Source of the DNA: Mobula birostris
Taxonomy: Eukaryota
Direction: 5' to 3'
Assembly (NCBI RefSeq): GCF_030028105.1
Contig: NC_092401.1
Location: 29,626,399-29,690,398 of the forward strand
Length of the DNA: 64,000 nucleotides
A program made the position numbers and the translations under genes. Each line of letters opens with the position of its first letter. Within the stretch, counting starts at the first letter, position 1. This document shows positions 1-64,000 of the stretch, piece by piece. The notes under the pieces were generated by a model. The model saw only the letters and a program-made list of their open reading frames with translations. It was not told the DNA's origin and made no database searches.

Positions 1-224
1 AATTCTTCCATTTTTCAGCTTTTTTTGACTTGATCGTGTCTTCCCCGACAAAGAATAGGTACTTCTTGTAACTCAACAGTTTCTCACTGCATTTTATTGT
101 ACTTCATACATTTCTCTGCACTTTAACAGGTTGGTAGCCGTGTCGAGTTTATTTTAAAAATACATCCTCATCAGTGTTCATAAGGAGTGAGTACCAGGTG
201 ATAATAATCATTTTAAAAAAGCAG

Positions 225-1397
225 AAATTGCTGACTATGTCAAGAAAACTGATGCATTTGATTACACAAAAGATAACTGGGATATGTATACAGAGTTAAT
301 TCAGCAATATTTTGAAGCAAATGGAATAGCTAATTAGAAACAAATGCCAATTTTACTGAATTTATTGGGTTTAAAGGCATTCAGTTTGTTTTGAAGTTTG
401 ACTGCTCCAACTAGACCAACAGGAATGAGATTTGCAGGCCAGGCAGCATCAACGGAAAAGAGTACAGTCGGTGTTTTGGGGTCCTGCCAAAGGATTTCGA
501 CCCGAAATGTCGACTGTACACTTTACCATAGATGCTGCCTTGCCTGCTGAGTTCCTCCAGCATTTTGTGTGTGTTGCTCGGATTTCCTGCGTCTGCAGAT
601 TTTCTCTTGTTTGAGAAATGAGCTTTGTTGAAATTGTAAAACTAATGCAAGAACACATGAAACCTAAAGCGTTCTGCAGTCAATAATGGTGTTGTTTCTA
701 TAAGTGGAATCAAAAGGAAGGCAGTCCATTTCAGCATATGTGGTTGAAAGGATGAGTTTGTCTGAGCATTAACTTAGAGATACACTAAGATCATTCAGTT
801 TGTGCAATCTTACGAGAAAGCGTTCTAAAACAGCTCCTAATGAAGCACATTGAATCACATTTAAAAGCAATTGAATCACTGTTTCAATGGAAATTGCAGA
901 CGGACCCACAATTGAGTTTCAGTTAGGAATGAAAGTGAGCATGAACTAAATTGCACCATCTAAACAGAAACCAGCCTGACCAAACAAATTATGTTACCAG
1001 TATGGCAGGGGCTTACATACATCAAACAAATGCAGATTTAAAGGTGAAACCTGCAGAGAATGCAGCAAATGACACAAAGAGCATGTTGGGCAGACGAAAA
1101 AATGGACTGCATGGCGAAGAGAAAAAGCTAGAAAGTCAAGCTGCAGTTTCTAAAAGAGCACTAATCTGCGTGCTATTGATGAAAAATCTGAATATGATGA
1201 GAAAAGGACAGGTCTGGGTACCCTTGATATTTACACTGTGAAAACTAATAATAGATGAGCAATATGGCTTGCACCAGAGATGAACGGCAAGTTAATTAAA
1301 ATGGAATTGGATACTGTCTCGGCTGTTTCAGTCATTCCACAAAATGAGTTTGAATGGTATTTCAGATACTGAACTGAAGCCTGCAGATATTCAACTA
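225..1397 (+). mobile_element. Degenerate Gypsy-type LTR retrotransposon gag-protease relic
   Basis: Manual translation with stops and frameshifts gives FDYTKDNWDMYTELIQQYFEANGI (gag), CYQYGRGLHTSNKCRFKGETCRECSK (decayed zinc knuckles, ~990-1070) and MELDTVSAVSVIP (decayed DTG protease motif, 1301-1340). Confidence 0.8.
435..613. repeat. Short hammerhead-family repeat, head-to-head pair, inserted in Gypsy gag
   Basis: 435-480 is a partial reverse complement of 481-560. Ends in the family tail gatgctgcc..ctgctgagttcctccagcattttgtgtgtgttg. The gag frame resumes at ~615. Confidence 0.75.
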
Positions 1398-4200
1398 AGC
1401 CCATCAAGTCTCTTTCGCCATTCCATCATGGCTGATCCCAGATCCCACTCAACCCCATATACCTGCCCTCTCACACGGTAGGCTTATTCAGAAAGTCAGA
1501 AGGCATGGGATCCAGGGAAGTTTGGCCAGGTGGATTCAGAATTGGCTTGCCTGCAGAAGGCAGAGGGTCGTAGTGGAGGGAGTACATTCAGATTGGAGGA
1601 TTGTGACTAGTGGTGTCCCACAAGGATCTGTTCTGGGACCCCTACTTTTTGTGATTCTTATTAATGACCTGGATGTGGGGGTAGAAGGGTGGGTACAAGA
1701 GGACATGGCTTTAAGGTAAGGGGTGGGAAGTTCAAGGGGGATATTAGAGGAAGGTTTTTTACTCAGAGAGTGGTTGGTGCGTGGAATGCACTGCCTGAGT
1801 CAGTGGTGGAGGCAGATACACTAGTGAAATTTAAGAGACTACTGGACAGGTATATGGAGGAATTTAAGTTCGGGGCTTATATGGGAGGCAGGGGTTGAGG
1901 GTTGGCACAACATTGTGGGCGGAAGGGCCTGCACTGTGCTGTACTATTCTATGTTCTATGATGCCCTGACTGATCAGGACACTGTCAACTTCCGTCATAA
2001 ACATAGTCGGAACTTGGCCTCCACCGCAGTCTGTGGCAGAGTATTCCACAGATACACTACTCTCTGGCTAAAAAAAAGTCCTCCTTACCTCTGTTCTGGA
2101 TACCCCCACCACAGGAAACATCCTCTTCACATCCACCCTATCTAGTCCTTTCAACATTTGATAGGTTTCAATGAGATGCCCTGCATTCTTCTAAATTCCA
2201 GTGAGTACAGGCCCAAAGCTGCCAAATGCTCCTCATATGTTAACCCCTTCATTCCCTGAATCATCCTCATGAGCTTCCTTTGGATTCTCTTCAATGACAA
2301 CACCTCCTTTCTGAGATAAAGGGCCCAAAACTGTTGACAATACTCCCAAATGTAGCCTAACTGATGTCTTATAAAGCTTCAGCATTATCTTTTTGCTTTT
2401 ATATTCTATCCCCTTGAAATAAATGCCAACATTACATTTGCCTTCTTACCACATCTTAACCTGTAAATTAACCTGCTGGGAGTCTTACACAAGGACTCCC
2501 AAGCCCCTCTGCACGTCTGTTGTTTGAACCTTCTCCCCATTTAGATAATAGTCCGTACTTCTGTTCCTTTTACAAAAATTCATTGTCCCAACACTGTATT
2601 CCATCTTCCACTTTTTTGCCCATTCTTCCAATTTGTCTAAGTCCTGCTGCAATCACATTGCTTCCTCAGCACTACCTACCCCTCCACCTATCTTCATATC
2701 ATCCACAAGCTTTCCCAGAAAGCCATCAATTCCATTAACTAAATCAATGATAACAATGTGAAAAATAGCAGTCCCAATACTGACCCCTGAGGAACACTAT
2801 TAGCCACTGGCAGCCAACTAGAAAAGGCCCCTTTATTCCCACTCACTGCCTCCTACCTGCCAGCTATTGCTATATTCTTGCCAGTATCTTTCCGGTAACA
2901 CCATAGGATATCTTGCTAAGCAGCCTCACATGTGCCATCTTATCAAACACCTTCTGAAAATCCAAGTAAATGACACTCACAGCCTCTCCTTTGTCCACCC
3001 TGCTTGTTTCGCCCTCGGAGAACTCTTAACAGATTTGTCAGGCAGTACTTCCCTTTACAGAAACCATGCTGACTTTGACATATTTTATCATTTGTCTCTA
3101 AGTACCTCATGCTTAATAATAGACTTCACCACTTTCCCAACCACTGAGGTTAGGCTAATTGGCCTATAAAATTCCTTTCCCTTGCCTTCCTCCCTTCTTA
3201 AAGAGTGGAGTGACATTTACAATCTTCCAGTCCTCTGGGACCATGCCAGAATCAAGTGGTTCTTGAAAGATTATGACCAATGCAGATGTTATCTCTTCAG
3301 CAACCTCTCCCAGGACTCTGGGGTGTAGCAAATCTGATCCAGGTGACTTATCCACCTTAAGACCTCTGAGTTTGTGTAGCATTGTTCCTTTGTCATAGCA
3401 ATGGTACTTACTCCCTGACACTCAGGGACCTCTGGCACGCTGCTAGTATCTTCCACAGTGAAAACAGATTAAAAAAACCCGTTAATTTCATCTGCCATTT
3501 CTTTGTCCCCATTACTAGCTCACCTGTATCATTTTTCAGTGGTCCAATATCAACGCTCACCTCCCTTTTATTCTTTATATAACTGAAAAAAAAACTTCTA
3601 GTATTCTGCTTTATGTTATTGCCTAGTTTGCCTTCGTATTGCATCTTTTCCCTTCTTATAGTTTTTTACTTGCCTTTTGTTGGATTTTAAAAGCTTCCTA
3701 ATCATCCAACTTCCCACTCACTTTTGCTACTTTATTTGCCCTTTCCTTGGCTTTTATGCAGTCCTCAACTTCCCTTGTCAGCCACAGTTGCCCACACCTG
3801 CCATTTGAGAACTTCTTCCTCTGAGAAGCATATCTATCCTGCGCTTTGTGAACTATTCCCAGAAACTTCAGCCATTTTGGCTCTGCTGTCACTCCTGCCA
3901 GTTTTCTCCTCCAATCCATCTGGGCAAGCTCCTCTCTCATGCCTCTGTAATTCCCTTTATTCCATTGCGATACACATACATGTGACTTGTGCTTCTCCCT
4001 CTCAAACTGCAGTATGAATCAATCATATTATGATCACTGCCTCCTAAGGGTTCCTTTATATTAAACTCCCTAATAAAATCTGGGTTATTACACAACACCT
4101 AATCTAAGATAGCCTCAAGCACAAACTGCTCTGAAAGACATTCCCTCTCTTGCAATTTGACACCAACCTGATTTTCCCAATTTCCTTGCATATTAAATCT
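1398..4200 (-). mobile_element. Decayed CR1 LINE, interrupted by a second CR1 piece
   Basis: Minus-strand fragments such as KSPGSDLLHPRVL and VPEDWKIVNVTPLFKKG are typical CR1 ORF2. Confidence 0.85.
1477..1959 (+). mobile_element. CR1 fragment with internal deletion, nested in an older CR1
   Basis: [16 protein letters not shown] (RT) is joined directly to TRGHGFK..FFTQRVVGAWNALP (C-terminus), followed by a ttctatg tail. Confidence 0.85.
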
Positions 4201-4660
4201 CCCACAAGCCTTCTGGCAAAGTCCAGCCGAGACTTTATGTGAGTTTTTTTCAACAGTGGCTTCCTCTTTACCAGCCTTCCATAAAGATGTGACTGGTGAA
4301 GCACCTGGGCAACAGTTGTTGTACGCACAGTCTTTCCCATCTCAGCCACTGAAGCTTGTAACTCCTCCAGAGTTGTCAATGGGTCTCTTGGTGGCCTCCC
4401 TCCCTAGTCCCCTTCTTGCACGGTCACTCAGTTTTTGAGAACGGCCTGCTCTAGGCAGATTTACAGCTGTGCCATGTTCTTTCCATTTCTTCATGATTGA
4501 CTTAACTGAATTATCAAACAGGTACTCAGTGACTTGGAAATTTTCTTGTATCCATCTCCTGACTTGTGCTTTTTGTGGAGTTACTTTGAGTGTTCTTTTG
4601 TCTTCATGGTGTAGTTTTTACCAGGATACTGACTCACCAGCAGTTGGACCTTCCAGAATA
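4200..4660 (-). mobile_element. Tc1-like transposase fragment
   Basis: TTLEELQASVAEMGKTVRTTTVAQVLHQSHLYGRLVKRKPLLKKTHIKSRLDFARR is the Tc1 second HTH plus KKPLL linker. Confidence 0.85.
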
Positions 4661-5204
4661 CTTTTTATATACTGTATATGTATTTGATTAAACATTCTTG
4701 TTCATTTAAAGTAATTCATTACAGGTTGTATGTATAAATACATGAATTGCATACATCATCACATTACCACATGATATGTGTGCGCCTCACTTAGAATAAA
4801 CTTGGAGTTAGACCCCTTTTTGGACTGCCATGCTTTCTTTTGAAGTAGTTCAATGTTTTGAAGTTTCCAGACATAGTAATAAAGACCCCAAGATTCCTCT
4901 GTACATCAGTGCTGTGAAGTGTACTTTCCCAATACATTTGATCCAATGCTCAATGGAGAGGGGAAAAACTTATTTTCGTGATCACTATTTGCAGACACCC
5001 GTATTGATAACTCAAAGTGACCACCGCAGACTCGTTCTATAGTTGTACGGAGGAAACCGTCCACAAGTTTGTGAAGGTTGGCAGAACCTAAGGGTAGGTT
5101 TTGACACAGATCTGCAGCTCAAAGTGAAGTAAATAAGAAGCGAAACCTCTGAAGATGTGAATACACCCCTCCCCCCGGCGCACCCCCAGGACCTGTTCCA
5201 GGAT

Positions 5205-5900
5205 CAGCAGGTAACTGCCATCACAAATAAAGCACAACAGCACCTCTACCTTTTTAAAAGTTAGTGTAGATTCAGCACATCAAAGCCCAAGTTGGTGCAA
5301 TCTTTCATTGATTCTGTTTATAGATATTATTGTGAGTATTCCTGCAAGAAAATACATTTCAGGGTGGTATGCACTTTCAGAATAAATTTGCTTTGAACTT
5401 TGAAACTTTGGACACAGTTTTAGAGATACATAGTGGAGAATATCCTGACTGGTAGCACCTCGGCCTGGTATGGAAACACCAATGTGCAGGAACGGAAAGG
5501 TCTACAGAAAGTGGTGGATACAACCCAGTCTATCACAGGCAAAGTCCTCCCCATCAGGCAGGAGGTACAGAAGCCCTAAGTACTATAGCACCAGGTTCAG
5601 GAACAATTATTACCCTACAACTTTCAGGCTCCTGAACTGACATGGATAACCTCACTCACACAACTCTGAACTGATTCCACAGCCTACAGACTCACTTTCA
5701 AGGACTCTACAACTCATGTTTTCAATATTATTTATTTTTTTGTTTGTACAATTTGTCTTCTTTTGCACATTAGTTATTTGTCAGTCCTTACTTGTGTATA
5801 CTTATTCATTAATTCTATTGTATTTCTTTATTTTCTTGTAAATGCTGTGAGAAATCGACTCTCAAGTATATGGATAACATACTGATAATAAAGTACAATG
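5205..5900 (+). mobile_element. Rex-Babar-like non-LTR retrotransposon 3' fragments
   Basis: Similar by eye to 60505-61235 and 62097-62910 (gtggagaatatcctgactgg..tggtatgga; ccatcaggcaggaggtacagaagcc). Confidence 0.6.
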
Positions 5901-5924
5901 ATTTTGACTTACTGCAAACATATG

Positions 5925-6845
5925 GACCTTACTGAAATCACACCTGGAGAGTTGTGCTCAGCGTTAATCTCCTGGATGTAACACGTTGCGATGAAAGCGC
6001 AGTGAAGACTCATTAGACCAGTTCCAGGAATGGCAGATTTGCCAATGAGGGCAGAGTGGGGCAGTTGGCAGAGCATTGTGGGCCAAATGGCCTGCAGAGT
6101 GCTATACTTTTCAATGTCTCTGGAGTTTAGAAGACTGAGATGAGATCTTATTGAAATTCATGGGGCTTGGCAGGCTGGATGAGGGAGAATGCTTCTGGCT
6201 GGGGACAGGAGGTTTGGGGAACAGGGGGTGGTGCAGGGAAATGCTCTTGAGATAAAAGAGCCATTCAGGTGAACACATCACAGAAGATTTCCTTTAATTT
6301 GTTTCAGTTTAGTGAATCCAAACTAAAATTAGTGAATGACTTCAGATGTGCTAGTAAGGTTATCCAAGATATTGGCCGAACTGCATTTGGAATATTGTGA
6401 ACCATTTTGGGCCCCATATCTAAGGAAGCCCTTGAGAGAGTCCAGAGGAAGTTTTACAAGAAAAGTCTCAGGAATGAAATGAGAAGTGTTTGATGTCTCT
6501 GGGCCTGTATGCAATAGTTTTCTTAAGGATGAGTGGAGATCTCATGGAAACCTGGATACTAAGAGGCCTACAGAGAGGATACTTCCATTAGTTGGAAAAT
6601 CTAGGACCAGGGGCACAGCCCCAGAATAAAGGGACATCCCTTTAAAACTGAGATGAGGAAGAATTTCTTTAGGCAGAGGGTGTTGAATCTGTGAAATTTG
6701 TTGCCAGAGAGAGCTGTGGAGGCCACGTCATTGATTAAATGGGATTAGAGTTATGGTGAGAATGAGGTTAAAAATTAGCCATGACTGAATGATAGAACAG
6801 ACTTGATGGGCTGAATGACCAGATTCTGTTACTATAGCTTAAAGT
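5925..6845 (+). mobile_element. Decayed CR1 3' fragments
   Basis: HLEYC/FWAPYLRK-like and ctaggaccaggggcacagcc..gaatttcttt..cagagggtg motifs. Confidence 0.7.
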
Positions 6846-6859
6846 CTAGTTCCTTAAAG

Positions 6860-7390
6860 TTGTTATGGCTGGGAATAGGAGTGGAGATAACGTCCCACTA
6901 CCTATTAAATGCGTGCATCTCAAAAGCCTCTGGCCTTTACGTGTGGCTCAGCTACTAAGCCCAGCGGAATCATTTCTAATGACTGAAGAAGGGGCAAAGG
7001 TGGGTTAATAGCACCTTAAAGCTACTTACTTCGGGCTGATGGGATTCATCAGCTCTAGTTGGCAGCTCATCTAAAAGAAGGAAAACTCTGATCTCAAACC
7101 TGCACTATCTTGTGGCTATACCCACTCAGGAGCAAACTCTAAAGAAATATCTAGAGCTGAAGTCCCTAAAGCAGTCCATGTTGAGTTCCACACTGACTGT
7201 CAACTCCTGTGACACCGCAGGTGCCAAATTGTAATGGTCTCTGCTGTTCCTTAGGATTCATCAGCTGTGTAGAGAGGGGGAGCCTGCCACATGGGCGACA
7301 GCTTGTCTCCATATCGTACAGCCCTGATTTGTGTATCACATAGATGCAACATCTATGGTCAACCCATTCAACTGAGGCCCTCATCCATCT
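6860..7390 (+). repeat. Interspersed non-coding repeat resembling an RTE-type 5' UTR derivative
   Basis: Distinct GC-richer block with several short hairpins and ggagaaggaaaactctg-like sequence. Family assignment is from recollection only. Confidence 0.35.
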
Positions 7391-9639
7391 ATTGGTCTTA
7401 TAAACAATGACAGAGCAGGCTATAGAAGGCCGGATGGCCTACTTTTACTCCTATTTCTTATATTCTAATCATGCAAACACATAATTAGTACAAATCCAGC
7501 AATGAAATGCATGTGGAGACAAGTTTATTCCCCTCCGTTGATGCTGACTGACCTGCCGAGTTCCTCCAGCACTGTTGCTTAACTTGAATCAACTGTTCTT
7601 GTACAACAGTGTTACAGTGAACTTCCTCACCTGCTCACACAGTCAGTGAATGGGGTGGAAGGTCAGCATTGGCACAGCACAATAACGAAATATCAGCCCA
7701 CTTCGGGCAACATCACCACCTCTGCTCACCGAGTATGGGTATTTCAACAGACTGATGCAACAAACAAGCATTCAAACTTCAGAGAAACAGCAGGGTGCAT
7801 TAGAAAATAGTTAAACTTAGCCTGGCATGACATCATCCACCTGAAAAACAGGAGTGTTACACTGCAAGGACACTAGAATCTACAATTCTTAATGCATTCA
7901 TTTCACAAGTTAATTCAGTGGTGAACTGATTCAGCGGGACTTAAACTTGCTGATTAACTTTGTGTTGTTAACCATTTTGCTGCCTAGATTGCAATATATA
8001 TGTTCATTTCTACCACACAACAAAAGAAATTTGATTCAAAGGAACTGATGCTGATAGCTCCTGCTTAAATTGTCTAATACCTCTGTTTTATTTGTTACCA
8101 GAGAAATACGATGAGCACAAAATTAACATTAAACATAGAACTGTACAGTGGAGTACAGCCCTTCGGTCCACAATGTTATGCTGACCTTTTAACCAACTTC
8201 AAAATCAATCTAACTCTTCCCTACCACATAGTCCTCCGTTTTCCTATCATCCATGTGCGTATCTAAGAGCCTATTAAATGCACCTAATGTATCTGCCTCT
8301 GGCAGCACGTTCTCTGCACCAACACAGAAAAGAGGAAAAATAGGACAGTACAGAACAGTATAGGCCTTTTGGCTAACAATATTGTACCAACCTTTTAACC
8401 TAGTCTAAAATCAATCTAACCCTTTCCTCCCAAATGATCCCTCATCTGCTGGCGGATACTTTCAGCACTGGTCTCAAGCTAAGCCAGTCCCTTAGCCCTT
8501 CTCACTCCCTTCTGATGGCTCAAAGTGTTAAACTTTAAGGAGGAGGTTTTTGATCCCTATCTTTGGAGCAGTACAGTATCAGATTTTGAGGACATTCAGT
8601 TGCGCAGGTACAGCAGCAGCTCCAGTAACCTGTTTCCATTAGGGCAGAATTAGCATTTGGCCATCATGTCTTTCCTTAACTCAAGCATGGCTGTTTTTTT
8701 TCAAGCAACACACACAAAATGCTGGAAGAGCTCAGCAGGCCAGTCAGCATCTATGCCCAGCCTGCTGAGTTACTCCAGAATTTTGTGCGTGTTGCTTGGA
8801 TTTCCGGCATCTGTAGATTTTCTCCTGTTTGTAATTTTTCTTCAACCCCATTCTCCTGCCTTCTCCCCAGAACCAGAACTCCCCTTTACCAATCAAGAAC
8901 CGATCAGGCTCTGCTTAAAATACACCAAATGAATGTGGCAATGAGTTCCATATTCACCACTATGGCAAATTAGGCCACTCCACTCAGCCCATCGATTCTG
9001 CTCCCTCCCCCATTCAATTAATATTGTTTTATTTTTATCCATACATACACCAAAATGGTATTTCATGAAGCGAGAACTGTCAGATAAAGCAGAGAAGATG
9101 GGGCTGAAAGGAAAAAGAATCCGCCATGATGAAATGGCAGAGCAGACTCGATGGGCCAAACTGCCTAATTCTGCTCCTATATCTTATGGACTTATAGAGG
9201 TGTCCAGTAACATTTACTACTTACGGAAGCACGTTGCAATGGTGCAAGTCTAATAAAAATCTAATATTTCATAACTTGCTTGTGATGTGATGCCTGTGTA
9301 GTTTGTTTTCATCAGAGCCGCTATAAATGATCTGTGCTGATTGAACTCTTTTCCTGTACACTGACCCAAAGCCCGAATCACCGAAGCTGTGATCACATAT
9401 TCCTTCACAGTGACAGGACTGTGTGATTAATCATTGCTGAGATCAAACTACAAGGAGACTTGATGGGGTGCGCAAGATGATAAGAGGCAAAGATGGAGTG
9501 GACAGCTAGAGAATTTGTCCCAATTAGAATATTATGTTCAGTTCCAGCTGACAGGATGATGAGAATAACTCAAATAACCATATGTTACAACAGCAGAACA
9601 GCATCTCTGAACCTAGAAATAGATGACAGAATGGCTTTC

Positions 9640-10505
9640 TGGCCAAGCTTGCAGACAATAAGAAGATATTTGGAGGGGGAGGTTGTGTGGAGGAAGCAGA
9701 GAGTCTGCAGAAGAATTTAAACAGACTAGATGAATGGGCAAAGAAGTGGCAGATAGAATATGGTGTAGGGATAAAGCACTTTGATAGAAGGAATAAAGGT
9801 GTAGACTATTTTCTAAGTGGGGAGAAAATACAAAAATCAGATATGCAAAGGGACTTAGTCATTGTGCAGGATTCCATAAAGTTAATTTGTAGGTTGAATT
9901 GGTGGTAAGGCAAATGCAACGTTAGCATTCATTTTGAAAGAAGTAGAATACAAAAGACAAGGATGTAATGCTGAGGCTTTATAAGGCATTAGAAAAGGGG
10001 CCCAAAACAGCTCACAACACACCAAATCCAGTCTGACCAAGAAAAGATGTGGTGCCATTGGAGAAATCCAGAGGAAGTTGATGAGAATGATTCCAGGAAT
10101 GAAAGGGTTAATGTAAGAGGATCGTTTGATGGCTCTGGGCCTGCAGTTGCTGTAGTTTAGATGAATGAGGGGGGAATCTCAATGAAATGTATTGAATATT
10201 GAAAGGCCTAGATAGAGTGGATGTTTCCTATAGTGGCAGAGTTTAGTACCAGAGGGCACAGCCTCAGAATAGAGGGAAGACCCTTTAGAACAAAGATGAG
10301 GAGGAATTTCATTAGCTGGAGGGTGGTGACATTGCTTCAGACAGCTGTGGAAGCCAAGTCATCGGGTATATTTAAAGCAGATGTGGATAGGCTCTTGATT
10401 AGTAAAGGTATCAAAGGTTATGAGGAGAAGGCAGGAGAATGGGGTCGAGAGGAATGATAAATCAGCCAAGATGAAATGGTGGGCAAGCCTCTATGTCTTA
10501 TGGAC
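9640..10505 (+). mobile_element. Decayed CR1 3' half
   Basis: LQKNLNRLDEWAKKWQIEY and TRGHSLRIEGRPFRTKMRRNF. Confidence 0.85.
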
Positions 10506-11334
10506 TCTAGGTGCAGAATCATTCGACATAAATAGAGTAATACATCTTCAACCCTGAACTTAAATAAGTCTGTAAAGTCTATTAACTGTCTTAAGGTCTT
10601 AAGTACATAGTACATAGAACAGTATAGTTCAGTACAGACCTTCAGCCCTCAATTTTAACCTACTATAGGATCAATTTAAGTCTTTCCTCCCATCGAATCT
10701 CTCAGCTGCTGGCAGATATGCCTTCACCACTGGTCCCAGGCTAAGCCAGTCCTTCAGTCCTTCTCTCTCTCTTCTGATGTCTCAAAGTATTAAGTTCTCA
10801 GGAGTATGTTTTGGATTCCTGACTTTGGATCAGTGTTGGATGTTGAGGTTATTCAATGGCACATGTATAATAACAGGGCCGGTAACCTGATTCCATGAGA
10901 GCAGAATTAGGCCATTCATCCCTTCAGGTCCTGCCTTCACTCAATCATGCCTGATTGTTCCCACCTTCTCCTTCATAACCCTTAACCCTTTACTAATCAA
11001 GAACCTATCACTCTCTGCTTGAAACATACCCAATGACTTGGTTTCACAACCATTTGAGATGATGAATTCCACAGATACACCACCATGGAAGGTGCAGGCC
11101 ATTCAGCCCATCAGTTCTTTCCCTCACTCAATCACGCTGGTTTTCCTTCAGTCTCATTCTACTGTCTCTCTCCGTAACCCTTACCAATCCAGAGTCTATC
11201 AGTCTCTATAGGCCCATGGATAATAGAAAAAAATAAAGGGTTATATAGGACAGAGAAGTTAGATTGATGTTACAGTAGTTTAAGCGGTCTTCACAACATT
11301 GTGGGCTGAAGGGCCTGTGCTGTGCTGTAATGTT

Positions 11335-11720
11335 AAACACTTTGTGGGCTCTTTATTTGGTACACCTGCTCGTTAATGCAAAAATCGAATCAGCCAATTA
11401 TGTGGCAGCAACTCAATGCATAAAAGCGTGCAGGCATAGTCAAGTGGTTCAGTTGTTGTTCAGAGTGGGCAAGAAATTTGATCCGAATGATTTTGACTGT
11501 GAAATGATTGTTTGTGGCAGACCTGGTGGTTTGAGTATTTCAGAAACTGTTGATCTCATTATATTTTCATGCACAACAATTTCTAGAGTTTACAGGGCAT
11601 TGCATGAAAAACAGAACTCATCAAATAATGGTAGTTGTGTGGGTGGAAACGCTTGCTAATGAGAGAGGTCAGAGGAGAATGTGCATACTGATTGTAGCTG
11701 ACAGGAAGGTGACAGTTGGA
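11335..11720 (+). mobile_element. Tc1-like DNA transposon 5' fragment
   Basis: TIR-like cact..gtgg..ctttatt.ggtacacctgctc, then GGLSISETVDLIIFSCTTISRVYR (HTH). The same family occurs at 60343 and 61745-61930. Confidence 0.7.
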
Positions 11721-12064
11721 TGAGCAAATTCAAGTAATTAAGAAAATCAGCAATATTTATAAAAGTATTTGACTGTCATAGAATCTAGTTCCATGCTGTC
11801 CATTGCAGAGAAAAATCTTTTTCACCCTCCCTGTTGAGGTCATAATACCACCCCAGACCCACCAGTGCCAGCATTTATTGACCTTCACACAATCAGTCTG
11901 AGAATTACCAAAAGGCACACACTTTTGATATGACAATGTAATTATTTCCTCCCAATTATTTATACAATTCCTTTTTGAAAGTTCCTTTTCAACCTGTATT
12001 TGGTTCCCTTCACGAATGCATTGATGATCACAGCAAGATCAAATGATAAGCTGGCTTGTAATGA

Positions 12065-13858
12065 GATAGAAACATAGAAAACCTACAGCACAATACAGGC
12101 CCTTTGGCCCACAAAGCTGTGCCGAACATGTACTTACTTTAGAAATTACCTAGGGTTACCCATAGCCCTCTATTTTTCTAAGCTCCATGTACCTATCCAG
12201 GAGTCTCTTAAAATACGCTATCATATCCACCTCCACCACCGTCACCGGCAGCCCATTCCATGCACTCTTCACTCTCTGCATAAAAAACTCACCCCTGACA
12301 TCTCCTCTATGCCTACTTCCAAACACTTTAAAACTCTGCCCTCTGGTGTTAGCCATTTCAGCCCTGGGAAAAAGCCTCTGACTATCCACATGATCAATGC
12401 ATCTCATTATCTTATACACCCCTATCAGATCACCTCTCATTCTCCGTCACTCCAAGGAGAAAAGGCCGAATTCACTCAACCTGTTTTCATAAGGCATGCT
12501 CCCCAATCCAGGCACCATCCTTATAAATCTCCTCTGCACCCTTTCTATAGTTTCCACATCTTTCCTGTAGTGAGGTGACCAGAAATGAGCACAGTACTCC
12601 AATTGAGTTCTGACTAGGGTCCTATATAGCTGTAACATCAACTCTTGGCTCTTAAACCGTATCCCACGGTTGATGAAGGTCAATGCACCGTATGCTTTCT
12701 TAACCACAGAGTCAAACTGCGTAGCGGCTTTGAGTGTCCTATGGACTCGGACCCCAAGATCCCTCTGATCCTCCACACTGCCAAGAGTCTTACCATTAAT
12801 ACTATATTCTGCCATCATATTTGACCTACCAAAATTAACCACATCACACGTATCTGGGTTAAACTCCATCTGCCACTTCTCAGCCCAGTTTTGCATCCTA
12901 TCGATGTCCTGCTGTAACCTCTGACGGCCCTCCACACTATCCACAACATCCCAACCTTTGTTTCATCCGCAAATTTACTAACCCATCCCTCCACTTCCTC
13001 ATCTAGGTCATCTATAAAAATCACAAAAAGTAGGGATCACAGAACAGATCCCCGAGGCACACCACTGGTCACCGACCTCCATGCAGAATATGACCTATCT
13101 ACAACCACTCTGCATTCTGTGGGCAAGCCAGTTCTAGATCCACAAAGCAATGTCCCCTTGGATCCCATGCCTCCTTACTTTCTCAATAAGCCTTGCATGG
13201 GGTACCTTATCAAATGCCTTACTGAAATCCATATACACTACACCTACTGCTCTACCTTCATCAATCTGTTTAGTCACATCCTCAAAAAATTCAATCAGGC
13301 TCGTAAGGCCTTTGACAAAGCCATGCTGACTATTCCTAATCATATTATACCTCTCCAAATGTTCATAAATTCTGCCTCTCAGGATCTTTTCCATCAACTT
13401 ACCACCCACAGAAGTAAGGCTCACTGGTCTATAATATCCTGGGCTATCTGTATTCCCTTTCTTGAATAAGGGAACAGCATCTGCAAACCTCCAATCCTTC
13501 AGAACCTCTCCCGTCACCATTGATGATGCAAAGATCATTGCCAGAGTCTCAGCAATCTCTTCCCTCGCCATCCTCAGTAGCCTGGGGTACATATCATCCG
13601 GTCCTGGTGACCTATCCAATTTGATGCTTTCCAAAAGCTCCAGCACATCCTCTTTCTTAATGTCTATATGCTCGAGCTTTTCAGTCTGCTGCAAGTCAAA
13701 ACTACAATCACCAAGATCCTTTTCCGTAGTGAGTACTGAAGCAAAGTATTCATTAAGTATCTCTGCTGTCTCCTCTGGTTCCAGACACACTTTCCCACTG
13801 TCACACTTGATTGGTCCTATTCTCTCACGACTTATCCTTTTGCTCTTCACATACTTGC
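12065..13858 (-). mobile_element. CR1 LINE, 5'-truncated, moderately decayed
   Basis: Consecutive ORF2 pieces: YRPVSLTSVGGKLMEKI, YMDFSKAFDKVPH, KFADETK, LEYCAHFWSPHY, and a (ctatgttt) tail near 12066-12080. Confidence 0.92.
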
Positions 13859-14469
13859 AGTGAAAGTATGTGATACAGTGAAAAGTTTTGTTTTGCATGC
13901 CATTCTTACAGATCATTTCATTGCATCTGTGCATTCAGGTAAAACAAGGAAAACGCAATAACCAAATGCAGAATAAAGAGTAACAGTTACAGAGAAAGTG
14001 CATTGCAGGTAGACAATAAGATGCAAGACCCTAAAGAGATATTGGCCAAATGCAGGCAAATAGGACTAGCTTAGATTGACATCATGGTTGGTATGGAAGA
14101 ATTGAACCAAAATGAAATGAAAGTTTAAAAGACCTATTGGTGTCAGTTTGGTGTGTGATATTGGCCTGTTTTCCCTCTCACTGACAAATGTTTTGTCTCT
14201 TTTCTGAACACACATCATTATGATTGGATACTGGTGAAAAGTATTTTCTCCTTTATGTACGGCTGTCTCTATTTTTTGAGTTTTGTGTGTGTAGGCTGAA
14301 GGATTCAAGAGATAAAAGGGGGCCTTATAGGGCATAAAATGGGCAATATCTGTCTCTTAAGTCGGGTGAGAACTAGAGCTATTTCTTGGAAATGAAATTT
14401 GGAGAATCTTCTCTTAGGCTGGGCCATGTGTACTGCTAGCGCTAAGCACTGGAGATGGAGTCAAGGATG

Positions 14470-15250
14470 TCGAGAGAGTTAAAGAGAAAGAGCGGGCAAG
14501 GGAAAAGGCTGTGAGAGAGATTATGGGATTTGTGAGCATATAATAGAGCAAAAATTAGTGAGAAGTTAGAGGATTTGGAAGCTTTTAAATACCAACAGAA
14601 GACAGTAAAAAAAAGCAATAAGTAAACTAGCCAATCACATTAAGGAGGACACCAAAGCTTTTTTTTTCTGATTTATAAAGGGTAAAATAGAGTCAAGGGT
14701 GGATAATGGGCTGCTGGGAAATCATGCACGATAAGAAGTAACAGGGGACAGAGAAATGGTGGATGACTTAATAGGATTTTGCATCAGTCCTTACTGTGGA
14801 AGACAACAGCAGAATTCCGCAAATTCAGTGAGTATAGTTGCTAATACTAAGGGGATGCTGCTTGGGAGGCTGAAAGGACTGAATGTAGTTAAGTCACCTA
14901 GGTCAGGTGGACCACACCCCAGGGACCTGAAAAAGGTAGTTGAATGAAATATTAGTAGTTTTCTATCAAGAATCAATAAATTCTAGAATAGTTCCGGAGG
15001 ATTGGAAAGTTGTAATTCTGCAAGAAGGGAGGGAGGTAAAAGTAGGGAAATTATAGGTCAGTTAGCCTGACTTCAGTGGTTGGGAATATGTTAGATCCCA
15101 TTATTAAGAATGTTTCGAGGTATTTGGAGGCACATGATAAAATAGGTCAATGTCAGCATGATTTCGTCAAGGGGAAATCTTGCCTGACAAAACAGTTGGA
15201 ATTCTTTAAGGAAATAACAGACAGGAAAGACAAGGAGAGTTAGTGGATGT
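14470..15250 (+). mobile_element. Decayed CR1 ORF2 fragment
   Basis: KSPRSGGPHPRDLK and aattataggtcagttagcctgacttcagtggttggg. Confidence 0.75.
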
Positions 15251-15254
15251 TGGC

Positions 15255-17065
15255 ATAGTGCCTTATAAAGTCTCAGCATTACATTCTTGCTTTTATATTT
15301 TAGTTCTCTCAAAATGAATGCAAACATTGTGTTTGCCGTTCTGAACACCAACTCAACATGTAACCTAACCTTTATGGAATCTTGCATGAGGACTCCCAAA
15401 TCCCTTTGTAACTTGGAGTTTTGAATTTTTGTCCTGTTTAGAAAATAATTGATGCTTTTATTCCTTCTACCAAAGTGCATGACAATACACTTCCAGACAC
15501 TATATTCCCATTTGCCACTTCTTTGTCCACTCTCTTAATCTGTCTATGTCTTTCTTCCTCAACACTATTTGGCCTCCACCTATCTTCGTATTGTCCACAA
15601 ACTTGGCCACAAAGCTATCAATTCTGTCACCCAAATTGTCAACAAACCACGTAAAAGAAGCGGTTCCAACACTTCGCACTCTTTGCCTCCTGCCATAGCA
15701 GCCAATGCATGCTAGAATCTTTCCTGTAAAAGCATGGACTCTTATCTTGTAAGCAGTCTCATGTGCGGCACCTTGTCAAAGGCTGCTGGAAATCCAAGTA
15801 CACCACATCCATTAATTCCCCTTTGTCTATCTAGCCTGTAACTTCCTCAAAGAATTCCAACAGATTTTTTAGACAAGGAAACAATGCTGACTTCAGCCTA
15901 TTTTATCATGTGCCTCCAAGTTCCCCGAAACCACATCCTTAACAATCTATTCCAACATCTTCCCAACCACTGAGGTCAGGCTAACTGGCCTATAATTTCC
16001 TTTCTTCTGCCTTTCTCTCTTCTTGACAAGTGATATTTGCAATTTTTCAGTCCTCTGGAACCATACCAGAATCTATTGATTCTTGAAAGATCATTACAAA
16101 TGCCTTCACAATCTCTTCAGCTAACCCTTTCAGAATGTTGGGGTGTAGACCGTCTGGTCAGGTACCTACCTTCAAACCCTTCATTTCCCAAGCACCTTCT
16201 CCCTTGTAATTGCAATTGCACTCACTTGTGCTCCCTGACAATCTCAAACTTCCAGCATACTGTTACTTTTTTCCACAGTGAAAGCTGATGCAAAATACTT
16301 ATTCAGTTCATCTGCCATTTCCTTGTCCCCCATTACTATATCTCCAGCATCATTTTCCAGCTGTCCAATATCTATTCATGCCTCTCTTTTACTCTTTATC
16401 TATCTGGAAAAAAAATCTTTCGATGTCCTCTTTGATATTATTGGCTAGCTTACCTTCATATTTTACCTTTTCCCCCCTAATGTCTTTTTTTAGTTGCCTG
16501 AATAGTTTTCTAAAGTTTCTCAATCCTCTAACTTCCCACTAATCTTTGCTCTATTGTATGCACTCTCTTTAGCTTTTATGTTGCCTTTGACTTCCCTTGT
16601 CAGACATGGTTGCTTCATCCTGCCTTTAGAAGACGTCTTCCTTTTTGGGATGTATATATCCTGCGCCTTCTGAATCGCTCCCAGAAACTCCAGCCCCTGC
16701 TGCTCTGCCGTTATTCCTGCCAGTGCCTCTTTCCAATTAACTTTGGCCAGTTCCTCTCTCATGCCTCTGTAATTCCCTTTACTCCACTGTAATACTGATA
16801 GATCTGACTTTAGCTTCTCCCTCTCAAACTGCAGGGTGAATTCTATCATATTATGATCACTGACTCCTAAAGGTTCCCTTATCTTAGCTCTCTAATCAAG
16901 TCTGGTTCATTAAACAACACCCAATCCACAATAGCTGATTCCCCAAGTGGACTCAACTACAAGCTGCTCTAAAAAGCAATCGCATAGGCGTTCTACAAGT
17001 TCTCTATCTTGGGATCCAGCACCAACTTGATTTTCTCAGTCTACCTCCATATTGAAATCCCCCCA
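15255..17065 (-). mobile_element. Decayed CR1 ORF2
   Basis: GNYRGMREELAKVNW and MHFGRRNK..QRDLGVLMQDS. Confidence 0.85.
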
Positions 17066-17295
17066 ATTCCAGTATTGTCTGTAAGGAGTTTGTACATACT
17101 CCCAATGAACCATGTGGGATTTCTCCAGGTGCTCCAGTTTCCTCCCACAGACTAAAGACTTATTTGTTAGCAGGTTAATTGCTTTTTGTAAATTGCCCTG
17201 TGATTAGGCTAGTGTTAGATATCTGGGTTCCTGGGTACTGCGACTTGTTGTGCCAGAAGGACCTGTTCTGCGTCGTATCTCCAATTAAATAAAAC
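17065..17295 (+). mobile_element. V-SINE (HE1-like)
   Basis: V-domain core ctgtaaggagtttgtac..gtgggatttctccaggtgctccagtttcctcccaca and A-rich tail. Confidence 0.75.
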
Positions 17296-17759
17296 ATTGA
17301 TTCCTCTAACTTCCAATAATTTCTCCCCCATGACATGGTTGTGTGACTTGATGCTGTTCGCTGTGGAAATGTATTTTACTTGTAGTAACAAAATGGAACC
17401 TGTATTTTATCAGAGTGCTTTGCTAAGTGTCCGTGCAACATTTTGCCAAATGGACCTTGAGTGAATGACAAACTGCAGAAAGTCATTTGGGTTTGGTTAC
17501 TGGAAGAATGCCAAGTACACTAATTAGGTAGACCAATAGAATCACCCTGTTCTTGAACTGGCATGGGTAGACAACACATGTGTAAAAAAGTGACTATGTT
17601 ATCTGTGTTTTTTTCAAAGCTATGACCGGCTCTTGTGCAGTAATGGCCTTCCCTTGCAGCAAGTAAAATCAAAGACTTATGATTGATCCACTCTGAGTGA
17701 ATTGTTGCTCAACATCGCCCTCCTTCTTTATTGTGGTTGTGGAATTAGTTCAGTGTTGA

Positions 17760-18510
17760 TGTGAGTGAGTAGAGTTATTCTCTCTGGTTCAAGAGCCTGG
17801 TTGAGGGGTAATAACTGTTCCTGAATCTGGTGGTGTGGCACCTGAGGCTTTATCTCCTTCCCAATGACAGCAGTGAGAAGAGAGCATGACTCAGATGGCG
17901 GGGGTCCTTGAGGATGGATACTGCTTTCTTGTGACAACACACCCTGTAGATGTCCTCAATGATGCAAGGGCTTCACCTGCGATGGACTGAGTTGTATCCA
18001 ATACTTTTTGGGAGCTTTTCTGTTCAAGGGCATTAATGTTTGCATACCCAGCCAAGATTCAACCAATCGGTATACTCTCCCCCGCACATTGATAGTAGCT
18101 TGTCAAATCTTCCCAAACTTCTCAGAAAGTAGAGACACTGCTGTGCCTTCTCTGTAATGGCACTTATGTACTGGACCCAGACCAGATCCTCTAAAATGAT
18201 ACCACCGAGTAATTTAAAATTGCTGACTCTTGCCCACCTCTGATCCCCTGATGAGGACTGGCTTATGATCTCTGGTTTCCTCATTCTCTAGCCAATAATC
18301 CAGCTCTTTTGCTGACATTGAGGATGTTGATATGGCACCATTCAGTCAGATTTTCAATCTCCTTTCTATGCTGACTCGTCACTACCTTTGATTCGGCCAA
18401 CAACAGTGGTGTTGTCAGCGAACTTAAGTACATCACTGGAGCTGTACTTAGCCTCAGTTATGTGTAACGCGAATACAGCAAAGGGCTAAGCATACAGCCT
18501 TGTGGTACAC
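17760..18510 (-). mobile_element. Rex-Babar-like non-LTR fragment
   Basis: RVSNFKLLG..ITEKAQQCLYFLRSL on the minus strand. Confidence 0.75.
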
Positions 18511-18529
18511 CTATGTCGGTGGATTGTCT

Positions 18530-18800
18530 ACCTTCCACTTCTCTGTTGGTCCGCTCTCCTGTTAAGATTACTCTTTGTTTAGCCCTTTACCTCTTCCACC
18601 GAACCCCACCCAGCTTTACGTCATCCTCCTTGCCCCTCACCTACCACCTACCGAGCTTGTACTCCCCCAGCTCTCCCTATTTTGGCTTTTGCTCCCTTCC
18701 TTTCCAGTCCGATGAGGAGCTTCGGCCCGAAACGTCGACTGTTCATTATCATAGGTGATGCCTGATTTCCTGAGTCCCTCCAGCATTCTGCTCATGTTGG
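18530..18800 (+). repeat. Pyrimidine-rich repeat ending in a hammerhead-like motif and family tail
   Basis: cagtc-c(t)gatga-ggagcttcggccc-gaaac-gtc-gactg at 18705-18741, then gatgcctga..ctgagtccctccagcatt. Confidence 0.7.
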
Positions 18801-18884
18801 GCAAAATCTGCAAACCAATTTACAGAATTTGAGAAAAATGATGTAAACAAAATTTAGACACAGCAGTAGAGTTTTGCAGTTAAC

Positions 18885-19620
18885 GCCCATGACGGGCACA
18901 AGTACCGCCCCGCGACTCAACCCAATTTACTCTGACGTCATCGATTCAACGTCATCCATTGCACATGACGACCAACATGCCCCGACCCCGGCGCTGAGGG
19001 GTCCCGCCTCCCTCCCAGCTACCAATCAGACAAGAAGCAGCTCCGGGTGTGCAAGCGGAACCCGCCTACCCCTCTGCCTTGTGATTGGTCCCTTCCTTCG
19101 ATTGAGCGGCGGAGACCGCGGGGAATGGTCATTCGGACCTTCAATCAGCCAAGCCTTCGCCCAGTGGGAAGCAGGTTAGTGCGAATGGGACGGGCAAGAT
19201 GTCGATGTTGACGGGTTGCGCGCCGACGGTATCGAGCTGGTGATGCCCTGTCACGGGGAGCGCCAGTCCAACACTAAATGGAATTTTAATTATTAAAACT
19301 CTTATTGGGCGATTTAACGATGGGAAACTGTTTCAAGTCGCAGACGGGCGACGACGTCTCGCTGTTAAATGACTCGGCGAGTTACGCCGGAGATGGAGCG
19401 GACGGCGAAGCCGCCGGGCCTGGGTCTCGGTCCGGGGCTGCCCTGCATAGGCCGCCGGCGGCCTCGCCACCAGAGCAGGTCGGTGTGCCGTCGGACAGAC
19501 TCACGGGATGTGCATTCACATATCGCCGGGCACGTCCCTCTCGGCGCACGCATGCTGTGCAGACCGGCCCTAGGCTGGGGCCGTCGCCACGCAGGACCGG
19601 TCTGCACAACATGATTCCAT
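18885..19620 (+). promoter_or_regulatory. CpG island / promoter of the RNF11-like gene
   Basis: Sharp rise in GC and CpG against a CpG-depleted background. GC box CCGCCC 18905, CCAAT 18922 and 19022, ATTGG 19084, full CRE TGACGTCA 18933-18940. Confidence 0.8.
19320..19478 (+). CDS. RNF11: RNF11-like RING-H2 protein, coding exon 1 (53 codons)
   Basis: ATG at 19320 in strong context (acgATGG). Encodes MGNCFKSQTGDDVSLLNDS...PPEQ, matching the RNF11 N-terminus (MGNC acylation motif, DDxSLL dileucine). Donor CAG|gtcggt at 19479, phase 0. May be a paralog rather than the strict ortholog. Confidence 0.9.
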
Positions 19621-20584
19621 AATAAATGTCGTGATCATGGCCAAGTGAAAGGGGTCAGTGTGGAGGTTCAGCAAGGACGTGGTGGGTCTCTGCTATATGA
19701 CCTCAACGGCAGTCACATTTAGGTACTGTCGTCTATGAAGTAGTACCCTGGATTTTCAGGCATCTGTGACAGACAGTGTAGCAGACACTTGCACCTTTAT
19801 TATCTTAAACCTCTGAGTTAGGTTGGTGGGAGAGCTGACTGTTGGAGAAACTGTCTGTCATACCATGATAATGTGTTGTCAGCTCTCAGCAGAAAGACCA
19901 TAGACGCAAATATTTATTGAAGACACCAGCTGTAGACTTTCTACATTCTGATTAAAGTACAAAAATATAAGCCAGTTATTTGTAATACCAGAAGAGGTTT
20001 GGGAAAGTAATTGATAGCACCAGATGAAGAACTTGTATTTCTGCTTTATGCTTCATCAGCAACTCCCCAAGTCACAGTAAAGACGTGAAGTATGGCTCAT
20101 ATTTGCTGGATTTGGTCCAAAGTGTATGAGTCTGGGTTTCTTGATAGGATGGATGAAGATATCTCTTTATGGCAGTATCCTGAAATTAAAGGGTTGCCCA
20201 TTTCAGGTAAAGATGAGGTGATTTTTTTTTCTCCCATACAGTTGTGAATATTTGATACTTACAGAATCAGTTAATGTTGCACCTCTTTAAAACCTTGGTT
20301 AGACCACACTTGAAGCACTGTGTTCAGTTCTGGTTCCCTCACTACAGAAAGGATGTGGAAGCTTTAGAGAGGGTGCGGAGGAGTTTTACCTGGATACTGT
20401 CTGCATTAGAGAGTATGTCTTATGAAGATAAGTTGAGCAAGCTAGGGCTAGTTGGCACAAAGGCAGTTGAGAGGTGACTTATTAGATTTGTACAGGATAA
20501 GAGGATTCAACCCCATTTCGCTGGTTAAAGCGATGAGGGAGATTGAAATATCGAGGCGAATGCAGAATGTCACCTACCAGCTGT

Positions 20585-20770
20585 TTGATCACTGATGGAT
20601 CAGTCGGCTACCGGAGAGGGGAGTCAGCCTTTTGATTGCTGGTGGAATTGCTCTGCTGACAGAGAGGGGAGACGGTCTTTTGATCACTGATGGATGGCTC
20701 TGCTGCCGGAGAGGGGAGACTGCTTTTTGATTGATGGTGGGATTGCTCTGCTGACGGAGAGGGAAAGGCC
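20585..20770 (+). repeat. Tandem array of four ~47-bp units (A-B-A-B)
   Basis: Units start tttgatcactgatggat / tttgattgctggtggaatt / tttgatcactgatggat / tttgattgatggtgggatt, and each ends in gagaggg. Confidence 0.8.
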
Positions 20771-23700
20771 TGCCGCTGTGCCTGGAGAACGTTACCCAGG
20801 TTTTCTGCGTTTTGGATATGGACTTGGACGATGGACATTTTTTTCAGTCTTATAATTTTTTAATTGTGTTTTTCACCCAATCTTTCTCATTTCTTTGTGT
20901 GCAGGGGAGGGGGATTTGCGGGGGGGGGGGTGTTGATCTGCCTGTTCTGTTTTTGTTTTTTAGTTCAGGAAGGGGGATTTGGGAGTTGATGATTGTGCTG
21001 CTGTTCGTTCTTGGTTTTGTGGCGATTTGGAGAAGAACAATTTCGGTGTTGTATACGTTGACAATAAATGAACTTCTGAGCCTTTGAAATGAATCCTTGA
21101 AAATGTGCATGGGGGGGCTGAGAAAAGCCTCATGAATCTCAGCACGCTGGCATACAGGCAGAGCGGGTCCCTGCAATGTCGTCAGTTCTCATGCTATTCC
21201 TGCAGGGATCCGCAGTCTTGAATGGAGGGAGTGAATTCCGCTGAACAGTAATGATTCTGGGGCTAAATGGAACTAGTGGAGATGGCTTTGACTAGGTGCA
21301 AGAGTGATTTCTGAGATGATAATGGTTCAGCTATATTGAGAGCTTCTGTGTATATATAAACTACCTTGCAAACTTCTGGTGAATTGTGCTGATAATTGCA
21401 CAATCTTGAGAAGTACTTTTCCTAACGCTAAGGTGTCTCAGGTTTAAGTCTTTATCAGATGTTAGCACATAGATATTTACACAGTACCTTTTTGAAATTC
21501 TTTTGCTGTTGTTTCTTACCTGGTGGTTTCTGATGGGTGTCTAGAGTGGCTTTAAGGTAGTGATTTAAGCACACTTGTGTCATAGGAAGGAAGTTTGGTA
21601 GGTGATTAAAAGGATTTGGATTGGAGACAAATATTCTTGATAGGAGGAATCCAGAAATTATGGTAGAAACAGTCACTTTGACCTACTGGTTTGTGCTCCA
21701 GATTAAGCTCCTCCTGTTCTGTTATTCCATCAACATTATCTATTCCCTTGTCCCTTCATGTTTATCTCAATTCCTTTTAAATACCTCTACAGGTTCAAGA
21801 TGTGCATGAGCAAAGTGGAAATGTACCACAGAAATGTTGGTGGGCATAGTTCTGAGCTATGGGTCAGTGCTTTAGGGATATAATCAGCAGAACGCACATC
21901 GTTCGTGTGAAGTAAAAGAGATGGTGAGCCGTGGTATCAGTGGAATAGATGAAAAACAAAAATGCACTTGAGCAATCAGAATTATGTATGGAACTATATC
22001 TGTAACATGACCTGCTGGCCTGGTCTCCCTGTCTGTAAGTGTAACATTCTGAACATGGATGCCTCAGTTTGCTATACAAAGAAGGATTGGTTAGAGGAAG
22101 GAGTTTAGAAAAATGAAAAGTGATCTCACTGAAATGTATCAAATGCCAGTGGATCTTGACCAGGCAAGTGTGGTGGTGATGCATTGAACTGGGGTCTTAA
22201 ATTAAGGGAATGGCCATTCAGGACTGCGATGAGAAGTTTGGGATTACCTGCCTCAGAGGCCTGTGGAGACTCGTTCACAGAGTAAACTAAAGATGGGGAT
22301 TGGGAGAGTTTTAGATATTAAATGATGTAGAAACTTGTGCTTGTTGAACTAACTATGGTATGTGCTCATCCACCTATGTGCCTTAGTTATTTCTACCAGC
22401 CTTTACATTTGACACAGCAGGGTTAGGATTACCTAAAACAGAATATCTCCAGATTCATCTTGTACAATGGAATTGTCTGAGCAGTTTAATGGCAAACGAG
22501 GCATGAGGAGTTATATGCAGGACAATAAATGAAGGGGTCTTTAGAAGTGTGGATTTGTAGAGAGACCTCTGAGTGCAAGTTGACATGGGTGGATACCGTA
22601 GTAAAGAAGTAATATAGTAAAGTAATATAGTAAAGAAGTAAATTAGTAATATTTGGTGGAGGCTTCAAATATAGGGGTGTCATGTTGCAGCCATATTTGG
22701 AGTGTGTTGTACAGTTCTGGTCAGACTGGAAGTGGTAGCAGCGGAAAGCGTGCAGGAGAGATTGATCAGAATGTGGCCTGGACTGGAAGGTTGTAGGTAT
22801 AAGGTGAGATAAACTGGGTTTATTCTCACTGAAATACATGAGCTGCTGACCTTATAGAGATTTATAAAACAATGAGATGCACAGATGAGTTGGGGAAGTG
22901 GAGAGCTGTAGGCGCAGGTTTGAGGTGAGAAGGGAGAAATTCAAAGGAGACTTAAGACAGGTTTTTCACACAGAGGTTGGTGAATATCTCAAACAAGCTG
23001 CAGATACAATTAAGTTTAAGATGTGTTTGGGACAGGTGCTTGGATTGCAAAGCGATATGGGCCTGATACAGGCAGATGGGATCAAGATTAAGATTTTAAG
23101 ATTAGCTTTATTTGTCACATGTACATTGAAATATACAGTGAGATGCGTTGTTTGCATCTCACTGTCCAATGTGCCCCCTAGTTAGGAATCATAGTCAGCA
23201 TGGATGAATTGGGCTGAAGGGCATGTTTCTGTGCCAATGGTCTGGTCTTGATTCCATTATCAATGTGAACTCTTAATGCGAACAGCCTCATTAAAATGTG
23301 TGGGAAGGCCATTGGCCTCGAGTCTGTTGTGCTAATCCACCTACACATCTTAGTTTCACTGGTTTAACATTTAATGATGCAGTGAGGTTAGGATTACCTT
23401 AGACAGAGTAACTCTATAGAGTTGTCTGGTGCAATATAATTGTTTGGGCAGTTGCAAAATAATTATAGAACTGGGCAGAGTCTGTGTGGATTCATGAAAG
23501 TAAAATCATTTGTAACAAGTCTGTTAGATGCATTTGAGGTTGGAATTAGATAAGTGGAATCGATTGTTATGTATTTGGACTTTTGGACACCATGTGAGGG
23601 GTTACTAAAATTATAATTTGCTAAAACTTCTCAGCATGTCCATAGAACAGTAGAGGGCTGAACCTACTCTACAATCAATCTTAACTCTTTGCTCCTACAT

Positions 23701-24734
23701 CGCCCTTCATTTGTGCCTATTTAAGTTTCTCAAATGTCCCTAATGTATCTGCCTCTATCACCACTTCTGGCAATGCATTCCCATGCACCCACCTCTCTCT
23801 GTGGGGGAAAGAAACCTTCCTCTGACATCACCCCTGTACTTTTCTCCAGTCACTTTATATGCCCCCTCGTATTAGCCGTTTCTGCCCTGGAAAAAAGTCT
23901 CCGGCTGTCCACTCTACATCCCTGATCATCTTTTACACCTCTATCGAGTCACCTCTCATTCTTTGTTCCAAAGTGAAAAGCCCATGTTCATGTACTTTTC
24001 TCCTGGGACTGTAATGATGTGAATTGCTGTGGCGTTGTTATCAAACTGGTGTTTGCTGTGGTCGGTCTTGCAACCACAGGCTGGTTCACGAACTTTCCAG
24101 GAATGGGATGGAGAGTGCCAGTGCCAGTCAAGGCTGTATCTGTAGTCCTTCCCCGTAAGAAGAGAGAACAACCATTTGGCTTCAATAGGATTCCCTTTCA
24201 GAGGTGACCTCTATAGTATTTCTTGTTTTTTTAAAGCTTGGGAACACAAAATGGTCACTTATTCAACCGGAAATGGCCAGACAGACCATAAAAAGAGGTT
24301 TTTGAGGCATGGTGAAACAGCTTGATGTAGTTCGTAAATATGGGAGTGACCTTTGTAAATAGCTGAAGGACTGCAAGTATGGATCAGGAAGATATAAATA
24401 AATGCTTAACCACAGGGAAGCATTGGACTGTAAGCAGACCTAGGGAAGCAGTTCTGGGTTGAGGATGGATATATAACCTTTAACATAGATGTAGTGCTCT
24501 GCTAGGAGAAAGACTATAAACTGTGTTTATACAATAAGAGGATTTATTTAGTTTATATATTTAGCGAAACTGTGGAGAAGGCCCTTTGAGCCACACCAAC
24601 CCAGTAACCCCACAACCCCAATTAACCCAAACTTAATTACAGGACAATTTACAATGATCAATTAACCTTCCTGATTTTTTTTTGGCCTGTGGGAGAAAAT
24701 GGAGCACCCAGGGGGAAACCCACATATTACATAG

Positions 24735-25796
24735 AGACATAGAAAACCTACAGTACAATACAGGCCCTTCGGCCCACAGAGTTGTGCCGAACATGTCCCT
24801 ACCTTAGAAATTATTAGGCTTACCTATAGCCCTCTATTTTACTAAGCTCCATGTACCTATCTAAAAGTCTCTTAAAAGACCTTATCGTATCCGCCTCCAC
24901 CACCGTTGCCGGCAGCCCATTCCACGCACTCACCACTCTCTGAGTAAAAAACTTACCCCCTGACATCACCTCTGTACCTACTCCCCAGCACCTTAAACCT
25001 GTGTCCTCTTGTGGCAACTATTTCAGCCCTGAGAAAAGGCTCCTGACTATCCACACGATCAATGCCTCTCATCATCTTATACACCTCTATCAGGTCACCT
25101 CTCATCCTCCGTCGCTCCGAGGAGGAAAGGCCGAGTTCATTCAACCTATTCTCATAAGGCGTGCTCCCCAATCCAGGCAACATCCTTGTAACACACACAA
25201 AAAATGCTGGTGAACGCAGCAGGCCAGGCAGCATCTATAGGAAGAGGTACAGTGGATGTTTCGGGCTGAGACCCTTCGTCAGGACTGATCCTTGTAAATC
25301 TCCTCTGCACCCTTTCTATGGCTTCCACATCCTTCCTGTAGTGAGGTGACCAGAACTGAGCAGAGTACTCCAAGTGGGGTCTGACCAGTGTCCTATATAG
25401 CTGCAACATTACATCTCGGCTCCTAAATTCAATTTCACGATTGACGAAGGCCAATACACCGTATGCTTTCTTAACCACAGAGTCAACCTGCACAGCTGCT
25501 TTGAGCATCCTATGGACTCAGACCCCAAAATCCCTCTGATCCTCCACACTGCCAAGAGCTTTACCATTAGTACTATATTCTGCCATCGTATTTGACCTAC
25601 CAAAATGAACCACTTCACACTTATCTGGGTTGAACTCCATCTGCCGCTTCTCAGCCCGGTTTTGCATCCTATCAATGTCCCGCTGTAATCTCTGACAGCC
25701 CTCCACACTATCCACAACACCCTCAACCTTTGTGTCATCAGCAAATTTACTAACCCATCCCTCCACTTCCTCATCCAGGTCATTTATAAAAATCAC
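24735..25796 (-). mobile_element. Fairly young CR1 3' fragment inserted into a V-SINE and carrying a nested short element
   Basis: KFADDTKVEG, LVRPHLEYSAQFWSPHY, FFTQRVVSAWNGLP. Host SINE halves lie at ~24590-24730 and ~25840-25925. Confidence 0.92.
25192..25287 (-). mobile_element. 96-bp hammerhead-containing short retroelement with 10-bp target-site duplication
   Basis: TSD atccttgtaa at 25182-25191 and 25288-25297. Minus strand reads CAGTC CTGACGA A GGGTCTCAGCCC GAAAC ATC CACTG ... (TG)n tail. Confidence 0.85.
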
Positions 25797-25929
25797 GGTG
25801 GAGGGGTCCTGGAACCCTTGCTCTTTGTGATTTTATATAGTCCATGGGGAAAATGTACAGAGCAGTGCTGGACTGAATTCCAAAATCCGGAACGCCTTGA
25901 GCTTTAATAGCGTTGTGCTAACCACTGGT

Positions 25930-26430
25930 CATAGTCATAGTCATACTTTATTGATCCCGGGGGAAATTGGTTTTCGTTACAGTTGCACCATAAATAATAA
26001 ATAGTAATAAAACCATAAATAGTTAAATAGTAATATGTAAATTATGCCAGTAAATTATGAAATAAGTCCAGGACCAGCCTATTGGCTCAGGGTGTCTGAC
26101 CCTCCAAGGGAGGAGTTGTAAAGTTTGATGGCCACAGGCAGGAATGACTTCCTATGACACTCTGTGTTGCATCTCGGTGGAATGAGTCTCTGGCTGAATG
26201 TACTCCTGTGCCCACCCAGTACATTCTGTTGTGGATGGGAGACATTGACCAAGATGGCATGCAACTTGGACAGCATCCTCTTTTCAGACACCACCGTGAG
26301 AGAGTCCAGTTACATCCCCACAACATCACTGATATGAATGAGTTTGTTGATTCTGTTGGTATCTGCTACCCTCAGCCTGCTGCCCCAGCTCACAACAGCA
26401 AACATGATCGCACTGGCCACCACAGACTCG
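25930..26430 (-). mobile_element. Rex-Babar-like non-LTR 3' end
   Basis: MLSKLHAILVNVSHP..STFSQRLIPPRCNTE..KSFLPVAIKLYNSS, a minus-strand AATAAA, and a (gactat)n tail at 25930-25946. Confidence 0.8.
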
Positions 26431-26822
26431 TGTGACACCATACATACTACTGTGACCCCCGATGTTGTCCATCAGATTTTAAGTGTGAAGACATGGGTGT
26501 TCTTACCGTTGAACTCTTCGTGGATTTTCTTTTCCAGAAAGGAGCGATCTGTGTTTGAATGCAGCAGGCTTTAGAAGACCAAAAGGCAAGGCAGTAAAGC
26601 TAGACCAGGTCAGAGAGCTTAATGTACATCACACGCACCCAACAGAGAGACAGAAAAAGCCGCAGGGAGACAGGAAAACAGTACACCATGGCTGAGAGTA
26701 AAAAAGAAAGGAACAGGATTTGGGAGGAGCCGAAAGACAGAAGGGCTCACACACAACAGACTGCTGTAAGTGAGAAGCAGTGGTGCGCTGCTGGCTGCAC
26801 AGGTGTGGGAGTTTGGGACAAA

Positions 26823-27470
26823 GTGATTGGGTGAGCTGATGGGGCATGGGCATGTGATTGGGTGAGCTGATGGGGCGCGGGCATGTGATTGGATGAGCGG
26901 AGGGGGCGGGGTATATAATTGAATGTGGTGACAGTAGGGGAATGACAGGGGTTATGGGGAAGCATAACTGGGTAAACCAGAAGGGGGTTGATTTATTGGG
27001 TATACCGGGTCACGGATGTTGGGTGGCTACTCGTACTGGGTCACGTGGGATGAATGATTGCGCTGACCAGGTCATGGGAGAATGAGTGATTGGACGTACT
27101 GGTTCAGGGCTGCTCAGGATGAGAGTCAGAGTGTACTTGGTCGTGGGCATGAGTGACAGGGCCTACTGGGTTGGGGGTTGGTTGTTGAGTGACTGGATCA
27201 CAAGGGAAGAGATCTTGGGCCAACTAGCTCACGGGGGAAGAATAACTGACTGAATGGGCCAACTGGCCCATGGGGGACAAATGACCGAGCAATTGGGCCA
27301 AATGGCCCACAGGGGATGAGTGACTGACCAAGCGTACCAGGGCAGGGTTCGGTTGAACTGGTTGGATGAGAAGTTGTAAATATAACTGGTGTTGGCTGGT
27401 TGGGGGAAATGAATGGACTTTGGTGAGAGGTGTACACGTGATCCATTGGAAGAGTAGGTGTGTGTCAAGG
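26823..27470 (+). repeat. G-rich degenerate minisatellite; first three units have a 31-bp period
   Basis: gtgattgggtgagctgatggggc..gggcat occurs 2-3 times, followed by many decayed tgattgg/tgactgg/tactggg units. Confidence 0.65.
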
Positions 27471-28109
27471 TATGAGGTGCTGTTAGAGTTATTGGTTTAA
27501 CATGGAATTAAAAAAATAATTGAAGGAGAAAGAATATCTAAGGAGAGGGCAATTGGACAATCTGGATTACCGCTGGGAAAGTTCCTGCAAACTATTTTTG
27601 CTCAGCACAGAATGCTGGAGAAACTCAGCAGGTTAGGCAGCATCTATGGCTCATCTGCCTATCACTTCCCACTGGGTTCCCTCCTTCTTTTCCTTTCTCT
27701 TTCTACGCTCCTCTCCTGTCAGATTCCTTCCTCTCCTGCCCTTTACCTTTCCTACCCACTTGGCTTCACCTGTCACCTTCTAGCTTCCCCTCCCCCTACC
27801 TTTTCCTGATGAAGAGTCTTGGCCCACAACATCAACATTCATTTCCATAGATGCTGCCTGACACGAGTTCCTCCATCATTTTGTGTGTGTGTGTGTGTGT
27901 TGTTTTGGATTACGAGTAACTACAGAATCTTGTGTGATCAAGTATTTTTGTGTATTCTTTTGGCAGTGGGTATTCTTGGGCCAGCTTTTGCTGCCCTAGG
28001 GAGAGTGAATGGTAGCCACCTTCTTGAACGTCTTGTCTGTCTGGGGGGGAGGGGAGGTGGGAGCTCCGTCAGTGATCTTGTGCAGGGAGTGCATGGGTTT
28101 GGACTCTTC

Positions 28110-29640
28110 CACAGCAAAGGAGCACTAAGGTGACTAGAGTGAGGGTAAGACTGATCAGGCAGAGAAGAGAAAATGTGCCTGGAGTCGGAGGAGGTAGGGA
28201 AGGTGTTTAATAAATACTTTTATTCAGTATTCACCAGTAATAGGGACTCTAATGAATGTGAGGACAATGTTGAACAAGTTCATACACTGGAACATGTCAA
28301 TGTTAAGAAAGGGGATTTGCTGGATCTAGAGGAAAAACACTAGGATAAGTAAGTCCTGGGGGCAGATGGGGTATACCTCCTGTTACTACAGAAAGTGAGG
28401 GAAGCGACTGGTGCACCTTTGGCGATCTTCTTTGTGTCCTCACTGGCCACAGGAGTAGTATCAGATGGTCGGAGGGTGGTAAATAGGATAACCCAAGGTT
28501 TATGAGCACTTAGAGAAGCAGAGTCTGATTGTAGTCAAAATGGCTTTGAGAGGGCAGGTTGTGCCTCACAAGGCTGACTGAGTACTCTGAGGATGTGACA
28601 AAACAAATTGATTAAGGTAGAGTGATAGATGTGGTGTATATGGATTATATTAAGACATTAGACAAGGATCTTTATAGTAGGATCATTCAGAAGGACAGGA
28701 AGCATGAGATCCAGGGAAACTTTGCTGTGTGGATTCAGAATTGGCTTGCACACAGAAGGCAGAGAGTGGTCAATGGAGTGTATTGTGCTTGGAGAACTGT
28801 GACCAGTGGTGGTCCACAGGGGTCTGCTCTGGAACCCTTGTTGTTTGTGATTGTTTTTATATATAATGGAATTGAATGAGGAAGGGGATGGGTGGGTTAG
28901 TAAGTTTGCAGATGAAACAGAGGGTGGTAGTGTTCTAGATATTGTGAAAGGACATTGACTGGACGCAGGGCTGGGCAGAGAAGTGGTAGATGGAATTCAA
29001 CCCAGAAAGTTTGAAGTAATTCACTTTTGAAGGTCGAACTTGAAGGCAGAAGACAGGTGTAATGACAGGATTCTTAACAACAGAAAAACAGAGGGTTCTT
29101 GGAATTCATGTCAATAGATCACTCAAAGTTGCTGTGCAAGTTGGAGTAGTTGAGGTGTATGGTGTGTTGGCCTTCATTAGTTGGGGATTGAGTTCAAGGG
29201 TTCTGAAGTAACGATGCATATAACAGTTTTATGACACACTGGTTAGACCACACTTGAAGTATTGTGTTCAGTTCTGGTTGTTTTATTTTAAGAAATATGT
29301 GGGAGCTTTTGAGAGAGTGCAGGGGAGATTTACTAGTATGCTTCCTGGATCAGAGAACATGTTGTTTGAGGACAGGTTGACTGAGCTAGGTTTGTTTGGT
29401 TTGGAACAAAGGAGGATAAGAGTGTACAAGATGCTGAGAGGCATAGATTGAATGGGCAGTCAGAGACTTCTTCTAAAGGCAGAAATTGACAATAAGAGGA
29501 GGCATAAGGTGTATGGTGTAAGCGGACTTTCGGAGATGGGTTTCTTAGACGGAGTGGTGGGTGCCTGGAACGCACTGCCAGAGGTGGTGGTGGAAACAGG
29601 TGCAAATGCACCATTTAGGAAATATTTAGACTGGCAAAGA
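28110..29640 (+). mobile_element. Decayed CR1 in RNF11-like intron 1
   Basis: WIQNWLAHRRQRVV..VTSGGPQGSALEPLLF and KYCVQFW..ERVQGRFTSMLPG. Confidence 0.85.
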
Positions 29641-30104
29641 GCTTGGTCCTCCGCTGTACTGGTCCAATCCATGCATTGAGTGCATTTCAGCATCTTCCAG
29701 ATTCATTCACGGCTCCTATCAGAAATCAAGGGCACCTGCTTCCCTCCAAGTTACATACCATGCTGATGTGGAAGAGTGTGACATAGACCATATAGGCCCT
29801 CTGGCCCATGTTGCTGTGCTGACCTTTTACCCACTCCAAGATCAGTCAAACCCTTCCCTCCCACATATTGCTTCGCTTTTCTACCATCCATGTGCCTGTC
29901 TAAGAGTCTCTTAAATGTTCCTAATATATCTGTTTCTACCACAATAACATTAAAGACTGCTTACCATATTCGTATTTGACACTCTCTAGCTTAATGATAT
30001 TTATTGTTTAGTTGCTAAAGTCTTGATAACTCAGTTAATTGATGTTGGCTTCTGAGTTTGCTATTTGCTGTGATACCTTAACAATATTTTGCTCCATGAG
30101 CCTA

Positions 30105-30890
30105 TCAACCTGTGCTAAATATACTAATGATTTGGCTTCTACAGCCATCTGTTGCAATGAATTCCACAGTGTCAGCACCCTGTGGCTAAAGAAATCCTTT
30201 CTAATCTCTGTTCTAAAGGGGCATCCCTCTATTCTGAGGTTGTCTGCTGATATCAGACTCCTTTCAATATTTAATAGTTTTCAATGAGATTCCCCCCCTT
30301 TATTCTAAACTCCAGTGAGTACAGATCCACAGCCATCAAATAATCCTAGTCCATTAACCCTTTCATTCCCAGGATAATTTTTGTGAACCTTGTCTGTCTA
30401 GAATGCCAGTACATCCTTTCTCGGATATAGGGCCCAAAACTGCTCTCAGTACTCCAGTTGCAGTCTGACCAATGCTTTATAAAGCTTCAGGATTACATTT
30501 TTGATTTTATATTCTGTTCCTCTCAAAATGAATGCTAGTGTTGCAATTGCCTTCCTTACCACTGACTCAACTTGCAAGTTAACCTTTAGGCAATCCTGTA
30601 TGAAGACCCCCAAAAACCTTGCAGCTCTGATCTCTGAATTTTCTCCCCCTTTAGAAAATACACCTTTATCTACCAAAGTGCATGACCATACACTTCCCTA
30701 CACTGTATTTCACTTTTTTGCCCATTCTCTTAATCTCTCTAAGTCCTTCTGCAGACTCCCTCTTCCACAACACTGCTTGCCCGTCTATCTATCTTCATAT
30801 CATCTGCAAACTTGGCAACAAAGCCATCAATGCCATCATCGGGATCGTTGACACATAATGTGAAAAGAAGTGGTCCTAGCACTGACTCCT
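30105..30890 (-). mobile_element. Decayed CR1
   Basis: [23 protein letters not shown] and LYKALVRLQLEY. Confidence 0.85.
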
Positions 30891-30941
30891 TCGAGCTATC
30901 AGCAGCGAACGAGGTAGGAGCTGTGGAGGGCATCTGTGGAG

Positions 30942-31040
30942 AGTCCTGATGAAGGGTCTCGGCCCAAAACGTCGGCCGTTTATTCCCCTCCATAGATGCT
31001 GTCTGACCTACTGAGCTCCTTCAGCTTTTTGTGTGTTGTT
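30942..31040 (+). repeat. Hammerhead-family short repeat just upstream of RNF11-like exon 2
   Basis: agtc-ctgatga-a-gggtctcggccc-aaaac-gtc, then the tail catagatgctgtctgacctactgagctcc..tgtgtgttg. Confidence 0.8.
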
Positions 31041-31086
31041 GGGTGAAACTCCAGGTTACCCGAGAAATTATTTCCACGTGTTTCAG

Positions 31087-31256
31087 GAGCAACCACGAGT
31101 TCCAGTTTATCACCCAACACCGAGTCAAACCCGCCTGGCAACACAGCTGACAGAGGATGAACAAATCCGAATAGCGCAGAGGCTTGGCCTAATCCAGCAC
31201 CTTCCCAAGGGCAGCTTTGACAGAGGCAAGGAAGCCCAGAGCAAGAAGATCAAAGA
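31087..31256 (+). CDS. RNF11: RNF11-like, coding exon 2 (170 nt)
   Basis: Acceptor tttcag|GAG. Encodes EQPRVPVYHPTPSQTRLATQLTEDEQIRIAQRLGLIQHLPKGSFDRGKEAQSKKIK(E), very close to the RNF11 middle region. Donor GA|gtgagt, phase 2. Confidence 0.95.
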
Positions 31257-32794
31257 GTGAGTATCCTGGTGGTTAAAAATTACTCAAACTGTTATCCCAG
31301 AGCATTCTAGGGGAGGACAAGGAGTGACTGTCCAGGTAACGACAGCTGGTGGTTAAATTACTCAGACCATGATCCCAGGGTTTATGTTGTTCTGTGGTTT
31401 CCAGGAATTTTAACTAACCAAATTATTGTCGACCATGGTATTACTGGGTTGTGATTGGTTCACTGGCAGGGGGTTACTTTTATTTAATACTTAATGACCT
31501 GTCACCAAACCTCTCCATTTTTCACCCCTCATGACCTACCATATTTATATTTATTTACAGATACAGAAAAATAACAGGCCCTTCTGACCAACAGGCCTGC
31601 ACTGTCTAAGCGCACCTTTGTGGCTAAGTAACCTATAACCCATGGAGGAAACCAAAATAGGTGGAGGATATTAAACCATGTAGTCGGGGGGAGAATGTAC
31701 AAGTTCCTTACAGATGATGGTGGGAATTGAACTTTAGCTGCTGGCACTGTAATGTGTTAACCACTCTGTTACCTGAATTTAATTTGTTTCTGGGCTGCAG
31801 ACATTTCTTGCTGCCTTTTGAGAAGCTGGTGAATCACTGTTGTCTTTATACTGCCTCATTGGGCCGTTAGGAGGAATGTCCGTTGACAATGAAGGAACGG
31901 TTTGTTTCCATGTCAGGATTGCTTGTGTCGACAGGTTCCCCTTCATCCTCCCTCATGAGATCATTCAGTCTGTCAAAGTTCAAAGTAAATTTATTATCCA
32001 GGTATGTATATGTCACGATATACTACCTTGAGATTCATTTTCTTTCAAGCATTCACAGTATAGTGAAGAAATGCAATAGAATTTATGAGAAAACATACAT
32101 AAACACTGACAAGCAATCATTATGCAAAAACAGGCAAACTGTGCAAATACAGGTCCTACAAACAATATTACATAAATAGTAAGTAAATAATACTGAGAAC
32201 GTGAGTGGTAGAGTCCTTAAAAGTGTGTCCATAGATTGTGGAATCACTTCAGAGTGATATTCCCACTCATCAGAGCAATTCCAAATTAACCCTTCCATCA
32301 CTTATTTCCCTGTCACCTGTTCTCTCTCTCTTCTGCCCATTAATACACCCACCCCCAGTTTTCCACACCCACCTTCAACAGGGGCAATGTGCACTAGCCA
32401 ATTAGTCCAGCAATCACTGCCTCTCTGGGTGGTGGCAGGAAACCCATGTAGTCACATGAAGATCATGCATACAAACTCTGCACAGAGCAGCAACTCCCAG
32501 GTGACTGGACTGGTGATACATTAGCTGTGGAGACCAGTTGGGAATGACTGATTAATATTGCTGTTTTGTAGCAGCGTTTTCATCATGTGTGAGTGTGCAG
32601 GGAGCTTCCCAGGGTGCTGTGATGTAGTAGGTAGAAGATATTCTTACAGACATGGGTAGCTTATCCAGTCTCCTGTGCATTGATGCAGCAGGTAGTGTTG
32701 CTGCCCTTCAGTTCCAGTGCCTGATAAAAGTTGTTTCTCAGTCTTTGTGTTGTTGTTGTCTTTGTTTATGGTTTTTCGTTAAATTATATTGTAT

Positions 32795-33250
32795 TTAGAG
32801 AGTATAGAACATTACAGTACAGGCCCTTAGGCCCATGTTGTTATGCCAACTTTTTAACATTGATATCTCTTCTCTCCCCCGCCCCCAATACTTTCCTCCT
32901 ATCACCTTAAAAATTATGTTCCCTTGTATTTGCCATTTCCATCCTGGGAAAAAGATTTCGGCTGTGCACTTATTATGCCTCTTTATCATCTTGTACACCT
33001 CTATCAAGTTACCTCTCATCCTCCACTGCTCCAAAGTTAAAAGCCCTAGGTTGCTCGTAAGAAATGCTCTCTAATCCTGGTAAATCTTCTCTAAAGATCC
33101 CACATCCTTCTGTAATGAGGTGACCAGAACTGAACACAATATTCCAAGTCTGACCAGAGTTTATATTTGCAGCATTTCCCTGCGGCTCGAACTCATTTCC
33201 CCAACTAACAGACCATATGTTTTCTTATCAACCCTATCAACTTGTGTGGC
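32795..33250 (-). mobile_element. CR1 3' fragment in intron 2
   Basis: RMRGNLIEVYKMIK and CR1 3' UTR. Confidence 0.75.
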
Positions 33251-34643
33251 AGGTTATTTTTCCTGTAAATGCCTGCAATAAAAAAAAATAATCTTGGGGT
33301 ATATGGTAATATAAACATTGATAATAAATTTACTTGAACTTTTACCTGGTTTCAAATCCCACATCCGCTGCTTCAGTGTGGAGCTCTTTCTCCCTTGTGG
33401 GTTTATCCTGGATATTTTAGTTTCCTCCCTCATCCAAGCTCTGTGTGGGTTGGTAGGTTAATTGGCTCCTAGTACGTGGGTGAGAGGTAGAACCTGGGGG
33501 CAGTTAATGAGAATGTGGGGAGGATAAAATGAAATCAGTGAACATGGTTATATTTTCTAAGGTATATCAGATGGGCTGAATGACCTGTTTCTGTGCTGTT
33601 TGCCTTTGGAATGATAAATTCTGAATTGGCTTCTCTACATGTTTCAGGCTGTAGTCAGATATAAAACTAAACCCGGTCCAGCCTCGGCCGGACTGAACCT
33701 CAACAGCTTTAACCTATTCCCTGATGTGACCTGACTCAACCCTAAGGCTTTTACACTATACTGTGTCCAACAACTGACCTGAGTCACTGAACATTCACGC
33801 CTCGCAGTGTCACTTGCTGTCTCCGCAGTGAGTAGTTGTCATTGCCTGTTTGTGGTACTCACGCACACAGAAAACTGATGCCCACAGAAATACCTCCCAA
33901 GCTTGGGAAGGCAACCAACCAGCTGAGCACAGCATTTCCTGGTCCGGTTGGGGCTTCCGTGTACCTATCCTGATCCAGACCCATGCAGGCCTCCAATGAG
34001 CTCAGACTCTGAACTTGGGGTTAGAACATAGAACGTAACAGCGAAGTCCAAGCACCGAAGAAGATATAAATAACTTGGAAACACAGGAGAGGTATAAGGG
34101 AAGGGGCCCAGGTGTCTATCTCTGCTGCTGTTGTTGTTCCAGGTCCCAGTGGGTTAATTCTCAAAGTACAAATGCCTGTAAATCCCTGTTTCACTAATGA
34201 CCGTAACCTTGTATTCTAGGGATGCCGACCATCCTGCTGGTGGGCACAGGGTCTCCACATTTATTCTTGGCTCTTCTTCAGAGTTTTTCTCTTCTGCAGA
34301 ATGAGGGCGATCCCTCTGGATAATTGAACTCTCCTCAATTGGGGGGGGGTGGTGTAGTCGATCTTCAGTCTTCATTCTCCTCCCCACAGTGCCCAGAGCT
34401 ATACACTCCATCCCACCAGCTGAGGTCTAATCGCTGCTTTCCAACTTTCTACCCTGTGCCTCTGCTTATAAAGCACATAATTTGGTTTGTTCCCTGTTTG
34501 TGTACACCAGCCATCTGCTCTCTGTTGTTCCATTTATATGCTAAAGTCACAGAGTATTATAGCATGGAAATAGGCCCTTTGGCCCATCTAGTCCATGCCA
34601 AACTGCTGGTTAAATAATTTTGGTGTGCTGTTTGTCCTCCCAG

Positions 34644-34815
34644 GTGTGTGATCTGTATGATGGACTTTGTGTATGGCGACCCGATCCGGTTCCTGCCGTG
34701 TATGCACATCTACCACGTGGAATGCATCGATGAGTGGCTCATGAGGTCCTTCACTTGCCCGTCATGTATGGAGCCTGTGGATGCTGCCTTGCTGTCTTCC
34801 TACAAGACCAACTGA
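34644..34815 (+). CDS. RNF11: RNF11-like, coding exon 3 (RING-H2 domain and stop)
   Basis: Acceptor ctcccag|G. Encodes CVICMMDFVYGDPIRFLPCMHIYHVECIDEWLMRSFTCPSCMEPVDAALLSSYKTN* (C3H2C3 RING). Phase matches exon 2; total CDS 501 nt = 166 aa. Too short to appear in the supplied ORF track. Confidence 0.96.
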
Positions 34816-37800
34816 CCTGACTTGCTAAACCTCACTGCACTTTGAATGCTGTGCCGCCAAAAGAAAAGGAGAAAAAAAAAGGGCTGGGGGGAGGGAGTAG
34901 AATGGGGGAAACATTGAACTCACTTGGAGCAGAGAATTCTCCTCTTGTCTCTCACCCACCTCCCCATCCCATGCCAAAAATCAACCATAGCTTTTGTTTA
35001 TACCAGACAGTGCATCTGCCTAGTTGACAATGCTGCATTTTGGCCAAATGTGCTACTTAATACTGACCAGCAAAAAGGGAGGTGATTAAAACCATAGTGA
35101 AGGCTATGCTCGAACAGCTCAAAGGCGTTTGGTTTTTTAGCTTTCCTTTGCACATGCAGTATTGATGGCCTTCATGTTGATTGCCCTTGCATGCTCTGGG
35201 ACAAAGCAGCAACTTTGTGCTTTGTGTCTTTTAGAGGAAATTTTCTTCCTGTTGTCACACAGGCATGGGGATGGGGGGCAGTTGCCACGATGTCCTTCCC
35301 TCGGAGGCTGCTCCCAGTTGTGATTAGCTTTGGGCTGAGTTTAGACAGGGGGCACCTGAATAACCCTCTCTGAAGAGCTGGATGATTCCACTCAAGATGT
35401 GGAGTTGAAGAATCATTTGAATGGAGGGGCACTGAACCTTGATTGTATCTTTGTCAGACTCCGGATATAGTCACATGTGGCTAGGGTGTGCTGTCTATGG
35501 CGATGTGCTGTCTTGGAACCTCTGCACAGGGAAGGTGCGTTATTGCCATTTCTCTCTGTGTGGCTGCGCTTCAGCTGCTGAGATGGAGCTAGCCTCCAGA
35601 CAAATGGAAAGCACATGAATCTCCATTGTCTCTACGCCAGCCCTGAACTGCAGTACACAGATAATGTTTCTGTATACACCTGGAGTAGAGCTTGGAATCG
35701 GTGTGAGCCCTTTCAGCGCAGTCCGTGAGAGAATGTCTCCTCACTAAACATCCTCACCAACCTGGCCTGGCCACACAGCCAATCCTGTGACTACGGCACT
35801 CAAATATGTGGATCTCTCTCAATGTTGAGAGGTATGCCTTGGCGAAAGCAGGTATTGATGCAATGTAACTAACACAAACACATGCACATGCATACAAACA
35901 CACACTCTCTCTACCTACCCCTCCCTCTCTCGAGCTGAGGAGAGGAGATTTTGAGCATCAGGCTTGTTGTTGACCAGGCTGCAGTGATCTGCACACAACT
36001 TGTGCTTTGGAACCATGGATTAGCGGTACCTTAAAGCACTGAAATGTTTCACCAAATGCTGACTCTGCAGAATCCTCCCCATTCATTAGTAAACCAACCT
36101 GCATCTTCTGCCAGGCAAGCATTGCTAACACTGAGAAGTACAGTGTTCATTCTGCTCTGCTACCCAGACTGTGGACACACATCACCACCAGATCTTCTAA
36201 TGGTTCGTCCACTCCGTGTTCTATCCGGCAAGGGATTGACCTCCTTCCAGGTGTTACTTCACTGGCCCATGGAAGTCCCTGACCTTTGACCAGGTGCAAT
36301 GGAAGAGCACATAGGGGATGACTAATTTCCTGGGGGTATTTTGGTGGAAACACAGAGGCGCAACTCAAACTGTCCATACACCTGAGTTGTCAAGCATGCA
36401 TTTGCCTTGTCCACAGTGCTGGAGTGGGAGAAGTTGCTGCTTTTGAGCATAGCAGTGTTGCATGGGTGGCCTTGTTTCCGGGTTTGGATGCCACGTGGCA
36501 TTCCTGTGTCCAGCTGCTGCTCACCAGTCAGTGAATTAATAGTAGCCCTCTCGCCCAAGGCTTCAGAACCCATTACTGCAGCCTACCTATGTTCCACAGG
36601 GGTTGGGATCCAGCTTAGACTTTCCTGCCTGAATGCTGAGAACTCTTAACTGCAAGGATGGGACAGGTTCTTTGAAACGTAGTGGAAAGATTCAAATAAG
36701 TAAGCTGTGCTGTGCCTTGTACCACGTTGCAGACTGTGCTGAGTAGGAATGTGTTTTTCAGTTGCATCTGCCCCTAATCCTGACCAACAGGCTCTGGGTG
36801 CTTCCCACCACGGTGGGGGGAAAAGGGCTCTGAGTTGCATTGGCGTGCTTGGAAGTCTCTGGCAGTTGGATTCTAACACTGGAGACCTGGGAGAAACCTC
36901 TCATTCCAGACACATGGAACGCCACAGTTACCTGCAAGCTCTGAGGGATTCGCCCAGTTTACGGCACTTGTATGCTCTAGGGATCTCAAGTTGATGTAGG
37001 ATTTTTTTTTAAATCTTGGTACTCATTAACTAGCAGTAAATGTTAATATTAGTACTGAAAGTGACAAGCGCAGGAAGACTAATTCATCAAATAACCAGCT
37101 TCTTTCACTGCCCTTGAGCGATGTTGGTAGATGCCCCTCTCCTGTTCTCCCTCATGTAAGGGAGATGGTTTCAGTAGATCACGTAAAGGTTTTAAAGTAA
37201 ATTATTTCTATATTTATAGACTGCTACACCATTCTGTCAGTGGCAGCTGTGAGTGTGCTGCCCTTTGCTGGCCTCTGCAAGGATGTTTTCTCTCCCATCA
37301 GGTATTAAGCTGGCCTGTGAGGGAAGCCTGCTACCTGGCAGAGTCATAGGCAGCCATGTACCTTAAAGCAAAGGTTCACTGGGCATGGTTTGATTATGAA
37401 TCCTGAAGTGTTAATCAATTCTGGTTGTTATTACTGCTTTTCCCAGTGGGTAGCTGCCAGCTCTGTAGGGATACATTCCAGGCCTGGACTCCTGCCTATT
37501 CTCTCCGAGCCCTGCTGTCATGTAGCCAATAATTTGGGTGCATTGCTGGTCAACCCCTGGCCAACATCACTAATTCTTCCAACACTTTGTACTGAAAGTG
37601 TTCAAAGAAGGACTTTGTTTTTCAAATGTTCATGTTTTTTCACCTGGGGTGTGAAAGTTGCCAAGAAGCTGTTTTAGTTCCTGGAGACTGACGGAGAATT
37701 CTGGAAGGTTCTGTGTGTCTCAGATCAGTTGACAGTGACTATCCTAGGGCCTGCAGCTGGCGTCTCTCTGAGCAAGCTTGAGCACTCCTCTCAGTTAATG

Positions 37801-39510
37801 CCCCCAGTGCCCTGAACTAGGCCACAAGTGACACCTGGATGTTAAATGTGCATTTGTATAAAATTCTCCTGTTTCTAGGCAAGGTGTTGATGTAAAAAGT
37901 TAAAATAATCTAACATAAGATGGTGTCATTGCACCCAGGACACTCAGTTGTTGAGCTTTTTATTTTTGATTTTGTTGTTGACCAGTCGGAGTAGTAAAGA
38001 ACTTTGGTCTTACCAGGGATGTCTTGGTTTTCTTCTTGGAAATGATTTAGACTGGGTTTGGTTCCAATTGGTGACTGCAGTTGTTTCACCCCAGAGTTTC
38101 ACTGTGGGTCTCTTGTTTGACCACAGGTGTAGGGCATCAGTCTAGCATCTATTCCCAGTTCACTTCCACCTTCCTGCAGCAGACTCCCCTCAAATACTCC
38201 CTTGCTCAATCCAGTGATGCCTGGTCTCCGTTCCCATACCAGCTGGTGCCTTTACCGGACAACATCAGGTGGAACCTCAGAAGTGCCTGTTAGCCCTTAT
38301 GCTGCCTCAGAACCCTATAGACTGAAATGTCTCCGGGATTCCACCCAGCTGCATAGAGCATGTCTTGGTGACTTGCTTTTTGCATCTGTGATGCCCTGGT
38401 GCTGTTCCTGAAATGGATCTGAGTTGATCCCATTGATGGAACATGAACCTTTGGTGAGTTTATATACTGTATTCAGGTGTGGATTTAATGTAAACCTGCA
38501 CATTCTGTGATGGAAAGGAATGCATATGCAGAAACAAAAAACTGCAAAAATACGTGTAGAAAGTCTGTCTATGCTCTTAGGAATGACAGAACTGGCTGTC
38601 AAATTATGTTGTAAACAGGGATTTTGAAAGGAAACATGAAAAGTAATGAGGGAAAGTGTGACTTTGAATTGGGCTCTGGACTATGTTTTCTGCCAGTGTC
38701 CCTTACTCATTATGGGGACTTGGTCCATAACATCAGAGATCTTGGACTGTTACATGCAGACTTGGCATTAACAAACAGCTTCCACTATCAGATGGACTAC
38801 TGTTTGAGGAATGGCAGTGCTAGGACTGCACATTGAAAGCACATGGCCCAGGCAGGAACACAAAATGCAAGTAATTTTAGCATTACTTTATTGGATGGGG
38901 AAGTTTATAATGAAAGTAATCAAGGATCAACTTTATTCACCGTATACATTTTATATATAAAAAAATTGTAATGACGGGGTTAGGAGACCTATTTCAGTGT
39001 GGCTAGGGTTCTCTGCCAACAGGTAATAGAATCTCAGTGAGATTAGAGTCTATGTTGATAGACAGCCTAGTGTTAAGAAGGTCATCACTATCTGACTGAC
39101 AGTTGGAGCGCTAGAGAAAAATAGCCAACACAATCTATAAAGAAAATCAGTGTTAATTGCACTTTTTGAAAATTTTGCATGCTAATCTTAGCCAATGTAA
39201 GCTTGTATCCTGTAGTTAGAGGTGTAATTGTGGATATATAGAGATAAATTTTGAATGTTCAGTTGGAAGTACAAGTCAAGAAATATAAAACATTGAAATA
39301 GTGCTGTGCTGGAATCTTTCTGTGTTTACTCCTGCAGATTGTCACTGCATTATATTGGCAGTTTAATTTACACATAACTTCCCATATCAAGGATGTGTTA
39401 TCAGTTCCTTCAGCCATGCTGAAGCAAATCTTTCATCTGCACAACTCTCATAGGCCACACAGGTGCACACTTGACTTTAGATTATCCTTCTGAGCAGTGG
39501 TTCTTCCATA

Positions 39511-40603
39511 TAGAAACATAGGAAATAGGTGCAGGAGTAGGCCATTCAGCCCTTCGAGCCTGCACCGCCATTTATTATGATCATGGCTGATCATCCAACT
39601 CAGAACCCCGCCCCAGCCTTCCCTCCATACCCCCTGACCCCTGTAGCCACAAGGGCCATATCTAACTCCCTCTTAAATATAGCAAATGAACTGGCCTCAA
39701 CTGCTTCCTGTGGCAGAGAATTCCACAGATTCACCACTCTCTGTGTGAAGAAGTTTTTCCTAATCTCGGTCCTAAAAGGCTTCCCCTCTATCCTCAAACT
39801 GTGGCCCCTCGTTCTGGACTTCCCCAACATCGGGAACAATCTTCCTGCATCTAGCCTGTCCAATCCCTTTAGGATCTTATACGTTTCAATCAGATCCCCC
39901 CTCAATCTTCTAAATTCCAACGAGTACAAGTCCAGTTCATCCAGTCTTTCTTCATATGAAAGTCCTGCCATCCCAGGAATCAATCTGGTGAACCTTCTTT
40001 GTACTCCCTCTATGGCAAGGATGTCTTTCCTCAGATTAGGGGACCAAAACTGCACACAATACTCCAGGTGTGGTCTCACCAAGGCCTTGTACAACTGCAT
40101 TAGTACCTCCCTGCTCCTGTACTCGAATCCTCTCACTGTAAATGCCAGCATACCATTTGCCTTATTCACTGCCTGCTGTACCTGCATGCCCACTTTCAAT
40201 GACCGGTGTATAATGACACCCAGGTCTTGTTGCACCTCCCCTTTTCCTAATCGGCCACCATTCAGATAATAATCTGTTTTCCTATTTTTGCCACCAAAGT
40301 GGATAACTTCACATTTATCCACATTAAATTGCATCTGCCATGAATTTGCCCACTCACCCAACCTATCCAAGTCACCCTGCATCCTCTTAGCATCCTCCTC
40401 ACAGCTAACACTGCCACCCAGCTTCGTGTCATCCGCAAACTTGGAGATGCTGCATTTAGTTCCCTCATCCAAGTCATTAATATATATTGTAAACAACTGG
40501 GGTCCCAGCACTGAGCCTTGCGGTACCCCACTAGTCACCGCCTGCCATTCTGAAAAGGTCCCGTTTATTCCCACTCTTTGCTTCCTGTCTGCTAACCAAC
40601 TCT
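39511..40603 (-). mobile_element. Young 5'-truncated CR1 with an uninterrupted RT C-terminal reading frame
   Basis: 324-codon stop-free ORF 39600-40574 ([50 protein letters not shown]), followed by 3' UTR and a ctatgtttcta tail. Confidence 0.95.
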
Positions 40604-41903
40604 ACACCAAGGATCCCCACCGCTATTTTAAAGTCTTCAGACCTCAAACATAGTCACTTTAAAACCCAAACAGGGTAAGACATGTTTCACAAGTGTGTAG
40701 TCCAGGCCTGTCCTTTGATTTGTGTATACATTACAAGTTTATAGTTTACAGTTGCTGCTGGCTACATAAATGATGTAAAACATGTCTATTTTTAAAAAAT
40801 AAAGAAACCTACAGGCTGATTTGTATCCATGGTTTTATTGGTGAGGCAGTCTGGATGCCTGTTACTGCTCCTTGGAGATGTTTGTTTGGCTGACCTGTGC
40901 AGGAGGCAAGGACAGAAAGGCCTGTCCCCAAACCATTGGCCTATAGAGGAGCAGCAAAATGAGAGTGTAAAGGAATAGGAGGGTGTAAGAACTGAAGTGG
41001 AACAAAGCCTTGTCAGCAAGAAAAAGATGCTCTCCAATTAAATAGTAATGTAATCAGAGTAAAAGCTCCAAAACAATAAGCACTTCTACCAATCTAGTCC
41101 ACACCAACCACAGCATCTTTCCTACCAGTTGCCTGTGTTCAGCCCTTAACCCTCCAAGTCCTTCCCTTCCATGTACACACCCAAATTTCTCCTAAATGTT
41201 GCAATTGTATCCCACTCAACCACTGTTCTGGCAGCTTATTACATTAAGGGTAGAGGACCAGGAAAGAAATGACCTCTCTTAAAAATCTTGTCTTTTGTCT
41301 AGTTTTGAACTTACCAACCCTGGGGAAAGGACTGACTGTCCATTATATCCATACCCCTCATGACTTTATAAATTGAGGTCACCTGTCATTCTCCTTTACT
41401 CCAGGAAAGAAAGTTATAGCCTGGCTGACCTCTCAAAGTACAGCACTGAAACAGGTCCTTTGGCCCAACTAGTCAATGGCAAATCCATTTAAGCTGCCTA
41501 CTCCTGTTGACATAGCCCTCCATATTCATACCCCTAACCCATGACCTCTGGTTGTAGTCCACCCAAGCTTGGTGGGAAAAGGCTGCTTGCATTTGCCCTA
41601 ACTATAGCCCTCAATTTTGTATACCTCTATCAAATCTTCTCTCAATCTTTTACATGCTAAAGAATACAATCCTAACTTATTCAATCTTTCCTTAACTCAG
41701 GTACTCTGGAGCCGGCAACATACTTGATAATTTTCTCTGCACTCTCAATCTTGTTTACATTTTTCCTGTAGGTAGGTGACCTCAACTGCGCACAATACAC
41801 CAAATTAGGCCTCACCAACATAACATCCCATCTTCTGTACTCAATACATGGAGTACCAAAAGCTTTCTTTATGACCCTATCTACTTGTCATTCTACTTTC
41901 AAT

Positions 41904-42806
41904 TGTGACGAGAATACACATAGATTAAGATGTTAGCTGTCCTGTGCTGGCACCAGTGGAATCAGCAGTTGGTCTGCCACCTGTCTTCAGGAGAAAGAGA
42001 GATAAGGAAAACAATGGAGCAGCATTTGGAGATGTTAATGAAGGGACGGGAGAGTTTAACGGAAGGAGAACTGTCAAGATCGGCTCCCCCTTTGAACCCT
42101 GAACTGTTTGAAGTGATGGACAGGCGATACCCCAGCAGGGGGATAAAAAGGGACAGGTTCGCTAAGGCAGGACACACACGACACCCTGAGGTAACGAGAC
42201 CCTGGAAGCGGTGCGTCTCCCACAAGTCGGTGGGGAGTTTTGGACGGCTGGTCGCGGGATCAAGCCATAGGCGCACAGGGTGGAAAGGCACGATCGGCGG
42301 GAACCTGGTGTGTGTCCACCCTTGCCTGGGTGCCAGGTTCACCGCAGAGAAACGATCGTATCTGGAAACAGAGGGGTCACGGTTTGTGACCTCAGATGAC
42401 ATCACAAAGGGCTCGCCTGAAAGCTGACTGCGAAGAATGTCGAAGGTCTGTGTGGAAGCCGTTTGAATATTCATTCGTTTTTGCTCTCTCTCTCCTTCCC
42501 CTCCACTGTCCATCTCCCACGGCAGCGATTACTGCGAACTGAACTGAACTAAATTGAACTGAACTTTGCGTCACTTTGAAACTGGTCATTTACCCCCAGA
42601 CAATGATAGAGCTTGATTGATCCTGTTATCTTAATTCTGTGTATATGTGTGTTTATTAGTGCTGAACTGTTGCATTTATTATCCTTTTGATTAGAGTACT
42701 GTGTTGCTTGTTTCTTTAATAAACCTTTCTTAGTTCTAGTAATCCAGACTCCAACTGAGTGATCCACTTCTGCTGGTTTGGAAACCCAGTTACGGGGTAC
42801 GTAACA
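41904..42806 (+). mobile_element. Solo LTR (903 bp), probably Gypsy class
   Basis: Termini TGTGAC...GTAACA. Flanks caat/taat form a 4-bp TSD with one mismatch. TATA-like gataaaa at ~42142, (gaact)n at 42536-42565, AATAAA at 42718. The host CR1 continues across it. Confidence 0.85.
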
Positions 42807-43358
42807 TAATGAATAGTGTACCTGTATTCCCAGGTCTCTTTGTTCTATCATACTCCTCAGTAACCTACTATTCACTGTGCAAGACCTACCTTGGTTGGTG
42901 CTACTAAAGTGCAACACTTCGCACTTGTCTGCATTAAATTCCGTCTGCTATTTTTTTTCCAGCTGATGCACATCCCTCTGTAAGCTATGATAGCCTTACT
43001 CACTGTCCACTACACCCCCAATAAAAAAATCTTTGTCATCTGCAAAGTTGCTGATCCAGTTAACCACATTATCATCCAGATCATTGATATAGATGATAAA
43101 CAAAGGACCCAGCACCAGTCCCTGCAGCACATAGCTAGTCACAGGCCTCCAGTTAGAGAGGAACCCTCTACTACCACTCTCTGGCTTCTCCCACAAAGCC
43201 AATGTCTTATCCAATTAATTCCACATCCTGAATGCCAAGTGACTGAACCTTCAACCAGCCTCCCATATGGAACCTTGTCAAATGCTTACTAAAGTCCATA
43301 TAGACAACATTCACTGCCTTGCCTTCATCTACTTTCCTAGTAACTTCCTCAAAAGACT

Positions 43359-43471
43359 AAACAAGCAACACACACACACACAAAATGCTAGAGGAACTCA
43401 GCCGGCCAGGCAGCATCTGTGGGGGAAAGAAATATAGTCAACGTTTCGGGCTAAAACCATTAGGTAGGACT
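43359..43471 (-). repeat. Hammerhead-family short element inserted in CR1
   Basis: (CA)n-aaatgctagaggaactcagc..agtcaacgtttcgggct..aggact, with gact on both sides. The host CR1 resumes at ctaagattgg. Confidence 0.7.
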
Positions 43472-45134
43472 CTAAGATTGGTTAGAGATGACCCATCATG
43501 CACAAAGCCATGGTGACTATACAAATACTTGTATATCCAAACCTTTAGAACACCTAACAATAATTTCCTGGTTTATTTTTCAGTGCCTTTCTTAAACCAC
43601 AGAACAGTATTAGCTGGTACCACACCTATCACTAAGGATGATTTATCCACCCTAATTTGCCTCAAGACAGCAAACATCCCCTCCTCTGATCCATTTAGAG
43701 TCCATGACCTCGCTTTACCTCACTTCTAGACTGTGTCCATTTCCTGAGCAAATGGATGTAAAAAAAAATTAAGATCTCTTGGCTCCATGCATAGATTACC
43801 ATTACGATCTTCTAGAGGACCAACTTTGTCCCTTGCAATCCTTTTGCTCTCACCACATCTGTATAAATCCCTTATGATTCTATTTCACCTTCTCTGCTAG
43901 GACAACCTCATGACTTTTAGTCCTTCTTAAGTGTTCTCGCATTTCTTGTCCCCCATAAGCACCTCATTTGTTCCCTCCTGCCTATACCTGCTGTGCACCT
44001 CCTTTTCTCTTAAGCAGGGCCTCAATATCTCTTGAAAACTAAGGCTCCCTACATTTGTTATCTTTACCTTTATAAGCTGACAGGCACATACAAGATTTGT
44101 ACTCTCAATTTAATATTTGAAGCCCTCCTCTTTTCAAATATACCTTTGCCAGAAAACAGCCTGACCCAATCCACACTTGCTAGATCTTCTGATACTATCA
44201 AAATTGGCCTTTCTCCAATTTAGAATCTCACCTGCCCTGCCTCATTAGCATATGCTCTCGTTGGGTCTTCTATGTACTAATGAAGGAAGCTTTGCTTAAC
44301 ATATTTAACAAACTCTATCCTGTCTAGTCCTTTCATAGTACAGTACTGGATTCCCTTCAACATCTGGAAAGTTTAAACCACTTACTATAACAAACTAATG
44401 TTTCTTGCACCAGTCTGCTCTTTACAAATTTATCCTCTAATTCCCTCTGACTGTTGGGTGATCTGCAATATAGCTCCATCAACGTGGTCATACCTTTCTT
44501 ATTTCTCAGTTCCACCCATAACTCCTCACTAGTCGTATTCTCCAGTCTTCCCCTCCTAATTCCTCCCACTGTTAGATCTAAAACTGAACCCCAGAATATT
44601 GAGCAGCCAGTTCTGCCCCTCCTGCAAACAAGTCTCACTAATGGCTAGAACATCATAAATCCAGGTAGCCCCGAGCTCATCTGCCTTTCCTACAATACTT
44701 CTTGCATTGAAATATAGGCAGCTCAGGATACTAGTTGTACTATGCTCCCTAAAATTCAGGTCCTCTAGAACCATTTTCATATACATCTGCAATTTCACCA
44801 GCTCAAACATGCCTTTCCTATAATGGTGACCAATAGTGTACACCAACAACTTGCAACTGCAACATAATGTCCTATTCCTGAACTCGATGCCTGACTGATG
44901 AAGGCCAGAATGCTAAAAAAAAAATCCACCTTCACCATCCTGTGTATTTGTGCAGCCACTTGCAGTGACCTGTGAACTCGTGGATCAAAGGAGCCCAGGA
45001 GTACATGTCAGTGCTTTTCCATTCACTGTGTAAATCTTACGGGTTTGATGTCCAAAATAAGTCACCTCATACTTATCCAAGTTGAACTACCATTCCTTAG
45101 CCAATCGCCCTAACCGATCAAGATCCCCTTGGGA

Positions 45135-46600
45135 GACAGTGGTCATAATATGATAGAATTCACCCAGCAGCTTGAGATGATGATGAAAGTCAGATGTACC
45201 AGTATTACAATAGAGTAAAGGAATTACAGAGACATGAGGGGAGCTAGACAGAGTTGATTACAAGGAGACACTAGCAGGGATGACAGCAGAACCACAATGG
45301 TGGGAGTTTCTGGAGACTATCCAGAAAACACAAGATAGAAACATCCCAAAGATGAAGTATTCTAAAGGGAGGATGAAGCAACCATGACTGACGAGGGAAG
45401 GCAAAAGAGCGGGCATACAATATAGTAAAAATTAGAAGTTAAGAGTATTGGGAAATAAAGCAACAGAAGGCAACCAACAAAGCCAAACGAGAAAGATAGA
45501 AAATGAAGGGAAGTTGGCCAGTAATATAAAAAGGGGATACCACATTTTTTCAAATATATATTGATATTGGACTGCTGGAAAATGACACTGGAGAGGTAGA
45601 AATGGCACAGAAACAAGTATTTGTGTCAGTCTTCACTATGGACTTCTAGCAGTATGCCAGAAATTCAAGTGTCGGGGGCAGAAGTGAGCGTTATTGCTAT
45701 TACTAAGAACGTGCCTGGGAAGCTGAAAGGTGTGAAGGTAGATATATCGATGGACCAGATGAAAGGAAAGAAGAGCTAAAGAGATCATGGAGACATTAGT
45801 AATGATCTTTCAAGAATTACTAGATTCTGAATGGTTTTGGAGGACCGGAAAATTGCAAATGTCACTCCACTCTTTGAGGCAGAAGAAAGGAAATTATAGG
45901 CTAGTTTGTCTGATTTCAGTGGTTGGGAAAATGTTGGAGTCCATTACTAAGGATGAGGTTTCAGGGTACTTGGATAAAATAAGTCAAAATCAGCATGATT
46001 TCCTTAAAGAGAAATCTTGCCTGACAAAACTTATGGAACTCTTTGAGGAAATAACATGCAGGATAGACAAAGGAGAGTCAGAGGATGTTACTTACTTGAA
46101 TTTTCAGGTGACCTTTGATAGGTGTCACACATAAGGCTGCTCAGCAAGATAAGAGCCCATAGTATTACAGTAAAGATATTAGCATAGATAAGACAATTGG
46201 CTGACAGGCAGGAGGTAGACTAGGAATAAAGGGAGCTTTTCTAGTTGGCTGCTGATGACTACCAATGTTTCACAGGAGTCAGCGTCATGACTGCTTCTTC
46301 TCACATTATATGTCAATGATTTGGATGACAGAATTGATGGCTTTGTGGCCAAGTTTGCTGATGATACAAGATAAGTGGAGGGGCAAGTAGTGTTGAGGAA
46401 GCAGGGAGTCAGCAGGACTTAGATTGGGAGAATGGGCAAATTACCAGACAGAATACCGTGTATATGGAATATAATGTACAGCCATGCACTTTGGTAGAAG
46501 GAATAAAGACAGATTATTTTATAAACAGGCAGAAAACCCATGGGGTTGAGGGAGACTTGGTGTGCTGAATGGCATAATTCTGCTATGTCTTATGCTCTTT
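45135..46600 (+). mobile_element. Decayed CR1 ORF2
   Basis: KGNYRLVCLISVVGKMLESI..KSCLTKLMELFEE and aagtttgctgatgatacaag. Confidence 0.85.
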
Positions 46601-47294
46601 AATATGTTTCAATTCTGCAAATACCACCATCCATGATGATCTTCCCTGGGGTACGGGAAACACGAAGAAATGACTATACTTTACAAATGATATACAGTAC
46701 ATGTTACATTTACATGTTTAACTGTAGAGTTGAGTGTTACAGTCCTCACTGCAATCCAAACTGAGTAATTTCACACAGAGTCACAGCAAATCCAGGTAGT
46801 TGGAGACTGCAGGCGGTGGCCACATCCCAGCATAAGAGATGGTAGAGGTGTTAGAATGCTCCAGTGTGAGGTCCTTGGCTGACAACCGCTGTTAAATAAT
46901 CATTTTATAGTTGTTTGTCAGGTAAAATAAGACCACTGTGCCCAACATTAACCGAGAAAGGGCAGAAGCAATAGTTACCTGGCAAACAATTATACCCAGA
47001 CAGCTGGGGAATTTTTAAGAGACCTCCTGTCCCAAGATATTAATAATAATTCACTAGATTAATGGTATTCCACTGTGTCAAAATGTGTGTGTCCAAAAAC
47101 AGCTCCCCCCACACCCAGTCTCACTCCAAAGCTCAGAGACAGCAGTATTATGACACCACGGTGGAGTTCACCCAATTATAAATGCAAAACATTGCTAGTG
47201 TTACTGTGTCAGTATGTCAATGACTGTGTGCCGGTATTTGTATGCACAATCTTGTCAGTATCTATGTCAGTGCACGTGTCTGTATACCCCAAGG

Positions 47295-48215
47295 CTGATT
47301 TATTTCCCTCTCAACCACATTCTCCTGCCGTGTCCTCATAACCTTTGATGCTCTTTCCGCTTTACATATATTCAGTGATTTGGGCTTCCACAGCTGTCTG
47401 TGGCAATGAATTCCACAGATTCATCATCCTGTAAAGAAACTCCTCCACATCTGTTCTAAAGGGGAGTCCTTTTATTCGGAGTCTATGCCGCTTCTAGATC
47501 TCGCCCACGATTGGAAACATCCTCTCACCATCCAACTTACAAATTTGATAGATTTAATGAGATTCCTCTCCAGTTATTCTGAACTCCAACGAGTACAGGC
47601 CCAGAGCTAAATGCTCCTTGTATGTCAACCCTTTGCTGTTGCTGCGTGCTGCGATCACCACCTGGATACTAACTAATTATTTCTTGAACAGATTCTCTAC
47701 AATGCCAGCACATCTTAAGCAGCCCAAAGCTGCTCATAATGCTGTAAGTGCAGATTGAATAATGCCTTATAAAGCCTCAGCATTACATCCTTGTTTTTAT
47801 ATACTAGTCCTCTCGAAATTAATGCTAACATTGCATTTGCCTTCCTTACCACCAACTTAACCTGCAAGTTAACCTTCAGGGAATCTTGCACAAGGACTCC
47901 CAAGTCCCTTTGCACTTATCCCCATTTAGAATGATAGTCTACACTTTTATTCCTTCTACCAAAGTGCATGATCACACACCATGTTCAATCCACTACTTCT
48001 TTGCCCATTCTCCCAACACATCTCGGTCCCTCTGCAGATTCCCTGCCTTCTCAACTCTCCACCCATCTTCATATTATCCACATAGTTGACCACAAAGCCA
48101 TCAATTTCAACATCCAATTCATTGATATATGACATGAAAAGAAGCAGCCCTAACTCCAACCTAGTCACTGGCAGCTAATCAGAAAAGGCCCCCTTTATTC
48201 CCTCTCTTTGCCTCT
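47295..48215 (-). mobile_element. Decayed CR1 3' half
   Basis: QRDLGVLVQDSLKVNLQV..MLRLYKAL. Confidence 0.8.
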
Positions 48216-50474
48216 TGATCGCTGGCAGAAAGCCACGCCTCATCTCTGTAAGCAGGCACGGAGCTAAAATCAAAAGGCATCTCAGAGGCAAATGCCAAAA
48301 CTGATGTTCAAGGTCTATCCATGGTAGACAATGGCTTTCCCTCACTGCCCTTAACTCACCTGTCAGTTACACACAAAATAGTAAGCCATAGGCCATCTGG
48401 CAACCAAAGTGACCCCACTGCAGTGGTAATCATTTCCCATCCTGACTCTGGGAACAGGGCAACTAGCACCGAGAACCAGAATTGATGACATAATGAGCCC
48501 ATTGTTCATCGTTGACACTTTTGACAGTGATTTCTTCTTAGTATTTTAAATTGAAGCTTAGAATTAAGACTCATTAAATGACTTTGGAAAGAAAATTATG
48601 CTAATGTCCTCATGTTCCCCATGGTCGCTTTTCTGTACACTGCAAGAAATATAAAGACTCCAGGATATCATGTCCACAGCAGGTTCTGCAACTGTCAATT
48701 ACAGTAAAGAGCCACACACAATCAACAGGCTGCTGCTCCTGTGGTCAAGAGCTCTGAGGAACACTCTCCACCTTCATGGGCCATAATGAGAGATCAGAGA
48801 TCAGAATGAATGATGTACCCGGTGTGGCGCAGTACACATTTTTAATACCAAAGCAAGCACCTGGAAGATGAATCAGTCACTACGCTGTTCTGTTACTGAG
48901 AGGAGATGGCATGCTCCAAGCGCGGTAAGACTGGGAAACTACACTGTTTCTGGACATGCTTTACATTTAACGCATGAAAGAGAAATTGTGAAACAAGGAT
49001 ACAAATCCAGAAAGATTGAGTGGTAGGAAATCAAATTCAGAGGAGTAGAAACAATCTTCACACTGATTGTTTAACTGAAGACCTCTTGTAATATCCTGGC
49101 TGCTTTCCTTCCCACCCCTCACACCCATTTCAGGAAATCTTGTGTTGTTTACAACCAAACATCTATCAAAAATATCAACTGCCCATTCTGCATTTAACCA
49201 TATAGCTTGCAGCTTTGGAACTTACAAGACACTGATACAATTGCAAGATCGGTTGTTTCTTCCTGATCTCCACTATGAGCCAAAAGCAAAGGAAAACTGC
49301 TTCTCTCTCCCTGACACTCCATCTATAATGTAATCACCAAACCCATTCCCTGAAGTCACTCCCCCCCCCCCCCACTCACCATTTGGTATTATTTTTGAGT
49401 GACGTCTCACAGAGCACTCCAGGTTTAGCAGGCAGGGACATTGAACACCACAATGTAACAGGCTTAGTGGTTATTTATGGGTAAGGAAATTCAATCAAGC
49501 AAAACTAAGTCTTCTACTTGCACTTGTGGAAGGTGACCACCACCCGGGTGAAAACTCAGTGAGGTTATGTGAAAATGTTCCACTAATTACACCTGAGGTA
49601 GTTTTGTGACCTTGAGGAACCTTTGCTAACCCTGCTCCAATTCCTGTGTTTACACTACTCTGCACCCCCTCCCCCCAACCATGCTGGGTCACTCACTCAT
49701 GGCTGTGCCTGATCCACTGGACTATCTGTAATGGAACACTGGCAATCACATCCTCAGCTTTGTTCACTGGATAGACCTCACCCCCAGGATAAAAAGGCGT
49801 GAAGTCCAGTCAAGACCAGTTTGGTCACTGGTCTCCTGTAGATCTAATAGTGTAAACAAGAAACAAGTCCTACTATTGCCTCTTACTCTTGGGGGCCAAA
49901 AGAAAACAGATATAGCAGCAACACTCAGGCACTAGGCTCTTCAAAGAAATGCACAAAACATAGAACCAGACCAAGAACAAGCCAGATAGTCCCAATATTT
50001 GCTCACACTAACCTGGTAAATACACTTGCCAAGGGGAGGTCAGCAAAGTATGAAATATTATATACACATTTCAAAAACTGTCTACAGTTCTGTAGCTAAT
50101 AACTGCAGGCACAGAAGATCAAATATGCATGGAGCTTTCTGTTTACTGACAATTGGCGCTATAATCGTGCATATTATAAAAAATAAAGATTAAAAGTATC
50201 TGAAAACTATGTTCTATGGAGAAACCAGTATGTGGATAGCTACAACAGGGGCTGTACACTAATAATCACTGAAATTGGATTATAATGATAAAAATTAAAC
50301 GATGCATTCGATGTTTTGCAGGTGTTGTTGTCAAACCACAAATTCAAATAAATACATATTTCAGGCCATCAAAAATCTCATACTGTCTGTACAGTCAGGG
50401 CAATGGGTTGAGGACTTGATCTGAACGGTGTAAAATATAATACAGTTCTTGTCTGCGTGGGCTTGCAGATGAGG

Positions 50475-50582
50475 CTATTTAACAAGAGGCCGGGTTTTGT
50501 CGTCATCACTGCACTGATGTGCTTTGTACTTCTTCACCTCTGCCATGTATTTCGCCCACGCATCTCCTCCACGTGCCTCAGC
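50475..50582 (-). CDS. TRIR: TRIR coding exon 3 (35 codons and TAG)
   Basis: Polypyrimidine acceptor ttcccag|GCT. Encodes AEARGGDAWAKYMAEVKKYKAHQCSDDDKTRPLVK*, the conserved TRIR C-terminus. Confidence 0.96.
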   Translation of the reverse strand, partial: AEARGGDAWAKYMAEVKKYKAHQCSDDDKTRPLVK

Positions 50583-51786
50583 CTGGGAAGGGAAGGGAAA
50601 GAAACAGGCAGACTGAACATCGATGTTACACAAAGCTAGATACCAAACAGCATGGAGGCAGGTGAAGGGATAACCTTTGAGCATAACAGACAAGAATTCA
50701 ACATCCAAACCTTGTACCAACTCCAACAGAAAAATATTGGCAATTTAAAAACAATTCTTCTTTTCACTCTTTTATTGAGGCACTGATTTTTGCAGTCAGG
50801 GTTCCACAAGTTGTGGTTTCAATACCTCATTCAGGAGGGCATTCTTGTGCCTACTCTGAGTATACCCAGAGCAGTTGAAGTGTCTATGCCCTGAGATGGT
50901 CGCAAACTCAAGCAACAAAATCAGGCAAAAATCCACAGCCTGTACCAGTTCAAAAGCACAGCAATTCCTTTGGTTTTTAAAATTAAGATTTTAATCATAA
51001 ATGAACAAAAGCTTTAATCTGAGCACTACATTTTAGGAAGTTAAGACCTCCCAGATAAATTTAAATGTCAAAGGGAATGTTAATAGGAAGACTTTTACAT
51101 GGAGACTTGTTTTTCCCCACAGCACAGGCCAAGAGATTTGACAGAGGTAGTCAAAATTGTAAATTAATCGGTTCCAGAGGTTAAAAGGTAGGAAGATTTC
51201 AGCTGATTAGCAAATCTCTAGAATCACAAATATATAGCAAAATAATGCCATTTGCACCATTTTGTCCTTGTAAGCTAAAATAATTCTCCAGTGTATTCCC
51301 ACTACCCAGCACCCAGTCCTAGCTCTGTACACAAGAGGACACTTTGAGTGAATCTTCAAATACTTTATAAATACAGTAGCTGCTCCCTCCACCAGCCTTT
51401 CAGACAGATCCCCACCTCCCTCACCACAATGGAAAATTCCCATTTTCCCTCTGAACTTCCTATTGATTACCCAAAATTACTTTGTCACCAGGGGTGATAT
51501 GAAGCATTTTTTCCCCCTAAGTATATATAAACAGTTGCTGCAAACAGGACTGTTCTGCCTTATAAGCTGTTAGAATTTTAAAAGAAAATTGGTTAAATAT
51601 TTGAAGGAAATCATGCTGCGGGCCACTGTGACAGAGCATAAAAGTTTGTAGAGCCATTAAAAAGCTGGTACAGGCACAATGAGCAGACTGGCCCCTGCAC
51701 TGCATCTTTCTATGAAGTAAAATAATTTAAGTCAGTAGATAGTTTGTCACAAGCACAATTACTCTCTAAAAGCTTCAGATTCTTAC

Positions 51787-51864
51787 CTCCTCATCAGCCT
51801 TGTGTTTCTTGGCTACCATTCCCGTCTTGAGGGCTAGCTTTGCCCCACCTCGCCGCTTTCCCAC
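51787..51864 (-). CDS. TRIR: TRIR coding exon 2 (26 codons)
   Basis: Acceptor acaccag|GTG. Encodes VGKRRGGAKLALKTGMVAKKHKADEE. Donor GAG|gtaaga. Confidence 0.95.
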
Positions 51865-52584
51865 CTGGTGTAAGGGACAGAAGACTGCAACCATTACACG
51901 AGCGCTTGAAGCTGCAATGTCAATGCTGCCCACAATGTAATTAAACAGGGCTCCTGAAATTAGACCTCATTCCACACAGAATGCATCTCCCACGACAACG
52001 TCTCAACGCACTTCTAACATACAGTATACAAGTTACTGTGAGCGGAGGTAGGCCATTCTTTACACTCCCCTATAAAGCAAAAGTAACAGTGCAGGTGTTA
52101 CCATTTTAAAGACCACCAACAGCTCTTTAAATGTTCAATGGTAAATCAGCCAGACATGTAACATGAATATTTGTAATTCCATCAATGTTTGTAAGTTTTC
52201 CTTAAAAGTTATAAATTGAATTTTATCTTTCTTGCAAAAGTTAAAGCAGATTTGTGGAACTAGCCTGTTAAATAAGCAATGCTTCAATCAAATGGCTTGG
52301 ACCCTGCTCCCCCTTTCTTAAAATGTTAACCCCAACTTCATGTTTGCAAGTTAAGAAAGAGCTTAAAAAAGCAAATAACTTGTTTCAGCACAAATGAATC
52401 CTTGAGAATGTTTCTTTTTTCTGGTCTTTGCTACTCCTTTGATTTGCAAATATTGTTATAGCTTGCTATAATTTCTGAATGACCACCTGATTTAAAAACA
52501 CAATTAAAACTGAAATGAGAATATGCACATTTCAAGATGTCAGCCTCCAGTTTCCTCTCTAGCCAGCTTTTTAAATGTCTACAG

Positions 52585-52850
52585 TAACATAGTAGTTAGT
52601 GAGAGATTATTACAACTCAGGGCAGAGTTTGGAGTACAATTCCAATGTCATCTGTAAGGAGCCTGTATGTCCTCCCCATGGAATGCGTGGGATTTCTCCG
52701 GGTGCTCCTGTTTCCGTTTCCTCCCATGAGCCAAAGGCATAATAGTTAGAATGTTAATTGGCCATTGTGAATTAGGCTAGGGTTAAATCAAGTTGTTGGG
52801 AGGCACGGCTTGAAGGGCTTATTCCGTGCTGTATCTCTAAATAAAATAAA
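52585..52850 (+). mobile_element. V-SINE (HE1-like) in TRIR intron 1
   Basis: Decayed tRNA-like head, V core gcgtgggatttctccgggtgctcc..tttcctccca, and a (taaa)n tail. Confidence 0.78.
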
Positions 52851-53569
52851 TAGAATAGCAAACCTGCAAAGAGTGTATAAATTGAACAAGTTTATCCTAT
52901 GGAACAATCAAGTGACTGCTTACCCAGTGCTAATATTGGTACTTGTAGGTGTTCTCAGTATTTATTCTGCTTATTAAAAATACAATCAGAATGTTTCGAA
53001 GGATTTATCATTTGTTTTCCACACTTCCTTCCAAGGAGTGGTTTTAGAAGTTCTGGTCAAAAAAAATACTTTAAGCCAGAGAGATGTGAAAATCTACACA
53101 TGAACATAAACAAGCAGAACAACTGGAAAATTGACTTAGCTAATCAACCACAATACCAGTGGCTGGTATGATCACATCCTCGTACTGACCAATCATGGGC
53201 TCAAAATACAGGCCACAGAAAACAAAGGAAAACACAGGAGTTTCAATTCTGTTCAAGGCAACCCCCCAACAGCTTTTAAATTTCCGGAACTAACGAGCCA
53301 GCATCCAACATGACTAATTATTTAAAATCACTGCCAAGTAGATTCAATTGAACACAGCTAGATGTTTGTTAAGGTTTTTTGCTAAACTTCTGTTAAAGAG
53401 GCAACAAATGCATGCTATAAATCAACATGAAGGGTCATTTTCAAATACTTTTCATATTTTCAATTAACTCTTGTGATGATTACTTTAACTGGCTTTTTAC
53501 TCCCCATCTAGCAGAAAAAAATGAAGTTATGCTAAACTTGTGTTTTTTTTTTATTAAGCGTGTCGCACC

Positions 53570-53813
53570 AGACAGTCAGCCATTCTTGTCTGGCACGTGG
53601 TGTCAGGATTGGTCTCCTTTCAGATTAACCGGGCCACGATATGAACGTTCCTGACTCGACCCTTTTTTTTTTAAAAAACGAGACCGAGTGGCTAGCTCGA
53701 CACTCAACCCAGCATGGATGGAAAGCGTGCTCGGGAGCGGCCCGGCTTGAATTCGAACTTGGAAACCTTTGCTCCAGAGTCCAGTGCTGATACCATTGCA
53801 CCACCAGCCGGCC
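53570..53813 (-). mobile_element. tRNA-derived SINE
   Basis: Minus strand starts ggccggctggtggtgcaatggtatcagc (A box) ... gttcgaattc (B box), followed by a non-tRNA body. Confidence 0.7.
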
Positions 53814-55770
53814 AACTTGCAGTGTGAGTAACTGATAAAGATTAAGTGAGCAGCACACTTATAGACAAAATACAACATTGTTATTGGTTCAATATTACAT
53901 ACAATAAATGTTCTTTTCCCACAACTTTTTCATGCTCCATTAATACTCATGAAATCTGTGAACTGTAAATGAATACATTTGAACATGGGACTATAACCGG
54001 GCTGCATTCATACCATTGTTCAATGTTCGAAGAGCAAATCACCTTGCTGCACTACATTTGTATTAAAGATAATTAATAGCTACTACTGAAACCAACACCC
54101 TCAAAAGGGTAACCATAATACAGGTATTTAAAACAGTATGCAAACCATACGTGATAACTGTAGCTTTTGATAAATACTTGACTTTACTTTTTAGTCAATG
54201 TAACACAATGGATATTTATGCCCCATCCAAATTGTTGAACACTTTAATTTAATTTTAGCCTAAAATATTCTCAGAAGTCTAATCATTAAACGAAATTTTG
54301 ACACTAATCTGGACAATGATTTGTTGTTGTTCTGGTGTGCTCTAAGCAGTGGCATATGATGCTAAATCACATCACTTGGCTTACTTAACCCAACAGCTGA
54401 AAAACTTCAACATTCATATCAGAGCACAATTCTTTTGAAGCTGTAAAGCAAAGTTTTATGGGACTGCCCACTTAGAATACTCTATTTCCATTGTTCTGAT
54501 CTAGATCAATATTAATCTCCCAGTCTGGAATGTTTATGTTCCTGGATAGGTGATTTGGCTTCTAGGGTAGGCTTTACTAACTGGGACAGCACGTAGAGGC
54601 CACACAGCCTTGAAACAGCATGCAATGTAAAAAGACCCAAAAATGGTATGGTTATTCAAACTGAAGATAATTATATACAGACAACCCAAAAAGTCACTTA
54701 GTCTGTGAAGAATCAACCAAAGGCTTAACTGAAGCAGGAACTCCTGGAGATATACTGCATCAGCAGCAGCCCGGACTCTGTTCCATTCAAAGTAACCACT
54801 GGGAAGAATAATTTGCCCAAAGTTTATATTTTTAATGAAATAACATTAGACCAACAACCAGTTGACTAAATGCTCTGAAAAGAAAGATCACACCTAAACA
54901 CCAACATCCTCAAACACCTAAAACTATCACTTTTCTACAGCAGAGGTAAATTTGGAGGTGTTGCTTACTTCTATTTATACCATGGGATGTTAGTTATAAC
55001 AATACACTTAATACAAAAATGATAGTGAGTAACCAAATGGCCAATCAAACTTATCCCCTGCACCTAGACAATGTCTACATCTATGAATGTACTATCTAAA
55101 CTGTAAAAGATACCAAATAGTCATAGTAGAAACTAAAAATTCAGGTTTGTAAGTGAGATACTCCATGTCTATGATCAGTTTTGAGGCCATATTTCTAGGT
55201 TCCAACCTGACAACCATTTCACTCAAAGTGTCAGAGCCACCACACACAGTACTTGCTAGTTCTTTTCCAGTAATTAACATACAAATGCTCACACATTAAG
55301 TACATCAGAAAGGCAGGCCCTTCAAGGCAAAATTTAACACTAAGCACAAGTTATACTCCCCATAGTGAGCAACAGCCTCCTCACTGAGTCTTACAATATT
55401 TCTCAAATGCAAATCAGTGATGGGGGATTCAGCTAATCATGTACATAAATTACTATATGCAAATTAATATAAAGGATGGTACAGATAAGTGCAACAAGTT
55501 AACCAAGGGGATGAAGACCTTCAACAGCACTGAAACTCAAATTTAAGTGTTAGGATTCATTTGTACAAAGTTTTGACTGACACCTTCTGGAAAACTGCAC
55601 CCAGCTTCAGGCATCACACTGGAGACAAGAGGTAAAGGCATTTAGAGAGTATTGAAGATTCAGCAGAATGACACTGGGCTTGTGTAGAGAGGTTGTCTAA
55701 AGTTAAACTCTATTCCCTTAACGTTAGAAAGTTAATGAGTAATCTGGTTAAGGCCTTTAAAAATCACATA

Positions 55771-56582
55771 CAGTGGATTCCAGTTAATTGGCCCAATGGT
55801 TGACTGGGGGATTAACTTTTAAAGAACAAGAATTGAGAAAATAGCTGGGATTCCCTTCATTCATTTGGACACTATGCAACAATTGGGGCAGGAGACTGTT
55901 GCCGATCAGTTTCTAACTCATGTCAGTAGCATGCACTTGCGTGGCCATTAGACACTACACCATGCTTAGAGCGAACAGGTTTTAAATAGTTTCAGTTGCA
56001 TGTGTGTGTTCAAAAAGCAGTGATTTTTGTTACTAATAGTTGGTGAGAACTAAGCAGCAAGATAATTCAGAACTGTTTTGCTCACTGCATTTTTAAGCAT
56101 TCAGGCTTAGAGATGCCAGAAACAACCAGGACCGAAAATGAAACAATTTCACCGCTTCAGCAAGAACCATGAAGAATTTGAGGGTATCAACAATCATCCT
56201 GAATGTTACAATGAAAAAGTGGATTTGGAGGATGCAATCTTCGAAAGGATTGTATAAATTAAAGGCAATCCATTATCTACATTACGTGTCTATGCTGATT
56301 TTGTTCATTTATAGTCAATTAAAACACAGCAGTGTGCACTGGATTAATTCCTCCGTCGATAACTATAAGGAACTAATAGTTTTATATAGTACTGCAGTAA
56401 TATTATTAGTGTTCTGCTTTTCATTTAAATACATTATTTGTTACTCAGTTAAACGATAGTTTGTCTTTTTTTTAAAAATACCTTTTTAACTATTTCCATA
56501 AGACTTATGCTAATTGGAGCGGCCACTTAATTAGGCCAAAACATACCAGCCCTTATGTGTCCTAATTAACTAGAATCCACTG
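55771..56582 (+). mobile_element. Internally deleted Tigger/pogo-like DNA transposon with both TIRs
   Basis: TA-cagtggattccagttaattgg ... ctaattaactagaatccactg-TA gives 21-bp TIRs (2 mismatches) and a TA TSD. Internal relic AVIFVTNSW*ELSSKIIQNCFAHC resembles the Tigger W..TIxNCF motif. Confidence 0.85.
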
Positions 56583-58965
56583 TATATCAAACTTGATAGT
56601 CAGAAAAACTAGTTCCTCTGGTGACAAAATTCAGGATAACTGGGTATAATTAGATCTAGGCTATCAAGAGAGTGAAATTTAGAAAACAAATCAAATTCTT
56701 CAATTTATTCCCCAAACAACTCAAATGATCTCCTCAAAACCATTTCTACAAATATCTGTCAAGTATTTGGGTTAAAGAGTAAGGGTTTCAAGGCATTTGT
56801 TTTTCTAAAAATATAGCAGCTGTAAAACAATGGACAAGATATGAACAATTCAGGGCAATAAAAAAACTGCAGAGAGTCCTCAAACTCCAAGGGATTACCT
56901 CAGTTTAAAACTTAATAGGAAAGAAACATACAAGCCAGCTCAAAACTCTTAAGGTTTTCCTTTGTTCTTTTTTCATAAAAAGTACTTATGCCTATTCTTT
57001 CCATTAGGAAACTCTGATTGATGCATTACTTATCTATTTTCTGACCGTACACAGGGTGCCACAGCTGTTGCTCTCCATTTTGGGACATCTCAAAACACTT
57101 TAGAATTCTTTTGAAAACACAGTAACCATTGCAAAGTAGAAGACACAGAAGTCAATTTGCATACAGCAAGCCCCCTCAAACCACAAGTGAGCTAATTTGA
57201 TTTAGTAACAGTGCCTAAAGGGCAAATATTAAGAAACCACAAAACTGCAACTATCCTAATAAGGTCACCAACTTCTAAATTAATGTCTGATCTGACAAAA
57301 GGTTACTGATCTGAAATATTGATTAGTGCTCTCTCCAGAGATGCCAAATACTCCCCTCATTGTCAGTTTTATATCACTTACAACCTTTTCACTCGAGTAC
57401 CATTTATTCCATCATGTATATGTCAACTGTTCGAAACACCCATCCAGCTTTCTTCCCATAGCTCTTCAAACTTCACAATTATATAAAACCATAAAACACT
57501 GGAAACACTATAGGCAAGAGAGACAGGTAGGTGCAGATAGATCTAGAAAAAGTTTGCAGGTGGGAGGTAGTTGAAATTGATTGGCACTCAACATTCCTCC
57601 CCACCCAATTCCATCTGCCCAGCACCTGCTTCTCATCTGGCTCTACTCTCCAGCCTCTGTTCCACCCCTCATTTCCATAACTCTTGCTATTTTCCTTCAA
57701 TATGCTCAGTCCTGTTGCTGGAGCCCCACTTAAAATAGTGACTATTCATTTGCCCCCACAGATACTGTCTGACCTATTGAGTTCTCCAGTTGTTTAATTT
57801 TTGTTTCAGATTCCAGCATCTGCAGTTTTGTGTCTCCTTCACTGTTCTATCTATATCCTTCATAATTTTGAACATTTCTATTAAATGTCCCCTGAACCTC
57901 GGCTTGAAAAGAAAACAATCTGCACAACTCTTCTGCCTAATTGGTATATCTTACCTTTACCATTCCAGTACTTGGAACTACAGAACACTTTAGCTGGGGT
58001 TTACTTTTTTTTTTTACATTATGCTATTAATATAACTAATAGAAAATTTAAAAATGTTCTGATAATAGATCACTGATCTAACACATAATATTTCACTCTA
58101 CAATGTCTGATACAAGCATTTCCAGCATTTTGATTAACACCTGCAGTATTCTTCAAAAACATAAATCAACTTGTCCTGGGATCATTCTGGTTTGTGCAGG
58201 TGAAGTCCGAGTATTCTCCATTCACACCACTTTGGTTGAAGTACTGTATATACTTTTATCTTTTCTAAATCTATTTGAATGTATATAACAAAATCTCCAG
58301 GAGCACAGAACTGAAATGCCAGTCTGGATCACATATTACATAACTTCCCAGCTCCTGCTGGGAGCTACAATTAACACAATGCCCATCCTTTACTCACTAG
58401 GAAATATTCAAATGGCTTTCCACGATAAATGACCCCAAGAGACTGCAGATGCTGTAATCTGGAGCAATAAACAGCCTGCTGGAGGAACTCAGCAGATCAG
58501 GCATCATTTGGGCGGACAGGGAGGGGGGAGAAAGTAATGAGACACTTATGCTGCTCAGCATGCTGAGCTCCCCCAGCAAAATGAAGACACAAGAGACCAC
58601 AGATGCAGCGCCTTTGTGGAGTTCCTCCAGCAGGTTGTTGCTCCTCTGTATGTCAGTTCCTGACAATTGTGGCTAATTCCAACACCTTGGTTCATTTATA
58701 CATCACCATTTTGACAGCGACTGGCTTTAGTGAGAGGGGACCGGCTTTGGATTTACACATTTGACGACCAACAGTGTGTGTCTGTGTGCGGTGGGAGGAG
58801 AGGTGGTAGGGGTAAGTTTTCCAGGTTTTTCTGTAAAGGCAGGCGGTGTCTCCTCTGTGACTCCAACACCAGGGAAGTCAACCTGTGGGCACGGTTATCA
58901 CTGGCATCTTCACCCCAGCCCCACTCATTACCGAGGCAAATCAGAGCCAAATCTCTCGCTCTTAC

Positions 58966-59253
58966 AATATTCAGCGTGGGTTTCCTGCTGGAATGGCCGT
59001 CGCTCCCAGCCTCGGGGCCGCGCTTGCCGCCGTTCTCCGCGTCAGTGCCGCTCGCTTCCCGCCTCTGCTTCTCCTCCTCCATCTTCTTGAAGAGCTCCAT
59101 GAAGCTGCCGTCGTTGGCGAAGGCATTAACGCCGGGGGTGCGGGCTGGGCTGCCCGAGGCTGCTGCTACCGCCGACCCTCCACCCGGGCTACCGCCAGCT
59201 TCCCGCCGCCCCGCACTTCCAGAAGCTTCGCGGCCCCGTCTCCGCTCCGCCAT
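58966..59253 (-). CDS. TRIR: TRIR (C19orf43, telomerase RNA component interacting RNase), coding exon 1 (96 codons)
   Basis: ATG at 59253. Gly/Ala-rich N-terminus, then GVNAFANDGSFMELFKKMEEEKQR, matching the conserved TRIR motif. Donor ATT|gtaaga, phase 0. Confidence 0.93.
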
Positions 59254-59640
59254 CTTGGCTACCCCGGCCGCTATGCCTGCTGGGAGCACTGATAGTTCTG
59301 AAAGGAATAAATGTTAAATGAACAAAATAACCGCTCAGACACTATCCACACGCATAACTGTGTATTTTACAACGTAATGAATCCTGCAGAACCAATTTGT
59401 AAAGGGAAAAGTTGGCCAAACAGAACCCGCAAAGGATAATGGGTCGTGAAACAGTGACGGAATGTATTTTATTATAAAAATGCATTTCAGAATACTGATC
59501 CAGAAATTTGAAATACTTGAATGTTCAATTGTATGTTGATAAAGAACTACGTTAAAATTAAGAGGTATTTTAGCGAGGAGGCATGTACTGCACCAATTAA
59601 CGCTGCTGACAGGAGAAGAATGATCACGTGACGGCAGAAG
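59254..59640. promoter_or_regulatory. Compact bidirectional promoter shared by TRIR and GET3
   Basis: Divergent ATGs 387 bp apart with CpG-rich flanks. CCAAT near 59392 and 59593, palindromic E-box TCACGTGA 59624-59631, YY1-type AAGATGGCGG over both start codons. Confidence 0.85.
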
Positions 59641-59780
59641 ATGGCGGGCATGGACGAGGAGTTTGAGGACGCTATCGACGTGGAGCCGTTGGAGCCTACC
59701 CTGACCAACATTATTGAGCAGAAGTCGCTGAAATGGATCTTTGTGGGCGGCAAAGGAGGAGTAGGGAAAACCACCTGCAG
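59641..59780 (+). CDS. GET3: GET3/ASNA1 (TRC40) tail-anchored protein targeting ATPase, coding exon 1; gene continues beyond the window
   Basis: Encodes [46 protein letters not shown] with the deviant Walker [10 protein letters not shown]. Donor CAG|gtaact, phase 2. No exon 2 recognised before 64000. Confidence 0.95.
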
Positions 59781-60504
59781 GTAACTGGCTGAAGCCCCGC
59801 ACAGAATGTGCGTCTCCTGGACCCCGGCCTTCTGTCCGAGGCGGGCGGGAACCCTGATCATAAACGGTCTACGGACAGAGTGTTTTAATAAATCACCATT
59901 TATTGTCACTGACTTGTATAATATGAAATTTATTGTTTGTCGCAGCAGTGTAGTGCAACGATATAAAATTGTACAACGCACACACAATACTGCAGGCATT
60001 CATTGGGCTAGATAATGTCTGTAGACAGTTGGAGTGTCGGTTGGGATACTTTAACAGAAAAGGTATAATGTGAACCGTTCTGAAATCTGATAGTGTTGAA
60101 GTTGTTCCTTCATCATTCAATGTGGGTCTTCGGGCTCCTGTACCTCCTCTCTAATGATAGTAATGAGAAGAAAGTGTGCCTCTGACGGTATCCTTGGTGA
60201 TTGAGAGGGTTGAACCTGTTAAAAAATGGTTTGCTGTTTTCTATAAAAGCTGCCTGACCTGCTTAGTTCCTCCAGTATTTTGTGTGTTTCTTGGATTTCC
60301 AGCATTTGCAGATTTTCTTGTATTCGTGGTTATATGACAAATAAAGTGGCCACTTTATTAGATATATCTGCTCATTATATATATTTAATAAGCCAATTAT
60401 GTGGCAGCAACTCATGGTGTATAATTCTGACTCTTAAGAAAGTACTGCCCTGACATTCTTTTATTTAATAAAATACCTTGGTTGTTCGTTAGATTTTTCC
60501 CAAG

Positions 60505-61235
60505 AAAGCAAATGTGGACTTCAGGAAGGGGAAGTTGAGGGAAAACACACCAGTCCTCATCGAGTGATCAGCAGAGGAAAGGGTGAGCAGTTTCATGTTC
60601 CTGGGTGTCAACATCTCTGAAGACCTGTCCTTGGCCCAACATGTTGCTGCAATTACAAAGAAGGCTCTACAGTGGTTATATTTCATTAGAAGTTTGAAGA
60701 GACTTAGTGTGTCACCAAAAACTATTGCAAATTTCTACAGATGTACTGTGGAGAGCATTCTAACTGGTTGCATCACTCTCTGGTATGGAGAGGCCACAGA
60801 TAAGATTGGAAAAAGCTGTAGAAAGTTGCAAACTCAGCCAGCGCCATCATGGGCAGTGACCTCTCTAGCATCGAGAACATCTTCGAAAGGTGATGCCTCA
60901 AAAAGGCGGCTTCCATCATTAGGGCCCCCCATCACCCAGGACATGCCCTCTTCTCATCGCTACCATCAAGGAGGAGGTACAGGAGCCTGAAGACACAGAC
61001 TTGATAGGTTTTAGGAATAGCTTCTTCCTCTCTGTCATCAGTGGACAATGAAGCCATGTAAATTAGCTTACTGTTTTCTTTTAGTTTTTCTCTTTTTGTA
61101 CTAAATTTTTTATATTAAAATTAAATTATATTTATATTGTTATTGTCATTTATAGATATTGAGAATTGCAATGTTCTGTCATTGTAAATCAACAAATTTC
61201 ACAACATATGTCAGTAATATTAATACTGATTCTAA
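60505..61235 (+). mobile_element. Rex-Babar-like non-LTR 3' fragment
   Basis: SSFMFLGVNISEDLS..KKALQWLYFIRSLKR..NFYRCTVESILTGCITLWYG and a ctgatt tail. Confidence 0.85.
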
Positions 61236-62096
61236 TATATTAGCCTTTATAGACTTATTTAAGTTTAGGAGTTAAGATGTCTTATGATTCTGCACCTGGA
61301 GTACCTAAGACATGGGAGCAGGAGAGGCCACTTGACCTATCGAGTCTGCTCTGTAATTCCATCATGGCTGATTTATTAGCCCTCTCAGCTCCATTCTCCT
61401 GCCTTCTCCCTGTAACCTTTGACACCCTGACTAACCAAGAACCAGTCAACCCCTGCATTAAATATACTAAATGACTTGGCCTCCACAGCCATCTCCACAA
61501 CCACCCTCTGGCTAAAGAAATTCCCCTTCCATCTCTGTTTTAAACAGACATCCCTCTATTCTGAGGTTGTGCCTTCTGGTCCTCGACTCCCCAAATATAG
61601 GAACATCCACTCCACATCCACTCTATCTTTGTCTTTCAATATTTCAATATTCAAAGTTCAAAGTAAAATTTATTATCAGAGTACATACATGTCATATATA
61701 TACTTGTTGAACAGGTTTCTGGGATACACAAACCACCCCATCAGGCACCAATAATTATCCATGGTCAAAGTCACTTAGTCATCTTTCCCACTCTGTGTTT
61801 GGTCTGAACGACAACTGAACCTCTTGACCATTTCTGCATGCTTTTTTGAATTGAGTTGCTGCCACATGATAGACTTATTAAATGTTTGCATTAATGAGCA
61901 GGTATACCGAATAAAGTGGCCTCTGAGTGTATTTGCCATATAACCACAAATACAACAAAATCTGCAAATGCTGGAAATCCAGGAAACAAACAAAATACTA
62001 GAGGAACTGAGCAGGTCAGGCAGCTTTTATGGAAAACAGCAAACCATTTTTTAAAAACTCTTTTTCCATAGATGCTGTCTGACCTGCTGAGTTCGG

Positions 62097-62910
62097 ACAG
62101 GAGCGAGATATGCCATCTTGTGGAGTGGTGTCGCAGCAACAACCTGGCACTCAAAGGCAGTAAGACAAACGAGCTGATTGTGGACTTCAGAAGGGTAAGG
62201 CGAAGGAACACATACCAATCCTCACAGAGGGATCAGAAGTGGAGAAAGTGAGCAGTTTTAAGTTCCTGGGTGTCAAGATCTCTGAGGATCTAACCTGGTT
62301 TCAACATATCGATGCAGTTATAAAGAAGGCAAGACAGCGGCTATATTTCATTAGGAGTTTGAAGAGATTTGGTATGTCAACAAATACACTCAAAAACTTC
62401 TATAGACATACTGTGGGGAGCATTCTGACAGGCTGCATCACTGTCTGGTATGGTGGGGGGCTACTGGACAGGACTAAAAGAAGCTGCAGATGGTTGTAGC
62501 CATCTTGGGTACTAGCCTACAAATTCCCAGGACATCTTTAAGGAATGGTGTCTCAGAAAGGCAGCATCCATTAAGGACCTCCAGCACCCAGGGCATGCCA
62601 TTTTCTCAATGTTACCATCAGGTAGGAGGTATAGAAGCCTGAAGGCACACACTCAGTGATTCAAGAACAGCTTCTTCCCCTCTGCCATCTGATCCCTAAA
62701 TGGACATTGAACCCCTTGAACACCACCTCACTTTTTTAATATATATTATTTCTGTTTTTTGTAGGATTTTTAATCTATTCAATATACTGTAATTGATTTA
62801 CTTATTTATTAGTATTTTTTTCTTCTAGATTATGCATTGCATTGAACTGCTGCTGCTAAGTTAACAAATTTCACGATACATGCCGATGATAATAAATCTG
62901 ATTTTGATTC
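62097..62910 (+). mobile_element. Rex-Babar-like non-LTR 3' fragment nested in a hammerhead-family tail
   Basis: EKVSSFKFLGVKISEDLTW..KKARQRLYFIRSLKRFG. The host is split as ctgctgagttc|...|cagcattttgtgtgtg. Confidence 0.87.
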
Positions 62911-64000
62911 CAGCATTTTGTGTGTGGTATTTGTCATGTAGTTTAGCAAAGAATCATCTTAGTGATGGTTTGTCATTGGGATCAGATTAAATCAACTAGT
63001 TCTGTAGTCTTCGTGTTCAGATGGACAAGATCTCAGTGAAACCGAAATGTTCAACAGAGTGAATGTGGGGAGAATGCTTCCCTTGGCCATGGGATTTAAA
63101 ATCAGCAATCACAGTTTCAGAATAAGGGATGGTGAGAAATTTTGTCACTTAGGGGTGGTGAATTTTTGCTATTCTGTACTTGGAAGTTTTAGAGGTTCTG
63201 TCATTGTTCATTCAAAATCAATTACTTTGGTGTTAAGGAATGTGGGGATTGTGCAAGAATTAAGGTTGATTAACTATGATCTTGATGATCTACTCTTACA
63301 CCTAATTATTATGTTCTTGGAGGTTCTGAATCACCATTCAAATGAAAATCAAAACTTAATCTTCCAATAGATTTTAATGTCACAAACAGGTTGAAGGCAT
63401 TTGTAATGGCTTTCTTATTTTAAAAAAAAACTGAAGAAAAAGCAAATACTGGATATCTGAAATGAAAATGAAATGGAGGAAATGTCTGTGAGCTGTCTGT
63501 CAGCGTCTGTGGAAAGGAAATATTTTCAAGTTCAATAATCCTTCAGTGACCTCACTTGTTAAATCAATTTTTCTCTCTGAGGTGTTGCCTGATCTGAATA
63601 TTTCTGTCATTCTTCTTGTCTTCATTAACATTCTTAAAAGCAGATAGGTATTGATGGAATATTTCCATTAGAATTTTAAATTGATTGTTACTGTGGTGTA
63701 GTAGAAATTGACTGTGTCAGAAATAATAATTGCATTTGCCACTTACATGAGAATTTAGCTGAGGTACTATTAGTTTTTGAAGCCTTTACAATGACTACTT
63801 CTAAGCCAAGCACAAGGTTAAGGAAAATACAAGCTTAAGTAATCTGTTGACAGTTATGTCTAGCTCTTTTCTTCCCTGACCATTTTTGCAGAACATTTTC
63901 TTGAGTATAGGACATTGATCCTTCTCGTAGAATAAATTGTGTGAATTGGGAGTGATTGAGAGCAACAATGACTTAAATCTTGCCATAATATCACCTTTGT

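Follow-up and report, generated by a model that had tools for sequence, protein, structure and literature searches.

The ray Mobula birostris carries an RNF11-like gene that encodes no PPxY motif and lies beside TRIR and GET3. Is it a paralog of RNF11, and has it parted from the NEDD4-family ligases? The initial annotation had read it as an ancient duplicate that is membrane-anchored, RING-competent and uncoupled from those ligases. We have analyzed the gene within a stretch of 64,000 nucleotides of contig NC_092401.1 (hereafter, the window), together with its relatives in the same genome and in protein databases.

Mammalian RNF11 is placed on endosomes by acylation and di-leucine motifs, and its PPPY (human residues 37-40) binds to WW3 in ITCH, NEDD4 and SMURF2, as described in excerpts of one study (PMC7697665). 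The same excerpts report that the RING binds UBC13 tightly and builds no chains, and they treat as unsettled whether RNF11 is mainly a HECT adaptor or an E2-sequestering RING. Excerpts of a second study (PMC3416671) describe the mammalian G2A mutant as diffuse, with its Itch association lost. No solved RNF11 structure was found, the structure search having returned 28 other RING proteins.

An intact three-exon gene lacking PPxY

The three coding exons of the gene (Table 1) have GT/AG ends and join in frame into a protein of 166 amino acids, in which PPxY and LPxY are both absent. The translation is identical, letter for letter, to the RefSeq model XP_072104631.1 (P0121, Mobula birostris). Its C3H2C3 RING was recognized as Pfam zf-RING_2 (E 4.7e-14) and, like other RNF11 proteins, it has a RING-H2 domain, Gly2/Cys4 and acidic di-leucines at both ends (DDVSLL and DAALL). 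It lacks the canonical PPxY at the end of exon 1, where SPPEQ stands instead. This agreed with the earlier description of a 166-residue RNF11-like protein that lacks PPxY and is encoded next to TRIR and GET3, and the features then listed as retained (Gly2/Cys4, DDVSLL, RING-H2, DAALL) were all present in the translated exons. The CpG island spanning exon 1a is likely the main promoter. A processed pseudogene was ruled out by the introns, the intact frame and an excess of synonymous change.

Regarding the neighbors, the minus-strand exon matches the motifs of TRIR, and the top three ESM Atlas clusters for it are all named TRIR, with scores of 0.81-0.84 that have the strength of a lead.

Table 1. 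Positions, in the window, of the RNF11a features and of the neighboring genes
Feature	Position	Strand	Description
CpG island spanning exon 1a	18900..19620	.	CpG observed/expected 1.06, GC 61%
RNF11a coding exon 1a	19320..19478	+	159 nt; Gly2/Cys4 acylation signal, DDVSLL sorting motif, Gly/Ala/Pro-rich linker; phase-0 GT donor
Decayed PY site, SPPEQ	19464..19478	+	Located by position relative to the exon 1a end
Exon 1b, alternative first coding exon	26688..26765	+	26 codons, basic/charged; tblastn against annotated isoforms
RNF11a exon 2	31087..31256	+	170 nt; second site VPVY, conserved helix TEDEQIRIAQR and the linker to the RING
Retained non-canonical VPxY site	31099..31110	+	Proposed secondary Itch site of mammalian RNF11 (excerpts of PMC3416671)
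RNF11a exon 3, coding part	34644..34815	+	172 nt; RING-H2 and C-terminal DAALL
TRIR last coding exon (convergent neighbor)	50478..50582	-	ESM Atlas, motif match
GET3/ASNA1 frame with P-loop (neighbor)	59632..59781	+	ArsA_ATPase E 6e-05, slightly under the cut-off; single exon

Decay of the PPxY motif in elasmobranchs

We have compared the motif site in RNF11a, the branch of the family to which the ray protein belongs (see below), and in canonical RNF11. Of the bony-vertebrate RNF11a rows, 81 of 86 contain PPxY, as do 57 of 60 canonical rows, against 2 of 22 chondrichthyan RNF11a rows; these counts are descriptions and not independent trials, with related rows and isoforms included and one coreless bony row dropped. 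The five bony exceptions consist of two alternative models from species with PPPY in another model, one LPPY, the PPPD of Crotalus tigris and one odd model. The rattlesnake entry (P0111) differs from the PPPY of C. adamanteus, and its PPPD reflects either a separate loss or an error in the sequence.

Among the chondrichthyan rows, PPxY is kept by the chimaera (PPIY) and Heptranchias (PPLY). SPLY is found in seven, all galeomorph, and the tyrosine is missing from the other 13, namely 9/9 batoids, 3 carcharhiniform rows and Pristiophorus. At the end of exon 1, the ray SPPEQ thus aligns with PPPYQ in canonical RNF11 and SPLYQ in several sharks. None of the 22 rows has lost Gly2, Cys4, the acidic di-leucine, [VI]PVY or DAALL. 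For counting losses we have used the standard shark-ray phylogeny, which our own protein tree does not resolve. On that phylogeny, the tyrosine would have been lost at least three times, and the Pro-to-Ser change could represent two events, or one followed by a reversal. Judged from these sequences, the PPxY of RNF11a has decayed stepwise in elasmobranchs.

Since PPPY is kept in bony RNF11a, the motif must have been lost later, within elasmobranchs. The loss is not a trait of the paralog: PY loss as its founding trait is ruled out by the bony proteins, the chimaera and Heptranchias. By eye, and among the matches listed, many invertebrate RNF11 relatives are also without PPxY and others have it; given those without, the motif may be readily lost, and to little effect.

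The PPxY being the handle of canonical RNF11 for NEDD4-type ligases, RNF11a is likely a weak binder. “Uncoupled” is too strong a term, because the VPxY is kept and mammalian Y40A still binds Itch weakly. Y40A also keeps part of the NF-kB inhibition (24%, versus about 75%; PMC3416671), which tells against reading RNF11a as a weak binder. It could be argued that RNF11a is still coupled to the NEDD4 family through VPVY (and SPLY in many sharks), its affinity being little changed and the two copies largely redundant. The presence of [VI]PVY in 22/22 chondrichthyan rows and of SPLY in 7/22 speaks for this, as do the mammalian mutants described in excerpts of two studies: PY mutation leaves residual ubiquitination by ITCH (PMC7697665), and Y40A co-precipitates Itch at a reduced level, VPxY being proposed as the second site (PMC3416671). 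However, those excerpts call the WW/PPxY interaction the main mode (PMC7697665, PMC3416671), and Y40A is unable to antagonize SMURF2 (PMC7697665). Moreover, 81 of the 86 bony RNF11a rows hold PPxY despite also having the second site. We consider largely unchanged coupling unlikely.

An alternative first exon conserved in chondrichthyans

Intron 1 contains a second candidate first coding exon, exon 1b. Its ATG stands in a good context, its frame is open for 26 codons and ends at a phase-0 GTAAGT donor, and it has no Gly2/Cys4, di-leucine or PY. In tblastn, six other chondrichthyan proteins have an annotated isoform that matches it, and the chimaera isoform P0220 also matches; this N-terminus is shared by minor isoforms annotated in Hemitrygon, Hypanus, Chiloscyllium, two Scyliorhinus, Carcharodon and the chimaera, and it is on these database models that expression of exon 1b rests. 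The exon is single-copy in the genome, has the same length in 8/8 sequences and shares 15/26 residues between ray and chimaera. An exon 1b profile matched only those 7 of the 391 proteins compared, with no bony-vertebrate protein among them. Upstream of exon 1b, an in-frame ATG (window 26622-26687) adds 22 codons in myliobatiform rays only, and the extended exon is 79-81% identical over 48 amino acids to the Hemitrygon and Hypanus models.

Exon 1b is predicted to give rise to a second isoform that is soluble and not acylated, shares the RING and has no N-terminal sorting signals. The designation “membrane-anchored” hence holds for the exon-1a isoform, with its Gly2/Cys4 signal, and not for the conserved exon 1b isoform.

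The second isoform added by exon 1b could also fit a scheme in which RNF11a is a new competitor of canonical RNF11, occupying GGA/AP-2 adaptors and UBC13 on endosomes without HECT delivery, the tyrosine loss having been selected. The disappearance of the tyrosine from three groups (9 batoids, 3 carcharhiniform rows and Pristiophorus), with all else kept, is what such selection would produce, but relaxed selection equally predicts repeated loss in a fast-changing, low-complexity linker. We regard selected competition as quite improbable.

RNF11a is an old paralog in a duplicated chromosome block

Among the matches listed, those nearest to the ray protein bear the names “RING finger protein 11a” or “11-like” and come from rays, sharks and the coelacanth, the sharks and the coelacanth sharing the NCBI name RNF11a. 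The members of its cluster also include zebrafish rnf11a, Xenopus rnf11.2, turtles, lizards, snakes and the chimaera. The main tree was built from 38 rows, using the N-terminal 18 residues plus the core and excluding the variable linker and the motif; Varroa (long branch) and the hagfish (no N-terminus) were left out. In this tree, the split between 24 RNF11a rows and 12 canonical rows has a support of 96/94, and chondrichthyan and bony RNF11a reach 97/93 each. The core-only tree of 40 rows gave the same split at 81/83. The ray protein thus groups with zebrafish rnf11a (NP_957315.1), Xenopus rnf11.2 (NP_001006833.1) and the turtle and lizard copies (reptile “RNF11-like”), all of which keep PPPY, unlike the ray protein, and it stands apart from canonical RNF11. 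The canonical rows of the chimaera, sharks and a turtle and a mammalian-type Logan row do not differ in the columns kept, and the canonical (11b) rows form no rooted clade, so the trees support the split only. With no rooted 11b clade in any tree and no firm placement of the hagfish row, the timing relative to the genome doublings rests on synteny.

Both RNF11 copies occur in the chimaera, sharks, teleosts, frogs and reptiles, which makes the duplication older than the gnathostome split; RNF11a likely stems from vertebrate genome doubling. Presence in sharks, frogs and reptiles also ruled out a teleost-specific duplicate. No bird, crocodile or mammal row with RNF11a features was found among the 120 listed of 201 and 120 listed of 835 matches or among the listed cluster members, suggesting that RNF11a is absent from these groups. 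One exon-3-like fragment, P0334, has RNF11a-type residues of the sauropsid kind and could be the RNF11a of a lineage lacking an annotated one, e.g., birds or crocodiles.

The reading as an ancient paralog was thus upheld, the gene being neither the sole RNF11 of its genome nor grouped with canonical RNF11. As a discovery it does not stand, since it is already named RNF11a or rnf11.2 and is present in teleosts, the coelacanth, frogs, turtles and squamates.

We have searched the ray genome with each RNF11a exon, and each search led to one other RNF11-like locus, on contig C16; for exon 3, 11 of the 13 matches were RING-only similarity (39-52%). The initial annotation had proposed looking for a second, PPxY-bearing RNF11, and the C16 copy is one: its exon 1 ends in EPPPPYQ, and its joined protein of 153 amino acids shares 152 of 153 residues with shark RNF11b. 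The two ray genes have three exons with the same phases and are 77% identical in exon 2 and 93% in exon 3 (RING-H2). Over the 56 codons compared in exon 2, 15 are identical, 28 differ synonymously only and 13 carry replacements, a pattern consistent with long purifying selection on RNF11a. No match to the exon 1b profile was found in 30 kb across intron 1 of the C16 copy, in contrast to RNF11a.

As had been supposed, both loci belong to chromosome blocks that are duplicated. Five multi-copy families (JUN, NFI, HOOK, TTC39, bestrophin) were picked beforehand for comparing C16 with the contig of the window (C37), and four of them (JUN, NFI, HOOK, TTC39) have members on both. In the search of the ray's own genome, bestrophins were found on C37 and C13 only and not on C16. 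Bestrophin and HOOK genes lie 0.13-0.3 Mb beyond the window genes on C37. The C16 copy has a TTC39 gene, a neighbor of RNF11 in human too, at a distance of about 35 kb. There are four NFI genes on four contigs, as fits two genome doublings. The human regions on 1p (RNF11) and 19p (TRIR/GET3) form a paralogon, and RNF11a is not known from the human TRIR/GET3 locus.

Two further observations concern C37 outside the window. A TTC39-family gene at C37:29014817-29074452 is one of four TTC39 loci (C1, C16, C21, C37); mammals have three main TTC39 members, and the C37 gene may be another duplicate absent from them. DHPS and a transportin-like gene, near neighbors of TRIR in human, are together at C37:8591153-8710178, 21 Mb from TRIR-GET3, so that the human gene order is kept on one side only. 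There may be a rearrangement breakpoint near RNF11a.

These data also bear on whether the chondrichthyan copy arose from a duplication of its own and is not an orthologue of zebrafish rnf11a. The core-only support for a single RNF11a group is moderate (81/83), and both RNF11a groups are fast relative to near-invariant 11b, which might lead to their mutual attraction in the tree. Against this, support reaches 96/94 once the N-terminal block is added, RNF11a sits in a block with NFI, HOOK, JUN and TTC39 duplicates, and NCBI names the shark copies 11a. A separate origin is very improbable.

Micro-exon search and transcripts

Intron 1 contains five PPxY-coding runs, above the shuffled sequences (mean 0.77, maximum 4 in 100 shuffles). 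Three of the five are in repeats, four have no acceptor or donor in phase, and the sites of the fifth are weak; none of the five is thus a PY micro-exon with convincing in-phase splice sites. A Logan contig of 1,104 nt (P0129) encodes a complete skate RNF11a whose junction is likewise PY-less and, by its shortness, is most simply a spliced transcript. Although these intronic runs and the annotated cassette exon at the exon 1-2 junction of lamniform sharks might suggest a gene-model artefact, with real transcripts carrying a PY micro-exon, this can be set aside as scarcely credible, given the poor splice sites, a lamniform cassette without PY, the agreement of 20 database models with one short spliced contig on the PY-less junction, and a decayed motif visible in place at the exon 1 end.

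In sequencing runs, 22 match part of the 3' end, 18 of them guessed to be RNA. Contigs from four runs over 18800-32000 were mostly intronic repeats and left exon 1a uncovered, and the 19478-31087 joint was not found among the 15 listed of 533. A high-copy repeat cluster in intron 1 (window 24500-26700) dominates these run-derived contigs. The lamniform cassette comprises 22 residues between exons 1 and 2 in the Carcharodon and Cetorhinus models (P0007, P0236, P0237), and no good match to it was found in the window.

Discussion

We favor, with a probability of roughly 0.68, the reading that RNF11a is an RNF11 duplicate predating the split of cartilaginous and bony vertebrates, that its PPxY has decayed in sharks and rays, and that it is likely an endosomal RING-H2 adaptor, a weak NEDD4-family binder and mainly an E2-binding RING. 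This reading builds on the paralogy, the duplicated blocks, the elasmobranch-limited motif decay and the intact acylation, di-leucine and RING features documented above. By analogy with mammalian RNF11, the exon-1a isoform would be myristoylated and palmitoylated, sorted to endosomes via AP-2/GGA, and longer-lived owing to less ubiquitination by HECT ligases; PY mutation stabilizes mammalian RNF11 (PMC7697665). The ray protein would still bind UbcH5/UBC13 and would retain residual WW binding via VPVY. In such a division of labor, the role of HECT adaptor would fall to the near-invariant C16 copy, and the motif of RNF11a would have been freed.

A bolder proposal, speculative and on the whole rather unlikely, is that cartilaginous fish RNF11a would brake K63-ubiquitin signaling independently of HECT ligases, in two forms made from two promoters. 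One would supply an acylated endosomal form that has shed its PY repeatedly, and the other a soluble/nuclear form with a basic, chondrichthyan-specific N-terminus of 26 residues conserved since the chimaera split; both would be natural separation-of-function variants.

Ray RNF11a has in common with mammalian RNF11 the Gly2/Cys4, the acidic di-leucines at both ends, the VPxY, the helix and the RING-H2; it differs in having no PPPY, a longer Gly/Ala/Pro linker and a different chromosome. A parallel is provided by Bmp16, described in excerpts of PMC6395752 as a “cryptic” ohnolog missing from mammals: like RNF11a, it is an ancient duplicate found in cartilaginous fish and others, and it evolves faster than its sister. 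Bmp16 belongs to an unrelated family, whereas the divergence of RNF11a consists of the loss of one short linear motif and an alternative N-terminus.

Our literature search, which missed most subscription journals, found no account of RNF11a history, motif decay or exon 1b. The gene itself is already annotated; what is new is the stepwise motif decay in elasmobranchs and the conserved anchor-less exon 1b. The initial interpretation is thus supported in part, and the case is one of real but modest paralog divergence. With the gene already annotated and one family affected, its general impact is limited. For that family, the fish “rnf11a/b” pair is older than the teleost duplication. Within one gene there is a series in which PPxY is kept, turned into SPxY or deprived of its tyrosine, and in which the anchor is lost, the rest of the frame being conserved. 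This natural series shows a PY-independent function kept by selection, and its variants are ready for testing that function.

Follow-up and report, generated by a model that had tools for sequence, protein, structure and literature searches.

A short repeat with a minimal hammerhead motif as a truncated terminus from a Penelope-like element of probable Neptune type

The copy at 25250 and its relatives in the window

Many decayed LINE copies, which we take to be of the CR1 type, form the families of repeats that are largest in the window, i.e. the whole stretch of 64,000 nucleotides that was analysed. They lie at 12151-13309, 24815-25796, 2015-2844 and 15021-15877, with further copies at 30133-30890, 39692-40507 and 47382-48154. 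The copy under study was inserted into a LINE RT remnant, presumably also of CR1 type, and comprises the following features, the boundaries of which were drawn from the sequence.

25192..25287, minus strand: pLTR end, 5'-truncated, from a Penelope-like element (PLE) of Neptune type, 96 nt
25250..25287, minus strand: minimal type I hammerhead motif, damaged (from sequence, folds and the published consensus)
25283-25287, minus strand: stem I of the motif, 5' strand
25276-25282, minus strand: CUGACGA box
25275, minus strand: extra A
25263-25274, minus strand: stem II and its loop
25259-25262, minus strand: GAAA box
25255-25258, minus strand: C-A-U-C, including G16.2>A
25250-25254, minus strand: stem I, 3' strand, including G1.1>C
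25288..25297, minus strand: target-site duplication, 5' copy, 10 nt (from sequence and the single site in a sibling LINE)
25182..25191, minus strand: target-site duplication, 3' copy, 10 nt (from sequence)

The first base of the insertion is the start of stem I of the hammerhead and its other end is the tailless (+92) position; over its length it shares 90% identity with the natural long copy L063 between positions -4 and +92, as counted from C3. The corresponding empty site is present in a sibling LINE copy (12282-12816), where the target occurs once, at 12517-12526, in an overlap of repeat families. It had been proposed that the 25250 copy keeps both core boxes and carries two substitutions around the cleavage site. 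Both boxes are kept, but there are three changes: besides G16.2>A and G1.1>C, loop II has a substitution. They leave four non-pairs in the modelled dimer, and at 16.2 and 1.1 the copy departs from the motif. Because G16.2>A and G1.1>C disrupt helix III as well as helix I at its closing pair, the copy, a decayed insertion, is predicted to be dead.

All six copies of the original prediction were recovered at the same coordinates and on the same strands. That none of them is perfect also held, as the core pattern had no match in the window at zero mismatches; at one mismatch or fewer it had three, versus 0.14 expected. A profile HMM built from the six copies matched 20 times in the window and not at all in the reversed window. 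The repeat turned out to be longer than had been described, about 100-135 nt, of which 65-100 nt are 3' of the motif. CUGANGA is lost in the copies at 481 and 43436 and GAAA in that at 27806. The other copies and fragments are listed here.

434..620, both strands: head-to-head pair made up of a minus arm at 434-480 and a plus arm at ~474-620 (profile HMM, alignment); the plus arm is the copy at 481-516, with tail
7523-7573, 58467-58509, 60229-60318, 61947-62044 and 62060-62094: further 3' fragments
8700..8831, both strands: head-to-head pair of 3' ends without the motif
18701..18808, plus strand: older-subfamily copy (profile HMM), with a pyrimidine-rich stretch upstream
27605..27900, both strands: older-subfamily head-to-head pair, minus arm 27605-27649 and plus arm from ~27655, which includes 3' UTR and the damaged motif at 27806
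30942..31054, plus strand: older-subfamily copy, starting at -4
43372..43471, minus strand: older-subfamily copy that starts at -4 and is without CUGANGA
57710..57790, plus strand: seventh motif-bearing copy, heavily decayed and previously overlooked (profile HMM, E 5.7e-7)

Remnants of a PLE ORF were searched for in the window by tblastn, and none was found.

The hammerhead motif

Minimal hammerheads (min-HHRs) in the pLTRs of metazoan PLEs were described by Cervera and De la Pena (2014; PMC4209133). The 38-nt motif of the repeat fits the consensus published there letter for letter, in line with its original designation as a minimal type I hammerhead motif: a U-rich stretch, CUGANGAH, G..C, and GAAA N palindrome N U H, with C15.2-G16.2 and a short helix I. 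The stems and the ACGU palindrome of helix III are as had been proposed, and the additional nucleotide after A9, before 10.1, is also that of the consensus. The published motifs likewise are mostly dispersed single motifs from truncated PLEs, with some opposite-strand pairs. They differ from the present case in that stem II is short here (4 bp) and in that no chondrichthyan is among 56 motifs in Fig. S3 of that paper.

CUGANGA, GAAA and the NUH triplet were the majority letters in 126 young and in 77 older copies. An iterated HMM drifted, and its last round served only for viewing older copies. A structural descriptor (helices I and II, the extra nucleotide 9/10.1, palindromic 15.2-16.2) matched 120 times in 919 kb of sequence enriched for the family and never in the reversed sequence. 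In the modelled dimer of L063 and L002 no non-pairs occur. Inside the motif the young and older subfamilies differ only at N7 and at the 11.1 wobble (G-C to G-U), and a third subfamily differs in loop II; the adjoining stretch from +33 to +45 diverges between subfamilies. The dominant young subfamily has G10.1-U11.1 instead of the usual G-C, a pair that is also found in several published PLE motifs (PMC4209133). Among exact copies G10.1-U11.1 outnumbers G10.1-C11.1 about 4:1, and it marks nearly all loci with a long ORF. The U11.1 variant is a change of the lineage and not only CpG decay after insertion.

The covariation called for by the original prediction was not obtained within the family: in 203 copies there were no compensatory double changes, and the changes look like CpG decay. 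In stem I, U at -1 was accompanied by A at +28 in 11 of 100 among the matches listed, which equals the background (12/126). Other families in the genome have the same core with an unrelated stem II (1,356 matches versus 29 in the control). Their stem II pairs, although pairing was absent from the search pattern, and in the commonest of them it measures 7-8 bp in 8 of 14 copies. At least three such further minimal-hammerhead families can be distinguished, represented by L198, L199, L208, L214, L215, L217, L219, L221, L223 and L225 (at about 1501), by L209 and L222, and by L201 and L202. One of the further families resembles the pufferfish motif of the published alignment (PMC4209133), and some copies (L207, L214) seem to begin just before C3.

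An Rfam scan returned no hammerhead family at E<=5. No hit is to be expected for a motif that lacks helix III or loop contacts, but Rfam lends it no support. The monomer is predicted to fold into an inactive hairpin in which the core pairs with the cleavage triplet. For the active dimer -11.5 and -16.7 kcal/mol were calculated versus dimer MFEs of -30.3 and -34.1, and the z-scores of the folds were not significant. Related minimal motifs cleave weakly as dimers (PMC4209133), and the hammerhead of PAc from Anolis requires protein for cleavage (PMC11167929). Hammerhead activity of the present motif is predicted to be restricted to the dimer, and probably to the dimer assisted by the protein of the element.

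The parent element and its abundance

A Penelope origin had been suggested, along with a search for full-length copies joined to an ORF with RT and GIY-YIG, and this link was found. Several of 30 loci with the exact motif have up to ~1 kb of upstream sequence in common, coding for an RT thumb, a cysteine linker and a GIY-YIG domain (PF01541, E 1.4e-4). A protein search of the genome yielded 76,651 candidates with open frames of up to 1,038 aa. At locus L059 the order is motif, 1038-aa frame, motif, inside a duplication of ~14 nt. RT and, at the C terminus, GIY-YIG are thus present in a single ORF, the full-ORF scores (RVT_1 E 5.9e-5; GIY-YIG E 0.008) both being below the curated Pfam cut-offs, and a CX4CX2C Zn-linker lies between RT and EN (protein P0001). 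The ORF has 774 homologues, with PF00078 in most among the matches listed, and ~400 copies hold the ORF start. The motif is situated 3' of the ORF in 19 of 20 long-ORF loci. In the partial tandem at locus L065 a distance of 3.5 kb separates two motifs; there, as at L059, both pLTRs contain the motif. The same tandem shows that the element body begins with the 'tail'. As copies run upstream into the PLE ORF and the motif flanks this ORF, the short repeat represents a pLTR end, truncated on its 5' side, of an autonomous PLE of Neptune type.

Two loci deserve a remark. The copy with the longest ORF is devoid of ~275 nt of 3' UTR and has its second hammerhead 20 nt past the stop codon (L059:7432-7452). 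On the minus strand of L015, in the reoriented locus, an exon-like frame that to us resembles a RAD54-family helicase and a second fragment that presumably resembles an LTR-retrotransposon pol occupy frames 2194-2592 and 724-1131.

pLTR tandems, inverted copies, an optional tail and target duplications were all observed, as for EN+ PLEs. With the Neptune EN+ PLEs described by Craig et al. (2021; PMC8557442) the element has in common one ORF with RT, CX2-5CxxC linker and C-terminal GIY-YIG, as well as pLTRs, partial tandems, inverted truncated copies and a 30-40-nt tail at one end. The PLE clades reported from vertebrates are Neptune and Poseidon (bioRxiv 10.64898/2026.07.22.740005). The assignment to the Neptune clade follows from the linker and from clade occurrence in vertebrates, i.e. 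from features and not from a tree, and the linker is shared by Nematis. The best relative of the protein is from Chiloscyllium punctatum (70% identity), which agrees with the elasmobranch-like host that had been surmised.

The high abundance that had been claimed is borne out by at least 34,000 exact copies genome-wide. The exact 31-nt core of the original prediction occurs 7,114 times in the 4.0-Gb genome and the variant 31-nt core with U at stem II position 11.1 occurs 27,273 times, both with zero occurrences in controls; a 35-nt stretch downstream of the motif occurs 42,187 times (control, 0). In 144 kb of stretches that were unselected for the repeat, the window included, 20 motif-bearing copies were present. 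Crude extrapolation of this figure gives a total of roughly 5e5 copies genome-wide. The copy number far exceeds the ~4,000 of the coelacanth and the ~9,000 of Xenopus given in PMC4209133.

Insertion of the copies and its explanation

The ends of inserted copies were studied in the first 100 matches on one contig to a pattern 3' of the cleavage site, so that 5' ends were disregarded in the selection. Because of internal deletions, five were excluded when the 5' ends were tallied. In the remaining 95 copies, 24 ends were at -5..-1 and 11 at -40..-6 (p 2e-14), 18 at 0..+35 and 42 further upstream. When only the 40 non-inverted copies were considered, 6 ends were at -5..-1 versus 5 at -40..-6 (p 0.001). 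Genome-wide, the base before -4 is a non-T in 2,274 copies versus the templated T in 24,756, and the 30 non-T copies that were inspected all had true ends there. Near the cleavage site (+26..+30) only 2 of the 95 copies ended, and cleaved RNA as the template was rejected. That 5' ends accumulate on the 5' strand of stem I instead of the cleavage site indicates that inserted copies derive from uncleaved RNA. A transcription start is the simplest cause of this accumulation. The context at about -5 is, in our estimation, initiator-like. Two observations speak against it, however. In a set of 30 copies that include the ORF start, only 3 have their 5' end at -8..-5, and 13 reach further upstream. 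A clear cap signature was not seen before 100 copies starting at -4 (~34 G, 26 A and 40 C by hand count): an extra G derived from a cap, present in 6 of 8 copies of a first sample, was not upheld in these 100 further copies. Spliced or 5'-transduced templates were likewise dismissed, as there is no constant exon and the duplications adjoin the 5' ends.

The 3' ends had two modes, one near +95 and one near +130 (counted from C3), and 51 of 100 copies were tailed. In head-to-head pairs exactly one arm had the 35-nt tail in 40 of 42 (p 2e-10), and 33 of the 42 were flanked by a duplication of at least 8 nt, versus 0.76 in shuffles. The pairs are single events in which two RT starts are used in a coordinated way. 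In the head-to-head junctions of L186 and L187 (at about 1480-1505) stem I complementarity connects the inverted arm, which stops close to the cleavage site, with the -4 arm. That one inverted end carries a tail is known qualitatively (PMC8557442, PMC3846280); neither a count of this asymmetry nor a report of the stem I boundary was found in the literature consulted. In Anolis carolinensis the Poseidon element PAc (Frangieh et al. 2024; PMC11167929) similarly has two internal RT starts that define the tail, extends both target strands and uses uncut RNA as a template, which is described as its dominant substrate. Its ORF starts inside the hammerhead, whereas the ATG here is likely to be ~155-170 nt downstream of C3, and in vitro its start site is alike on both strands, in contrast to the one arm of each type in the present pairs.

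These observations are probably accounted for by a 3' pLTR end of a Neptune-type PLE with a minimal type I hammerhead motif that is predicted to cut only as a dimer, likely aided by protein, and of which copies are inserted from RNA uncut at the hammerhead. The endonuclease of the element would nick the target, and RT would initiate at +95 or +130 within the RNA and copy back through the uncut motif. Many templates would begin at about -5, most simply by transcription initiation, and would give rise to the 'SINE-like' copies of 100-135 nt, while priming on both target strands would produce the head-to-head pairs. It is rather improbable that in the same element the motif no longer cleaves in this lineage and, of hammerhead-shaped ancestry, has been retained as a signal of another kind (protein-binding, promoter or RNA-pairing). 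Such a loss would agree with the uncut state of inserted copies, with folds that favour inactive hairpins, with G10.1-U11.1 in the most successful subfamily, with the absence of within-family covariation and with the finding that hammerhead mutants of PAc still insert in vitro (PMC11167929). Yet the catalytic letters are all in the majority in young as well as older copies, next to a stretch that drifts, core and pairing stem II are kept in other families of the genome, and related minimal motifs do cleave, weakly as dimers or with protein (PMC4209133, PMC11167929). That the 100-135-nt copies form a non-autonomous element in their own right, of retrozyme or SINE-like kind, which has a separate master copy and is amplified via circular RNA, is very unlikely and largely refuted. 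Many copies do share a 5' boundary near -4, and pLTR-derived vertebrate retrozymes, those of one chondrichthyan among them, have been reported (Li et al. 2026; bioRxiv 10.64898/2026.07.22.740005); these too have a type I hammerhead and a pLTR origin, and like them the short copies here lack coding capacity. They are head-to-tail tandem repeats, however, whereas the present copies are solo or head-to-head: no head-to-tail array of the short unit occurred among 100 copies, 5' ends are continuous up to full length, subfamily letters are common to short and long copies, the copies show no permutation at the cleavage site, and neither a tRNA gene in the window nor an Rfam match at the copies was detected. 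A tRNA-derived SINE was also rejected, as there is no tRNA-like or other Pol III head and the upstream sequence is PLE 3' UTR. The retrozyme-like alternative of the earlier description, like an independent short element, was accordingly not supported: the copies are 5'-truncated PLE ends that grade into full length.

The ends at -5..-1 could also result from an endonuclease cut during resolution or from a splice-acceptor-like site upstream of stem I, with no transcription start there, which we regard as unlikely, if less so than a motif that has ceased to cleave. From -30 to -2 before C3 (in L002 and similar copies), in the young as in the older subfamilies, what we read as a branch-point-like sequence is followed by a pyrimidine tract and by AG immediately before stem I; the cap-G signal is not strong. 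The intron of Drosophila virilis Penelope ends at helix I, and an AG just before stem I is present in many published motifs as well (PMC4209133). Against a cut or splice site argue the proximity of the target duplication to the 5' end (about -6..+8 nt) in many short copies, the lack of a constant upstream exon and the absence of a spliced junction at this site among 100 copies. A further and rather doubtful reading is that the hammerhead is the extreme 5' end of the element RNA and works uncut: the ACGU palindrome and a swapped helix I would pair two transcripts, and a protein dimer would prime both target strands from +130 and +95. If true, this would explain both the single tailed arm in 40 of 42 pairs and the arms that stop at stem I.

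Ribozyme-bearing PLE termini are already published (PMC4209133), and the repeat family may already be catalogued in Repbase or Dfam. In the literature covered, which included few subscription papers, no description of the motif in sharks or rays was found. With the present explanation a very common elasmobranch-type repeat is re-labelled as PLE ends, and minimal hammerheads are extended, at high copy number, to an elasmobranch-type lineage. The role of hammerheads in PLEs is considered an open question (PMC8557442). What is added to it is an insertion record made in vivo, in tens of thousands of young copies, of templates that were uncut and often began at stem I and of two RT starts used in coordination, which is of modest mechanistic interest. 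The near-intact ORFs of ~1,000 aa make in vitro work on this element feasible.
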